A stretch of 64,000 nucleotides of DNA. Source: Negaprion brevirostris. Lineage: Eukaryota. The DNA lies in contig JARDVH010000031.1 in assembly GCA_030324005.1 (NCBI GenBank), forward strand, positions 38,349,680 to 38,413,679. Reading direction: 5' to 3'. Positions 1-64,000 of the stretch are shown in pieces. The first letter of the stretch is position 1, and each line of letters starts with the position of its first letter. The position numbers were made by a program, and so were the translations under genes. Below the pieces are notes generated by a model, which did no database searches, had not been told where the DNA came from, and worked only from the letters and a program-made list of their open reading frames with translations.

Positions 1-110
1 ACAAGGACCCCGAGGTCCCTCTGCACCGTCGCCTGCTGCAGTTTTTCGCCACGTAAGTAATAGTCCTTCCTACCATTGTTCCTACCAAAGTGGACCACCT
101 CACACTTGCT
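1..110 (-). mobile_element. CR1-like LINE RT fragment
   Basis: ACAAGGACCCCGAGGTCCCTCTG...CCAAAGTGGACCACCTCACACTTG resembles the antisense of the CR1 RT C-terminal region. Confidence 0.55.
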
Positions 111-519
111 TTTGAGGAGTTTTCAACAAGTACTGTTGGGCCTTTTCGCTCAGCTTGAAATTTATTAATTAAATTTGATCATTCTACGTTCATTGCAGAA
201 GAACTTTCATTTTACAGATTTAAAATACATATTAGCACATTGTATTTGCGATTGAGATAAAGTTAGTAGTCTTTCACTTGTGTGAAGGTATTTTGGCAAA
301 ATGGTTGTTGGAAATATCAAACCTTTTCTTGTTGGACATAATACTGAAACAGTTCTATCCTTAATCTGGCTCTGACTGACACTAAAGCTAGCATTATATT
401 GCTTCCAAAAATCCGACTCTTGTATGTGCCTGCTTCTACCTCTCTTTACTCTTCAAGACACTCTATGAAACCTATCACATTGATCAAGCTTTTGGTTATC
501 TGCTTTGATGCTTCTTTAC

Positions 520-1980
520 CCTAGAATAGTCACAATGCAGAAAGATGTTATTCAGTGCATTGTATCCTCACTGCTTTTCTACAAGAGCAACTCCACCATT
601 CCAGTCCCTGCGTTTTTGCTGTGGTTTGGTAATTTTGTTCTTTTCAGTTAATTATCCAATCCCTTTTCAAAGCCATGATCCGCCTCTAAGGGAATGGATT
701 CATTGCGTGGGGAAAAAAAACTTTCCTTTATGTGACCTTTGCTTCTTCTTTCATTCATCTTAAATCATTGTTTTGTGGTTCTTGATCCTACCACTAAGGA
801 AACAGTTTCTTCTTATCCACTATGTGCAGTCCCCTCATGATTTTAAACAGCTCTGTCAAATCTCCGCTAAACCGTGCCTTCTTGAAAGAGAGCAGCAAGT
901 CCCTGAACCCTGGAAACACTCTGTGCAAATCTTTTCCTGTGCCCTTTCTAAGGCATTCACATTCCTAAGTGTAGTGCCCAGAAATGGACACAAATCTCAA
1001 ATTGAGCTTGAACCAGCATTGAAAAATATTCACCATAAGTTTCTTGCTTTTGCACTCCATGCCTCTATTTATAAAGATAATTCCAAATATCTTATTAACA
1101 GTGTTCTCAACCTGCCCTATCATCTTCAACACCTATAGCCAGGTGTCTCTTTTCCTGCACTCACATTTGTAGTGTACTGTTTATTTTATATTACCTTTCC
1201 TTATTCTTCCTACTAAAATGTATCACTTCATACTTCCCTGCAATAAATTTAATCTGCCATCTGCCTGTTTTACCATGTCCTCCTGAAGTCTATCACCATC
1301 CCCCTCATGGTTCGCAATATCCCCAATTTTGTATCATTTATAAATTTTGAAATATTGCCCCCACACCCAAGCCAAGTTCATCAACATAGATCAAGAAAGC
1401 AATGGTCGTAATACTGATCCTTGGGGAAGCCCAGTATATACCTTCCTTCAATCTAAAAAAACAATTGTCGCCACTGCTCTTGTTTCCTGTCATTCACTGA
1501 ACTTCAAATTCATGCTGTCACTGTTCCTTTTATTCTCCAGACTTTAACTTTGCCAACAACTCATTTATATGGCACTTTATCAATCGCCTTTTGAAAGTCC
1601 ATGTACATCACATCAACCCCATTACCCAAACAACTCTTTCTGTTACACCGTCAAACATCTCAAATCAAGCTAGTTAAATACATTTAATCTTGAACAAATC
1701 CATACTTGTTTTTCTTTAATCCAAGTGATAATTAATTTTGTCCCAGGTTATTGTCTCCAAAACCTTCCCCACCATCAAAGTTAAACTAACTGGCCTGTAT
1801 TTGCTGGACTATCTTTAAACTCTTTTTAAATCCTGAGTGCAACATTTGCAATTCTNNNNNNNNNNTCCTCTGGCACCTATATCTAAAGCAGACGGGAAGA
1901 TTATGACCAATGCCTCCACGATTGCCACGCTTACTTCACTCAGTATCATCAGATGCATTTGATGGAGTCATGGTGACTTG
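520..1980 (-). mobile_element. Decayed CR1/HER1-like LINE, 3' part
   Basis: Antisense CR1 RT motifs (TTTTGAAAGTCCATGTACATCACATCAAC = VDVMYMDFQK; AACTGGCCTGTATTTGCTGG = PANYRPV-like), many stops. Confidence 0.75.
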
Positions 1981-2643
1981 TATAGCACAAGGTCAAATCT
2001 TATTTACTGTTGCTCATGTGCAGCACCTTGGGAAGTTTTACCACACTAATGATACTATATAAATATCAGGGCTGCAGAGTTTGGTTATGTAGTACTAGTG
2101 ATTTTGGAACTCTGAACTCTAGTTTTATTAGCAAATTACATCCATGGCATTTCTGCACACAGCCAGTGTGATGTGTATGAAATTCCAATTTGTTAAGTAC
2201 AATAGGGAGTGTAAGCAAGATAGAAATATGCAGACTAGACAGATTATGATGTTAGCCAGCATCTGACACCGATTTAGCAATAGATGTGCCATTTTAGACC
2301 TTGCTATTCTTATTAATGCCCTCTTTGAAACACACCGAGATACCCCATCAATGTAATTTATAGATCATTACGTCTTACAGGTCAATTGCTGCTGGCTGAT
2401 CGAATTTCTGGAAGTGCTAAGTGGTGTTGCACATGGGGCGAATATTACTGTTAACTGCAAGGGCTCTGAGTACACCACATCATGGGCAATAGTAGCAGTT
2501 TCCTTGGGTTGGAACATGAAGGGAGATGATGCAGAAGCAGCAATTGAGAAGACAAGCTATATGGAGAGGGAGGAGGGAAGGAAAGTAGCAAGAGGTATTT
2601 ACACACCTGCAATCCTCCCCAGCCCTCATCCTAACTCTAGTTA

Positions 2644-2766
2644 TGATGTGGAGATGCCGGCGTTGGACTGGGGTGGGCACGGTAAGAAGTCTCACAACAC
2701 CAGGTTAAATTCCAACAGGTTTACTTGGTAGCACGAGCTTTTGGAGTTTCGTTCCTTCTTCAGGTT
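2644..2766 (-). mobile_element. Penelope-like terminal repeat with decayed hammerhead core
   Basis: Same repeat as at 4267-4351 and 56770-56877. The minus strand reads CCTGAAGA-AGGAACGAAACTCC-AAAAGCTCGTG, with GAAA mutated to AAAA. Confidence 0.7.
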
Positions 2767-3439
2767 TGGCAGAGTAGTGTGTGCCAATTTACCTTCTCTT
2801 AACCCCTCTACTCTCTCAGAAACTAGAAAGTAACTTTGAAAACTGCAAGAGAAGATGACCAATGTATACGATAAAAACGCAGGGACAGAATTGGCAAGTT
2901 TACAGCTGGGACAATAAGTTCACACCCAAGATCTCACAGAATGCAGTGAGGCGACAAGGATTTGTTCAGAAGTTATAAAGTCTTTACAGACTCAATGATG
3001 AGACATAACCAAGGACCAATCAGATCCATTCCAGCTCCTCAACTACTGTGCAGTCTGACCGCACCGAGGGGAAGATCCGGGAATGACAATCCCACAAAAC
3101 ACCGTGAACAACTAAAGAAACATCCAGACAAGGTTACCAGGATCACCTCTCTGCTTTATAGACTCAGATTCACCAGTTACATACACTTACGTAATGGTAA
3201 CTAAACATGAATATTTAAATAGTTAGACTTCTTTGGAAGGTGGGAACTTGAATTTTAAAAAGAAAGGGGGAAGTTGTATTGCCTTTAAAGAGAAAGCAGC
3301 ATGACATTAGTGGAAAGGAAGTGTGTCATGTAATCCAGTCTCACTTTGGCCAATGGATAGAACACAGCGCACACAGCTCTGCTGCTGAGCTCAAAGCTTT
3401 CCAGCCATGTTTTGGGTAGAATTGGTTTTGATTTTGGTC

Positions 3440-3545
3440 CTGTTAATTGAGTAAGGAATGTTGGCCAGAATACAGCGAGAACACTCTGGTTATCAAATAG
3501 TGTTGTGGGATCTTAACTGCTCAGTGAAGGAAATTGGTTTCAATT
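3440..3545 (-). mobile_element. Possible Deu-domain SINE remnant
   Basis: AAGGAATGTTGGCCAGAATACAGCGAGAACACTC...CAAATAGTGTTGTGGGATCTT resembles the antisense DeuSINE core (from recall). Confidence 0.4.
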
Positions 3546-4266
3546 TAACTTCATTTAACTTCAAATCAGTCAAGGATCAGTGAAAAACATCCACTTATTC
3601 CTTCCCCAGCCTGCCCACCCCAAACTGTCAACCAGCTGACAGTCAGCAAGCAGGCAGCACTCTGACAGTCCAGCTCTGAAATCAAATATCAGCACGACCG
3701 GAAGCTCCCTACCGCAGTTTGTAGAACTTACACCGATAGGCACCCTGCCCTTCTCCTCAAACCCAGAGAGAAAACACTGACAGCACCACTGAGGCCTTGT
3801 AGTGAACAGTTGATACATTGCTGCATTCTACATGTTCTGATACAAACACAATACATCCTCTGTCTCCTACAGCTCAGCATGACACTGAAGGGTNNNNNNN
3901 NNNACTGAGAGGAGGCAAGAATCCTTAACCAGGGACTGTTAATTGGAGCTGAAACAAAAGAATAGGGAGGCATTCAGCCCCTCAACAGTGTTGCATCACT
4001 CAATGGGAACACAGCTGAAGTGAACCTCAAGTCTATTTTCTGACATTGATTCCATTTCCTTTGATTCACTTCCCAATGACCGTGCATCCCCCCCCACCCT
4101 GCGCACACACACACGCCCTGCGCGCGCACACCCCCACACACACCCAGCACACCCACACCCACCCTGNNNNNNNNNNNNNNNNNNNNNNNNNNNNNNNNNN
4201 NNNNNNNNNNNNNNNNNNNNNNNNNNNNNNNNNNNNNNNNNNNNNNNNNNNNNNNNNNNNNNNNNN

Positions 4267-4298
4267 CTGATGAAGGAGCAGTGCTCTGAAAGCTTGTG
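4267..4298 (+). ncRNA. Minimal type I hammerhead ribozyme motif (Penelope type)
   Basis: CUGAUGA-A-GGAGC(AGU)GCUCU-GAAA-GCU-U-GUG: intact core boxes, 5-bp stem II and palindromic AGCU stem III; the 5' strand of stem I lies in Ns. Confidence 0.55.
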
Positions 4299-4351
4299 AT
4301 TCCAGATAAACCTGTTGGACTTTAACCTGGTGTTGTGAGACTTAATACTGT
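4267..4351 (+). mobile_element. Penelope-like terminal repeat, 5' side hidden by N gap
   Basis: Inverted counterpart of 2644-2766 (AAACCTGTTGGACTTTAACCTGGTGTTGTGAGACTT). Confidence 0.75.
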
Positions 4352-4740
4352 AACTCTAGCTAAGTCTGGATCAGGTGTCTACAATTTACCAAGGAGATGG
4401 CCAAAGAACACTACTTTTTCTTGGGAACTAGACCTGGAGTTTTTGAGCAGGGTGAAGACAACGTTGTCAGTGTCTATAATGGTGACTGTGGCACTTAGTT
4501 TTTCCACAACCAGCTCTGTCCAAGCTGGAAAAAGAATGACATGGCTAACACCTGATTCACCTTCCAGTGATGGATGGGAGAGGTGATGGTGCTTCTGTCT
4601 GCCAGAAGACGGGACTTCATTGTGTTTCTCTGAACAGTGAGAAGCAGGAGGAGCATGCATCTTGCTTTGGAAGGAAAGCGGGCTTCCCTATGGCGCAGGC
4701 TGCCATCTGCTGCATACATGTGGCTTTAGGGACATTATGT

Positions 4741-5224
4741 CTGGATTTTCATCATCAGGCAGGCAGTGGGAGTTGAAGAAATTCCCGGCTTGGTTCACCT
4801 AGGAGAAATTGCCCAAAAAGATGGGTCTTAATTGTGGAATTGTAACTGTGATTGAGCTGTAATCAGATCAGCTGACCTGGGAATGTTTGAAGGCAGCCCA
4901 GGTGACCCAACAGCCTAATGGATTTTGAGGTTTTTAACCAAGCATTCATAATAAGGGCTTGGCTGAGAGCCCAGCAATCTTATTAGACTGCTAAAGCACC
5001 TGACCTTTCGAAGAAAACATTGCCATGATTCATTAAAAACCTGGTCTGACTCCATGAAATAGGCATGGTCTGACTCCATGCCTATTCTCACAATGGAATT
5101 GGCCAGGTCAGAAGTACAGGAAATAGACTTCGAAACCCTGGGAATGGGGTCAGGAATTCCTGAATCAGGTCTGGCCACCATTCCTAAAGGACTTCTACAT
5201 CACCCTGACTGGGTGAAAATCCAG
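4741..5224. mobile_element. MITE-like insertion nested in the Harbinger transposase relic
   Basis: Terminal inverted repeats CTGGATTTTCA (4741-4751) / TGAAAATCCAG (5214-5224); transposase motifs resume on both sides. Confidence 0.55.
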
Positions 5225-7278
5225 GCCTACATTTCAACTGTGAGCTATTCCAAAACCATAAACTCAGGGGTTGTGTGCCATGCTCAGCACATCATGTCGC
5301 TGAATGCCTACTGTCCTGGAAATAGTCATGTCGCATTTATTCTATGCCAGTTACAACTGTCTTTCAGCCATAAGGTCAAAACATAGGTGGGCAACATGAG
5401 TTACTACTTTATACCTGGCTAATGAAACCCCTTTACAAACTAACCACATATGGCAAGCTTGCTACCGTGGGAAACATCATTGGACAGAAGAAGGAGTGCT
5501 GGAGCATTGGGTATGCTGTCTAGATTACTGTGAAGGTGCCCCCCACTATTGACCAGAGCAAGTATCCATTTTGTAACGGATGGTTGCATACCTTATAAGT
5601 TGGTCATCATGATAGCACAACTCTTGCCACCAAGAAAGTACTTCAGAAAGAGAAGCAAGAGGACAGGATGGACTGTGTATGAACATGTAATTCAACTTCA
5701 GTTCTTGTGAATAATGCCACAAATCTTCATTTTTATAACAAGACACCCAAATACTCCACAAAATATTCAGCTAATTACTTTTGTGCATTTCCTTTATGTC
5801 TGCCTTCTATGTCCCCATGACTATCCTAGTGCTTCAGTATGGTGTTACCTCAGTGACAGTTGCATGAGCGATGGAAGGTAGGAAATTGCAAACAACCTTG
5901 GAGGGCAGTTTTGAGCAGCTCTGGGCCATGATTCAGACTGCACTTCCTCAGCAATTTGGGCTGACTGGCTTACAAGGCAGCAGCAAGAGCACGGGCAGGC
6001 TGACAGCAATAGAAGTATAAATGCTGTCATCCTGAGAGAGTATAGCACTTGTATACTCCCAANNNNNNNNNNNNNNNNNNNNNNNNNNNNNNNGTAAGCT
6101 TCTGGAGGACATATTGCCAGACAGTGAGACTCTGCAACCCCCTTGAGCACTGCTGTCTGCAGCCATGTCGGCAGCACTCTGAGCCTGCATGGCACCAAAT
6201 TGGACTTGTTTGGCAATAAGCTGAGATTTCATAACTTCAGTTTGAATTTCCACTGTCGTACTGACATGTTGGGGGCTTCTGTTTTGCTGCAATGGAAGTC
6301 AAAGCATCAGACATCGAACTATGGTTGGGTCTAGAATGTTCTCATGGAATTTGCCACTACTTCCACACTGGAAAGAATGGGCTTCAAGCTCTGCACAAAA
6401 CTCATGCCAAGTTGGAGTCATACTTCTGCATATTTCTTAAGGGGTGACAGCCTTCCTGGCAGGTTTGCTAGTGCTTCAAGCGTTTCTTTCTGCGTGCCAG
6501 CTAGCCTTGTTGGATGAGGGTGAAGCATGACTTGAGAAGCTGGGCCATCAGGAGGAACATAATGTCATCCTTAGTGGATTAAACCCTGCCACAGGCCCCT
6601 GCTTCAGTAACAACTCTTCCACTGGTGGCAAGCACTGTCTCCTCCATGGAGATCAGCACATGCAGTCTTCCCACACTCCCTTCTCACCCCACCCTGGCAG
6701 GTGCCACCTTGTCCTAAGGAGAGAGTAGGAAGTGTGTCTTTGAGTGTGGTGCAAAGTGTTTGGAATTGTGTATGCCACAGTTGAACAGCTGGCAGAATGT
6801 ACAAGTTGTGAGATGCAAGTTTGCATCTGCAAGCTGCACAGTCACTTGGAAATATTTAGCTGTAACTCTCAGGCTGTGCTGCACTTCAGTCTGTGCTATG
6901 CTGAAAATTTGCAGTTCTTCCTCTTGGTTAGCTAGCACTTAACCTGTGGATTTCTTCTATCTTTACAGTGTGGTTCTGTAACTCCACTTCTTTTGTCGTT
7001 TTTGCTGCTGGGTGTTCCCATTGTTTGTACAGAGTACCACTTTCTGCCCTTCCTTCTTTTACATAATCAGTTCATATCCTTAACCAATTTTTATATGCTG
7101 TATACATATTTCAGCTGCATTATTTCAAATTATAAGCACTGCACAGTTACATTATTTGAATTTAATTGTGATACTTTTAAGTTAATGCTGTAGCTTATTA
7201 AGTTGAAGTTTGTTTGTGAGATTACAACCAATTCGCAACATTTTGGTGAAACTGCATTTTTTTAAAAAATACATTTAG

Positions 7279-7467
7279 ATGTGAAGGTTACATGGTATAG
7301 TAAGCAGAAGGAGATCAAACAATCGCGATTCTTCAAGATGGTTCAGTTTGAAGATACCTACCAACTGGAAGTTGCTGAAGCATACCCGGAGGATGAAGGA
7401 ATGTATAAATGTGTAGCATCCAACTCCGCTGGAGAGGTGTCGTGCACTGCTAACTTAAAACTGGAAG
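7279..7467 (+). CDS. TTN: Titin exon, C-terminal part of Ig I15 (human exon 44 equivalent)
   Basis: tttag|AT GTG...CTG GAA G|gtaaat, 189 nt; DVKVTWYSK...RFFKMVQFEDTYQLEVAEAYPEDEG. Confidence 0.95.
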
Positions 7468-8192
7468 GTAAATTAATGCATTCTTTATTTTGGCTTTATA
7501 TGCTACATATTACATTATTTTTACATTTCTCTTTTCCTGGTCTGAATTTTGAAGCATATTCCTGCCTGTGGTTATTTCCATTGTTTGGTAATGGTTGACA
7601 TTGCCTGTGGCATTCATTTTTACACTTTAGCACCATTGGGCCAGCAAGCGTGTTCACTTTTTACGAAAGCATGTGCATTTTGTGCTTGTATTGCTGAACA
7701 CCATTCCACCTTGTCTCTGTATCTGCCATTGGTTGAAGCATTTTCATCCGTAATAGACTTCATCAAGCAACTCATCTAGTCTACATTTGTTTCCAAACCT
7801 GTAATAACTCATGGCCAGTTCTTTCATCCGCCTCTAAAGTAAACAACTGAGGCTACCAGCTGTGCACTGTGGAATGCTACTATAACACGATTATACTTAC
7901 TAAAATAAATTTCTTTTGTAAACAACATAATATGTTACAACTGTAAATTTATTCAGCAATAAAGCATTGTACTTCATCATTTTGTTTGGATTTTCTTGTT
8001 AGATCTCCTCTTGCAGTGGCTTCAATTTTAAGATATTTTCAGTAAACTATAAAATAAGATGAAAGTTTTCATCAAATGCACCCAACTACCTCAACTGTAG
8101 AAAGGCACACTAATTTTTAAATGACAAGTATGTGCCTTGACTTTTAATTTATAATGCCAGTCATACAGTGCAAAACCTGATTTCCTTTCCAG

Positions 8193-8520
8193 GATATAGA
8201 AAGATCGATTACATCAAAGACATCATATGTCTACGTTTGGCTCTTCTGAAGAAGCAACATGAGTCCAAATGCCTTTCTTTAGTGTGTGCATTTTAAGTAG
8301 GCAAGTGCACATTGGGCTGGCAAGCATATTATATGCAATAGTGTCTGTTGGTCCCAAACCAAAGATCCAAGGATTGCATAATGGACAGTTAATCAAGCCA
8401 AGAAAAGTTCTGGTGCTTCATTTTGATAGTCTAAGAACAACAGTATACTTACTACTGATGCAAGAATAAAATTAGGATTTTCTTGGTATAGTTCTTGTTA
8501 ACTGACTTAGCAATTTCAGC
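8193..8520 (+). pseudogene. TTN: Novex-1-like pseudoexon (decayed Ig I16)
   Basis: Strong acceptor tttcctttccag| at 8192. Peptide VHIG...IVSVGPKPKIQGLHNGQLIKPRKVLVLHFD resembles Novex-1 VHNG...VSGIPKPEIQWFHNQQLILPTKDVVFHFE. Frameshift, loss of core Trp and stops; 3' end approximate. Confidence 0.7.
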
Positions 8521-8997
8521 AAAGTACAGCCCACATTGGGCAATATAAATATGGAAAGCATAAATAAACTATACTGGCAAAAAAATCTAATAGTGCTCTA
8601 CTTACAGTAAACAATTTACCCTCTGACTAGATATTTGCGTTAATCCTTCCAAATAGTATATTTTTTTGATTTTGCACTTCATATCACCTCATGTTTCTAA
8701 AATCTGATTCCTTTAACACACAATTTAGAAGCCTTTCATCTTCATCTTCATCTGGAACATTTGCAAGAGAAGAACTAAATCTTCATTTTGTTCAATGAAT
8801 GCCATTTTCTCCCATGGAATTTTGCAGATTTTATTGAGGAAAAGGAATTGGGAGTTTTTCTCAATCAAGTGAATTGCACCTCTTTAGCATGTGGTTAGCA
8901 TGCTGGGTTGCCCGTTGGACAACATGAGCTGTTGCTTTGATTATTTTGTCAGTCATGATTTAATATCATGATTAATACTTTGTCTTTTGTTACTCAG

Positions 8998-9882
8998 ATT
9001 ACAAAGTGCAAAGCATAGATAGTCAGAGCATAACAACTTCTGGAAAAGCTGTAGAGGAATCCATCGCTTCAAAGACTTTTGAAGTATCAGAAATGCATGT
9101 GGAGTCCCCTGTGACCTTAACGCATACAAAGAACTATACCAAGGAAATCAGTTTGCAGCAAGAACATACATACAGTGTTCAGACATTTGAAAGTATTTCC
9201 ATGAGATCATCAAGCAAAACAGTTTCCTCTGGAAGTTGGGAAGAATGCCAAAAAGTTGCCAAGACGGAAACAGTTAGAAGTGGCTGTCAAAGTTCGCCAA
9301 AAATCTTGCAAGATCTGAATGATGTCACAGTTTTGTTAGGTCAAACTGCATCTCTAAAATGTCAAATTCTAGCATTGCCAAGACCTGAAATAAAATGGTA
9401 TAGAGAAGATGAAGAACTTGTGGAAGTTAAGAGAATTAAAATTGTTTCTATAACAGAAGATGAAGTTTTGACATCATCTGAATTAATTATAGAACAGATC
9501 CGAGAAGAAGACACAGGAATTTATAAATGTAAAGCTACAAATCCTTTTGGCGAAGTTAAATGCAAAGCCGAAATAATTGTTACTGCAGCCAAACCTGCCC
9601 TTGAGGTTCCCCTGATTCTCCTTGAACTTAGTGATCTAAAGGTGAAGGTTGGTCAGATGGCACAGTTCATCTGTTCTTTTAGCGGGGAATCTTTTACAGA
9701 GGTCATATGGAGTCACGGAAGCACAAGACTGGAAGAATCACGAAGACTGAAGATTTCTCAGAATGGAAATGTTATGTCTCTCACTATCCTAAATGTGCAC
9801 TTAGAGGATCAGGGACAGTACAGCTGTACTACAAGAAATGAAAGTGGTGAAAAGAAGACTACTGCTATACTAATTGTAGAAG
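8998..9882 (+). CDS. TTN: Novex-2-like cassette exon: unique linker plus two Ig domains
   Basis: ctcag|AT TAC...GTA GAA G|gtggtt, 885 nt open. N-terminus VQSIDSQ..YSVQTFES and last Ig (EESRRLKISQNGN..DQGQYSC) resemble human Novex-2. Confidence 0.88.
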
Positions 9883-10173
9883 GTGGTTGTTTATTATTTT
9901 ACTTACAAACAGCATCCTGATCCATCCACTTCATGTTTCTGTTCCAAAATAAGTTTAGTACCTTTTTAAGAAGATCCTAAATTTACTTATTAATAGTAAA
10001 ATGTTCAGTTTAAAATGTTTAGCTAGTGATTTATACAAACCTTAACACTAGACACACCAAGTCTGCATGAATTATTGCAAACATTGCCTCTTGCTGTTAT
10101 AATTTTTTCAAGTATTTACTTTGCTGAAATTATTAAATCAGTTAACATTTATCCTAATTTTATTCTTGCATAG

Positions 10174-10689
10174 CTGAAGAATCAAAACCCAAAACAGGTG
10201 CAAAAATCCCCACTGATAGCAGTTCAGATAGCACAATAACTGAACAAAGACCACATATCACACCTGATAGCACACCAGAAGTACAAAAGAAACCATCAAG
10301 TCCACCACCGTCTTCAACCAAAAGGCCAACTGGAAAAGAGAAGCTACGAAGCCGAGACTATTATCCTGATGTGGTGCCCTTTGATGAATTGATAGACACT
10401 GGAGCCATAGCACCGATGTTCTTAGAAAAGCTACCTCCAGAAATCATTGTACAAGATGGAGAAGATGTTTTGTTGTTCTGCATCGTAAAAGGTGTACCAT
10501 CACCTTGTGTACTTTGGCTGTGCAACCAGCGCATAGTTGAAGAATCTTCATTGTGTTCCATTAAACATGATGGGTTACTATGCAGTTTAAAAATGCAAAA
10601 TGTCTGCCAAAGGCACAGTGGCACTTATTCATGCAAAGCGGTTAACTCTGCTGGAGAAACAGCGTGCAACACTCTACTTAGAGTGACAG
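10174..10689 (+). CDS. TTN: Additional Novex-like cassette exon: P/S/T/K-rich linker plus one Ig
   Basis: ttgcatag|CT GAA...GTG ACA G|gttggc, 516 nt open, phase 1-1. I-set motifs APMFLEKL, GVPSPCVLW, HSGTYSCKAVNSAG. Confidence 0.82.
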
Positions 10690-11112
10690 GTTGGCAATTG
10701 CATGCTTTGGTCTTTCCCAATGTGACTTTATCATGCATCTCAGCACATCCTATGGAAAGATTCTTTGCAGAAAATCATCTTGTTGACCTGTGGACTATTG
10801 CATTCATTTTTCCTGAAATCAGATTAGGCATGTTGAGGCATGTTTGTTGTTTCGATACAGAGCAAAATGGAGAATGTTTTTTTTTTACAAAACCCTGGAT
10901 TGCCTGAATTATCTTTGTGATTCAGTCAACCATTTGCTTGGTAAATCCTTCTAGAAATCACAATTTGCGAATATATTTAATTTTTTGCATGTATGTTTTG
11001 TATGTCTTTTCATATTAAAAGTATTTTGAGTTTCATTTTCCTTTTTGCATATTTTGTGGGGAAAAACAGTGATACATTCTTATAATTATATTCAATATTC
11101 ATTTTCATGCAG

Positions 11113-11160
11113 AAAAGATTCAAGACAAGATTGAACAACAGATAGAAATGGAAGTGAGAG
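11113..11160 (+). CDS. TTN: Small linker exon (human exon 47 equivalent), EKIQDKIEQQIEMEVR
   Basis: ttcatgcag|AA AAG...AGA G|gtaata, 48 nt; resembles human HERIEQEIEMEMK. Not in the ORF track. Confidence 0.92.
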
Positions 11161-12413
11161 GTAATACTTTTATTATTATTCAATAAACAATTATTTAACT
11201 TTGCATTTAACGCTAGGTTTGAACAACTGCTATCAACTTTGGTATTTTGCCATCATGATAAGTTGTGCTGTGTTACAAAGTATAAAAAAATTACACGTTG
11301 TCAATGCCAATCTGATTTACAAACCCAACTTCTTGTTGTCATTCTCATTTTAACCTAAACAAAAAAACCCTTTAACATCAAAAATATTTACTTTGCAGGA
11401 AATGTTATTTTTTTAACCAATATTAGTTCCTCATATTTCAGCTGAATTTCAATTTGAAATTGCTCATTGTCATAATTGATACACTGCAAAAGGGATATAT
11501 AGAGCTACATTCAGTAAGTTGTATTCTAACATGAATTATGTAATGAGAAGTGGTTAAATTAACTCTCAGCTATCTGTCGTTCAATGATTGAATGCTGGAA
11601 ATATATATTTTAGTGGTGATTACTTGAATCAGTACTTTTGTTGCTCTCGTTTACTTCTGATTTTCCAATAAATTTTTTGATAAAGAACTCACAGGCAATA
11701 TTTCATAAAGGAACTTTGACGAGGGTCTTTTCCATTTTTAGCATTCATTTTCTTCCATTTTCATGACATCAACCTATCCTCATGTATTTACACTGCCTTG
11801 CAGATAGCAGTATGTGTTCACGTACGCTGGCATTTTTTTGCATAATATTGTGAATCTAGCAACTATATTAGTTCGAATAAACGCCTTCTCATGCAAATTG
11901 GAAGGATTACAGTTATGGATGAATTTATTTCCATCTATTGATTCCAATTCTAAAAACAATCTCTATCAAACTGGCTGAAAAATTTACCTGTTGTTGAAAA
12001 AGGATCAGAAAGGGCGTTTATTCTGCTGTCTGCAAGTCAGGTAAGAATTGTAATAACCTAGATATCCCCAAATCACAGGGACAGATTTTACATTCAAAAA
12101 TAACAAAATTCTTTCATGAGATCACTTTATGCTTTTTTCAAAATATACACTCTAATTTGATTTTTGAGAAGAAATTGCAACAGTCTGAAGAAGGAACAAA
12201 GAACGAGCGATTTTCCTGCTCAGAATCTTTAAAAAGAAAATGGTCTTGTGTTTATTCGAACAAATATGGTGAGTGAATTTTTTACAATATTTGTGAAAAA
12301 GCTGATGCATTAAGTTCATCATTTCATCATATTACAGATTTGTTCTAAATTTAATTCTTATAATGTTTTGAACTGGCTTTTAAGAAACTTCATACAAATT
12401 TTTTTTTTTGCAG

Positions 12414-15400
12414 AGTTGTTTTTTGGTGCTGGGACAGAATATTTGGAAAATCGAGAAAACCTGCGTGATGCATTTTCAGATGCCGAAGATTATTTAGATC
12501 AGGGAATGGTTTCTGCTGATCGTTGTGCAAGCAGAACATCTTCTATAAGTTCCTGGTCTGAGAATTTCAGGCCATCTTTCACTGAAAAGCTCAAATTCAA
12601 ATCTGTAATGGAAGGAGAACAAGCTATTTTTAAATGCAAGTTGGTTGCCAGCCCAGCACCAAAAATTGCATGGTTTCATAACAACAGACCTATATGTAAA
12701 GATTCAAGAAGGATTATTAAAATAGAAAGCGTAATGCACATTCACAACTCAAGTTTGGAAATCAATAATGTAGAAGAGAAAGATTCAGGGAGTTACAAAA
12801 TATTTGCAATAAACTCTGAGGGCTCAACAGAGGCAACTGCATCTTTACTCATTGCACTTAAAGAAGAGCAAAGTGCAAACTATCTGTGCTTTCTGAAAAG
12901 ATCAGAGATGGTTCACGAAAGTATAGACTCATTAGTTAAGAAGCGGGATGCAAGACTTAGAGTTGATCTCAGACATGTTGGATCACCCTTTGACAAGAAA
13001 TATCAGGTTCAAGGAGCTTTGCGTAAACATTCAAATTCTAAAAGCAAACTGATGCGTACAATGTATTTTGAAAGAACACCAATAAGGCATTATCTGTATA
13101 AGGACAGATCTGCAGAAATACAGTCATCTAGATTATCAGGGAGGGTTCTCGATAAGGATAGTTTGATTGATGAAGATATTAAAATTAAAATGCAGCTTTT
13201 ATTATAATACTGCAAAAGTGGGAAAAAAGAACTGAATCGAAAAATTCTTCAACAGAATGTGCAATTTATCCATCTCATCCTATTTTAATTAAAAAAATAA
13301 AAAATTTGAACAGAAAAATAAAGANNNNNNNNNNNNNNNNNNNNNNNNNNNNNNNNNNNNNNNNNNNNNNNNNNNNNNNNNNNNNNNNNNNNNNNNNNNN
13401 NNNNNNNNNNNNNNNNNNNNNNNNGCAGCAGAAGTATGGGAGATATTGATCACATGGATTTTGAACCTAGTAAGTCTTATTTTGTGCAAGGACAGGAGCT
13501 GTCTTCTGGTGACTATTTCCAGAGAGAGTCTCCTGAATTTCAGTGTCGAATGGAGCGGGTATCAGGACTTTCTCCGCAGGAAGTAGAACCACAAAGAGAC
13601 TTGAAAGAAAATTTTACTGAAGAATCTTCCAAAACAAAAGTCATAAAGTCATTACCAGAGCAATTTCTGAAAGGTAGTTTAATTCAAGAAACAGAACAAG
13701 CACAGGAAAGTCAGTGCTGGTTGGTAGAAGAGGAAACCGATGAATGCTATTTTCAGAAGCAATTTGATGAAAGAGAAGAACCACAGAGTGAACCTTGTGA
13801 AGAACCACAGACACTCTCTGACCAGTGGCTTGGAGGCTTTATTAGTATGCAAAGGGATATAATAACAAAGGGGCCTGGAGAGTTGTTTGAGCCTCCCACA
13901 CCAGCAGTTAGAGAAACACCAATAATTCAAGAAGCAGCAGAGCCTGAAGCCAGTGTTGAATACCCAGAGATTTTACAGAAGGAAAAAGAATTCCATCTGT
14001 TTGACAGAACACCAATAAAGCAAACTCCAGTGGAATTAAAAGAATGTCCAAGTAAATCTGAGTTGAAGGAAGACCATGAGATATTTTCTGACCAGTGGTC
14101 TGAAAGTTTGGTAAGTGTGCAGAACTCATTAGCAAAGGAAACTGAAAAGAACCAGTCAATGTTTGACTATTCCAAAGCAACTGAGATAAGTGGATCCAGA
14201 TTTGGTGAACAAGATGACATGGTGAAAGAATCTACACAAAAACAGATGCCTTCTCCTTTAATAGAAGAAAAAGAAGCCTCCACTCTTTTCAGAACATCAT
14301 TTGATGATAACACTACGGAAATAAGCAAAATTTCATGCAGAGTTGAAGACAAAGAAGACCCCAATGCACCTTTTGACAGATGGTCTGGGAATGTCTTAGT
14401 AAAACAGGGGTTTGGATTTGACCACATAATCATTGATCCAACAAAATCCACTTTCGAGGAAAGTGAGATCAGTGTCTCTAAAATCAACCAAAAAGCAGCA
14501 CAATTTGAAAATGAAGATTATACCCAGATGATAACATCCTCTACTTTGCCAGAGAAAATAGAAACCTCAGAATTTGTCAGTTCCTTGGTGAAAGAAATAC
14601 CAAAAGAGGTGAAGCATATTCCATTTAAATCTGACAAGGTGAACTATGGGACAGCTGTGGAACATTGGCCTGAGAGATTCATTAGTGTACCCAGTGACTT
14701 ACTAACTCAAAAACCTGAAGATGGTCATAAAATATCTGACCAACCTGCATCAGCAGTCAGGCAGGCAGAGGTAGTTAGTATGTCCAAAATCAGGCATAAA
14801 ACCCCACAAGATGAAGCACAGTTTACAGATTCCAACCATGTTGTGAGACATTCTCCCCTGATAGCAAAAATAAAAGAAACATCAACTTTTACTAGAACAG
14901 TGATAAAACAAACTCCAGAGGATATAAAAGAACCTCCATATAAATCTGTTGTTGAAGAAGAACATGAGTCACCTTTTGATAAAAGGCGAGGAAGATTTAT
15001 TTGTGTGGAGAAAGACTTTCCAGCAACAAAATATGAAGATAGCCACAAAATCCCACTGACTGATAAAGGCAGATCAGCAGTAGATCATGCAGAGGTGATT
15101 GATTTATCTAAACTCAGTGAAAAAGAGCAGCATAAAGGCAAGGTTGAAGAATTCACTACAATACTAAGACCTTGCATACCAGAAAAGAAAGAAACTTCAA
15201 TATTTGTCAGTTCACCCATAAGTAAAAGAGCAACAGAAATAAGAGAACCTCCATATAAACCTGAAGTGAAGGATAGTCACCAGATACCTCCAGAGCAATT
15301 TGTCGGAGGTTCTGTTGGTCTGATGAGGGATTTTGTAACTGAAAAGTGTGAAGATACCAATGGAACAACCAATAGGCCCATACCATTACTCAAACAAATA

Positions 15401-16490
15401 GAGACAACTAGCATATCTAAAATCAGTCAAAAAGAGTCACACCCTCTAGGTATGGTTACAAGCACCACCCAGATAATACACACAGAACCAGAGAGCAAAA
15501 TTGAATCAAGCTTTTTCATTTCTTTGAAGAAAGAAACAGCAATGGATTCCCCAAAAGAACCTGCATATGAATTTGGACATATGGAAGATCATGGAACAGC
15601 AGATGACCGACAGGCTAGCTTTCTAACTGAGAAACCTGAAGAGAGTCATGAAATGTATAACCAACCTAAATTTACAGAAACACAGGCTGAGATGGTTAGT
15701 GTAGCTAAAATCAAACAAAAAGAGCCACAATATGAAGCAAAGATTGTGCATTCCACATGGATGGTGAAGCCGCCTTCTTTATCAGATGAAATGGAAACTT
15801 CAACTTATTTAAGTTCATTGAAAATTCCAACTCCAATAGACAAAATAGAATCTCTTGAAAAAGCAGAAATTAAGGAAGACCCTGAGACAGCTGTTGAAAG
15901 TTTTGCCATTATGCACAGAGACTTCCTGACAGAGAACCTGGAAGGTGACCATGGAATAATTAATCAATCGGCAGATAGAGATATAGCAAAGATTAGCACA
16001 TCTGAAATTAGTCAGAAAGAATCACAACAAGAATGGAAAGTTAAATGTTCTACCCAAACAGTGAGACCTTCTCCTTCAACAGAGGAAAATAAAACTTCAA
16101 ATTTCTTCAGTTCATTAGTGGATGAGACACCAATACAAATACAAGAACATCAAAATAATTTTTTAGCTACCAAAGAATCTCCAAAACAAGAGCCTCCGAC
16201 AATTAAACATTGCCCACCTGGATTTCTCCATCATGTTGCATCTACTAAAATTAAGCAAGGAGACTTGTGTGTGCTTGAGTGCCAATTTCAAGGACACCCA
16301 CAACCTACTGTAACTTGGTACAAGGATGAACGCCCAATTCAACGAAATATGGGCTATACTATTCACTCCATGGAAAACCAATCTACATTGAGTATTGGAT
16401 GCACATGCAAAGAAAATGAAGGAGTATATACATGTGTAATATTCAACCAATATGGAACTGCAAGTACATCTGGCAGCCTTACGATACAAG
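12414..16490 (+). CDS. TTN: Novex-3 part 1 (Ig I18-like, repeat-rich unique region, Ig I19-like); apparent break at 13200-13424 beside an N gap
   Basis: ttttgcag|AG TTG TTT; RDAFSDAED, SRTSSISSW, AWFHNNRPI and AINSEGS match Novex-3; ends CAA G|gtaaga. Confidence 0.85.
13780..16150 (+). repeat. Degenerate coding tandem repeat of ~96-108 aa, about 6 clear plus 2 weak units
   Basis: Recurring S-K-I-x-Q/H-K anchors at 14477, 14783, 15107, 15416, 15704 and 16001, each followed by E-T-S-x-F and EPPYK/EDH-like motifs. Confidence 0.8.
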
Positions 16491-16598
16491 GTAAGATTCT
16501 TAATGCTTTATTTATGAAATTATTTTCTTAAATATGTTTTTGCAACATATTTTATGAATGATGACTTCAAATTAATGAAAAATATTTTTATTTTCCAG

Positions 16599-19500
16599 AA
16601 CCAGAACTGTTTGAAGAATCTTTGAAAAGGTTTGACATACATGTTATTGAAGTGCCAGAGAACTATACTGAAGAAGATGATGTTGACCAGTTGCTTGAAA
16701 ATGAGATGGAGTCTTATTTTCCACCATTTACTGTAACAAAATCCACTTTGCAATTACCAAAAATTGCAGTACCGCGACCTTGTCCTGTAAATTTATCTTT
16801 GCTTTCTTCTCCTGTTGAAATTAAAATAACGGCTCCAACTCCAACACCAGAGCAAGATGAAGAACGGAAAGAGTTACTTCAAGAAGATGAATCTGATTCC
16901 AAGCATTCATCTCCAGAACTGTCCTCTCAGACCTCAAAGCACAAATTTACATTTTCTTTTGATGTAATTTCTGAACCCCCACAAGTTTTAAAAGAATTAG
17001 ATAAGATTTGTTGTGCAGAAGGAGAATCGGTGATGTTTGAATGCCTAATTTCTGGAGAGCCAACACCTTTTGTTACATGGACCCAAAATGACAGAGTTTT
17101 AACTTATGATAATAGCAAGCACCGATTTGAAGAGAGTGGAGGAATGTATAGGTTATACATTGATGATGTTTCAGAATCTGATGTGGGGAACTATAAGTGT
17201 GTGGCTAAAAATAAAGCTGGACAAGTACAGAGCGCATCTAGTCTTACAATAGAGCCCACAATGCATAGTTTTGTTTGCCATCTGAAGGATATTGAGCCAT
17301 ATGGTGAGGAGGCAGAGCCGTCTGTCAGCCGTTTTCTCCTCAATTTAAGTAAAATGGGACAAGAAGGTATTGAGCAGCAAGAACAATTATCAGTACAGGA
17401 AGGGCATGTGGACACTTCTCCTTTATATAGCAGAAAAGAACAAACATTAGGTCTAATTTCTGAATCTGGAGACTCTTTGATTTCCACTGCTGATAAATTT
17501 TCGAGTAAAGTTTCATCTTTAAAGGAAGAGGGCATTGAAGCAATAATAGGTTCAAATACTTCCTTTTCTGATGAAATTTCATCTTTGTGGGAGGAAAGCA
17601 ATAAAATAGTCTCAGATTCAACAACTTCCTTTCCTGATGAATGTTTGAGTAAATGTTCATCTTTAACAGAAATTAGTAAAAATGTAGGTCAAAAAATGCC
17701 AGATATAGCAGCAGAACAAGCATATTCTATTAGCGAGTATCTGCGCTCTCTTGATGAAGACCAGAAGGTGCATGAAGCTTGGAAAATGGAAGAGAAAACG
17801 GAACCAAAAGGGGACAAATGTGACTCTGTGAGCGAAATGTATGAGGATAGTATATTTCCAGAAAGTGTATTTAAGCAAGTTGCAGAAAGTCCCAGAGCAG
17901 AAACAGAAGGGAACGGATCAGAGATGAAGTCAAGTGGTAACTCCATAACCCCTGAACCCATTTGTGAAATAAATGTCAATCTAGCAGAAACAGTTTCTAG
18001 GAAAGATGAGGAAGATGAAAATGTTTCCATAGCACGATATCTCCTTACTGCAAGACAGGAAGAAGAACCAATTCATGAAGAGGCAAATAATGAGGCATTT
18101 GGGTACGATGAATCTGGGATAACTTCGATGGAGATTGAGGAAGTAACGTTCGGTGCTGTTTATGACTATTATAATCAAAATGAAGAGTGGGTACGCTCTC
18201 TATCCCCTGAATCCGAAATGTCAATTGAAATTAGCAGTACAATTAGTGATGATGTAGCAGAGAATGGAAGATTTTATACACCACCCTTGGCTTCTGATAA
18301 TTTCAAATCTGCTGTGTCTGCAGAGTCATTCCATACCCCACCACAATCTCCTGGCTATGTGACTCCTCCAGAGAGATTGCCTCCACTTAATGTTGTGGGT
18401 AGGTCCCCTTCTGGCGCTTTGCTAGAGAGGTTTTATACACCACCTGAATATTTCAGATCCCCGATAGATGAGGGTATTGAAACAACACCTCTTGAATATA
18501 TAAGTCTAGCTGCTGAGGAGCAAAGATCAGAGTTATTTTCAACTCCTGCACAGGAAGCTGAAGCAAAAGGAAATGAAACACCGCCAGCATTTATCAAACC
18601 TCTTGTCAGAAAAAAGATCTATGAAGGAGGCACACTTACATTTATCACTGAGGTAATTGGTTGCCCAGTTCCAAATGTTAAGTGGTATAGAAGGAAATCA
18701 TTATTGGAACCAGACCATAGAACTAGACTTGAAAGAGAAGGAGGTTTGTGTATATTGGTAATTCATAGCATCCAGAGAGAGGATGAGGGAGAGTACATTT
18801 GCAATGCTGTCAACATCATCGGAGAAGCCAAAACTGTTACTCAGGTGGATGTTTTACCACAAAATGGAAGGCCAATTGCATTGCCACCCCCAGTGACTCA
18901 TCAACATGTTATAGAATTTGATGTGCAACAAGGCCAGACATCAAGAACTCCTTCACCTCAGGAAATTCTTCTGGAAGTTGAACTTGATGAACATGAAGTG
19001 AAGGAATTTGAAAAACAGATAAAGATTATTACAATTCCGGAATTCACCCCTGACAATAAAAACATGATTATCTCCTTGGATGTCCTTCCTATGATGATTG
19101 CTGAAGAACAAAACATTGATTTTGTAACAAAAGAAAATGAAGATGTGAAAATTAATTTTGAAGCCACTGAAACACCCCCACAATTTATTAGTCATAATTT
19201 TGACCTTGAAATTCCAGAAAACGCTGATGCAGTCTTTGAATGCTCAGTGACAGGTATTCCTACCCCTGAAATAATGTGGTTCAGAGATGATTCACTCATA
19301 ACTTCAGATGGCAAGAAGTACATCCGAACAGATAATCCTAGTCACAGTCTCAAAATAACCAATGTTTGTCCTTCTGACAATGGCATATACAGTTGCAAGG
19401 CAGTGAATAGTGCTGGAGAAACAACATGTAGAGGCTACCTTGCAGTGACAAATTCAAATGTGGCACTTACAAAATCTGGTGCTAGAGCAGTGGTAGTACA

Positions 19501-20178
19501 ATTGGATAGTGCCCAAAAAGGTCCTCAGCAATTAGATGTTGATGTTGGTAATTCTTTACTGCAAAGCAATCAGAGTTCAGAAATTGAGGTTGAGTTTGAT
19601 TTTGAGCAAGGCACAGATGATTCTCAGAAATTGTTGAAACTCATAGCAGTAACCGAGACNNNNNNNNNNNNNNNNNNNNNNNNNNNNNNNNNNNNNNNNN
19701 NNNNNNNNNNNNNNNNNNNNNNNNNNNNNNNNNNNNNNNNNNNNNNNNNNNNNNNNNNNGAAATGAAGAAAAGGGAGAGAAATGTGTAAACATCAATTTT
19801 GATGTATTTGGTGAGCCTGCCAAGGAGGAAACTATTCAGTTTAAAGCAGAGGCTTCTGAAAACTGTTCATTTGAATTTCAAGTGACAGAAACTCCACCAA
19901 AGTTTGAAATAGCCCTCGTAGACTGTACCGCAACTGTTGGGAACTCAGCATCTTTTCAATGCCTTGTGACTGGTACTCCAAAACCTAATGTAATGTGGTG
20001 TATGAATGACAGAATGATTGAAGGTGCTAACTACGTCATTGAGGAAAAAGAATCTGGACACCATTATTTGAACATTGCAAATGTTCAAGAAAGTGATGCT
20101 GGAGTATATAAGTCCAAAGCTGTTAACAAAGCTGGGAGTGCAATCTCAGGAGCTATTTTAAAAGTACTTAATTTGTAA
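16599..20178 (+). CDS. TTN: Novex-3 part 2, alternative terminal exon (four Ig domains, stop TAA 20176-20178); 100-N gap at 19660-19759
   Basis: ttttccag|AA CCA GAA; ITSMEIEEVTF, ALPPPVTHQHVIEFD and RTPSPQEILLEVEL match Novex-3; frame resumes after the gap (NEEKGEKC...FEFQVTETPPKF). Confidence 0.9.
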
Positions 20179-20284
20179 AATAGTACTTTTCTTCTGAATA
20201 TCTTTGAATAATGATGCATTTGTTTTTGATTTATGGTGCATTTATGAATTTGCTAAATACAAACTTAAAAATTTCTTACTACTA

Positions 20285-20290
20285 AATAAA
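20285..20290 (+). terminator. Candidate polyadenylation signal of the Novex-3 isoform
   Basis: AATAAA 107 nt after the stop, followed by a U/GU-rich tract (cttacttgtagttgttg). Confidence 0.6.
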
Positions 20291-20859
20291 ATTATCATAT
20301 CTTACTTGTAGTTGTTGAAAAGGTGGTTCATTTTTAGAGTTGATTTATAATAATTGTACCTTGCAATGGTTTATCAGCAGTGGAACTTTAATTTGTGATT
20401 TTTAAAATATTAGCTGAAAAGTCACTATTACAAAAATAATAATGGTTTTAGAATAGAAGTATAAAAAAACCTAGGTGAGGTCAAAGGTGTTGAAAAATAT
20501 TGATAACAAGCTATTCTAGATCAAACAAGATGACTATTAATGGCTTGGTTGGCATCTTTAAACATGAGATTTTCTGCTCCCCATGGCGCATTTTGCAGTG
20601 GCAGAGGCGGCCCAGCATTGCCAAACAGCAGGATCTTCCAGTCCCACTGCTGTCAACAAGGTTTCCTGTTGTCTGCATGCTCTGCCGCTGGTAAACCCAC
20701 AGTGGAAATCACTGGAAGATCTTGCAGGCGGGAATAGCCGAGAAATGTATTGAAGGACTGTCTTGTTGAATTTAGCACTACAGTTTGAAGTAAACCCAAT
20801 CAATATCCATATGTACATGCACTTATTTGTTTTGCAATTCCTTTGCAGTAAGTTATCAC

Positions 20860-21134
20860 ACTGGCTAGCATTGTTGCCTCACAGTGCCAGATACCTGGGT
20901 TCAATTCCTGGGTGGGGCGACTGTCTATGCAGAATCTGTACATTCTCCCCGTGTCTACATGGGTTTCCTCCAGGTGTTCTGGTTTCCTCTCACAGTATGA
21001 AAAGACACGCTGGTTAGGTAGCCAAGCTAAATCCTCCCTTAGCGTACCCAAACAGACGCCAGAGTGTGGCAACTAGGGGATTTTCACAATAACACGTAAG
21101 CCCACTTGTGACACTAATAAGTAAACTTAAACTT
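20860..21134 (+). mobile_element. HE1-related V-SINE (tail type CTTGTGACACTAATAA)
   Basis: tRNA-derived head GCTAGCATTGTTGCCTCACAG..GGTTCAATTCC and V-domain GGGTTTCCTCCAGGTG. Confidence 0.85.
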
Positions 21135-24100
21135 ATCATTGGCAATGACCTTCCCTGATTTCTTGGGTGATCTACTTTCAAAGACACTATCCAAACTACT
21201 TTGAAAATGCTGTAGCGCTGCAGGAAAATTCTGTCATTCTGAATTCTTTGGCCCAATACCTTGCTTCTGCATGAGGCTGTGACTGACAAGTCAATTCTCT
21301 CATGCAGAGGCCAAGGTGCTAATCTCATCAGAGGTTTGCATTCAAACACACATCCTTCAGTGATAGGTGCTGCTCTTAATGTGCTTTCTGGAAATATTCA
21401 CTTCAAAGTGCATGCTTGTGTTTCATTGAAAGATTAGTTAAGATATTGAAATCTTATTAAGTGAGCATTTATCCTATTTGACATACAATAGCTGAATACT
21501 TTTGTTAACATTTAAGATAATTAAAGATGTGAACTAAGATGTGATTCATTGTTAATTCTTTGAAGACTATCATTTTCCACAGCAGAAAACATTTCATACA
21601 GCATGTTAGGTTGAAAAATTTAACTAAGGAAAAGAGTATCAGAAGAATTTTTTAAAAATTTTATATTGTAATAGGCCGAAATAAATGCCCAGTTTGACAG
21701 TAATGTTGAGTACATTCTGTTTGATATAAGTAGCATTTGACTGAATAACATTCAATCCCTAAAGCAGCGATTAAGTTATGAGGCCACATTACCTGAACGG
21801 TTTGAAGTTGTTTCTATCTGGATTCTGCTCTGTTTCCTTCTGGCACCACTGTAGGTTTAGACTTACGTGTGGTTTAGAAGGTATTTTAATTTAAAGGCTT
21901 GAAATTCATGTTAATGATACTAGAGGAAAATCACTAAACATGCTGATTTGACATATGTCTGCCCAGCATGTTAAGAGGGTCATTAATCCCATTTATTTTA
22001 GCTGGTCTAATGCCGCAATTAAAATGCCCAGAGCAATGTCAGATCAACATGTTAAAGATTTATTTGCTAATATTACCAACAGCAATTTCTTGTCCAATAT
22101 TTTGTTATTGGGAAACTAGTACCTGATAACTTTAGGCATTGTGGAATTGCCATTTTGTGAAACTATTTGATACTATGGAGATCAAGCTGAGGGATTGTGA
22201 TAGAAAGAACTGAAAGTGGTGCCAATTGTCATGTGAAGGACGAGGATGGATATGCTTATGATTATGGACCACAGTTCTTGAAGGAATTTATGCACCAGGA
22301 CAGAGCTACTCCAGCGACATGACAGGATAGTTTCTGTTGGCTATAATTTAGAGAGATTCTTGAAGCTTTGGTAAGTATGGTTTCAATTATGGTATACCTC
22401 TGCTTTTGCTCATTGTTATAATTTCCATTTAGATCTCATGTGTGCACTACTTTGCAGCTAAGGTAGAGAAGAGCTTGCTTTGTCCCAGCTGTTTTTGGTT
22501 ATATAGGGCACAAAGTCCATGCGACTCTTTACCTAGATTTCTTATCAATCAGAAAATATTTGGCAGTCCTACCTTTCCTTTTTTCTGTCTTTATTGTTTC
22601 AGAAATCCCATGTTTATCCACTGTTGTGCTCTACTCTATTGCAGTTTATTGGAGTACTGGTGTACTATGTCGCCACATTGGCCAGATGTTCAACATTTGG
22701 TTTATTCAGTGTTTTACTTGTCATTCTGTTGTTGCTAACGTTAAGGCCAATGTCTGTTGGGGGTGTGGGGGAGGGGGGGGGCGGGGGGCAGAAGAGCTTG
22801 AGAGATGGTTCAGAGCTGTAAGTGCAATGTGTAGGATTAAGGATTCATTTCATGGAGTTGCAAAACTTACTGATTGTGTTACCACATTTGCTTTTGGAGG
22901 GAGTAAGCTCTGTGCCCCAATGTATTTTAATGTGCCCTAAGAATTATTATCAAATATGTCAGTTGAATCTTTTAAGCAGTTTCCATAATAGTGAAAGTAG
23001 AGCAGTCAACATGTATATTCAGTAAACCTAAAGACTATGACCTTATCATAATACTGATAATTTCAGTGTCATTGTAAAGTTACAATGAGACTGAGTCTTT
23101 AATGAGTTTGCAGATAATCACATTGTATCTATATGTGAGTCACATCTTTGAGTATCATTTTAATATTTACTTTTAACTTGTTATTTTTAATGGTAGAATT
23201 AAGCTTTTCTATTGTAATCAATGTTTAATATTTGTGCAAAACATGTAAATTGTTTAGTAGTGAAGGAGGAGCTTTGGTGGTTTGATTTGTACAAACGTCA
23301 AAATAAAAAAAATTGTACCTTTCACAACATAAACATACATCAACATTTTAGTCAACATATTTATCAGTTATGTTCTTGCAATGCAACAGTCTAATTGTGA
23401 AAGCATGTGTTGTTTACTATCATTTATCTGCCCCATTTACATGATTTATGATGTGATGAATGAAAAAAGTTAGTCTTCCATCTTGGTGAGAAGTTCTTTA
23501 ATACAGACATCATTCATTCCTTGTACAGGTTTCTGTTGCTGTATATCATAATTGTTTCACGTGCTCTATGGGTGGTTATTTGATGATAGTTTGGTTTTGG
23601 TATAGTAATAATATGATTGATATATATGGCATATTTCCTTTCACTTAACCTGTCCTGTCCTGAGACAGCTGCTCATGCTATGATGCAGTTCCACAGGCCC
23701 CCTAGTACCTTGCCCATCTGAATGTTTAATAATGATCTGTGAATTTTGGTAAATTATTTGAGTGTTGGCCAACATGGCAAATGTTGTTCTGCACTTAACT
23801 GATGGCTACACACACATGGCTGAATACCTTGGTTCCTGGGTTTTGGTAACAGGAGCAGTGGTAGAGCTGGTAAACTAGCAGAAGCAATGTTGAGATGCCT
23901 CCCCTTCGCTGACCCATTGTGGGACAGGTTTTCCAATGGTGGGCTGCAAGACAGTTGGCAAACTGCTCCATGGAGGCCAGCAACTAAGTTCCATACACAG
24001 GGCCCAATTAAAGGCCATTTTACAGATCCATCACCATTTACTAGTGGCAGGTAGGCCCCCATTGAATGGAGAGTCTGCCAATTTCCAGGAGCTGGCCCTT

Positions 24101-24444
24101 CAGCTTTGCCTGAAGGGGCCTTCAGAGCCAGAAGTACAAAAGGCAGCCCAAACACCCCTAACAATCCTCTGGAGTAATTTTGTTCTGTAATCGGTGTGGC
24201 CAGTTGCTGTCATCCCTCCCAAAGTTTAATTTTACTTACCTCTCTGAGGCTCCTTCGCTTTCAATCACCTCAACAGCTATGTCTTGCCTCAGCGNNNNNN
24301 NNNNNNNNNNNNNNNNNNNNNNNNNNNNNNNNNNNNNNNNNNNNNNNNNNNNNNNNNNNNNNNNNNNNNNNNNNNNNNNNNNNNNNNNNNNNNNCCCCCC
24401 TCCATTTCAGTGAATTAAGTGTGAGTAATTGAATGTTCACTTAC

Positions 24445-24650
24445 CCAGGCATCCATCGCTGGTACTGCAGGGCAGTCCTCTGGTGGAGGCCATAGGCATT
24501 GACCACTCTGGTGACTTCCTCCCATGCAGGATTGATCAGATGGTTCAGCCTCCTCCTTTCATCGTCGGGAACGTGACATCCCGCCTGGCCTCCATTGCAT
24601 TGAGCAGCGAGCGGACTGAGGGAAGCATGGCTGAATCTGGAGACTGGAGC
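24445..24650 (-). mobile_element. Harbinger-associated Myb/SANT-like ORF fragment
   Basis: Minus-strand peptides LLNAMEARRDVTFP and WEEVTRVVNA...RTALQ resemble the Harbinger DNA-binding protein. Confidence 0.55.
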
Positions 24651-24925
24651 TCTGTGGAATCACCGGGCCACCACCTCTTATGGTGGCGTCCCAATATGGA
24701 ACTTGATGTCTGGGTCTTTTGAAACATTGCGCTTGGTTAGGACAGTGGGGCACGTAGCATCCAGCCCACCCTGATTGCATATTTAACCAGCCCAACATTG
24801 TGCGATTTGGTGCGAATTACCACCAGGCACTGAGATGGGAAAAACTCCCAGTTCCTGCCCCCGCCATGGGAGTTAGGTCTGAAATGGGAAATCGCAGCTC
24901 ATGTCTTAGTTGCTTTTGGTTATTC

Positions 24926-25092
24926 CGGTGGCACAATGGTTAGCACTGCTGCCTCCCAGCGCCAGGGACCCAGCTTCAAGACTCGGCTTGCGTCACTGTC
25001 TGTGCGGAGGCTGCACGTTCTCCCCGTGTCTGCATGGGTTTTCTCCCACAGTCTGAAAGACGTGCTGGGAAGGTGCATTGGCTATTAGCATG
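24926..25092 (+). mobile_element. Truncated HE1-related V-SINE
   Basis: GGTGGCACAATGGTTAGCACTGCTGCCTC head plus partial V-domain. Confidence 0.8.
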
Positions 25093-25198
25093 TTATATTT
25101 TCGCCTCTGCAACATGGGTTGGCATCCAGCTAAACATAGTGGAATAAAGAATTTCCGCTTAGCCAGGTCTCTAACCTATGCCACATGAACTTCAATAT

Positions 25199-25327
25199 AA
25201 AGGCAAAATATTGTGGATACTGGAATCTGAAACAAAAAACAGAAAATGCTGGAAAAACTTAGCAGGTCTCTCAGCATCTGTAGTGTGAGAATAGAGCCAA
25301 AGAGTCAAGGTGACCTTTCGTCAGAAC
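25199..25327 (-). mobile_element. Second Penelope-like terminal repeat family, hammerhead partly deleted
   Basis: Minus strand GTTCTGACGAAAGGTCA... followed by CAGATGCTG..GACCTGCT..TTTTCCAGCATTTTCTG; the GAAA box is absent. Confidence 0.55.
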
Positions 25328-25392
25328 CCACGTGAATTTTGTAGACTTCATAAGCTACCTTCAAATGGGTAAAAGACAATAGCAGAAACCAT

Positions 25393-25687
25393 GATGGCAC
25401 AGCAGTTAACACTGCTGCCTCACAGCACCAGGGACCTAGGTTCAATTCCCAGCTCAGGTCACTGTGTGGAGTTTGCATGTCCTCTCCGTGTCTGCATGGG
25501 TTTCTAGTGGGTGCTCTGGTTTCCTCCCACAGTCCGAAAAGATGCACTGGTTAGTTGCATTAGCCATGCTAAATTCTCCCTCAGTATACCTGAACTGGTG
25601 CTGGAGTGTGATGACTAGGGGATTTTCACAGCAAATTCATTGCAGTGTTAACGTCAGCCTACTTGTGACACTAATAAATAAATTTAA
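25393..25687 (+). mobile_element. HE1-related V-SINE (tail type CTTGTGACACTAATAAATAA)
   Basis: Head, V-domain and tail all present. Confidence 0.85.
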
Positions 25688-26850
25688 AGGAAATCAGCTG
25701 CGGTAAAATCATTGAGCCAGTCCCTCTGACAGCAAGTATGGGCTCAGGATCTGCCTTTCACCCTAAAAGCAGGACCCTGAAGCCCACAGTAAAAAATTGG
25801 CCCCACATTCAGTTTGGGTTGCTGGATAGTGATCAGGAAAATAAACATTTTTAGATTTTGTGTTGCCATAGCCTGGAGATGCTGAAGTCAATTTTAGCAT
25901 TTCATTGCTCCCTAGTTAAGAGAGGTTCAGCATTAATCAGGTTTTGTGTAGCACAGGGCTAGACAAATGTTACACTTGTCTCCTGAACCACTGGACCAGA
26001 TCCTGGCTTAGTAAATTGTTATCACATAAACCAATATGGGTTTGACAACATTGAGTTATCAGATGATTGGCAAGGTTTACAAATGAAAACTGTATTATTT
26101 TTCATTCTGAAACTTGGCAGACTATGAAATTATCAAACAGATAGTGTTATTTTTAAGGTAAAAGTAGGAATGCATTTTTCTCTTAGTTTGCTTGTGGTAT
26201 GACTTACTGCTCAAATGTGATTTATTTGATTGAAACATTTGTATTTCTGTGATGGAATAAAATTTATATTAGAAATTACTCAAGCCTTTAGAACATTTCT
26301 AGCATGCAAAATAACTTTGTATACTGATAATTAATACCAACATGACTACCTTGTAATGGAATTTTGTGAAGTTCCTATGGCAAGATGGTTACTGAGCTAG
26401 TTTTTACTCATTTTGATTCAGAAATGGAGAATATTGATGTGATGTAAAATCATTTTTATCTGTAAATAGTTACTGTGGCTCTTCAGAAGATATATATTTA
26501 ATATCTACAAATCTCAATAAATTTTAAGTTAAATGGTTTGATTTTGACTTGAGAAATGAAGGCAAGTTTTTCTTTATTTTGCTTGTAAGCTGTTCAAAAT
26601 AGCTTGAGGCAAAATTTCTCTCCTGCTTTGGACTAATTCTATTCACAATTAATGGATCTGATTGTATGTTTTAGTTAAAGATAAATCTTTGAGATGAACT
26701 ATTACAGAATTTTATTCTTTTGATGCAATTTGAGTTTAGCATGCTAAGTTATGTGATTAATTTTTGTGATTATTTTCAGTTTCCAGTATTAAGAAACATC
26801 ACTCACCATCAACACGCATTCTAAATTTAAGCATCTTATTTCTTATACAG

Positions 26851-29800
26851 AATTTTCTAGCTCTGTTACCGTCGCTGCTGAAGATAAGAGGGAAGATTTC
26901 TACAGTAGTGACCTCCATGTGTCAGATAAAACATTTGAACTCAAGCCTGAAACAACACCTCTTTCCAGCATTTCAGACATAGAAGCTAAGCCTTTAAAAG
27001 CAATACCAGCATTTGTTAAGAGCATTTCCAGTATAGAGGTAGTTGTGGAAGATGTAGCTAAATTCACTGTGACAATAACTGGATTCCCCAAACCCTCTAT
27101 TCAGTGGTTTCATAATAGTAAAAAATTGACTCCTTCATCAAATTGCAAATTTATTTATGATAGGGATGAATATAGTCTAATTATACCTTATGCAAAATTT
27201 ACAGATGAGGGAGAATATACTTGCTCAGCTGCCAGTGTGCTTGGAACAACTTCATGTAGTGCATATCTGAAGATCAAACCAAAAGATGGTATGGGAGGGT
27301 TTAGGACATCAGCTTCAAAACCTCCAGTTGCAAAACCGACAGATAAAAAAATAAGCAAAGAGGCATTCTCAAAGGAAATTATGTCAATGATTCCAACAGA
27401 AACCATACATACCCTTAGAGGTCAGCCACCACATTTTTTCAAAGAACTTAAATCTGTGCAGTGCCCAGAAGGTCTGCCTGCTAAATTTGACTATGTAGTG
27501 AAAGGTGAGCCAGTGCCAGAAGTGCTTTGGTATAAGGGGAATGATCAGATTCACCAGAGTGTGCACTGCAATCTTAGATCCAATCCTGACGGCTCTGGTT
27601 CATTAACTATCAATAATGCACAAAAAGAGGACAGTGGTTTATATTCCTGCAAAGCTTTTAACTCATTTGGTGAAACAACTTGCACTGCAGAGCTAATTGT
27701 ATTCAGTGGCACTTCTGCTACTGTTGAACATAAGAAACAGAAAGTAGTTCAAAAGCACCATACCAAGTCATACACAAAGACTGTTGGTGATCATGCCACA
27801 GAGTCACGTTTATTCATGGTAAAGTTACCTGGTGAGGCTCAGGCTGAATTACAAGACAGAGATCAACTGGTGTACACAATAGCTTCTGAAGGTAAACATT
27901 CTGTTCACAGTGAGCAGACCGGCACATTGCATGATGTGACTGTTTCTGCTGCAGAAACAGCAATTGCAGGAAAGAGACAGATAATAATGCATTCACAAAA
28001 CACACAAGAAAGCCTAGGTTATATAGAGCAACATTATGAACCAATTAAAAGTCCACCAATGTTTGAATTATCAAGCACTGAAGTACAATTAGATTCTGCC
28101 CTTTGTTTGCCCACAATTGAGGAGAAAACTTTAATTCCAAAGGAAGGCAGTTTTAGTATCAGAGATTCATCTACTATAGATACTAAGACAAAGACAAAAG
28201 AAACAAGCATCTTGTCTGTGGAAAAGGATCTAATTCCCAGCTCCAGGACTGTTGTAGAGAAAGAAATACCAAAAACCGAGCCAGCATACTCTTTGCACAG
28301 CTACAAGGTTGAGGGAGATCAAGGACCACCCAAAGAGGCATTGTTTGGTTTTGAAATTCCTGCATTACAGAAATGTGAAATACAAAAAGAAAGAAAAATG
28401 GAGGCTCATACAGCTGTAGCAATGGAACAGAATAAAATAAAACATGAAATGGCAGAAGACATACAAATGTTAGATGAAGCAAGAGAAGCAAAACCGTTTA
28501 AAGAATTGCCAAAACCATTCTTGATGACTGTCACTGAAAGCCAGAAATCATTAGCAAAGGAATCTCTGTTCAAAGTACCTAAAGCTGATACACAACAAGC
28601 TTCAGTTATGAAAGATAAACTTGTGAAAACTGCTTTAACTGCAGAAGAAAAACAACAGCTCACGAGTGAACACACCAAAGCAATATTTGGGTTAGACAGT
28701 GCAATCTCATTAACATCAAAAAAAGAAGAAAAGACACCTTTGCATTTACAGATTGTTAAGGGACAAGACACTCTGCCCAAAGAAACAACATTTACTTTTG
28801 AAGTACTGGCAGATGAGAAAGCTGACCTCAGAAGGAGCCCAATATTGCTGCATTCATTACTATCAGAAGAACAGCATCTTTTACCTCACGAATACACAAC
28901 TCCGTTACCTGATGTAAAAGATGCCGTCAGAACTAAACCTATGAAAGAGCATATGCCTATTTTATCTCCTCATTATATGGAGACTACATGCATTTTTGAT
29001 AAAGAAAGGATGCAACCTGATGAGAAACCAGCATCTCATGTTGCAGCACACAAACTTGAGAAAGCATACAGCTATTCTGCTGTTGTGGAAGAGAAAGCAG
29101 AATTGTTAGCTGAACAAACTAAAACACTTGAAAAGGAAGTTCCAAGTGTACAGGCTGAAGTTAAAAGTGAGCATTCAGCAGAAGAATACTGCCCAGCTGT
29201 AACTGTACCAATGCACCTATCAAAAGAGAAATGTTTTACTGTTGAAGAGAAAGAACAACGTGCAGTAATAAAGAAGTTGGATGACACAGTTAAACAGTTT
29301 GGTACTACAACAGAGATTAAGATCGTGGAAGATGGTTCACTTGCCATTTCTGAAGCCGTAAATNNNNNNNNNNNNNNAGATAAATATGAATCAAAGCTCC
29401 CTTCAGTTTCTGTGCAGGTTAAAGATAAGGCAATGCCTATAGAAAGCATCAAGACTTTAGAGGCTGCAGAAGAGGACTTTGCAGCAAGAATCCAAGAGGG
29501 TCAGTCAGTAAGATTTCCATTGCTGCATGAAGAAAAACAGCTCATTGAAGAGGAACATTCTTCAGGAATCAAGAGATCAGAGCAAACCATTCTGAAGGTG
29601 GAGAAACAACCACATGAAACACAATTTGCTCAAGTAATACAAGAAAGTAATGCATTCCATAAAGAAACAGCATTCAAGGCTGAAGTTCCTAAAGCAGTCA
29701 CCTTAGATGTTAGTACACAGATTAAGAAAGCATTGCAGTCAGCTTTAGCAAGTGAACATTGTGTCCTTTCTTCTATTTTACTAGGTAGCATAGAACCAGT

Positions 29801-30717
29801 GAAGATTAAGGAATTAAAAGTTCAAAAAGAACCTAAATATAATTTATATACATACCAGATTACTAATATCAATCCTCCCATAGACATAACTCTGTCATTT
29901 GAGGGAGAATACCCTCAGAAAGCTGACTTAAGAAAGGAATTAATAGCTGCCTTCCATGCCATTACTCATGAACAACAGCAGGCTTTGCTAGCCGAGGAAT
30001 TGAATATCATTCAGCTGCCAACTGATAGGTTAGAAAAATTGTGCATCAGCATGGCTCCTGCAAAAGAGATGATCTCACCTGAAGCTGTCAACATTGCTGA
30101 AAGCACCTCTGAAGTGGCTAGGTATGGAATGCATATGACTGAACAGAAAATTCAGACAGCAGAGAAGACAGTTGTTCAAGAAATGATAGTAACCACTGAA
30201 TCAGAGGATTTTATTCAGAAGTTTAAATCTGTAGAGACAATTAAAAAAGGGGCAGTCGTTAGTCACATAAGAGATGTTGGTGGTGTGATAATTACTAAAG
30301 ATGCCCTTTCAGCACCTGTCCCAGTAGAGCAACCAACAGAAATTCTTAAAAAAGAGAAGAAAATTGAGGAGCTTATAGTTACTAGCATTTCTAAACCGAA
30401 AAAGCCAGATGAAACACCGATAAAAATCACCAAAGACATTCCAGTAATTACTAAAGGGCTTACAGATATCATTGTAGATGAAGATAGTGATGTAAAATTA
30501 AGCACAGTCATTACAAAAGTTAACAAGGTAAATTGGTATATCAATGGGAAGAAAATCATTTCAAAAAATGAGTTCAAATGTTTACAAGAACTTGACACTT
30601 ACTCACTTATAATCAACAATGTACAGAAAGAGGACCATCAAGGAGAATATGTCTGTGAGGCACTGAATGAAGCTGGAAAAGCAACTACTTCTGCAAAACT
30701 CACAGTTATTATAAGAG
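26851..30717 (+). CDS. TTN: N2B exon (I24, I25, N2B unique sequence of ~910 aa, I26); human exon 49 equivalent
   Basis: tatacag|AA TTT TCT AGC (EFSSS)...ATA AGA G|gttgga, 3867 nt open (15 N). PPHFFKELK, NPDGSG, RIQEGQSVRFPL, EDHQGEYVCEALN. Confidence 0.96.
28275..30000 (+). repeat. Cryptic ~74-aa (222-nt) periodic repeat in the N2B unique sequence
   Basis: KE/IE anchor codons at 28332, 28557, 28779, 29001, 29223, 29439 and 29661. Confidence 0.75.
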
Positions 30718-31639
30718 GTTGGATTATGGGGATAAAATCTTTGTTAATACGAACTTCAAAAGCTAATATATTGAACTAACTATGTAGTTAACTTTTGATA
30801 TTAGTTTCTCAAAACTCAACTGAGTTTATGCCAATAAATTAACATGACTAAATATTTCCTTCCCTCCTTCCTTCCATTCCTGTCTTCCTTTTTTACCTTC
30901 CTTATTTTAAAAGTAAAAGCATTATCTAGTTATCAATCTCTATACCGTGCAGTCAAAGCCTGATCAGACCGCATCAGTTGATTTCACAGATATTTTGCAT
31001 CAAAAATTTCAAAACTTAACATCATTAATTTAGGAAACCTAATCTGGTTTTGTATTAATTTAAATGAAAATTGCATTCTGGCTTGATGCAATCTTCAGAT
31101 GCNNNNNNNNNNGTTATGTTTAAACTTTACTGTGACTATATTATTATTTTTTGGTCTCTTATACTTTAACATTAACTTTTGATTAACATCAGCCATGGTG
31201 CTTTAAGTTTCTACTAACAGAATTAATATTGCTTTCATCCCCATATCCATATTTGAGGAGTTGCTAGATTTTTTATCATTATCATCACTTTGTCATAACG
31301 AAAATACATTTCTTCCTAAAACTTAATATCACCGTTTCTGTCATTTTTTTTTCTCTAGGAAAACATTTCATAGACGTACCAATTATTTGCATGTTTCTAT
31401 GGACACCACACATGTCAATAAATGTTGAATTTCATTCGTTGAAGTCTTTCATTTGTTGAGCACAACCACTGGTCAGCTAACATTTTTAACAATCATTTCT
31501 TCTCCACAGTCACTCCTTGGATTGTTAGTTACTGTCACCCTCCCTCCTCCATCTATGAATTTCAGGGGGTCACATGCGAAAAGAATTACAGTTAACTATT
31601 GCAGTATTTTCACATATTTTCCTTTAATTTAAATCATAG

Positions 31640-31918
31640 TGCCTCCGTCTTTCAAGAGGAAGATTGAACCACTGGAGGTAATAGTTGGACAAGCTTCTCA
31701 GTTTGAATGTGAAGTTGATCCTATTCCTGATGTAAGGTTCCAGTGGTTTCGAGCAAGAGCTGAACTTCGCGATAGTGAGAAGTACAGGATTGTGAATGAG
31801 AAATACATCTCCGTCTTGAAACTGCTGAAGCCTCAGCTAATTGACTGTGGTGAATACACCTGCAGAGCATCCAACCAGTGTGGTAGTGTTAGCAGCACAG
31901 CCAAACTGATGGTGACTG
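31640..31918 (+). CDS. TTN: Ig I27 exon (human exon 50 equivalent)
   Basis: catag|TG CCT...ACT G|gtaagt, 279 nt; KRKIEPLEV, VRFQWF, DCGEYTC. Confidence 0.96.
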
Positions 31919-33087
31919 GTAAGTCATCCATGTTCAAATTGTCTTTCATTTTAACAATTTGTTTTCAATCAGACTGTCTTAAAAGATTTGGATGGTTTCA
32001 TAGGTACCTTTACTTCACATATGTCTTAATATCACTTTCAACAATAGCAACACATGTTTTGATATTTTTATATCATTTAATTATGAAAATAGCTACATTT
32101 TGAAAAGATATTTAAATATTCAATGACTTTGCCTATCATCTGTTCATTTTTTTAAATAAAATCACTGTTGTGGCTTCTTTGTTTTGATAAAGCTGTCTGT
32201 TTTGCTAATAGAGTGGGTTGAATTTTTCCATTTGGATCATGAGTCTAACCCTGGCCCCAGAAGTGGCAGTGGTGGAATGTTGCTTGTGACCTTCCCAGAG
32301 GCAACCAATTGGCCTCTGGAAGCGCTGTCCAATTAAAGACAGCAGGAGGACCAATGAAGTGAGGGCATGTAACAATGTCTGGCTCGCAGCCCACTAGAAG
32401 GGTGGACTGAGATGAGCAGGCAGCCATCAGGGATTTCCCTAAGATTGATATGCTCTCCAGAGGATTTTGAAATGCTCAAAATCCCATTTGGTTGCATCTA
32501 TCAAGCCATCAGTGTAAAGGATAAGCCCACAACAGGTTTGCTTGTGGCCAGGAGGCTTTATTCAGGTAAATGATGGACAATAGCCTCATTGGGTGGTCCC
32601 CAACAATGGCATCTCTCCCCCAGTTGGTTCAGTAATGTGTTTAAAGCATTACAAATTCATTGCAATAAATTAATATATCTGTATAGCTGCATGATTAGTA
32701 TACAACTGTTGAAATTAAACTATGATACATATTCCTCCACATATAAAACTTCACCTTTAGAAAAATACTTAATTTTGAATTCATATCTTCCTTCAGTAAC
32801 ACAATACAGCACCTTGGCATCCGAATCAGTTTTGTTACCTAGATAATTGTTTTGCAAATTAGTTTTTTTTCTGACTGTGAGCTCTCTGAATGCCACAACA
32901 AATGCAGCAGAGGTTATCAAAAATGCTGCAACAAATGCAGCAGAGAACATCAATGTCATCTCTTTACTTGTGTCTTTCTGATTTTCTTTAAAGTAGATCG
33001 GGACAATATAACTGTCCTAAATGAGTACTAACTTAAAGCTTAATTCCTTCAAAAATGAAAATCCTAACCAAGATGTTTCTTTTGTAG

Positions 33088-33651
33088 AACTTACACCACC
33101 AAGCTTTATAACTAGACTGGAATCACTTACAACATTTGTGGGTAAAACTGCAAGACTTCAGTGCACAGTGGCTGGATCACCTGTGATCCACACCACTTGG
33201 CAGAAGAATGGTGTTGATGTTACTGATGAAGAGAACTGCAAAATATCAGTCAAAGACAACAAACGTGTTTTAGAAATTACCAATGTAAAGGTTCTGAATA
33301 AAGGAAGCTATTCTTGCAAAGTGACCAATGACTGTGGCACTGAAATTTGCAGTGCTGATCTGATAGTACTTGATAAACCACATTTCACTAAGACTCTTGA
33401 ACCTACTCAGACTATAATTAACTGCAGTACACATCTTGAATGTCACGTAGATGAAGACACAGCAGTTAAAGTGTCATGGAAAAAAGATGGATTAGAACTT
33501 CATTCTGGCAAAGATTATAAAATTACATTTGAAGACAAGGTAGCAGTTTTAGAAATTCTGAAAACCAAACTGAAGGATGCAGGAAATTATGTCTGTACTG
33601 CTTCAAATGAAGCTGGAAGTGATTCTTGCTCAGCGGCATTAGCAGTGAAAG
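33088..33651 (+). CDS. TTN: Ig I28-I29 exon (human exon 51 equivalent)
   Basis: tgtag|AA CTT...AAA G|gtaagg, 564 nt; SLTTFVGK, DKPHF, VDED. Confidence 0.96.
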
Positions 33652-34574
33652 GTAAGGAGTTCTGGAGATTGCTAACCTCTGGTAAGCAAAACTTGTGGTT
33701 GTTTGGATAAAACTAATGACAGATTTTAAGNNNNNNNNNNNNNNNNNNNNNNNNNNNNNNNNNNNNNNNNNNNNNNNNNNNNNNNNNNNNNNNNNNNNNN
33801 NNNNNNNNNNNNNNNNNNNNNNNNNNNNNNAGATCTTTTATTAGAGGCAACATTTCCTGTTGCAGGTTAGACAACTAACTCTAATTGCTGTTTGTTCAAA
33901 TCATATTTTTCTTCATTTTAATTTGCAAATTTTATATAGGTGCAATCACATTTATTAAATAACACTTTCATTAAAACATCTTGATTAAAGGCTGTTTTCT
34001 AATGCAGCTGATTCTTATTTATAATTGCCTCATTTTCATAGTTTAATGAAGCTGAGGATAATATCACTGTTTTTGTCATTACTCTTTTTCTATAAATTCA
34101 ATAAATGTTACCCTTAAAGATAATTTTTCATTTTGTAAGATATAGTATTGAAGCAATTGTGAATTTTGTAGAACAAAGTAACTGTGCTTTATATGCATCA
34201 TTTTGTACATCATAGGTAAATTATGCCTTCTCGTAAGTAAAATATGCACAGTAGATAAATATTTCTGTCACAGTGAAAGCTATCTTTTTCTTAATTTTAA
34301 TTAAACAGGCATTTATCTTGAATATTCTCAGTTCCTCCAAATCAGATGACTATGTATTTGTCTGAAGACAATCTTAATCTTGTATAGTATAAATATTTTC
34401 GCCACGATACAATGAGAAATATTGAATCAAGAGAACAAGTTAATAATGCAAATTAATGGAGTCTATCTGAATTAGGAAGTTGTTCTTTTAACACAGCCAC
34501 GTTAATTACAATTACTGTGCAGTTAGGATTGTGACAAATTCATTGCATTTGGATTCAGATTCACATAGCACATT

Positions 34575-36800
34575 TGTGTGAGAAATAAGACTGATGAGCT
34601 GCAGATGCAGGTAAGTACATGGAAATATGACGTTGTGGTGATAACAGAGATCTGGCACAAAGAGGGACAGGATTGGGTATTAAATATTCCTTGTTACAAG
34701 GTGTATGAGAAAGATGGGAAATGAAGGAAAGGAGGAGAGGCATTATTGATTAAGGAGACTTTTGTAGTGCTTGAGAGAAGGGATGTCACAGAGGGGTCAA
34801 AGGCAGAATCTATTTAGCTGGAACTAAAGAACCAGAAAAGATGCAATTACATTGCCCATTGTAGTCCATTGACCGTCAACAAGTGAAAAAGCCTCTAGGA
34901 AAGAAAAGAGTAGTTACAATGGGGGACTTTAATTGCCTGAATATAGACCGAAGGGCAGAGCGGGAAAAGATTCCCAACAGTTCATTCAGTTTAATTTTCT
35001 GTAGTAGTTTGTTTTCAGTTCAAAGAGAAAGGAGGCATTGCTGGATGTAATTCTTGGGAGTTAGTTGAGCCAGCTGGATCAAGTGTTAGTAGGGGAGCAT
35101 TTAGGAGGTTATTGTATCGTGAAGTTCAATCTAGTGTGAGAATGACTAAATTGTACAAAAGCAACTTCAATGTGGTCAGAATAGATCTGGCCCAGATAAA
35201 TTGTAAACAACTGTCAGACAATGTTACAACAATGTAACTGAACCATTTAAATTTACTTCAAATAAATAGCTGGTCAAGTATGGTCAAGGTGTATGTCCAT
35301 GAAGATGAACACGTGGGCAAACAAATGCAGAGCTCCAGAATGGTGAAAGGAATAGAGATTATGATGAAATAGAAAAAAAACATGCTTATGGCAGATGTCA
35401 GATGGATAATACAACTGAGAGCCAGACCAAATATAGAAGGGCCAGTAGGGGGTTGAAAAAACAAATCATAAATGAATCCAAAAGTCCTCTAGAGGTATAT
35501 AAATAGTAAAAGGATGGTAAGAGGAGGAATGGAACTGATTACGGTCCAAAAAGGGGATTTGCACATGGGGCTAGGGGACATAGGTGAGGTATTGAATTAA
35601 TGCTTTGCATCTGGCCATATCGAGGAAGAAGACCCAGATCATGATGAAAGAAGAGGGAGTTCAGACAGTTGAGAGCTTACAATTGATAAGTAGGAGGTAT
35701 TATGTAGGCTTTGTTTACTTAAAGTTGATAAGGCATTAGGACCAGATGAAATGCATCCAAGAATACAGAGGGAAGTCAGAGTGGAAATTGCAGAGATATG
35801 GCTATAATTTTCCAATCTTCCTTAGACTCCAAGTCAGCACATAGAAATCATAGAAATCCTACAGTACAAAAAGAGGCCATTCGACCCATCGAGTCTGCAC
35901 TGACCACAATCCCACCCAGGCTCTATCCCCATGACCCTACATATTTACCTGCTAATCCCTCTAAACTACACATCTCAGGACACGTAAGTGCAATTTTTAG
36001 CACAGCCAATCAACTTAACATGCACATCTTTGGATTATGGGAGGAAACTGGAGTACCCGGAGGAAACCCACGCAGACACGAGGAGATTGTGCAAACTCCA
36101 CACAGACAGTGACCCAAGCTGGGAATCAAACCCAGGTCCCTGGAGCTATGAAGCAGCAGTGCTGACCACTGTGCTATTGTGCTGCCACCAATGACTGGAG
36201 AATTGCAAATATTAAAACATAGTCCGAAAAAGGGTACAAAGGCAATGTAGTGGGACAGCTTTTAATAATTCTATACAAAATTAATAGTCATTTGGACAAA
36301 TGTGTGTTAATGAAGAAAAGCCAGTACAGACTTGTGAAGGGAAAATCATGTTTAGCTAACTTGTTTGAGATTTTTGATGAAGTTACAGAGGGTTGATGAG
36401 GGTAATGCTATTGATTTTGTGTACATGAATTTCCAAAAGACATTTGATAATGCTCCACTCAGTACACTTGTGAGCAAAGTTGGAACTCATTGGAAAAAGG
36501 ACACAGTCGTATATGGATAAAAAGTTGGCTGAGTGACAGGAAGCAAATAAGAGTGGTGAACGGTTGTTCTTCAGATTGGAGGAAGGTTTGTAGTAGAGTT
36601 TCCCAATGATGAGTGTAAGGAGCCCTGTTCTTCCATTTATATTTTAATAACCTGGATCTTGGTCTACTGGACACGATTTCAGAACTTACGGATTCAAAGC
36701 TTGGCAAAATTGTGAACTGTAATGACAATAGTGTAGAACTTCAGAAAAACACAGACAGACTGATGGAATGGGCAGACAAATGGCGTTGAGAGTTAATGCA
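34575..36800 (+). mobile_element. Decayed CR1 LINE ORF2 (endonuclease plus RT), interrupted by a SINE
   Basis: RNKTDEL..YDVVVITE, MGDFN, GPDEMHPRI, IFQSSLDS|PNDWRIAN, VYMNFQKTFD; many stops. Confidence 0.85.
35840..36186 (-). mobile_element. Full HE1 SINE nested in CR1
   Basis: CATAGAAATCATAGAAATCC tail through GCAGCAGTGCTGACCACTGTGC head; CR1 peptide continues across the insertion. Confidence 0.9.
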
Positions 36801-37214
36801 GGACCCGAAAATCCCTCCCTTTGTGTTTCTTTTATAATTTGCTTACTTCTGTTCCTTAATTTACCTTTACAACAAAATAAATAAGGGAGTCAGATGCTAA
36901 GCAATTATTAAATCAAGCATTCTGTTGATCACACACATTTTAAAATCAAGACCTATCTGAGCCTAAGTGTATTCAGTTTCACACTTCAGTTGCTGCTTTA
37001 CATCTGTCACCAACTTAACTGTTTTATATATATAGATATGATTTTGTTTTTATCTTTGTTGAAAAATGGTTAAAAGCTTAAACACTAATATCACTAGTGA
37101 TGATTAATATGTCATATGTTATATCTTTAAATTTGTTTTAGTGATATTAGTTCTCTTCTTATAAATGCCTCTTCCTTGGCATCTCTTAAAATATTTCTTC
37201 AAACCTCCCTTCAG

Positions 37215-37496
37215 AACCACCTTCATTCGTTAAGAAGTTAGAACCATCATTGCTATTGAAACAAGGTGATTCAGTGCACTTGCAGTGCCAAGTGAAAGGG
37301 TCACCCAAAATCAGCCTTGCCTGGTACAAGAACAATAAGATTCTCAGTTCCTCCGAAAAGTACAAGATATCATTTGCTGACACTACAACTGCTCTTGAGA
37401 TTCATGATCTAAATGTAGAAGATAGCGGGGATTATGTGTGTGAAGCACAAAATGAAGCTGGCACTGATAGCTGCAGCTCTGCCATCACAATCAAAG
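37215..37496 (+). CDS. TTN: 6-Ig super-repeat 1, domain A
   Basis: ttcag|...|gtctgt, 282 nt, EPPSFVKKLEPS. Confidence 0.95.
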
Positions 37497-37619
37497 GTCT
37501 GTATGATGTTGTCATTGATTTCACATTAGGCAACATTGTTGCTTTCTCTCATCTCTTTGGAAAAAAATACTCGTTTAAAATAGAATGTTAGCATGGGATT
37601 TTTATGTTTTCCTTTGTAG

Positions 37620-37898
37620 AGCCTCCCTCTTTTATCAAAGCGTTTGAACCTACGGAAGTGGTAAAAGGTTGCGGTTGCACTCTTGAATGTGAGCTGGCTG
37701 GCACAGCTCCATTTGATATTCTATGGCATAAAGACAGGAAGCCAATTCGAGCTAGCAAGAAGTACAAGATGACCTCCAAAGATGCTCATGCTTCTCTCCA
37801 TATTAGCTTCTTTGAATCCTCAGACGTCGCTAATTATCAATGCACTGTTTCCAACGAAGTTGGAAAATGTCTTTGTGGCGCATCAGTAAAGTTAAAAG
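37620..37898 (+). CDS. TTN: Super-repeat 1, domain B
   Basis: tgtag|...|gttagt, 279 nt. Confidence 0.95.
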
Positions 37899-38032
37899 GT
37901 TAGTAATATTCTCAGAAAGTGAAGCAAATGCTTTCATTTTCTACCAGTATAAGTAGATATTGAGAAATTAACAAAGTTCATTTAATGGATGGACCCAACC
38001 CAAACATACTCTATATGTTCATTTTAAATTAG

Positions 38033-38311
38033 AACCACCATCATTTATGAAGAAGATTGAAAATACTTCTGCACTTTTGGGAAGCTCAGCTGTGTTTCAG
38101 TGCAGCCTAAAAGGCTCGCATCCTATTACAATAACTTGGCTGAAAGATAAAGACGTTGTCACAGAAAGTGATAATATCAAAATTACGTATGAGAATAATA
38201 TTGCTACTCTTCATATTGCTGCTGTTGAAATGAACAACAGTGGGAAATACACCTGTATTGCAGAAAATGAAGCAGGAAGTCAAAAGTGTCTGGCAACATT
38301 TGTTGCGAAAG
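38033..38311 (+). CDS. TTN: Super-repeat 1, domain C
   Basis: attag|...|gtcagt, 279 nt. Confidence 0.95.
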
Positions 38312-38420
38312 GTCAGTTTGAGAATATATTGGCACTTTTTATGCGAGACTCATGTTTTATGAAATTATGATGATTTACTACATTTTGTTAATGGCTACTA
38401 ACTATTTCATTTTGCCATAG

Positions 38421-38699
38421 AGCCCGCAAATATCCTAGAGAAAGCTGAACCAATTAGTGTTACTGCGGGGGACCCAGCAACTTTGGAATTCACAATAGCT
38501 GGTACACCAGAATTAAAAATTAAATGGTTCAGGAATGGAAAGGAGCTGATATCCAGTAGAAAGTACAAGACAAGTTTTTCAGACAAGGTCGCCAGCCTAA
38601 AGATCTTTTCTGCAGAAAATGAGGATAGTGGTGAATATGCTATTGAGGTCAAAAATGATGTGGGCAGTTGCAGCTGCAATACCTTTATTACTGTACTGG
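38421..38699 (+). CDS. TTN: Super-repeat 1, domain D
   Basis: catag|...|gtcagt, 279 nt. Confidence 0.95.
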
Positions 38700-38808
38700 G
38701 TCAGTATCTAATAACCCAATTTTATATTTTCTTTGTTCATTGTAATGTTAAACATTGTTTGAATTTTGTTTTGGTAATCTTACTGGTTTGTTATCTTGTC
38801 TTGGACAG

Positions 38809-39096
38809 ATCGCATGGTTGCACCCTCCTTCACAAAAAAATTACGAAAAATGACTAGCATCCTGGGTGCTTCTTTTAACATGGAATGCAAATTTTCTGGT
38901 TCTATCCCAGTCAGTGTATCTTGGTATAAAGATGACAGAGAGATATCAACCAATGATAAGTACACAATTGCATGTCAAGACAACGCTGCTACTTTGACAG
39001 TCAATCATTCAGAGATTGCAGATGGGGGAACTTACTCATGCAAAGTTACTAATGCTGCAGGAAGTGATGAATGCAGTGGAGTCCTAAGTATAAAAG
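38809..39096 (+). CDS. TTN: Super-repeat 1, domain E
   Basis: ggacag|...|gtttga, 288 nt, DRMVAPSF. Confidence 0.95.
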
Positions 39097-39629
39097 GTTT
39101 GAGCAAATAATTAAATTCTGCTTCTGCATTGATGCTTTCTTTTGGGGTTTCTTTCTTGGCTACCTTCTTCCTCTCTTGAAGCTGTTGATGTCTTACCAAG
39201 GCATAATTCCATGCCTTTTTTTTTTAACTTGTCCAACTGCCCATTACTTATGTGTGGAACTCAGCAAAGAATGTTGCTGGAATATTTGACTGTAGAAATT
39301 ATCTATTCAGAGTCATAAGTTGTCTTTGCTCAATGTCTGTCTGCACCCAATTCTAGCCAGAGATTGGGAATGTGAACTTGTGTAATTTTTCCCTCCTGAA
39401 CAATGATGCTCAGACCAATGATAATGAAATAACCACTGCCCTGGCTGTGGTCAACTAACACAAATTAGGAATTGAACCTTGTGTGTCACTAGTCACTGTT
39501 ATTTGGCTATTTTCCAGGTAAACTTGCTGAACAACCAGGGGACCCCCTTGAATGTCTAAGAGTTAATTGCTAGAATGCTATGAGTGAGCTACTCTCAGTT
39601 AACTGAGGTACCAGCAGTCTGTTAAGGCA

Positions 39630-41400
39630 CAACACAAAAACTTGGTGCTGGAGTAGGCGATTTGGCCACTTGAGCTTGCTCCATCATTTGATAAGATCTG
39701 ATGGTAACCTCAATTTCGCTTTTCTGTCTNNNNNNNNNNNNNNNNNNNNNNNNNNNNNNNNNNNNNNNATCCTTGGCTCCTTTGTGTATCAAAAGTCTAT
39801 TTAGTTTAGCTTTGAATATATTCGATGACCAGCTCCCTGCTCTCTAGGGAACAGAATTCGACAGGCTAACAAAATTCTGAGAGAAAATAAATTCTCCTAA
39901 TCTCAGTCTTAAATTGGAGATCCCTCATTTTAAACTGTGCCCTCTAGTTCGGGCGGCACAGTGGTTAGCACTGCTGCCTCACAGCGCCATGGACCCGTGT
40001 TCAATTCCTGGCTTGGGTCACTGTCTATGTGGAGTTTGCATGTTCCCTCTGTGTCTACGTGGGTTTCCTCCAGGTGCTCCAGTCTCCTCCCACATTCTGA
40101 AAGACGTGCTAGTTAGGTGCATTGACCTGAACAGGCACCAGAATGTGGCATCTAGAAGAATTTCACAGTAACTTCATTACAGTGTTAATGGAAACCTTTC
40201 TTGTGATTAATAAATAAACTTAACTTAGTTCCATACTGCCCCAGAAGAAGAAACATCCTCCCCACATCCACCTTGTCAGAATCATATATGTTTTAATAAG
40301 GCCGCCTTTCATTTTTCCAAAATCCAACAGCTGTAGCCCCAACCTGCTCAATCTTTCTTCAAGGTAATCCCTTCATCCAAGAAATCAGTTGTCTGAACCC
40401 TCCCTGAATTGCTTCCGATGCAATTTTTTCCTTTCTTAAGTTAAGGAGACCAAAACTTCACAGAGTACTCCAGATGCAGTCTAACCAAAGCCTTGTCTAA
40501 CTGCAGCAACAATTCCCCTCTTTTATACTGAATTCCCCTTGCATTCCATTTTCCTTCCTAATCACTAGGTGTGCCCACATACTAACTTTTTGTGATTTAT
40601 ATGATCCATTGACTTCTTGAGTTTCTCGCCATTCAAATCATGGACTAAGTTTTTCTCCTTCATGCTAAAGAGGAAAAATTCACATTTTCCAGCATTATTC
40701 TCCAAATTTTTGTCCACCCACTATCTAAATTCCCCTGTGGACAATTTATGTCCTCTTGGCAGCTTAATTTCCTATCTTTTATTGTGCCAGCATACTGTCC
40801 ACCCCTTATCCAAGTCATTTTCATGAAAGCTCTGCCTTCTTAGCCTTGTCCCTCACCTGAGGAGTGGTGACTCTCAGATTGAATTACCACCAGTCAGCTC
40901 TTCCCCTGAAAGGGGAGAGCAGCTCTGGACATCTGGGATTGTGGTAACTTGATCTTACCCAAAATAGATTGTAAATGGTTGAGGACCCAGCACTGGTCTC
41001 TGTGACACTTCACTAGTTACAATTTGATAATCCAAAAAAAATCTATTAATCCCTACTCTCTGTTTCCTGTTCACCAGCCAATTTTTATCCATGCCGATAT
41101 GTTAATCTCTGCACTATACGCTCTTATCAAAGGCCTTTTGGAAATCCAAGTACAACACATCAATCCAACTTGAAAATTACTTCATCAAAAAACTTTAGTT
41201 TATTTGGCAATCACAACTTCCCTTTCACAAAACCATGTTGACTCTGCCTGATTGTATTATGATTTTCTAAATTTTGTGCTCCTACTTCCTTAATAATAAA
41301 TTCTCAGTTTTTTCCTATGACAGACATTAAAGATGTTTTTCTCTCAGGGGATCATTGGCTTGTTAAATTTCCCATAGTTTCTTGATTTTTGTCTCACCTG
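39630..41400 (-). mobile_element. Decayed CR1 LINE 3' half, antisense, with nested SINE
   Basis: Antisense QHGFVKG and DVLYLDFQKAFDK at ~41120-41245. Confidence 0.8.
39951..40225 (+). mobile_element. HE1-related V-SINE with target-site duplication
   Basis: GGGCGGCACAGTGGTTAGC head; TSD TAGTTC at 39945-39950 and 40226-40231. Confidence 0.9.
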
Positions 41401-41585
41401 GGCAAGGTTCTTCTCCATGTATCACTTTACTCAACACTACAATGTTTTAGTAAGTCATTGCACCCCAACATTAATCCCTGCAAATCATAAGGGAAGGAGG
41501 AAATGGGGGGAAAGCTTCCTTGCTTACTGCTGTCTATTCATTCGTTATGCATTATTCATATGTTGTTTCTTTGAATGTCTTTTAG

Positions 41586-41864
41586 AGCCTCCCAGCTTTA
41601 TCATAAAACCTGCTTCTGAGCATGTTCTACCTGGTTCAACCGTGAAGTTTAAGACTGTGGTGAATGGAACACCTCCAATGTCAATGAAGTGGTTCAAGGG
41701 TGATACAGAGCTTGTGACTGGTGGCACCTGCTTCATTATGAAGGATATTTCTACAACTTACCTTGAATTATTTTCAGTGAAATCTTCTGACAAGGGTGAT
41801 TACATTTGTGAAATCAGCAATGATGCTGGAACAATTTCCTGCACCACAAGCCTCTCTGTAAAAG
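41586..41864 (+). CDS. TTN: Super-repeat 1, domain F
   Basis: tttag|...|gtgact, 279 nt. Confidence 0.95.
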
Positions 41865-42083
41865 GTGACTTTTAAAATTTTCTTGTCTCTTTAGTTGTGT
41901 TTAGTTTTCTTAATATTTTCTTTGTTCTTTCTATTAAAATGTCACTAACATTGTCACGTATTTTCTTATTAATAGAAGAAATTGAAGTTATCATCTTTGA
42001 AGGACAGTAAACGTTTTTATCTTCTTGTCTTCATGCATCAGTTTCTTTTAAATTCATTCTTTACAACATCTTGATCTTTATAG

Positions 42084-42365
42084 AACCACCAGTGTTTTTA
42101 CGGAAACTAGAACCATCACAATTACTGAAAGTTGGTGATTCAACTCGGTTTGAATGTGAAGTGGCTGGCACACCTAAAATTAATGTTACTTGGTACAGGG
42201 AAGACATGCAAATTCTTCCCAGTGAGAAATACAGAATGTCATTTGTTAATGGTGTGGCCATTCTTGAAATTCTTGAGAGTGATGTGCGAGACAGTGGAGA
42301 ATACAGTTGTGAAGCTAAGAATGAAGTTGGTACTGAGAGTTGCAGTGTCACTGTAACAATTAAAG
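42084..42365 (+). CDS. TTN: Super-repeat 2, domain A
   Basis: tatag|...|gtccgt, 282 nt, KLEPSQLLK. Confidence 0.95.
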
Positions 42366-42497
42366 GTCCGTGAATATATTTTGCTTCTAATTTCACAAAT
42401 ATAGGCTGCATTTACAAGCTATTTCTAACATTTCAAGTTTTACGTGTAACTGCAAAGTGATATATTTTAGATTGAATTTATTATTTGTTCCTTTTAG

Positions 42498-42776
42498 AAC
42501 CTCCATCTTTCATGAAAAAACTTGAATCTCTTAAGGCGCTCAAAGCTTCTGACATCATTCTTGAGTGTGAGGTGGCTGGCACAGCCCCATATGACGTTTC
42601 TTGGTATAAGGACAATAAGCAAATTAGGCCTAGCAAGAAGTACAAGGCAATCAATAAAAACTCGTTAGTTAGTCTACATGTTCTTAAATTTGATACAATA
42701 GACGTTGGTGAATATCAATGCACGGTATCAAATGAAGTGGGAGAATGTTCCTGCAGTTCTGCAGTGACTTTGAAAG
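42498..42776 (+). CDS. TTN: Super-repeat 2, domain B
   Basis: tttag|...|gttagt, 279 nt. Confidence 0.95.
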
Positions 42777-42910
42777 GTTAGTAAAAACAAAACCAAATCT
42801 TTCTTTTCCATTAAATTACAATCCAGTCTTTTTCCACACTAATTGTCAAATGATTTTACAATGATTACTCAGCGGCATCCCATATTCATAATGTTTCATT
42901 TTAAAAACAG

Positions 42911-43189
42911 AACCTCCATCATTTGTTAAGAAGATTGAAAATATTACTGCACTTTTTGGAACTACTGCCATGTTTCAATGCATTGTGAAAGGTGCAAGCC
43001 CAATTTCTATAACCTGGCAAAAAGATAACGATGATGTGACAGAAGATGATAACACTAAAATATCTTTCGAAAATGACACAGCCACACTGACAATTGATTC
43101 TGTTGCAAGTCATCATGGTGGGAAGTTCATTTGTCAGGCAAAGAATGAAGCAGGAATCACAAAATGTATTGCAAATTTGCTAGTGAAAG
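42911..43189 (+). CDS. TTN: Super-repeat 2, domain C
   Basis: aacag|...|gttggt, 279 nt. Confidence 0.95.
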
Positions 43190-44363
43190 GTTGGTTTAAA
43201 AATGATTGTGCATTGGAACTTCTTAAAAACTTGACTATTTTAATAATTGCATAAGGGCTGCCTTAAGGCAGCTGAATCCAATAGTGTACAGTGCATGCTG
43301 AAATGTTTGGTCCACAAAAAAAGTCTTTAGGAAAATTAGGGATCAGAAATAACTGGAAAAATGATGACGACCTGGCACCCTCCATTATCACTGTGTATAA
43401 AGGTCAGCAACTTGTGGCAAGAAAGAGGTATGCCTTTAGCAAATTGGCATAAATTGTTGGATGATCTGCTCCTCCATTGGCCTCGTCAAAGTGGGAGCTT
43501 GCTGTCACTCGCCATGAGTGACAAAAAATTGGTGGATTTGCAGCGCATGCATAAATTAGTCTTAAAATGCACACTTTGGGTTTAGATGTTGTCAATGATG
43601 TGATTAATGATCCTGAATCGAAACCTCAGTCTTTAACGCCCAGAAAGTGCTCAATTGAAATGATCAAATCTTGCTTGAGGTGGCTGATTATTCTTAGAGT
43701 TTTTTTTAAATGCTAAATTATATCTTTCCTCACTTTTGCTTTTGCTGTTTTTTTCTCAATCTGTCTCCTGGTCCAATTTTATTTTGCGTCTTTTTCTATT
43801 TTTGTTTCTAATTCAGTTCTATTTCATCCTAGTTCCCTCTGCACCATTGTTTTGTTTCCTTATCTATTCCTAAATTTAATTTAATGAAGCAGGCCATTAA
43901 AGATGGACATCCTATACAATTATCAGTTTGCCTTTCCAGCAATTTCTGAACCATTCTCCATTGAGTTGAGAAAATGAAATAAGAATATAATGCAACAATA
44001 TCTGGAATCATGAAAATAACTGATTAACTTAATATGAAGTTGATATAATTGAAGCAGAATGGTGGTCAAAAGAAAAAAATAGCTGAAAGAAATTTGACAT
44101 GAATGTAAACCCACAAAATTGTCAATGCATGCCATTAATTAATGTTAAATGAGAAATTGGACAGTTGCACAAGCAGAATTTTCCATGACTTGAGAAAGGC
44201 ATTTTCGAGTAGTATGATTTTTTTACAAGGTGTACTTGTGGAATTATGTGCATGGTTTAGCTGTAGCTTCAATAGTTTGGCTCAGTGAAAAAAAAATTAC
44301 GAAGGTCAAAGTGGCCTATTCATGCTTCTTACATTCTTATCTTCTAACTTTTCTTTGTCACAG

Positions 44364-44642
44364 AACCTGCAAATGTTATAGAGAAAGCAGAATCAATTAG
44401 TGTAACTGTAGGAGAGCCAGCAACACTGGACTGCATTTTTACAGGAACACCAGAAGTGAAAGCCAGATGGTTTAAAAATGGCGCAGAGTTGGTGACTGGT
44501 AGAAAATATAAAATCAGTCTTACTAATAAGGTTACAAGTTTGAAGATTCGGACTACTGAGAAGGAGGATAGTGGTGAATATACTTGTGAGGTTGCAAATG
44601 ATGTTGGTAGCAGCAGTTGCAAAGCTTCTGTAACAGTATTGG
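44364..44642 (+). CDS. TTN: Super-repeat 2, domain D
   Basis: cacag|...|gttggt, 279 nt. Confidence 0.95.
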
Positions 44643-44751
44643 GTTGGTATTTTTGCTTTTCCATTTCGTTGCATTTACCATAAGTTTAAAAGGAACAGCT
44701 GATATTTTGAAAGAGATTATAGCTTTTCCTTTCCTACTCTGTGTTGGACAG

Positions 44752-45039
44752 ATCGCATAGTTCCACCATCGTTTAAAAGAAACTTAAAAAATATGGATGG
44801 CATCAAAACATCCTTTATTAAGATGGAATGCACGATCTCTGGCTCTCTTCCAATGAATGTGCTCTGGTATAAGAACAATCAAGAAATATCAGCTAATGAA
44901 AAATACAAATTTTCTTACCACGATAACTTGGCACAATTGGAGATTCATCATCTAGAGTTGACAGATAGTGGAACTTACATTTGCAGAGCAACAAATGCCG
45001 CTGGAACTGATGAAAGTAGCGGTGCCTTGACTGTGAAAG
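44752..45039 (+). CDS. TTN: Super-repeat 2, domain E
   Basis: ggacag|...|gttgga, 288 nt. Confidence 0.95.
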
Positions 45040-45280
45040 GTTGGAAATCTTGTCTTCAATCTCTTAAATGCTTACATGAATTAATTAGTTCACCTAGGAT
45101 TTAGTTATCACAAACATCAGTTATTATGCAATTATTATTTGCTCTATTAAAAAACATTTTGAGTGTACCATAGGTTATACTTACATAGTTATTGTGATAT
45201 TTTGCCATATCTTTTCAAAGTTTCTATTTCCCATGTATTTTCTTGCCATTATGACTGCAATTTTCCTTTGGTAATTTTAG

Positions 45281-45559
45281 AGCCTCCATATTTTACTGTG
45301 AAACCATTGTCCCAGAATGTTTTGCCTGGTTCCAAAGTGCAGTTTAGGAGTGTTACGAGTGGGACACCTCCAATGGCAATAAAATGGCTTAAAGACAATA
45401 AGGAGTTAACGTCCAGTAACTCACGTTACATTTCAAAGGAAGGCTCATCAAGTTTGCTACAACTGCATTCAGCTGAAGTTTCTGATACTGGTGACTACGT
45501 TTGTCAAGTCAGCAATGAAGTTGGCACAGAATCGTGCACTGCTAGTCTTTTTGTCAAAG
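45281..45559 (+). CDS. TTN: Super-repeat 2, domain F
   Basis: tttag|...|gtgtga, 279 nt. Confidence 0.95.
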
Positions 45560-46079
45560 GTGTGAATTATCTTAATGTTTCTGCATGTCATTTTACAAAG
45601 TTTACTTTATTGTCTTTCTTTAAAACATTATGGGGGGAATCATCCAGCCTCCCAGTGTGTGTTTCTTGGTGGTGGGGTGTGCAGTTCGCTGGTGGTGCAA
45701 TTCACTGGTGATGCAATTCTCTGGTCCTGCTGCGGACAATGGGATTTCCCATTGATGTCACCCCATGTCACCGCGGGAGGGGGTGCACTGCCAGCTGGAC
45801 TAGAAAATCCCATGAGCATGCAAAGCTGGGAATGTCCCCCTATTTATATCTTTATTTGAAAACTCTTCTTCTCTTTAGCTTTATTTGTGTACCTGTTGTA
45901 AGCCTATCTTTATAAGTTCAACCTGAATGTTCCTTCAATACTGTTGCATTCGATTTATTTCTCTGTGCAGTGAAAAATGTGATTTTACATTGTTTCCAGA
46001 GGTTTTGTCTTTTATGTCATGAATTGAAATTAGATCACAATGATTTGTATTTAGAATTTAGCTGTTTAAGTATATTTTA

Positions 46080-47990
46080 GAAACATTGTGGCCAAATTAA
46101 GGCACATCAGCCCATCAAGCCTGCTCTGCTATTGAATAAGATAATGGCTGATCTGATTATGGCCTGAACTCCAATTTCCTGCCTGGACCCCCTTTAAATC
46201 ATAATTCTGTTTAATCTTGCCTTGAATATAATCAGTGACCCAATCTCAACTGATGTCTGTGGGAGAGAATTCCTGATGGCACAGTGGTTAGCACTGCTGC
46301 CTCACAGCACCAGTGGCCCGGGGTTCGATCCTTGGCTTTGGGTCATTGTCTGTGCGGAGAAGACACTTTCTCCTTGTGTCTGCGTGGGTTTCCTCCCTGT
46401 ACTCTGATTTTTCTCCCACAGTCCGAAATTGATAGGTTTAGAATCCTAAAATTTTATTCTGAACCCAGTGATGGGTGTTCCTGCACCAGGAGAAGAGTGT
46501 GGTGATTCAAGATGGCCTCTAGCACCATCTGAAAGTCAGATGGTTAGGTTCATTGGCCATGCTAAATTCTCACTGAATGTACCCAAACAAACACCAGAGT
46601 GTGATGATTTGGTGATTTTCATAGTAATTTAACTGCATTGCTAATATAAGCCCACTTGTGACACTAATAAATGAAAAAGAATTAAAACACCTGAGAGAAA
46701 AATTCTTCCTCATTTCAAGCTTAAATGGAGACCCTTTATTTTTAAGTTGTGTCATTTTTTTAGATTCCTCCATGAGGTGGTACCTTTACTGGCATCTATC
46801 AAATGTCTTTTAGGAATCTAAGTACATTACATCTGTTGGTATCTCTTTAGCCATTGTATTGTTACATTCTGTTGAGACTTATGAAATATCTCCTTAAAAG
46901 CCTGCTGCTGCTTTTCTTTCGTCTTACTTTTTAACCTTTTCACAACTCCACCTAAGGCAACTCTGTCTTCACACCCTTTTTGTTGCCTTTACTTAAGTTT
47001 AAGATGGTCTTCTTTGTAACTTCATAGTAACTTCATTGCAGTGTTAATGTAAACCCACTTGTGACGCTAATAAATACATTTTAAACTTTAATAAATAAAC
47101 TTTTAAATTTTAGAACTCTAGTTTCAAACTCACATTTCTAACCCTCAATTGGATATTAAATTATTTTATGTTATGATCAGCTTCACTGACAGAATGAGGT
47201 CATTCATTAATCCCGTCTTCTTACACATTACCAGATCTAAAATAACCAGTTCTTCGGTTCCTTCCAGAGCACATTGTTCTAAAAGAAACTTTCCAGAACC
47301 TGTGCACGCACCCTGCAGATCACCTTTGCCAATTTGATTAATCTAATCCACATAAAGATTGAAATCTCTCATGATTATCCCAGTGCCTTTCTCATAAACC
47401 CCCTCTATTTCTTGATTTAGAGGCTATGATTCATAATTCTACAATGTATCGGCTGTGAAAGGGCTTAAAAACAAATGCAACAGTGAATTATTTCCTTTGC
47501 TATTTCTCATCTCCATCCAAACTGATTCTACATCATGATCCTCCCAAACCAAGATCACTTCTCACCACTATACCAATCACATCCTTAATTACCAGAGCCA
47601 CCTCATTTCATTTTCCTTTCTTCCCTTCTTCCAAAATGTCACACATGCTTGAATATTCAGGTCTCAGCCACAATCACTTTGTAACCAGGTCTCTGCAATG
47701 ACTATTATAGCCTATTCATTTAATTCTAATAGTGCTATGAATTCATCCATCTTGCTGTGAATGCTGAATGCATTCAAATAAAAAGCCTTCAATTCTGAAC
47801 TTTTATTATTTTTCCTTACTCTGACCTTATTTGCCTGTGCACTCTTGTGTTTCTCTGCTCTGCCCCTTCCTGCCACTCTGTGGTATTCGTCGTCTGTCCA
47901 TTCTCTTTAATTTTCCAAACTTCCCCCCCATGTGCTCTTCTTCCCCTTCCCCCAATATTTAGTTTAAAATCCTTTCTGCAGCTTTATTAT
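46080..47990 (-). mobile_element. Heavily deleted CR1 LINE remnants, antisense
   Basis: 3' UTR-like CAGCCCATCAAGCCTGCTCTG at the left; antisense KAFYLNAFSI endonuclease start at ~47760-47790. Confidence 0.6.
46275..46673 (+). mobile_element. HE1-related V-SINE with internal insertion
   Basis: GGCACAGTGGTTAGCACTGCTGCCTCACAG head; CTTGTGACACTAATAAAT tail. Confidence 0.8.
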
Positions 47991-50113
47991 AGGATTCACT
48001 AGGGCACTGGTTCCAGGTGCAGGTTGTTACAACAATACAAAGNNNNNNNNNNNNNNNNNNNNNNNNNNNNNNNNNNNNNNNNNNNNNNNNNNNNNNNNNN
48101 NNNNNNNNNNNNNNNNNNNNNNNNNNNNNNNNNNNNNNNNNNNNNNNNNNNNNNNNNNNNNNNNNNNNNNNNNNNNNNNNNNNNNNNNNNNNNNNNNNNN
48201 NNNNNNNNNNNNNNNNNNNNNNNNNNNNNNNNNNNNNNNNNNNNNNNNNNNNNNNNNNNNNNNNNNNNNNNNNNNNNNNNNNNNNNNNNNNNNNNNNNNN
48301 NNNNNNNNNNNNNNNNNNNNNNNNNNNNNNNNNNNNNNNNNNNNNNNNNNNNNNNNNNNNNNNNNNNNNNNNNNNNNNNNNNNNNNNNNNNNNNNNNNNN
48401 NNNNNNNNNNNNNNNNNNNNNNNNNNNNNNNNNNNNNNNNNNNNNNNNNNNNNNNNNNNNNNNNNNNNNNNNNNNNNNNNNNNNNNNNNNNNNNNNNNNN
48501 NNNNNNNNNNNNNNNNNNNNNNNNNNNNNNNNNNNNNNNNNNNNNNNNNNNNNNNNNNNNNNNNNNNNNNNNNNNNNNNNNNNNNNNNNNNNNNNNNNNN
48601 NNNNNNNNNNNNNNNNNNNNNNNNNNNNNNNNNNNNNNNNNNNNNNNNNNNNNNNNNNNNNNNNNNNNNNNNNNNNNNNNNNNNNNNNNNNNNNNNNNNN
48701 NNNNNNNNNNNNNNNNNNNNNNNNNNNNNNNNNNNNNNNNNNNNNNNNNNNNNNNNNNNNNNNNNNNNNNNNNNNNNNNNNNNNNNNNNNNNNNNNNNNN
48801 NNNNNNNNNNNNNNNNNNNNNNNNNNNNNNNNNNNNNNNNNNNNNNNNNNNNNNNNNNNNNNNNNNNNNNNNNNNNNNNNNNNNNNNNNNNNNNNNNNNN
48901 NNNNNNNNNNNNNNNNNNNNNNNNNNNNNNNNNNNNNNNNNNNNNNNNNNNNNNNNNNNNNNNNNNNNNNNNNNNNNNNNNNNNNNNNNNNNNNNNNNNN
49001 NNNNNNCATGCTGTCAAAGACACCCTGGCTTGGTTCAGGTCTGCACTTTGTTAAAGACTCTCTTTTAATTTCAGAGTGAGTGATGTTTCCTACTTGAGAC
49101 GTGTACTTACAGACTTTGGGAGGTTGAATTGAATCAAAGTACACGTTCACAATTTAACCCCATTTTAAAGCCAAATAAATTCTTCCCTTACTTTTATATT
49201 CTCACTGTAAGTTCATGTGCTTGCATTTATAATGTAAACTGTCTATGAAACTTCCCCTCATTAACCCCTTCTATTTCAGCCCTTTTCTCTCTTTCAATTT
49301 TTATCTCTCAACCTTTTTCTTATCCATGTCTTCTCAAGCCCTTCTTTCCCACTTGTTTCCCTCTCTTATCCCAACTTTCTCTGAATTAGTGGATGGGATT
49401 TTCCACGCAACCTGCTATGTGTTTCATGGCAGCGGAGTGGCCTGCCATTGGCCAGCGCTCCTTTCCACAGCGAAACCTGTGGTGGGAGTATGATCTTGGT
49501 AGGACCGTAAGATCACATTGCCATAACCATACAGAAAGCTCCAGCCCTAGGCTTTCCTAGTGCTCCTCTCCTCCTCACCCCCCGAATTTAATACATCATT
49601 GGCAAACCACTTAATATGCACGTGGCTGGGATTCACAAACGTAAATCTGGCTGTATCCTGGAACCTGTTTCTCAAGTGAAGTGGAGAATTGGTTAAATGT
49701 AATTTAAAAGACTCAATTTATTTTTAAAACAAAACATTTTTAACTTTAAGACTTTTGAGTTAGTTTTTGCTCTGTTTATGAAAATTGCTCACATTTGAAT
49801 GAGCATGAATTTTCTGATGTTGCTCCAAAATGACAATGATCCGCAACATGATAGTTATGTGATGATTTGTCAACATGTAATCTTCTGAGAAAATTGTGGA
49901 AACGTTTGGAGAATTGTAACACACGCCATTTAAAGTAAGGTTGATTGGAAATCAAAACCAATCAATTGTTTTCATCGCAGTATATTTCTGATTATTTGGA
50001 GATCATTCTGATTATCATCAATTTTTATTTCACACATCCATTACCTTCAGTTGTGTGCACATAAAATCTTTGGCTTTCTTTTCATTCTATTCAATAAATG
50101 TTACATTTTATAG

Positions 50114-50395
50114 AGCCTCCAAAGTTCATTAAGAAGCCAGATCGTAACATAACATTGAGAAATGGAGCTTCAACAAGTCTTGAGTGTACAGTAACTGGCT
50201 CGCCTGAAATCAAAGTTACCTGGTGCAAAAAGGAAAGTGAAATTCAGCCCAGTGACAACATTAGGATGTCATTTGTTGATTCTAAATCGATCCTTGAGTT
50301 GATTGATGTCAGTGTTGAAGACAGTGGACTTTACAGTTGTAAAGCAGAGAATGAAGCAGGTTTTGACATTTGCAATGTGATGGTTGCAGTTAAAG
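50114..50395 (+). CDS. TTN: Super-repeat 3, domain A
   Basis: tatag|...|gtgtgt, 282 nt, FIKKP..LRNG. Confidence 0.95.
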
Positions 50396-50502
50396 GTGTG
50401 TAGTCATAAAACACATTGAAACCAAATTTGACTTTTTTCAACAAGTGTTTCCAGCCTGGTGAGGTTCTAAATTGTTTTGCTTTGCTTGGTCTTTTTTTAT
50501 AG

Positions 50503-50781
50503 AACCACCTTCTTTTAAAAAGAAACTCGAACCTGGTGAGGTAGTCAAAGGCAGCGATAGCCATCTTGAATGTGAAGTGGCTGGTACAGGTCCATTTGAT
50601 GTTGTTTGGTATAAGGACAATAAGCAAATCCGACCTAGTATAAAATTCAAGATGTTCATTGGAAAATCTTTATTTAGTCTTTCTATTCAAAAATTTGATA
50701 ACTCGGATGTTGGTGAATACCAGTGTGAAGTGAAAAATGAGGTGGGAAGTTGTTCTTGCGTTACTGGAGTCAAATTGAAAG
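50503..50781 (+). CDS. TTN: Super-repeat 3, domain B
   Basis: tatag|...|gtcagt, 279 nt. Confidence 0.95.
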
Positions 50782-50926
50782 GTCAGTTATCAAGTACTGA
50801 TCATTTTCTTTTTAGGCATTTTCAATACTTCTATTTTGCAATTCATTTTTTTTTCAGCTTTAGCATAAATGAATGTCAAGTGTCTGATTTTATAACTAAT
50901 TCATAAAACTCTTAACTTTATATCAG

Positions 50927-51205
50927 AACCCCCTTCCTTTGTGAAAAAGATTGAAAACATCACAACATTATCTGGAAGTGTCGCCACTTTTAGCAGCCAA
51001 ATAGAAGGCTCAGCTCCCATATTTGTTACATGGATGAAAGACAAGGATGAAATCAGAGAAGATGATTATATTAAAATATCTTTTGAGAATGGTATTGCTG
51101 CACTGCAAATTGCTTCTGTTGGAGAAAATCACAGTGGAAAGTATACATGTCAAGCCATGAATGATGCAGGAACAGATAAGTGTTTTGCCACTTTGTCAGT
51201 AACAG
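50927..51205 (+). CDS. TTN: Super-repeat 3, domain C
   Basis: atcag|...|gttagt, 279 nt. Confidence 0.95.
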
Positions 51206-51305
51206 GTTAGTATGAGAGACACAACAATTCTGAATTTCAGTAAAGTGTCACGTATGGAAACAACTTCTTACTTCACCGATTGAGGAAGTATGATTTTTCT
51301 TGCAG

Positions 51306-51584
51306 AATCTGCACAAATCATAGAGAAGCCACAGCCATTAAATGTCACTTCAGGAACTACAGCAATTTTAGAATGCATTGTCGCTGGTACTCCAGAATTA
51401 AAAGTAAGATGGTTCAAGAATAAAGCTGAATTGATATCCAGTAGGAAATGTAAAATGACATTTGTGAACAAGGTGGCAATCCTAAGGGTTCTGTCTGTTA
51501 CTAAAGAAGACAGCGGGGAATATGATTTTGAAGTCCAGAATGAGTTTGGAAGCAGCAGCTGCACAACTTCATTGACAGTACTAG
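51306..51584 (+). CDS. TTN: Super-repeat 3, domain D
   Basis: tgcag|...|gttggt, 279 nt. Confidence 0.95.
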
Positions 51585-52494
51585 GTTGGTGTTTCTTTTG
51601 TTAGAGCATGTCAAAAAAGAAACATAGAACAAAGAGTACAATTTTAAAATACTTTGCATGAGAAAGTTATATTTTAAATGTACTGAGAACATTTTGTCCT
51701 TCTAAATATGTGCAGTTGGTTTTAGACAACATCTTAGTCACACCTTCAAGTTAATGTAATAATTGGCTTCATGGTTTGAGCAACTAATTAAATATTAGAG
51801 CATCTGTTAGTAAAACATGTCAAAATTTTAAGGGTAAATTTGAACAAGTGGGCACATTGTTGTTTCAGTGAGGGGACCAGCCATCCGATTCCTCAGGCAG
51901 GAGGCTCAGTCCATAACCCATTTTAAGTGCTAGGCTTCATTATTATGACTATGCTGCCTGCTCTCAACAGGTGTTCTTCTGCATCTTGCTGGCTGACGAC
52001 CAGTATACTATTGGGTGTATCGACAGGCTTATCCAACTGGCAAAACGGTAGATCCAGAGAGAAGTTAATAATCATGGGGTTGGATTACATAGATCCCAGG
52101 CTGACAGTGTCCCACATTATTATTGTTGAGCTTAGAAGAGCACTTCAGTTCTACTGATACTACAGCCCCATCTGCTGCACGACTCATAGTAATGGTGCAG
52201 AGCATGTACATCACACTTCCTATCCAGTAGCCTGTAAGATGACTTCAAAGTTCCAAGTGTATCATCAGGTCACAGTCTGCATAAATTAATGGCTGGCCTG
52301 CTTGGTTTGGGTGTGCGCATCAGATACCTTGTAACGGCCTACAGAAAAATTGGAAGTGGAACAGGAACAAGGCAGGAAGTCCACCACCTCTATTTTAACT
52401 CCATTACCTCCTGTTTCCACCAGATGGAATGAGTATGCAGCTCCTCTTTGATATTCTAGCAGACAAGCCATTTTTATTGTTCTTTATTGGACAG

Positions 52495-52782
52495 ATCGAA
52501 TAATTGCTCCATCCTTTACAAGAAGTTTGAAGAAAATGGATAGCGTCTTGGGCACATTGATGCACATGGAGTGTAAAGTATCTGGTTCTTTACCAATAAG
52601 CGCTTCTTGGTATAAAGACAACAAAGAAATAGTGACTGGCAATAAATATAAAATATCATTTGAAGAAAACACAGCACTTTTGGAGATCAAAGAACTTGAA
52701 ATCACAGATGGTGGAAATTATTCATGCAAAGCAACAAATACTGCTGGGAGCACTGAATGCAGTGGATTCTTAACGGTGAAAG
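52495..52782 (+). CDS. TTN: Super-repeat 3, domain E
   Basis: ggacag|...|gttcga, 288 nt. Confidence 0.95.
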
Positions 52783-53026
52783 GTTCGAAAATCTCTTGAC
52801 TCCAAACAATTTCTATTTCAAGATGTATCAAATGCTGGTTTTCCAGTTATAATATCCATTTTTTCTCTTCTCTTAAACATTTAGATAAATTGTGTTTTTC
52901 ACTTCTTGAAATACTTTAACATATCTTCATTAAAATGCATGGATGATGTAACTAATGTTAAATGTTTTGGCTTTATTTTTACTTTATCTGACCTTACCAA
53001 ACAATATTTTCTTAAATAACTTCTAG

Positions 53027-53305
53027 AACCACCACATTTTATACAAGAACCAAAGTCCCAAGCAATTGCACTTGGTTCCACAGTGCAGTTTAAGAGTGTT
53101 GTGAAAGGAACTCTTCCATTGGTTGTCAAGTGGTTCAAAGCTAATAGGGAGTTGAAACCTGGTCCAAGATGTTTCATTTGGAATGAAGAAACAACACACT
53201 TCTTTGAACTAACGTTAGCTAAAACCACTGATGCTGGTGTTTACAGCTGCCATCTCAGCAATGATGCTGGTTCTGTCACAAAAACTGCCGAAGTTTTTAT
53301 TGAAG
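53027..53305 (+). CDS. TTN: Super-repeat 3, domain F
   Basis: tctag|...|gtttgc, 279 nt. Confidence 0.95.
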
Positions 53306-53491
53306 GTTTGCAACTCTTGCCAGTCTTATTGGGAATTAATTTTTAAGTGACATTTTTAAATGTTACATTTCTTTCCTAGTTATCTTAAAAAAAGAGTAAA
53401 TTTTATTCTGAGATGATTTTTCTTATATTTAAGAGATGCAAGTTTAGTTTGCAATTCCAGTATTCAGTTTCATCGCATTTACTTTTCTCAG

Positions 53492-53773
53492 AGCCTCCAA
53501 GTTTTGTTAAGAAGCCACCTCCTACAACAGCATTGAAACAGGGAGAGCTTGCACATTTTGAGTGCAAAGTAAAGGGTACGCCTGAAATCACAATTACCTG
53601 GTACAAAAATAACACTGAGATCCATACCGGTGAAAAATACAAGACATCATTTCAAAACACAGTGGCTGTTCTCGAGATTGTTGATGCAAGTGTGGAAGAT
53701 ATTGGAGAATATTCCTGTGAAGCACAGAATCAAGCTGGTGATACCAGCTGCAACTTTGTGGTTCAGGTTAAAG
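53492..53773 (+). CDS. TTN: Super-repeat 4, domain A
   Basis: ctcag|...|gtgtgt, 282 nt. Confidence 0.95.
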
Positions 53774-53855
53774 GTGTGTAAAATGTTACCCTAAAGAAGA
53801 GTTAATTTTTGGTGTTTAATTGTTTACTAAAGGAGATTGTTATTTTACTCTTCAG

Positions 53856-54134
53856 AATCTCCAACATTTGTCAAGAAACTTGAACCTGTTGATGTAGTTA
53901 AAGCCTGTGATATTACTCTTGAATGTGAGGTGACTGGTACAGCTCCCTTTGAAGTTCTGTGGTATAAGGACAATAAGCAAGTTCGACCGAGCAAAAAATA
54001 CAAAATGACCTTTGAGAATTCTTTAGCCAGTCTTTGCATTCTTAAGTCTGATGCCTCTGATGTTGGTGAATACACATGTACAGTAAAAAATGACGTGGGA
54101 AGTTGTTCCTGCAGTTCCACAGTCAGTTTGAAAG
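53856..54134 (+). CDS. TTN: Super-repeat 4, domain B
   Basis: ttcag|...|gtcagt, 279 nt. Confidence 0.95.
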
Positions 54135-54310
54135 GTCAGTTATCGCCTATTATGAGAAAATATCTTTTTTTTTATTTACAGCGCCAGTTATCATTTATTG
54201 GAGCATGCTTTGCTCAGAGATTTGTACAAACATTTTTTAACATCAAAGTTTTTTAAAATGCTTACTAAAAACAGTTAAATATATTCATATTACCATTTGT
54301 TTTGAACTAG

Positions 54311-54589
54311 AACCCCCAGGCTTTATAAAGAAGATTGAAAATATCACAACGTTGTCAGGGAATTCTATTGTATTCCAATGTCTAGTAAGAGGCTCAACAC
54401 CTATTCATGTAACTTGGATGAAAGACAAAGATGATGTCAAAGAAGATGGTAACATATCATTATCGTTTGAAAATAATATTGCTGCTCTTCAAATACATTC
54501 TGTTAGAGAAGATCATGCTGGAAAATATACATGTCATGTCAAGAATGATGCAGGAGCTGAGAAATGTTTTGCCACCTTGTTAGTAGCAG
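54311..54589 (+). CDS. TTN: Super-repeat 4, domain C
   Basis: actag|...|gtcagt, 279 nt. Confidence 0.95.
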
Positions 54590-54730
54590 GTCAGTACGAC
54601 ATTAGCTTATTTGTACTTTCCACTTCAAAGTTTTTGCTAATTGCAAGTGCTCTCAAATTCTTTGTTGTGCATCGACTAAAATGAGATTCATACAAATAAT
54701 ACATTGAAGAGATGTTTTTCTCCTTCGTAG

Positions 54731-55009
54731 AACCAGCCAAAATCACAGAACAAGCACAGTCAATTAGTGTGACCGCAGGGAATCCAGCAAGCTTGGAATG
54801 TACTGTTGTTGGTACACCAGAACTAAAAGTTAAATGCTTTAAGGATGGTAATGAAATGGCACCTAGCAGAAAACACAAACTCAGCTTTGAGAATAATGTG
54901 GTCAGCCTAAAATTTCCTTCTGTTTCCAATGATGATACTGCTGAATATACTTTTGAGGTCAAGAATGAGTTTGGCACCAGCACCTGTAAAGCTTCGTTGT
55001 CCGTAATAG
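54731..55009 (+). CDS. TTN: Super-repeat 4, domain D (core Trp replaced by Cys)
   Basis: cgtag|...|gttagt, 279 nt. Confidence 0.93.
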
Positions 55010-55336
55010 GTTAGTGTATTATTTATAATAAAAATTTACCAAATAAATATACAGTGTTACTTAAAAGTTTTGTTTGCAGAACAGAGAAATACTGATCATA
55101 AGGATCATAAACGTATGTAACAATCTTATCGTTATAACTTTTTTTATCGACTCCAGTTATGATGGGAGTACACAGATTAGTCATTTCAGTATTTAAAACA
55201 AGTTTTGTCGCACTTTTACTGTTGAAATCATTATGTCCTATTATAAACAATCACAGTGGATTTTACTAATTCAATGCACTTGCAAATATTTACCTTAAGT
55301 TGACTGGCTGTGCTTTCATCACTTTATCTTGAACAG

Positions 55337-55624
55337 ATCAATTAATCCCTCCATTGTTTACAAGAAAGTTACGGAAAATGGATGCTGTTTTAGGATCTTT
55401 CGCACATATGGAGTGCAAAGTTTCTGGTTCACTTCCAATGAGCTTTACATGGTATAAGGATTTCAAAATAATTACATCTGGTCAAAAATACCAAGTGTTA
55501 TGCCAAGATAACACAACAACGTTGCAAGTTAATGAACTAGAATTTTCTGATCACGGAACTTACATTTGCAAAGCGACCAATTCAGCGGGAAGTGCTGAAT
55601 GTAGTGGTATCTTAAAAATAACAG
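55337..55624 (+). CDS. TTN: Super-repeat 4, domain E
   Basis: gaacag|...|gtttga, 288 nt. Confidence 0.95.
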
Positions 55625-56281
55625 GTTTGAAAAATGAACTTGCTTTATTTCATCTCTTGTTTTAGCTTTTGCATTTACCTGCAGCAATTAAATTTCTGAT
55701 TTTTGCCAGATGCCCAGCAGGGAGCTGAATTCTTAAGCCCTGCCAGGGGTTGAAGTGGGTATGGACAGGAGTTGAAAATACCAGTGCTCAGATCCGGTCT
55801 GCTTTTGTGGTCCTGATCCTGGCACCGGACATTTGCACCTAATTGTGTTTGGGGCAGTTAAGGCTATCCGTGCCCATGAATCGTATAGCCAAGTAGCTTT
55901 GTGAAGAGTCTTTCTAAGCACACTTATAGGAGGCTATCTGGCCTTTAACTAGATTTAACTGTTTGGAAATTGGATCCATTAGCAAGCTGGATAGGCAGTT
56001 GGAAACCTAGAGGTTTTCCCAATCTGCCTGCAAAGGACCTTCAATTCCACCGCCACCCTCCCAGCCAATGTAGAGGAAACCCCGGTAAGAATCATGAGTG
56101 AATACACCCCCACCCCCCGCCACCAAGGGAAGATTCAGAAAACCCAGCCTATATAAATGCTTAAAATGCAGTTCATAATAAGGGGCAGGTCAGCTATTTT
56201 ATTTTTATTTGAGCTTTATGCAATATAAACATATGCTATAGAGATCCAGTTGTATTATTCTTTTTTCCATCTGAATTTTAG

Positions 56282-56560
56282 AACCACCAAGTTTTATAGA
56301 AAAGCCTGTAGCCCAGGAAACTCTACCCGGTTCCACAGTGCAGTTTAGAAGTGTTGTGAGAGGAACTGCTCCACTTTCTATAAAATGGCTGAAGGATGGC
56401 AGGGAGCTGATTTCTGGTGCTGACTGTTCCGTTTTAACTGAAGGTTCAACAAGTTTACTCGAGTTATTTTCAGCTAAAGTGTCTGATTTGGGTGACTATA
56501 CTTGCGAAATCAGCAACAAAGTTGGCAGTGCCACTTGTACAGCAAGACTATTTGTCAAAG
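56282..56560 (+). CDS. TTN: Super-repeat 4, domain F
   Basis: tttag|...|gtgtgt, 279 nt. Confidence 0.95.
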
Positions 56561-56769
56561 GTGTGTATTTTAGGTTTGCTTGTGGAATATTGTTAAAAAT
56601 TCTGTCTTTGACCAGTTTGAAAACTTTGCTTTGATTTGTTACATACTTTTCTCTTGTTGTCACTCTTAGTGTTACTATTGAGCTTTGTGCTATCTTCCTT
56701 TGCTCTTTTATATGCTGTATGTATTTCATTGACAGTGATTTAATTCTCTCCCCTGGAAACAGGATAGGA

Positions 56770-56877
56770 ATGATTTGGAGATGCCGGCGTTGGACTGGGG
56801 TAAGCACAGTAAGAAGTCTCACAACACCAGGTTAAATCTGTTGGACTTTAACCTGATGTTGTGAGAGTTCTTACTGT
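56770..56877. mobile_element. Minimal Penelope-like inverted-repeat insertion with 12-bp TSD
   Basis: TSD AACAGGATAGGA at 56758-56769 and 56878-56889; 31-bp arms at 56806-56836 and 56847-56877. Confidence 0.85.
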
Positions 56878-57672
56878 AACAGGATAGGAGGCAGGAGACC
56901 CATTTAATTGCATAAGAAAGTGCAGGTTGGAAACCATTTTGTCTTTTTGTCTCACCCCAATTAAGTCTGGAGAAAAAAGGCCTGAAGACAGCCTTCCCTC
57001 CTGAAAGGCCCTTGTGTGACTATTTCCAGGCCTAATCGCCCTGCCATTGTTACTTAACCAGCAATAAACAGCAGCCACAACATGTTTATTTGTGTTGTGG
57101 TTCACTAGGTAACCCTGCCAGGTATCTTGTAGTCTGATGGAACTGGGGTCCCTGGGGTCACTTCTATTTGGGCAGCCCCTTCCCAATGGAGATAGCTGCT
57201 TGAGGCATGGGCCATGTACCCCACCCACCTATACTAACCCCTCTCCACCATCCCACAGACGGACGTCCCAGTGAACCTTCCCCATTTACCTTGTTCCTGG
57301 AGCTTCTTTGCTGAACCTCTGCCTGGACCTCCTGTGATAGCAGTGGCCAGTGCTCCTGGTGGCAAAAAACTAGTGCTCCTCTGATTAGCTGACAGCACTC
57401 GGGGGGGCGGGGGTGTGGGGGGGTGGAATTCCTTCTGAGGACAATGGAGAGCCCAGGCCCAACTCAGATCCAGTGCCTGAATGGTANNNNNNNNNNTGGG
57501 CTTGAGGAGTAGAGCATGGAAATATCACAGTAGGGTTGCCACCAGCTCTCCCAAGGGGAGGCAGGCGCCACTGCTCCGAGCATTAAATTTTGCTTATTTT
57601 CCTTTATACGTTGCATGAATTTATTCCTGCCTTTTACTCTTGTAATGAAATTTACCACATTTTCTTCTCTAG

Positions 57673-57954
57673 AACCTCCATATTTCATTAAGAAGTTAGA
57701 TCCTGCAGCAATATTTAAAAGAGGAGAGACAGCAATTTTTGAGTGCAAAGTAACTGGCACGCCTGAAATCAAAATCTCTTGGTTCAAGCATTATCGTGAG
57801 ATTCATGCTACTGAAAAATACAAGATGTCATTTGTTGATTCTGTGGCTATCCTTAAGATCGCTGATATAAGCCTGGATGACAGTGGGGATTATTTCTGTA
57901 AAGCACAAAATGAAGCTGGCAGTGAATCTTGTGAGATTAAAGTTGCAGTGAAAG
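57673..57954 (+). CDS. TTN: Super-repeat 5, domain A
   Basis: tctag|...|gtttgt, 282 nt. Confidence 0.95.
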
Positions 57955-58446
57955 GTTTGTAAAAAATTCTGGTTACATTTTCCATTATAAGCAAATTAGC
58001 CTTTCTGGAAGTGTTGCAAGTTCCTATTGTACATCTATGGAATACGTGGGAATCTTGACTTAGCAACCTAGTTTCTTTCATCTTTTCAATTATGGAGTAG
58101 AAATTAATTCTGTGCGGAAAGCTGGCAGGCGGAGACAATGTACACATTTTTGTCGGAAACCGGGAAGATTTTATCTACTAGCTATTCAGTCACTTGCTGC
58201 CTGAACTGTGCCGAGATTTCCACTTGTTGGTGATGTTCCTATCAAAGTCCAGTGGATGCCTCACTCACTGCCAAAGTCAGTGGGAAATGTCAAGAAAATG
58301 GAAATGTGTCTGTCTGTTAACAACTCCCCCATTACTACTGATGGGGTTCATTAAAGTTCCCCTTCTATTATTTTATCCTCGTTACAATCATTTGCATCTA
58401 GGCAAAATTTGATTTGATGTGGATTGTTGGTGCTATTGAAACCTGT

Positions 58447-58622
58447 CATACAATCATAGAATCCTACAGTGCAGAAGGAGGCCTTTTTGCCCACTGAGTC
58501 TGCACCGCCTATAATCCCACCTAGGTCCAATTCCCATAACCCATGCATTTAGCCTCACTAGTCCCCCTGACACTAAGGGGAAATTTAGCGTGGTCAATTT
58601 ATCTAACCTGCACATCTTTGGA
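58447..58622 (-). mobile_element. 5'-truncated HE1 SINE
   Basis: CATAGAATCCTACAGTGCAGAAGGAGGCC tail through CTAACCTGCACATCTTTGGA. Confidence 0.85.
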
Positions 58623-58689
58623 TCAGACTGAATTATAAAGTAAATGTGAGGTTCATTTATTTTAAAGTATTTGGTGCTCTTTAGTTGTC

Positions 58690-59025
58690 ATGTTGGCACA
58701 GTGCTTAGCACTGCTGTCTCACAGCACCAGAGACCTGGGTTCAATTCTAGCCTTGGGTGACTGTGTGGAGTTTGCATGTGCTCTCCGTGTTTGCATGGGT
58801 TTTCTCCAGGTATTCCGCTTTCCTCCCGCACTTCAAAGATATGCAGGTTAGGTGGATTGGCCATGCTAAATTGCCCCTTAGTATCCCAAGGTATGTAGAT
58901 TAGGGGAATTAATGGGTAAGTATGTGAGATTACAAGAATAAGGTCAGGATGGGATGCTGTGTTGGAGAGTTGGTACAGACTTGATGGGCCAAATGACCTC
59001 TTCCTTCCCTGTAAGGATTCTATGA
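58690..59025 (+). mobile_element. Full HE1 SINE
   Basis: Head GGCACAGTGCTTAGCACTGCTG, V-domain, tail GTAAGGATTCTATGA. Confidence 0.9.
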
Positions 59026-59206
59026 CTAATCTGCTTAAACATTAACCGAAACAGAAAATGTCCATGTTGGTTTATTTTCCATGATTATTCATCGGACATT
59101 TTACTGAAAATTGGTTGAGAATTTTTAGTATCAGGGAGTCACTTTGCAGAACTTGGATTTTAGGAGCAGGTAATTTGTAAATCATGTTGTGTGTTTACTT
59201 TCATAG

Positions 59207-59485
59207 AACCTCCCACATTTACGAAGAAGTTTGAACCAGTTGAGGTAGTAAAATCAACTGATGTTACTCTTGAATGTGAGGTGGCTGGTTCAGGTCCCTT
59301 TGACGTTCTGTGGTGTAAGGACAATAAACACATTCGACGCAGTAAAAAATACAAAATGATCTCTGATGCTTCTTTAGTCAGTCTTTGCATTCTAACGTCT
59401 GATAGCTCAGATGTTGGTGAATACACATGTACGGTAAAAAATGATGTTGGGAGTTGCTCCTGCAGTTCTACAGTCAGTTTGAAAG
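59207..59485 (+). CDS. TTN: Super-repeat 5, domain B
   Basis: catag|...|gttagt, 279 nt. Confidence 0.95.
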
Positions 59486-59661
59486 GTTAGTGGCAATCCA
59501 GTTCTCCTTAGTAATTTATGTGGATGTAGTGTGGTATCTGCATGTTGTCATTTTCCTGTACCCCATTACTGAATGGCTTGAAACATAAAACATTTAATAA
59601 TTAAACATTCATTGATTACGTATAAGTTATAACAAGTCATATTCTCTTTACTTTGAACCAG

Positions 59662-59940
59662 AGAGACCAACCTTCGTGCAAACAATAGAAAATGCAACAG
59701 TATTTTCTGGAAATCCTGCTGTATTTCAATGTCTTGTAAAGGGCTCAGTTCCAATAACTACAAGCTGGAAAAAAGATGGCAAACATGTTAAAGAAGCTGA
59801 TAATGTAAAAATGTCCTTTGAAAACAATGTTGCCACGTTGCAGATTATTAAAGTTGAAGAAAAAGACAGTGGAAGTTACATGTGTCAGGCAAAGAATGAC
59901 GCAGGAACTGCAAAATGCGTTGCTGCATTGGCCGTAATGG
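59662..59940 (+). CDS. TTN: Super-repeat 5, domain C
   Basis: accag|...|gttagt, 279 nt. Confidence 0.93.
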
Positions 59941-60282
59941 GTTAGTAGCAAGTAATAAACACCGGTGTTGTTCACAAGCTGTTGATCTCAGTTTCATGAC
60001 ATTTAATTTTCTTCATAAAATTATTTTTAGATTTATACATTAATTTTGTGACCATCCAAGTTACCAATGTTATAACTGGCACTGGGAACATTTTCCACGT
60101 GGATCAGTCATTATTAGAAACAAACACTCAAATATGGCACTATTAAATAGAAGATATGGTTCCTCAGCCATGCCCCCTTAACATATCTCTGATAAACTCT
60201 TGGAAGAGTTCTTCCACTTCATCCATGTGACTTTTGTCCATTAACCTCATCATCAATGTTGTGGCATCTCTAAATGAGATTA

Positions 60283-60576
60283 CAAAGAACAAAGAACAAA
60301 AAACAACCCAGCACAGGAAACAGGCCCTTCGGCCCNNNNNNNNNNNNNNNNNNNNNNNNNNNNNNNNNNNNNNNNNNNNNNNNNNNNNNNNNNNNNNNNN
60401 NNNNNNNNNNNNNNNNNNNNNNNNNNNNNNNNNNNCTAATCAGATCGCAACGCTCCAAATGCTCATACATCCTACCCCTAAGTATTTTTTCCATTAATTT
60501 CCCTACCACCGATGTCAAACTCACCAGTCTATAATTTCCAGGGTTATCCCTACTACCTTTTTTAAACAGCGGTACC
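60283..60576 (-). mobile_element. Young CR1/HER1 LINE, middle collapsed into N gap
   Basis: AAAGAAC repeat tail; well-preserved VPLFKKGSRDNPGNYRLVSLTSVVGKLMEKIL. Confidence 0.85.
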
Positions 60577-60843
60577 AGATTGTTGACTTAGTCCCCAGAT
60601 GGGGACAGTTTTGCCGTATGAGCACAAACCATTGTGAGCTCTATGGAGACCATGCAAAGGCATTTCACATGAAACACATACAGAAAGATTGACTGACATT
60701 GCAGAATTTTTACCAGATCGACCCTAATTTTGCATCACCAAACCCATTGTACAGTCATCTCTCACCAAAATGTCTTAAAATAGCAATCTTTGCACCAATA
60801 ATGTACAGTTCCCCTGATGCAACTAATCTAACTCTTCCTGCAG

Positions 60844-61122
60844 AACCTGCGAATATCATAGAAAAAACAGAGCAGCTCACTGTGTCTTCAGGAAACCCAG
60901 CCATTTTGGAATGTACTGTAGCTGGTACGCCAGAGTTACGCGTTGCATGGTTCAAAAATGGAAAGCAACTGGAATCAAATAAAAAATATAAAATGAGTTT
61001 TGTGGATAAGGCGGCCAGTCTAAAAATTCTGTCTAGTGATTTGGATGACAGTGCTGACTATACTTTTAAAGTTCAGAATGAATTTGGAGCCGACAGCTGC
61101 GATATTTCTTTGACAGTATTAG
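60844..61122 (+). CDS. TTN: Super-repeat 5, domain D
   Basis: tgcag|...|gtcagt, 279 nt. Confidence 0.95.
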
Positions 61123-61255
61123 GTCAGTGATTAATTTGTATTGAAAGCTTTGATTTCATGAAGCAATTATTTTAAAACAAAATCTTATCACCAAGTTTGA
61201 AACAATTGACTTTTTTAATTCATTTTGTTCTTTTTCTTTCCCTTGTACTGGACAG

Positions 61256-61543
61256 AACAAATAATTGCTCCATTGTTTACAAGGAAATTAAAGGAAATGA
61301 GTAGTATTTTAGGATCTTTTGTACGAATGGAATGCAAAGTTTCTGGTTCTATTCCCATGGACGTTACTTGGTATAAAGAGGGCAACAAAATATCGGCTAG
61401 TAACAAATACAAGATGTTATTTCAAGACAATATGCTGTCTTTAGAAGTCAATGAGTTAGACATTTCAGATGGTGGATATTATACTTGCAAAGTGGCAAAT
61501 TCAGCAGGAAAGGATGAATGCAGTGCTGTCTTAAGTATAAAAG
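61256..61543 (+). CDS. TTN: Super-repeat 5, domain E
   Basis: ggacag|...|gtttga, 288 nt. Confidence 0.95.
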
Positions 61544-61795
61544 GTTTGAAAAATTGCTTTGTCACATTTCCTTTTTATTGATCATCTAAGAAATGTTTCT
61601 TTCTTTATCAAAATAACCAATTGATTATTCTTCACTTCAATACTGAAGTAACTAAATAAACCTATCAAATTTCATTTTGCTAAGTTCTTACATATTAGCA
61701 TGTACTATTCACAAAATTGTCTTCAATCTGATCATTTCTAGTAGTTTCCATATACGTGAGTTAATTAAATGTGTTCTTTCTTGTGTGAATTTTAG

Positions 61796-62074
61796 AGCCC
61801 CCAAGCTTTACAGAAAAAATAACATCGCGAGATGTTGTACTTGGTTCTACAGTACAGTTTAGAACTGTTGTGAAAGGAAGCACACCATTATCTACAAAAT
61901 GGCTTAAAGGGGACAGGGAACTGATGCATGGTGTGGCATATTCTATTTGGAATGAAGGCTCAACATATTTGTTGGAGTTGGTTTCAGCTAAAATATCTGA
62001 CGCAGGTGTTTACACCTGCCAAGTCAGCAACGACGTTGATACAGTTGCCTGCTCCGCAGAATTGTTTGTGAAAG
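61796..62074 (+). CDS. TTN: Super-repeat 5, domain F
   Basis: tttag|...|gtgtgc, 279 nt. Confidence 0.95.
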
Positions 62075-62667
62075 GTGTGCATTTTTTATTGAAATTCTGT
62101 TTTGTACTATACTGCTTTCTCTTTTTAGCTCTTTTAATAGCTTAGAACTATCGATTTGTTTTCTTGATATTAGATCAGCTCTCATGGTAGGTCTTTACAC
62201 TGCCAACCATGGAGAGGGAGAAGTGACAATTACCCAGCATCAGTAAATTTGGGCTGATACTCAGACTTGATATTCCTCATTTGGAATCTCTGCATTAATG
62301 GTTTGATGAAGCATCATATAATTTGTTCTGAGTTTAAGGAAGAACAGACAAAACAAAAGTCATACATCAAATTGATTTGCATCTTAAAATGACAGCGATG
62401 GACAAGTTTGAGAAGGTTTAAAGTCTAGAATGCCCCACCCTCCCAAAATGAAGAATAAGCATTATGGTGGAGGCACTAATGAGAAGAACTGATAGAATAA
62501 AGGAAATTTGTACACAGTTGTAAAGGAGAATTAAAGTATAATAATTTATTTATAAATTGTAAATATGCATTTTAAATGTATTCTCACTAATTACTTATAC
62601 CTAAATGTTAGTTGGAGTTGCTTTTGATTATTCTTTAAATTTAATCTGATATTTATTTGGCTTCCAG

Positions 62668-62949
62668 AACCTCCTAGCTTCATCAAAAAACTAAACACTT
62701 CAGCCATATTAAAGAAAGGAGTCACAGCACATTTTGAGTGCATTATAACTGGCACACCTGAAATCAAAGTCACTTGGTACAAACATGGCCAGGAAATTAT
62801 AGCCAGTAAGAAATGTATGATGTCATTTGATGGTTCTGTGGCAGTTCTTGAAATTGTTGACGTTATAGTGGATGACAGTACATGCTACATATGTGAAGCA
62901 AGAAATGAAGCTGGTAGTATCAGCTGCAGCTCTGAGGTTGAAGTTAAAG
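62668..62949 (+). CDS. TTN: Super-repeat 6, domain A (not in the ORF track on + strand)
   Basis: tccag|AA CCT CCT...AAA G|gtctgt, 282 nt; EPPSFIKKLNTSAILKKG..GTPEIKVTWY..CEARNEAG. Confidence 0.92.
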
Positions 62950-63069
62950 GTCTGTACTAATGCTTCCTTGATTCGGTAACAAAATATATACTGCGGTTTC
63001 TTGAGCAAGGTTTCTATTAGTTTCTGCACTTCAGTTGATCTGGATTTCTTCATTGTGATTACTTTATAG

Positions 63070-63348
63070 AACCTCCCAGTTTTAGAAGGAAACTTCAGAA
63101 CGCTGAGATAGTTAAAACCAGTGATATCACCCTTGATTGTGAGGTGGCTGGAACAGGTCCTTTTGAAGTTCTGTGGTATAAGGACAATAAACAAATTCGT
63201 CGCAGCAAAAAATACAAAATGATCTCTGACAATTGTTTAGCCAGTCTCTGCATTCTAACATCCGATACCTCTGATATAGGCGAATACACGTGTACAGTAA
63301 AAAATGATGTGGGGAGTTGTTCCTGCAGTTCCATAATCAGCTTGAAAG
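63070..63348 (+). CDS. TTN: Super-repeat 6, domain B
   Basis: tatag|...|gttagt, 279 nt. Confidence 0.95.
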
Positions 63349-63541
63349 GTTAGTCGTAGCATGTTGTCAGAAAATAATTTTTTTTCACTGTTAGTAGTGC
63401 TATTTTAGTTGTCTTGTTCTCCATTGGAAAAGTAATCGCTAAGATCTTTGTAGAAGTATTCTACCTTTATATGTTGAAGCATTGTTAGAAAAAAAAATGA
63501 AAGACTGAAATATATTCACATTGCCATTTGCTTTGAACCAG

Positions 63542-63820
63542 AACCCCCAGGATTTATAAAGACGATTGAAAATGTCACAACATTGTCAGGGAATTCTATT
63601 GCGTTCCAGTGTCTAGTAAGAGGCTCAACACCTATTCATGTAACTTGGAAGAAAGACAATGTTGGTGTCAAAGAAGATGGCAATATTAAGCTGTCTTTTG
63701 AAAATAGTCTTGCTGCTCTTCAGATAAATACTGTTGGAGAAAACCATGCTGGGAATTATACATGTCATATTAAAAATGATGCAGGAACTGAGAGGTGTTT
63801 TGCCACCTTGTTAGTAGCAG
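63542..63820 (+). CDS. TTN: Super-repeat 6, domain C
   Basis: accag|...|gtcagt, 279 nt. Confidence 0.95.
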
Positions 63821-63954
63821 GTCAGTGCCATGTTAGTTGTATGGTACCTTCCATTTCAAACTTTTTACCAATTGCAAATAAATTCAGATTCCTTGTCATG
63901 CATCATAGAGCTCATAGCAGTGATATATTGAAGAGATCTTTTTCTCCTTCATAG

Positions 63955-64000
63955 AACCAGCCAAAATCACAGAACAAGCGCAGTCAATCAGTGTGACTGC
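63955..64000 (+). CDS. TTN: Super-repeat 6, domain D (partial, runs off the window)
   Basis: catag|AA CCA GCC AAA ATC ACA GAA = EPAKITEQAQSISVT. Confidence 0.9.

Follow-up and report, generated by a model that had tools for sequence, protein, structure and literature searches.

Introduction

Does the titin gene hold, between exons 44 and 47, only the two exons known as Novex-1 (exon 45) and Novex-2 (exon 46)? Exon numbering in comparative titin work follows the human gene, and two comparative papers on this region, one on eight bony vertebrates (Chen 2018, PMC5852582) and one on the elephant shark (Hanashima 2025, PMC12241362, as far as the available part of its text goes), name only Novex-1, Novex-2, Novex-3, and exon 48'. 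Exons 45 and 46 are the only ones reported between exons 44 and 47 of the eight bony vertebrates, and a human-referenced mVISTA comparison brought out one new conserved block, between exons 47 and 48 (Chen 2018, PMC5852582).

The question is raised by a stretch of 64,000 nt (the window), in which an additional exon, labelled exon X here, lies at 10174..10689. The window would derive from a chondrichthyan titin gene, judging from its Ig domains, which are 76-88% identical to those of Heptranchias perlo in a per-domain comparison. All features described below lie on its forward (+) strand. We consider exon X to be titin's third internal alternative exon of the Novex type, normally skipped and present in the ancestor of jawed vertebrates, with a probability of about 0.6.

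An intact exon with a Cys-rich Ig domain

Exon X comprises 516 nt (172 codons, phase 1-1), delimited by the acceptor ...ttcttgcatag/CTGAAG at 10174 and the donor GTGACAG/gttggc at 10689/10690. Its translation is stop-free and includes KKPSSPPPSSTKRPT; an open frame of 171 codons would arise by chance at about 3e-5 per site, given the stop frequency of the window's non-coding DNA. Coordinates, splice sites, and open frame all agree with the original prediction of an intact 172-codon, phase 1-1 exon between Novex-2 and exon 47. As expected of a Novex-type exon, X lies between exons 44 and 47, is symmetric and in frame, and combines a unique stretch with an I-set Ig.

The encoded segment opens with a low-complexity linker (residues 1-58, 10176..10349), delimited by composition and probably disordered. 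Its richness in P, S, T, and K, already pointed out in the original prediction, reaches 62% over residues 1-60, and residues 1-78 are just 35-42% identical to gar and birds. Immediately before the Ig domain stands the motif YYPDVVP (10359..10379), which is conserved across orthologues: eight of the nine named ones carry YYPDVVPC and the remaining one YHPDVVPC, the window itself reading YYPDVVPF.

The rest of the exon encodes a 93-residue I-set Ig domain (10410..10688; Pfam I-set on residues 85-170, E 1.5e-16), which had rightly been called Cys-rich, as its eight Cys are the top count among the 54 Ig domains compared. These include CysB, CysF, and CysG (C102, C153, and C164) and the conserved C111 and C136, all five present in each of the eight complete named orthologues. 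AlphaFold2 gave a pLDDT of 98 for the Ig domain (50-row alignment) and of 36.8 for the full exon (four sequences). In Foldseek, the Ig model matched titin I67-I69 with a TM of 0.95 (rmsd 0.8 A to 2RIK), and C102, C153, and C164 aligned with the Cys of domains 3 and 5 of 3B43, i.e. I67 and I69, so that strands B, F, and G each carry a Cys where I67 and I69 have theirs. The domain therefore shares with I67 and I69 (PMC5766482, in the portion of that paper available) the same fold and three Cys at equivalent positions. In contrast to them, it has two more invariant Cys (C111 and C136) and one extra A-A' residue, it lacks the Asp usually found in DxGxY, and its disulfides are predicted ones.

Flanking exons, a decayed Novex-1, and an extended Novex-2

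Upstream of exon X lies the constitutive exon 44 (7279..7467), which encodes the 3' part of Ig I15. It measures 189 nt between AG and GT, as in all eight species of Chen 2018 (Table 1, PMC5852582), and is 72% identical to bat titin. Downstream, the 48-nt exon 47 (11113..11160) matches the bat sequence that follows exon 44; the frog exon 47 also has 48 nt (Chen 2018 Table 1, PMC5852582). The intron 46 sizes in that table appear to be 3,044 nt for human and 1,898 nt for chicken. All four joins across the region (44-47, 44-X-47, 44-Novex-2-47, and 44-Novex-2-X-47) are in frame. Further upstream, the 7.2 kb preceding exon 44 (window 1-7278) contain no match to bat exons 42-43, and intron 43 is therefore longer than the 0.6-5.0 kb of bony vertebrates (PMC5852582).

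Novex-1 survives in the window as a decayed pseudo-exon (8193..~8470), with an intact acceptor, a frameshift near the 5' end, a TGA at 8260, and a TAA at 8467; no 3' part or donor is recognisable in this relic, and stops occur in all frames. A tblastn search with the plover Novex-1 aligned to 8224-8460 (42% identity, E 1.9e-9) across the in-frame stop. The H. perlo gene model likewise traverses its own Novex-1 remnant in two frames. The dead copy in the window contrasts with the description of Novex-1 as the best conserved Novex exon (Chen 2018, PMC5852582) and with the elephant shark, for which the available part of the report names Novex-I, II, and III and places Novex-I in skeletal muscle cDNA (Hanashima 2025, PMC12241362); the segment so named (cDNA LC422595) may be true Novex-1 or exon X. 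Exon X is not a displaced Novex-1 or a Novex-1 orthologue: the two Ig domains are 35% identical, the real relic sits at 8224-8460, and the plover model has both exons.

Novex-2 (8998..9882) is 885 nt long, compared with 552-582 nt in tetrapods (Chen 2018, PMC5852582), about 100 codons above that range because an extra Ig (9294-9584) precedes the canonical Novex-2 Ig (9606-9881). This extra Ig has 97 residues, is 76% identical in H. perlo, and is missing from the gar and bird models. With Novex-2 itself located there and the Novex-2 and X domains forming separate clades in the Ig tree (see below), exon X is not its orthologue either.

Exon X is shared by sharks, gar, and birds

Orthologues of 172-173 codons were found in Heptranchias, spotted gar, and six birds, along with a partial one in a tortoise (Gopherus); both sharks have the 172-codon form, gar and birds the 173-codon one. 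Among proteins of 301-2000 aa, a search with the shark exon kept 5 of 573 candidates, of which only H. perlo XP_067843003.1 (87% identical) is an orthologue, and the homologue search at 94-300 aa gave none among 43. HMMER over 1.84 billion representatives placed a single orthologue among its best 150 matches, a 322-aa orphan from a penguin that is 51% identical over 172 residues and scored 173 bits, versus 70 for the highest-scoring non-orthologue in a set of 155 proteins. Those 150 matches are mainly giant multi-Ig proteins (longest 7,964 aa); just two of them have an exon-44 orthologue, and exon X is in neither. By comparison, all seven proteins retained from 175 candidates in a search with the crane region were orthologues (penguin, kittiwake, hummingbird, bustard, H. 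perlo, spotted gar, and the partial Gopherus), and cluster look-ups added crane, plover, and three further bird-like sequences.

The gene models concerned are XP_067843003.1 (Heptranchias perlo), XP_015214368.1 (Lepisosteus oculatus), A0A452HGF2 (Gopherus), and, in birds, XP_075611892.1, XP_054066394.1, XP_071603330.1, XP_010125343.1, KAM6259273.1, and KAM6398072.1. Across the nine named species the records are called MLCK-like, myopalladin-like, MyBP-H-like, twitchin-like, VSIG10-like, or Ig-like domain protein, and none is called TTN. Within searches whose range ends short of full-length titin, the only annotations containing the exon are thus orphan models under other gene names. In all eight complete named models, which are predictions, exon X comes directly after Novex-2 sequence; in the plover model KAM6398072.1, Novex-1, Novex-2, and exon X stand intact in that order. 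In the tortoise, the model departs from exon X halfway through the domain and passes into Novex-3 sequence, probably through a prediction error; even so, X is placed upstream of exon 48.

No orthologue was retrieved from mammals, amphibians, teleosts, lungfish, coelacanth, or galeomorph sharks in searches covering proteins of up to 2000 aa or the best 150 HMMER matches; full-length titins exceed these length limits, and this result is not evidence of loss. The ESM Atlas yielded generic I-set clusters only. A word search of read sets found 17 rows from 10 studies sharing exon X words (11 RNA or guessed RNA, shares 0.04-0.23), which we do not count as expression.

The X Ig of the window is 61-66% identical to those of birds (four of the six bird models compared) and 62% to that of gar, while the Novex-2 Ig of the same proteins is 52-57% (birds) and 57% (gar) identical to its window counterpart. 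The nearest non-orthologous domain among 47 reaches 41%. A tree built from 54 Ig domains places the seven X domains in a clade of their own with 100/100 support and a long stem, in which gar and birds group together and the sharks stand apart. When the sister of this clade was sought among 30 of the 54 Ig rows, it was Novex-3 Ig5 with support of just 64/63; Novex-1 (p-AU 0.40) and the Novex-2 Ig (p-AU 0.28) were also compatible.

Since orthologues occur in shark, gar, and birds and the Ig domains form one clade, exon X predates the split between sharks and bony vertebrates, and, on these sequence comparisons, the common ancestor of jawed vertebrates already had it. That split is dated to about 450 My (PMC12241362, from the part of the text available). 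The same comparisons indicate that the exon is under protein-level purifying selection over shark-gar-bird distances. The original prediction of a further Novex-type exon holds in that X is separate from Novex-1 and Novex-2 as well as from Novex-3 by clade, identity, and position, and it has to be widened in that the exon is old and spread beyond sharks. A shark-specific exon is ruled out by the gar, tortoise, and bird orthologues.

The donor, its TGCATG element, and the downstream intron

The 5' splice site of exon X reads GTTGGC and is followed by TGCATG at +10 (10699-10704; whole element 10690..10704), just where the original prediction had placed it. None of the 33 other Ig-exon donors of the window has this hexamer within +20, and one of the 33 has it within +50. 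The donor had also been called weak. With six of nine consensus matches it is moderately so, and the stronger claim of an unusually weak donor is ruled out by the other donors: 10 of the 33 likewise have six matches and one has five, five score lower with a matrix trained on this locus, and GTTGG also begins four of them.

A second TGCATG, a candidate Rbfox-type element, lies 110 nt upstream of the acceptor (10064..10069), and the 423-nt intron between exon X and exon 47 (10690..11112) holds four GCATG, at 10700, 10828, 10838, and 10987, where 0.44 would be expected at the window-wide rate (a post hoc count). Exon X accordingly has the (U)GCAUG in the proximal downstream intron that characterises Rbfox cassettes; sites downstream of a cassette favour inclusion (PMC4541041, in the section of that paper available).

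All 11 database sequences that reach the end of exon X run through the donor, none being spliced to exon 47, and continue with GWQ[LM]H[AV], which is what GT TGG CAR NTG CAT G would encode and which is compatible with conserved GTTGGCARNTGCATG. Beyond these six residues the tails diverge. They end at 20-58 codons in the database sequences and at 72 in the window, where the read-through frame stays open over 10690..10907 (stop 10905-10907) and is followed by ATTAAA at 11014. One 36-residue form is common to many bird models, and the best match of bird tails to the shark intron, a weak one (p 0.02-0.27), is in a shifted frame. As far as can be told from amino acids, in which third codon positions are not visible, this pattern fits a conserved donor and Rbfox element better than a conserved peptide. 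Outside this genome, conservation of TGCATG would follow from the amino acids only; a metagenome scan for orthologue DNA confirmed none of its 170 pattern matches. Past exon 47, an AATAAA at 11182-11187, 22 nt beyond the donor, is a possible intronic poly(A) signal or a chance occurrence in AT-rich DNA.

The main alternative to a cassette is that exon X is a composite terminal exon, whose acceptor is used and donor ignored, with stop and polyadenylation in the intron, so that a Z-disc-anchored mini-titin shorter than Novex-3 would end in the X Ig. We find this improbable, if well worth keeping in view. It would account for the uniform read-through, for the 72 open codons and ATTAAA of the window, and for the shared bird tail, and it has a parallel in the truncated Novex-2 transcripts retaining intron 46 in human, frog, and chicken (Chen 2018, PMC5852582). 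However, conservation of the tails between birds and sharks ends after six residues and their length varies (20-72), the weak match of bird tails to the shark intron is frame-shifted, the models are orphan predictions requiring a stop codon for closure, and a canonical phase-1 donor stands exactly at the domain end, as in the 33 other Ig exons. Use as a terminal exon and use as a cassette may coexist. The model for such a terminal exon is Novex-3 (exon 48), an alternative terminal exon whose fifth Ig, also Cys-rich, is the nearest in the window to the X Ig at 41%; unlike exon X, Novex-3 follows exon 47, spans several kb, and encodes six Ig.

It is more doubtful still that exon X is a conserved, essentially untranslated element, present only in unproductive intron-retaining transcripts and serving either to decoy the splicing machinery or to attenuate full-length titin. 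Novex transcripts with retained introns are common (Chen 2018, PMC5852582), GCATG is clustered in the downstream intron, and no titin isoform with X in a long context was among the retrieved proteins (one of the best 150 HMMER matches has X, the 322-aa orphan). Against this, conservation is protein-like, with the Ig core, the five Cys, and YYPDVVP kept while the linker drifts, and length changes in whole codons (172 versus 173). Last, a dead or recent functionless duplicate of a neighbouring Ig exon (a Novex-1, Novex-2, or Novex-3 domain), for which one could cite the dead Novex-1 next door, two features that the X Ig has in common with the Novex-1 Ig (NQ following the core Trp, SCKA.NSAGE at the C-terminus), and the p-AU of a joint clade with Novex-1, is very improbable and largely refuted by the orthologues, given a frame intact in all eight complete named ones over three vertebrate lineages, the long stem branch of the X clade, and identities to other Ig of at most 41% (35% for Novex-1).

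Other features of the titin window

Novex-3 appears to be split by a 107-nt phase-1 intron (16492-16598, GTAAGA...TTCCAG) directly after its second Ig; exon 48 is a single exon in eight bony vertebrates (Chen 2018 Table 1, PMC5852582). Within 13195-13424, the Novex-3 frame that begins at 12414 meets its stop (13205-13207) in AT-rich sequence shortly before an N gap (13325-13424); the cause may be a misassembly, another intron, or a genuine interruption. The N2B exon frame (26793-30779, about 1,310 codons, with one 14-base N gap) is longer than the 2.5-3.8 kb of the eight bony vertebrates (PMC5852582). Middle-Ig exons (37190-63954) occur in repeated six-exon sets, as in elephant and whale shark (PMC12241362, in the part of the paper available).

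Discussion

We favour a third internal Novex cassette. The bat isoform joins 44-47-48, as do all species tested by Chen 2018 (PMC5852582), so that splicing there skips the region; we read exon X as a minor cassette. Default splicing would join 44 to 47, and inclusion of exon X, alone (44-X-47) or behind Novex-2 (46-X-47), would insert in frame, between I15 and the exon 47 segment, an extensible linker of about 78 residues with YYPDVVP(C) and one Cys-rich I-set Ig. Because it lies upstream of the choice between exons 48 and 49, exon X can enter Novex-3, N2B-containing, or N2A titin. Inclusion is probably under the control of Rbfox-type binding to the UGCAUG just past the donor. With this module inserted, the proximal I-band would become longer and gain a redox-sensitive domain and possibly a docking motif; the CysB/CysF/CysG triad permits force-triggered disulfide isomerisation (Giganti et al., 2018, PMC5766482, from the part of the paper available).

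The symmetric phase, the in-frame joins, the maintained length of 172-173 codons, and an Ig identity above that of the Novex-2 Ig all argue for a cassette, as does the adjacent Novex-1, which pictures what decay looks like in the same locus. On the other side stand the 11 database sequences running through the donor, the fact that this donor is not unusually weak for the gene, and the upstream TGCATG, which by the same Rbfox rule would favour skipping. Heart RT-PCR in chicken and frog, with primers for 46-49 and 44-48, is also reported without any product containing such an exon (Chen 2018, PMC5852582), chicken and frog being species whose copies of X are not confirmed here. The junction of Novex-2 to X in all eight complete named models, predictions only, bears on whether Novex exons are mutually exclusive; co-inclusion of 45 and 46 has been reported (Chen 2018, PMC5852582).

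Exon X is close in design to its neighbours. With Novex-1 (exon 45, 372-390 nt) it shares the exon 44-47 interval, the phase 1-1 cassette design, and a unique N-terminal stretch followed by a single I-set Ig, but it lies behind Novex-2, has 516 rather than 375 nt, and belongs to a separate clade. With the adjacent Novex-2 (exon 46) it shares phase 1-1 and a linker plus Ig, and truncated forms retaining intron 46 are reported for the latter (PMC5852582); X is nevertheless a separate exon with its own clade, and its Ig evolves more slowly and is Cys-rich. Exon 48' (Chen 2018) shows that a conserved exon of this region has been overlooked before, although it differs in lying after exon 47, in its 85-100 nt, and in being frameshifting.

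A literature search, with subscription journals mostly outside it, found neither a description of exon X nor any fourth Novex name, and no such exon is mentioned in the available portions of PMC7370890, PMC5874998, PMC13649281, PMC4465641, PMC4720518, PMC4541041, and PMC5766482. A prior mention is possible; no naming paper was found, and the database records are misnamed, none as a TTN exon, which agrees with the earlier suggestion that the exon is undescribed.

Exon X is thus of old standing in vertebrate titin and apparently without a name. As an element, an alternative Ig exon is of an ordinary kind, and we claim no new mechanism. With stronger conservation than Novex-2 between sharks and birds, exon X is a missing piece of the ancestral gene, and it explains a set of misnamed orphan gene models. 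Novex cassettes are individually dispensable, Novex-1 being dead here, which bears on the reading of truncating variants in exons 45-46. In chicken and gar, exon X offers a direct test case for what internal Novex exons do. In a scenario for which we see about even chances, the ancestral jawed-vertebrate titin would have had three internal Novex cassettes (Novex-1, Novex-2, and X), later sorted by lineage: birds would have kept all three, these sharks would have retained X while inactivating Novex-1 and gaining an Ig within Novex-2, and mammals would have lost X. A module 450 million years old, controlled by Rbfox and sensitive to redox state, would then be missing from the human-based map of 363 exons, and it may also form the end of an isoform shorter than Novex-3.

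Follow-up and report, generated by a model that had tools for sequence, protein, structure and literature searches.

A predicted phase-1 intron divides the Novex-3 element of titin in the shark Negaprion brevirostris

Positions 16491-16598 of the titin locus of the shark Negaprion brevirostris almost certainly constitute a genuine U2-type spliceosomal intron, to judge from the sequence, and one which divides Novex-3 in what is apparently an unpublished variant of its structure. Coordinates are those of the window, the whole stretch of 64,000 nucleotides that was analysed, which holds the proximal and middle I-band part of the gene (Table 1). Rather than forming a single terminal exon, Novex-3 is split at this site and is encoded by at least two exons, and two N gaps could hide more introns; we regard it as probable that the intron is both removed constitutively and ancestral. 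The intron is demonstrated, at the level of sequence, in one genome only. No report of an intron inside Novex-3 was found in the literature, as judged mostly from listings, and nothing there paired 'novex-3' with 'shark'; public automated shark annotations may already model the split. The existence and conservation of the giant Novex-3 exon are described as a long-standing mystery (PMC6098106).

Table 1. Features of the titin locus in the window
Feature	Position	Strand	Remarks
Exon 44			5' of Novex-1 in the titin exon order of the window
Novex-1	8998-9882
Novex-2	10174-10689
Exon-47 equivalent	11113-11160	+	48 nt, phase-1 donor
Exon 48' equivalent	12169-12268	+	two acceptors: 100 nt from 12169, 85 nt from 12184
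Novex-3 part 1 (internal exon)	12414-16490	+	about 4.1 kb including a 100-N gap; ends in phase 1
Break in part 1	13202-13424		about 40 orthologous residues missing
Ig I-set domain, I19 equivalent	16220-16486	+	Pfam PF07679, positions 2-90 of 90, E 7.5e-20
Predicted intron	16491-16598	+	phase-1 GT-AG (U2-type), 108 nt
Novex-3 part 2 (terminal exon, coding part)	16599-20178	+	stop TAA 20176-20178
AATAAA poly(A) signal	20285-20290	+	sole canonical one in 20176-20700
N2B exon	26851-30717	+	3867 nt; phase-1 acceptor 10.4 kb 3' of donor 16490
First middle-Ig exon (I27 by position; label from the preliminary description)	31640-31918	+	phase-1 acceptor 15.1 kb downstream

Gene setting

The Novex-3 element consists of six Ig domains, I18-I23, lying between exon 47 and N2B and followed by a stop and a poly(A) signal of its own; the domain names are those of PMC13649281 and were assigned in the shark by order and colinearity. 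Part 1 comprises, in order, a short unique start, Ig I18, the long unique is19 and Ig I19, and part 2 comprises a linker with a conserved PVEIKITAPTPTPEQ motif, Ig I20, the unique is21 and Ig I21-I23. Part 2 is 85% identical to that of the basking shark, Cetorhinus, and a nine-row tree places the two together at 95/95. From 31640 on, some 33 Ig exons follow. The assembly is a draft, with 14 N runs within the window. Exon 47 is also 48 nt long in the frog (size table of PMC5852582). The exon at the Novex-1 position is 885 nt long and holds two Ig domains, against Novex-1 sizes of 372-390 nt in the table of eight bony vertebrates in PMC5852582.

Exon 48' is found here in both of the sizes (100 and 85 nt) reported by Chen et al. 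2018 (PMC5852582), and joining it to exon 47 shifts the frame. When it is translated in the exon-48 frame, shark, ray and chimaera agree at 86-95% identity across 37 residues; this conserved poison-type exon thereby appears to extend to cartilaginous fish. Its reading as a conserved first coding exon, with which four of the six chondrichthyan models start, was weakened by a TTG in the window where the models have Met.

Splice signals and composition of the intron

The intron opens at CAA G/GTAAGA (16490/16491) and closes at TTTTATTTTCCAG/AA CCA (16598/16599); a preliminary description of this DNA had reported a 108-nt phase-1 intron with these letters and coordinates, and the sequence, when re-read, agreed. 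The intron had also been called AT-rich, which the composition bears out: it is 18.5% GC and 47% T, whereas the flanking coding DNA, sampled in 493 overlapping windows of 108 nt, has 38.6 +/- 4.2% GC with a minimum of 27.8%, and its T content does not exceed 38%. The in-frame TAA described at 16529 is present, although it is not the sole stop, being one of three together with TGA at 16559 and TGA at 16562; both other frames of the intron carry stops as well. The length of 108 nt falls in the 82-193 nt range of 12 of the 13 neighbouring introns that were measured.

The U1-like donor, AAG/GTAAGA, matches seven of the nine positions of the donor consensus, taken here as general background, and 25 of the 29 local donors have seven matches or fewer. 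A branch-point-like TTAAT places its A at 16575, 23 nt 5' of the intron end. AG occurs inside the intron only at 16494 and 16597, the sequence is AG-free from 16496 to the 3' end, and that end consists of a pyrimidine tract followed by CAG. Sites were scored with a matrix made from 30 acceptors and 29 donors of the window's own exons (33 auto-called, with three and four doubtful sites removed), a crude instrument that is biased to Ig-exon ends and under which the exon-47 donor and the 48' acceptors score below zero. With this matrix the acceptor reached 13.5 bits, against a median of 9.8 for the 30 local acceptors, and topped all 983 AG decoys (623 in Novex-3 coding sequence and 360 in N2B); the donor reached 8.6 bits, under the median of 11.5 for the 29 local donors, and was equalled or exceeded by 4 of 489 GT decoys (2 of 323 in Novex-3, 2 of 166 in N2B). 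A small RNA hosted in the intron was discarded as an explanation, the best Rfam score being 25 bits against a cut-off of 45 (E 0.28), in a match which straddles the acceptor.

Comparison with orthologous proteins

Named proteins of the Novex-3 exon were available from six chondrichthyans (Pristiophorus, Cetorhinus, Chiloscyllium, Stegostoma, Callorhinchus and Mobula), gar, a frog, two marsupials and 12 birds. Thirteen orthologues, with three of the 12 birds taken in, were aligned to a spliced and to a read-through model; these proteins are automated models in which exon boundaries are invisible. The spliced form aligned better in all 13, and the 36-residue insert was present in none of them. 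Coding read-through of the 108 nt was rejected, given its three stops and its weaker scores in 13 of 13 orthologues. The spliced join reads ...GSLTIQ-E-PELFEESLKRF, and the Cetorhinus orthologue carries the identical junction, TIQ-EPELFEESLKRF, in agreement with the earlier statement that the flanking frames join perfectly.

The position of the cut was examined by scoring 1757 stop-free excisions against the six chondrichthyan orthologues. The top score was common to three cuts yielding one protein, and 16491-16598 is the only GT-AG excision among these three; six of the 1757 are GT-AG, and the five others fall 65-407 points lower. Together, the top rank of this GT-AG excision and the fit of the spliced form to the orthologues indicate that the 108 nt are non-coding, with intron ends exactly at the orthologue-defined gap.

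The Novex-3 protein is colinear with those of birds, marsupials, frog and gar. Up to the end of I19 it spans 1178-2064 residues in the six chondrichthyan models as against 578-584 in the marsupials; is19 (13427-16190) is very long and variable in chondrichthyans, and BLASTP self-comparison found no internal repeats in it. A search with the linker among representative sequences gave 24 matches, of which the top three are the chondrichthyan models already known and 18 are unnamed and may include more bony-vertebrate orthologues. In birds, marsupials, gar and sharks, public annotation often treats the exon of Novex-3 as a gene in its own right ('unc-89-like', 'titin-like' or 'uncharacterized'), which may be an artefact or may reflect an internal start.

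Integrity of the Novex-3 reading frame

Between the exon-48 acceptor and the stop codon, the open frame is interrupted at 13202-13424, a break overlooked in the preliminary description, and the frame differs across a 100-N gap in part 2 (19660-19759). At the former site homology ends at 13201 and a stop follows at 13205; a non-homologous, AT-rich stretch of 123 nt with stops (13202-13324) leads into 100 N. This stretch has no GT at its start and no match elsewhere in the window. Because 1021 open codons come after it, the break is a probable assembly fault; if it were real, Novex-3 would be truncated. The reverse strand of 13202-13324 reads like the 3' end of an intron.

Position at an Ig-exon end

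The I-set domain of I19, the second of the six, ends one codon before the donor, which itself sits 35 nt (11 codons, phase 1) after the Ig N-x-x-G motif. GT stands at +35 in 34 of the 42 Ig motifs of the window, namely at 32 exon ends, once inside N2B and at this donor; it does so in none of the five other Novex-3 Igs. The exon after the intron begins with E-P, like 22 of the 30 titin exons in the window. This position at an Ig-exon end is a more informative feature than phase, and had been overlooked in the preliminary description.

Compared with the phase-1 introns at the ends of I-band Ig exons in titin, the intron shares the +35 register after N-x-x-G, the phase, the length class and the E-P start of the exon that follows; it differs in lying inside Novex-3, in its GC content (18.5% versus 26-35%) and in being followed by a 120-residue linker instead of an Ig. 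The N2B exon (exon 49) offers a second comparison. Like part 1, it measures about 4 kb, has phase 1 at both ends and consists of long unique sequence closed by an Ig; unlike part 1, which is a candidate, it is a proven cassette, the similarity of their Igs is only generic, and the next acceptor lies 108 nt after part 1 as against 0.9 kb after N2B. The Ig comparison of part 1 with N2B gave 28% over 97 aa, a generic value, and 'N2B-like' accordingly refers to architecture only. A relationship of part 1 to N2B, Novex-1 or Novex-2 was rejected, since the Igs showed only generic similarity, at 27-33% for I19. The N2B-internal Ig has a GT at the canonical Ig-exon-end position (27705/27706, TTCA/GTGGCA, weak), and the real N2B donor lies 6 nt later than the canonical Ig-exon end.

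Bony-vertebrate Novex-3 (TTN exon 48) resembles the shark element in its place between exon 47 and N2B, its six Igs I18-I23, its unique insertions and its own stop and poly(A). It differs in being a single exon there, as reported in PMC5852582, against at least two exons in the shark. The earlier statement that human Novex-3 is one terminal exon is in keeping with Table 1 of that source, where each of eight bony vertebrates has a single exon, 6077-8039 nt long. The exon 48' and Novex variants of Chen et al. 2018 (PMC5852582) provide a likeness, in that the Novex-3 route already included more than one exon and several variants; exon 48', however, precedes exon 48 and causes a frame-shift, whereas the shark intron interrupts the coding region and leaves the frame intact.

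Predicted splicing route

We propose that an ordinary U2 intron is taken out almost every time that the Novex-3 route is chosen. Exon 47 would be joined to part 1 (12414-16490) and part 1 to part 2, which would run from 16599 to a poly(A) site near 20285, and the product would be the normal six-Ig Novex-3 protein, made from two exons. Near-constitutive removal is expected because the intron is short and AT-rich between GC-richer exons and a strong acceptor follows its donor by 108 nt, and because the rival acceptors are 10-15 kb off, past a poly(A) signal.

Of the alternative junctions put forward earlier, the coordinates (11160, 26851 and 31640) are correct, and 16490->16599, 16490->26851, 16490->31640 and 11160->16599 are all in frame; that isoforms other than the spliced Novex-3 exist through them is supported by no result. 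Neighbouring introns are of phase 1, as described, in every I-band case checked, and phase is symmetric at both ends of part 1, as in a cassette. As a ground for new isoforms the argument from phase falls away, since phase 1 is the rule for I-band exons in the window and phase compatibility is therefore uninformative. It was also an overstatement that a single-exon Novex-3 rules such isoform classes out: in human muscle, internal donors of exon 48 are joined to exon 50, one 108 nt inside (13 samples, 45 reads) and one 104 nt inside (9 samples, 34 reads), in Table S5 of PMC5874998, which lists events under its authors' filters. Around the end of human I19, as placed with the help of marsupial proteins, the same table lists no junction at 179613xxx-179614xxx, and one single-read row at 179615689. 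New isoform classes are possible but hypothetical.

Discussion

The donor lies at the canonical Ig-exon end, which favours an ancestral boundary, lost in bony vertebrates, over a new gain. According to this proposal, the intron would mark where an Ig-ending exon originally had its 3' boundary; Novex-3 would have been built from an N2B-like giant exon (I18-is19-I19) and a terminal exon (I20-I23), and the two would have fused through intron loss in the bony-vertebrate line. The opposite history, a recent gain at a proto-splice site in a shark lineage, with constitutive removal and no bearing on the origin of Novex-3, is distinctly unlikely. It would account for the absence of the intron from the eight bony vertebrates tabulated in PMC5852582 and for the singular 'the Novex-III exon' of an elephant-shark paper, in which exons were drawn by eye against human (PMC12241362), and exon-end-like bases at Ig ends might attract insertions. 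Yet register and phase match an Ig-exon end exactly, and a random gain among some 7,400 coding positions would meet one of the five Ig ends inside the element roughly one time in 1,500, a figure of simple arithmetic which proto-splice bias would raise. No source copy or repeat of the 108 nt was detected elsewhere in the window (best local match E 0.06), and intron turnover in chondrichthyans is reported to be low, from the elephant shark (PMC3964593); a G-starting codon follows I19 in five of the six other chondrichthyans versus 1 of 12 bony vertebrates, a weak indication confounded by kinship. Scarcely credible is a third account, in which the 108 nt are either an artefact of assembly or an insertion that disabled Novex-3, by now a dead element. 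The draft state of the assembly, with its many N runs, and the foreign stretch at 13202-13324, which lies within Novex-3 too, speak for it; against it, the intron is over 3 kb from both gaps, its exact GT-AG ends fall at the orthologue-defined gap, and 1021 and 1019 open codons extend on its two sides at 75-84% identity to Cetorhinus.

Departures from constitutive removal might take two forms. Part 1 might be a regulated cassette, skipped (11160->16599) or joined to N2B or I27 (16490->26851/31640) at meaningful levels, and the product would be either a shortened Novex-3 or a full-length titin enlarged by an element of 1,300 residues; this we consider rather unlikely. The four in-frame junctions are consistent with such use, as are the resemblance of part 1 to the N2B cassette in size and layout (4077 versus 3867 nt) and the higher score of the part-2 acceptor (13.5 bits) than of the part-1 acceptor (10.7). 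Variants of exons 45, 46 and 48' point to loose titin splicing in other species (PMC5852582), and the human junctions from within exon 48 to exon 50 occur at trace levels (PMC5874998). In mammals the N-terminal part of Novex-3 is reported to anchor laterally and I21-I23 to bind Pin1 and TBC1D4 (PMC13649281), and the intron divides the one from the other. The generality of phase 1 in the I-band argues the other way, as does the joining of part 1 to part 2 in all six chondrichthyan models. A search for part-2-only proteins among 1738 candidates of 386-2000 aa gave 18 matches, in birds and unrelated proteins and none in a shark, a weak test; the protein searches covered lengths below 5000 aa, with titins above 5000 aa outside them, and representatives of 90% clusters (two members for Cetorhinus, three for Mobula), isoforms within the clusters also being outside. 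Heart and muscle cDNAs of the elephant shark (N2BA and N2A), as described in PMC12241362, are without Novex-III sequence, although PCR disfavours a 4-kb insert. That part of the intron's fate might instead be regulated retention is highly improbable: Novex-3 would then stop after I19 and GKILNALFMKLFS, without I20-I23, by appending 13 residues and leaving a 3' UTR of 3.75 kb. The shortness of the intron, its in-frame TAA at 16529 and the lack of an exon junction 3' of that TAA are compatible with this. Typical retained introns, however, show the opposite of low GC and a strong acceptor, and this intron has both. Such a 3' UTR is itself unfavourable, no canonical poly(A) signal was found in 16491-16700, in the intron or just after it, and a search among 27 candidates of 199-2000 aa gave one match, unrelated, and no protein with such an end, which is very weak evidence. 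Introns 44-46, nearby, are reported to be retained in tetrapod titin (PMC5852582), which favours retention.

If the intron is simply constitutive, as we favour, the protein is unchanged and its significance is evolutionary and modest. Its place at a canonical Ig-exon end nevertheless offers a checkable origin for Novex-3, in which an N2B-like exon and a terminal exon would have fused, and provides a natural dividing line: the N-terminal, anchoring part lies on one side of it and I21-I23, the signalling part, on the other. For annotators, Novex-3 is not a single exon across all jawed vertebrates. The split adds a potential cassette made of whole Ig domains; separate use, of which there is a small chance, would matter. 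A further reading, unlikely as a whole, combines the ancestral two-exon state with its continued use in sharks: part 1 (I18-is19-I19, about 1,300 residues) would be a second N2B-like cassette, open to splicing into full-length titin or to skipping from Novex-3, and the lateral-anchor and signalling halves would be deployed separately, having been locked together in bony vertebrates via loss of this intron.

Two further features of the window lie outside Novex-3. Repeated SINE-like elements occur at about 20850-21100, 24930-25070 and 25400-25680, which we take to resemble shark HE1, a candidate name. An N gap of 964 lies in an AT-only stretch between Ig exons, at about 48000-49010, and accounts for spurious ORFs there.

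Follow-up and report, generated by a model that had tools for sequence, protein, structure and literature searches.

The window, that is, the whole stretch of 64,000 nucleotides of Negaprion brevirostris DNA that was analysed, was found to be part of a titin gene and to contain two giant exons followed by a run of exons encoding Ig domains. The N2B exon was colinear with named titins and was located between a Novex-3-like exon and the tandem Ig exons. The name of the upstream exon is tentative and is based on the likeness of its layout to that of the quail protein P0012. The N2B exon and its central part had the following positions.

26851..30717, + strand: titin N2B exon (Ig24, Ig25, unique sequence, Ig26), recognised by its open frame, splice signals and I-set matches
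27705..30437, + strand: N2B unique sequence, 911 aa, between Ig25 and Ig26

The exon contained an open frame of 1328 codons with three I-set matches (Pfam), and its layout was that of one large exon encoding Ig, Ig, a long unique sequence and Ig. It was bordered by AG at 26849-26850 and by GT at 30718. Splicing was seen in the X1 contig of a related organism, presumed to be RNA, which covered 26849-30715, skipped 922 nt with GT and AG at the ends and resumed at 31638. The best relative of the exon product was a titin-like protein of Mustelus asterias (91%). No Pfam family matched the 911-aa unique sequence. Heart-specific N2B expression is known for the elephant shark, according to the available part of PMC12241362.

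Some other features of the locus were observed. At 30163, 45 nt (15 aa) that were present in the Mustelus protein P0001 and in the X1 contig were absent from the shark exon; the difference lies in the part of the unique sequence downstream of the repeats, in which indels were frequent. In the intron, the segment 25500-25700 stood out by very deep read coverage and numerous loose ends, which mark a high-copy interspersed repeat. A two-copy tandem repeat of 33 nt was located at 32889-32953, directly upstream of an Ig exon.

The period of the N2B unique sequence

It was claimed in an earlier note on this DNA that the unique sequence is a cryptic repeat of about 74 residues marked by the motifs PPKEALF (28332), LAKESLF (28557), LPKETTF (28779), FDKERM (29001), LSKEKCF (29223), MPIESI (29439) and FHKETAF (29661) and by a weaker IPKEGSF (28140). 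All eight motifs were found in one common reading frame, seven of the coordinates marking Lys of K-E and 29439 marking Ile of MPIESI, and the spacings of 225, 222, 222, 222, 216 and 222 nt between the anchors were correct. The assembly gap, given as 15 Ns, consisted of 14 (29364-29377). The 216-nt step was considered as a possible artefact of this gap; however, the spacing in Mustelus P0001 was identical, and this explanation was rejected. A second motif claimed to lie about 30 aa after the anchors was indeed located 30-31 residues after them, but its strict form occurred in 3 places only.

When the translation of 28131-30000 was subjected to BLOSUM62 autocorrelation, lag 74 was significant against composition-matched shuffles, the check on which the earlier note had made its claim depend (z 6.8, 0/1000). 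Further peaks were observed at lags 148 (z 3.9) and 295 (z 3.7), and none of the 1000 shuffles reached the top z at any lag. In the whole 911-aa unique sequence, the signal was weaker (lag 74, z 4.1, 5/1000 shuffles). Against shuffles of 10-residue blocks, lag 74 had z 6.4 (0/500). The period was not due to cherry-picked anchors, since the lag-74 peak persisted after masking of positions 15-21 in eight units (z 6.2, 0/500). An assembly artefact was also rejected because the Mustelus spacing was equal across the gap, an independent contig spanned the exon, and the orthologues were in the same register. At the DNA level, the signal was carried by codon positions 1 and 2 (0.35 and 0.40 versus 0.27 and 0.30) and barely by position 3 (0.33 versus 0.31), and Tandem Repeats Finder listed nothing within the N2B array. 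Therefore, it may be concluded that the duplication is old.

Each unit was then scored with an HMM built without that unit (leave-one-unit-out) and compared with 500 shuffles. The units and their scores, with the number of shuffles reaching the score, were as follows.

28092..28283, + strand: unit 1, 64 aa in the shark (74 in the turtle-like group), 16.6 bits, 0/500
28284..28508, + strand: unit 2, 75 aa, 19.3 bits, 0/500
28509..28730, + strand: unit 3, 74 aa, 43.1 bits, 0/500
28731..28952, + strand: unit 4, 74 aa, 49.8 bits, 0/500
28953..29174, + strand: unit 5, 74 aa, 13.9 bits, 0/500
29175..29390, + strand: unit 6, 72 aa, includes the 14-N gap, 5.5 bits, 4/500
29391..29612, + strand: unit 7, 74 aa, 12.4 bits, 0/500
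29613..29834, + strand: unit 8, 74 aa, 22.5 bits, 0/500
29835..30020, + strand: unit 9, partial, about 60 aa, 25.1 bits, 0/500

Thus, 8 of the 9 units exceeded all 500 shuffles, and unit 6, the remaining one, was aligned with unit 5 by HHalign at offset 0 (95%). Unit 9 had been missed in the earlier note and was never part of the model that detected it; HHalign gave 84-92% for its match to unit 8 at offset 0 and 3-44% for the other units. A weak upstream unit near 27870 (5.8 bits, 4/500) was left out of the count. It was thereby confirmed that the shark N2B unique sequence contains nine degenerate units of about 74 residues, extending from 28092 to about 30020. No other array was detected by the unit model across the window, and a search of the shark's own genome with a single 148-aa piece matched the N2B exon alone (3 matches).

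The pairwise identity of shark units 2-8 was 10-30%. The common pattern included a hydrophobic stretch at 3-9, L-P-K-E at 15-18, F21, P26 and A31; these were followed by a helix-like stretch with E-E at 47-48, L52, E55 and L60 and a terminal K-E-P. Hydrophobic positions recurred across all units, and the units were acidic, with a net charge of about -3 each.

A second cryptic repeat, unrelated to the first, was observed in the Novex-3-like exon (14060-16180, + strand). It comprised seven units of 96-105 aa with the anchor E-T-S-x-F-x-S-S at 14273, 14561, 14876, 15191, 15503, 15794 and 16091. Lag 105 had z 4.8 (0/200 shuffles), and all 7 units passed the leave-one-out test (0/300 each), the anchors having been chosen by eye and by pattern. 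The model of this repeat matched neither the N2B units nor the quail protein P0012.

Orthologous units and the constraint on their length

In-register units were found across jawed-vertebrate orthologues; the same units were present in chimaera, ray, teleost, frog, bird, turtle-like and mammal-like sequences. In a first set of 16 unique sequences, lag 74 ranked top in 14, and the remaining two peaked at 37 (quail) or 148. Another 17 sequences all had a top lag that differed by no more than 1 from a multiple of 37; in 14 of them, no more than 5 of 150 shuffles attained it, and the other three were not significant singly. The tree of 28 selected sequences contained clades of cartilaginous fishes, ray-finned fishes, amphibians (including Leptodactylus), birds, turtle-like and mammal-like sequences. 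The exons of the turtle-like group were near 1300 aa, which is the turtle exon length given in the available part of PMC11033294.

The label 'mammal-like' for P0052 was based on the length of its unique sequence, 573 aa versus 572 in human, and on its apparent likeness to human titin. Taken on its own, P0052 had no significant periodicity (35/150 shuffles), and this may be why the repeat was overlooked earlier. Six of its units passed the leave-one-out test at 0-1/300 each; of the array, units 5-9 remained in it, preceded by a part of unit 3 and by what is left of unit 4. Unit 6 of the mammal-like sequences was 68 aa long. Another mammal-like N2B exon, P0054, had a unique sequence of 349 aa and retained units 7-9.

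Chimaera, teleosts, frog, birds and mammal-like sequences have lost N-terminal units or contain them in truncated form. The losses were mostly in units 1-4, and the birds lacked 417 alignment columns. Because the units are orthologous one to one, the array is older than the split of sharks and bony fishes. As judged by these alignments, the N2B unique sequence of jawed vertebrates consists of worn 74-residue repeats, up to nine of them in succession.

Constraint on unit length was evaluated as the number of distinct gaps per 100 aa in 20 sequences. This number was 2.3 in units 2-8, where the gaps were mostly single residues, whereas the flanking parts within the unique sequence had 14.3 and 24.8. 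The identity of units 2-8 (0.31) was similar to that of the flanks (0.32 and 0.22), and the orthologues were about 30% identical overall. In addition, 196 slots (28 sequences x units 2-8) were counted, in which the rows are related and the counts are thus not independent events: 168 slots were intact, and 161 of these had 72-75 aa. Glu18 was present in 162 of 171 slots, and position 18 of unit 9 was Glu or Asp in 27 of 28 rows. Conservation between units tracked conservation between species (rho 0.53), with p<0.05 in 4 of 7 held-out units. Losses of at least 29 aa between anchors were also counted; 2 of 9 were within 1 of 37, and quantisation of deletions in multiples of 37 was rejected on this full count. 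The large deletions began and ended anywhere within units, so that broken units are evidently tolerated. Together, the autocorrelation, unit models, gap counts and unit lengths supported the claim that a module of constrained length was duplicated in tandem. What was observed directly is the repeat itself, its register and one-to-one orthology across jawed vertebrates, the constraint on its length and its near-invariant Glu.

A sub-period of half a unit was also detected. Autocorrelation of the orthologue profile gave z 15.4 at lag 74 and z 6.1, 5.9 and 5.4 at the odd multiples 37, 111 and 185, respectively. The two halves of the unit were aligned with each other at shift 37 (z 5.5, 0/2000); when half A was compared with half B by HHalign, only 4.9% was obtained. 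Each 74-residue unit is therefore likely, but not certain, to consist of two 37-residue halves by origin.

The end of the array

The structure of units 7-9 was predicted with AlphaFold2, and a putative domain was located at the end of the array.

29709..29999, + strand: predicted folded alpha/beta domain (AlphaFold2), from unit 8 position 33 to unit 9 position 55

The predicted elements were H107-134, E139-146, E150-157, E164-171 and H177-203, i.e. three strands with a helical region on either side, which agrees with the human domain in layout, in a length of roughly 100-115 aa and in the position near the C-terminal end. The pTM of the model was 0.36 overall, and the pLDDT was 71-80 for residues 141-200 and 46-67 for the first helices. 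The predicted domain mapped to 366-462 of the 573-aa P0052. In human N2B-us, a folded domain of 115 residues, 354-468 of 572, was reported by Sun et al. 2024 (PMC11530556, available part). The evidence, for human only, came from tweezers and melting: the domain was thermally stable and unfolded under forces of a few pN; according to the same part of that article, N2B-us without the folded domain had no unfolding step. The human region is orthologous by its flanking Ig domains and has the same predicted helix/three-strand/helix domain at a matching position, whereas the available part of PMC11530556 describes no repeat, and the shark region has 911 aa and nine units. Because the predicted fold of units 8-9 maps onto its position, the known human domain is very likely made of repeat units.

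For units 3-6 (15 sequences), AlphaFold2 predicted helices and no compact fold (pTM 0.18, mean pLDDT 50.7). In unit numbering, the predicted helices of units 3, 5 and 7 coincided with the one of unit 9. The residual structure proposed in the earlier note was thus found for units 8-9, as a predicted domain at the place of the human one, but not for units 3-6. Its premise that N2B-us is normally treated as disordered needs correcting in view of the domain reported in 2024 (PMC11530556, available part). A complex prediction for the unit 3 helix and unit 4, which was run without alignments, gave no verdict (score 0.00). Foldseek returned no match at E<=0.001. With VIA-align, the best Z was 4.8; nearly all rows fell on the unit 7 helix, and the alpha/beta domain was hardly covered.

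Unit 7 was the best-conserved unit between lineages, with 36-51 of 74 residues identical in six orthologues. Its identity was about 50% from shark to teleost or bird, and it was predicted by AlphaFold2 to be a single long helix. This unit may be regarded as a candidate specific binding site.

Relation to known repeats and possible nature of the units

A search of 1.84 billion representatives with a two-unit profile at E<=0.001 yielded 28 hits, all titin N2B; 4 were already known orthologues, and the other 24 had N2B-exon proteins as best matches. Repeats of similar size occur in the elastic part of titin-like proteins, namely the SEK repeats of crayfish I-connectin and Drosophila Sallimus. The profile matched no invertebrate SEK or Sallimus repeat at E<=0.001, a cut-off below which weaker remote homology could fall. 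No hits were obtained among PDB sequences at E<=10 or in Pfam, and the ESM Atlas gave no usable hit. The PPAK repeats of titin PEVK, of 26-28 aa (PMC8553726, available part), are likewise repeats within an elastic I-band segment. However, the N2B repeat has a period of 74 (37), occupies one exon rather than many and keeps a hydrophobic pattern, and P+E+V+K made up 33% of the shark N2B-us versus about 70% in PEVK (PMC12241362, available part). In full-text searches of the literature, no description of an N2B-us repeat was found; papers on N2B conservation (Witt 1998, Hanashima 2017, Honda 2018) may mention one. The N2B repeat is real and conserved and, apparently, so far undescribed.

We lean, with slightly less than even confidence, towards an array of nine modules, the last one and a half of which fold, while the upstream ones are weakly structured and become ordered at low force or on a partner. 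Since the terminal repeats are predicted to form a folded domain, the spring likely consists of weakly structured modules and not of random coil. An element of about 37 residues would have been doubled to 74 and multiplied before sharks and bony fishes split, with all units keeping a strand-strand-helix-strand hydrophobic pattern. Unit 9 appears to be the sole unit with a hydrophobic strand at 16-23 (hydropathy 1.15 versus -1.25 to 0.31 in the other units), which can explain why the end alone would fold stably by itself. The upstream L-P-K-E and E-E motifs may be repeated points of contact with an adjacent unit or with a partner of N2B, e.g. FHL2; the region used in an FHL2 pull-down, human 79-308 (PMC11530556, available part), corresponds approximately to units 3-7. 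Stretch would open the weak modules reversibly, and lineages may have adjusted the length of the spring through the loss of N-terminal units, with the folded end retained. In rabbit sarcomeres, the region extended late, to half of its contour length, and its partial folding was proposed by the authors (PMC2150553, available part). Against the module reading, the invariant residues are charged and not core-like, AlphaFold2 gave no fold in units 3-6, no human unfolding step was found outside the domain, and broken units are tolerated.

The charged invariant residues and the lack of a predicted fold in units 3-6 would also suit units that never fold and offer short linear motifs (L-P-K-E, E-E) at set intervals to a soluble partner with several domains, the spacing being kept for avidity. 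FHL2 binds many sites of the unstructured part, although its predicted sites are 5-15 residues apart and not 37 or 74 (PMC11530556, available part). We consider this explanation rather unlikely because the period persisted with the anchors masked, the hydrophobic pattern and length are kept across whole units, and Glu18 is retained within the predicted folded unit 9.

The actin step is 5.5 nm, the nebulin repeat has 35 residues, and a conserved Tyr motif is the mark of nebulin-type actin-binding repeats. If one 37-residue half matched one actin subunit (37 x 1.5 A = 5.5 nm), the unique sequence could be, now or formerly, a nebulin-like ruler of the thin filament, and the sub-period and the alignment of the halves described above would be accounted for. 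Like nebulin-type repeats as generally described, the units have a sub-period near the actin step and no stable fold predicted alone; in contrast to them, shark N2B has 1.0% Tyr, no conserved Tyr column, acidic units and no Pfam match. The thin filament had been put forward as a periodic ligand in the earlier note, and this proposal was not borne out. According to the available part of PMC8553726, which cites Yamasaki 2001, the mammalian (human) N2B-us showed no direct binding to actin; in the available part of PMC2150553, the overexpressed unique-sequence construct left thin filaments intact, and the region extends freely by about 60 nm. The negative charge of the units, the low HHalign value for the halves and the large deletions, which are not multiples of 37 or 74, also argue against such a ruler, and it is regarded as improbable. 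Little credence is likewise given to a relic of exon growth in an entropic coil with one terminal domain: the low identity between units, the lost or cut N-terminal units and the lack of unfolding steps outside the human domain (PMC11530556, available part) are consistent with it, but the units have six to ten times fewer gaps than the flanking parts of the exon, and this and the retention of Glu18 despite the low overall identity speak against it.

The conserved repeat gives N2B-us a coordinate system and explains the origin of its folded domain. The passive stiffness of the heart is set by this region, which contains kinase and FHL2 sites and for which the current model is a coil of 572 residues with a single folded domain. 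Unit loss accounts for much of the difference in N2B-us length between species, and the repeat singles out K17, E18 and E47/48 as residues with a testable role. The module reading may be widened to an N2B spring that, in human as well, is built of 37/74-residue modules folding against one another or against a periodic partner in the sarcomere, with the force-sensing domain as the terminal module; this is possible but doubtful. If true, the K-E and E-E positions would map functional sites for titin missense variants and for the tuning of heart stiffness.
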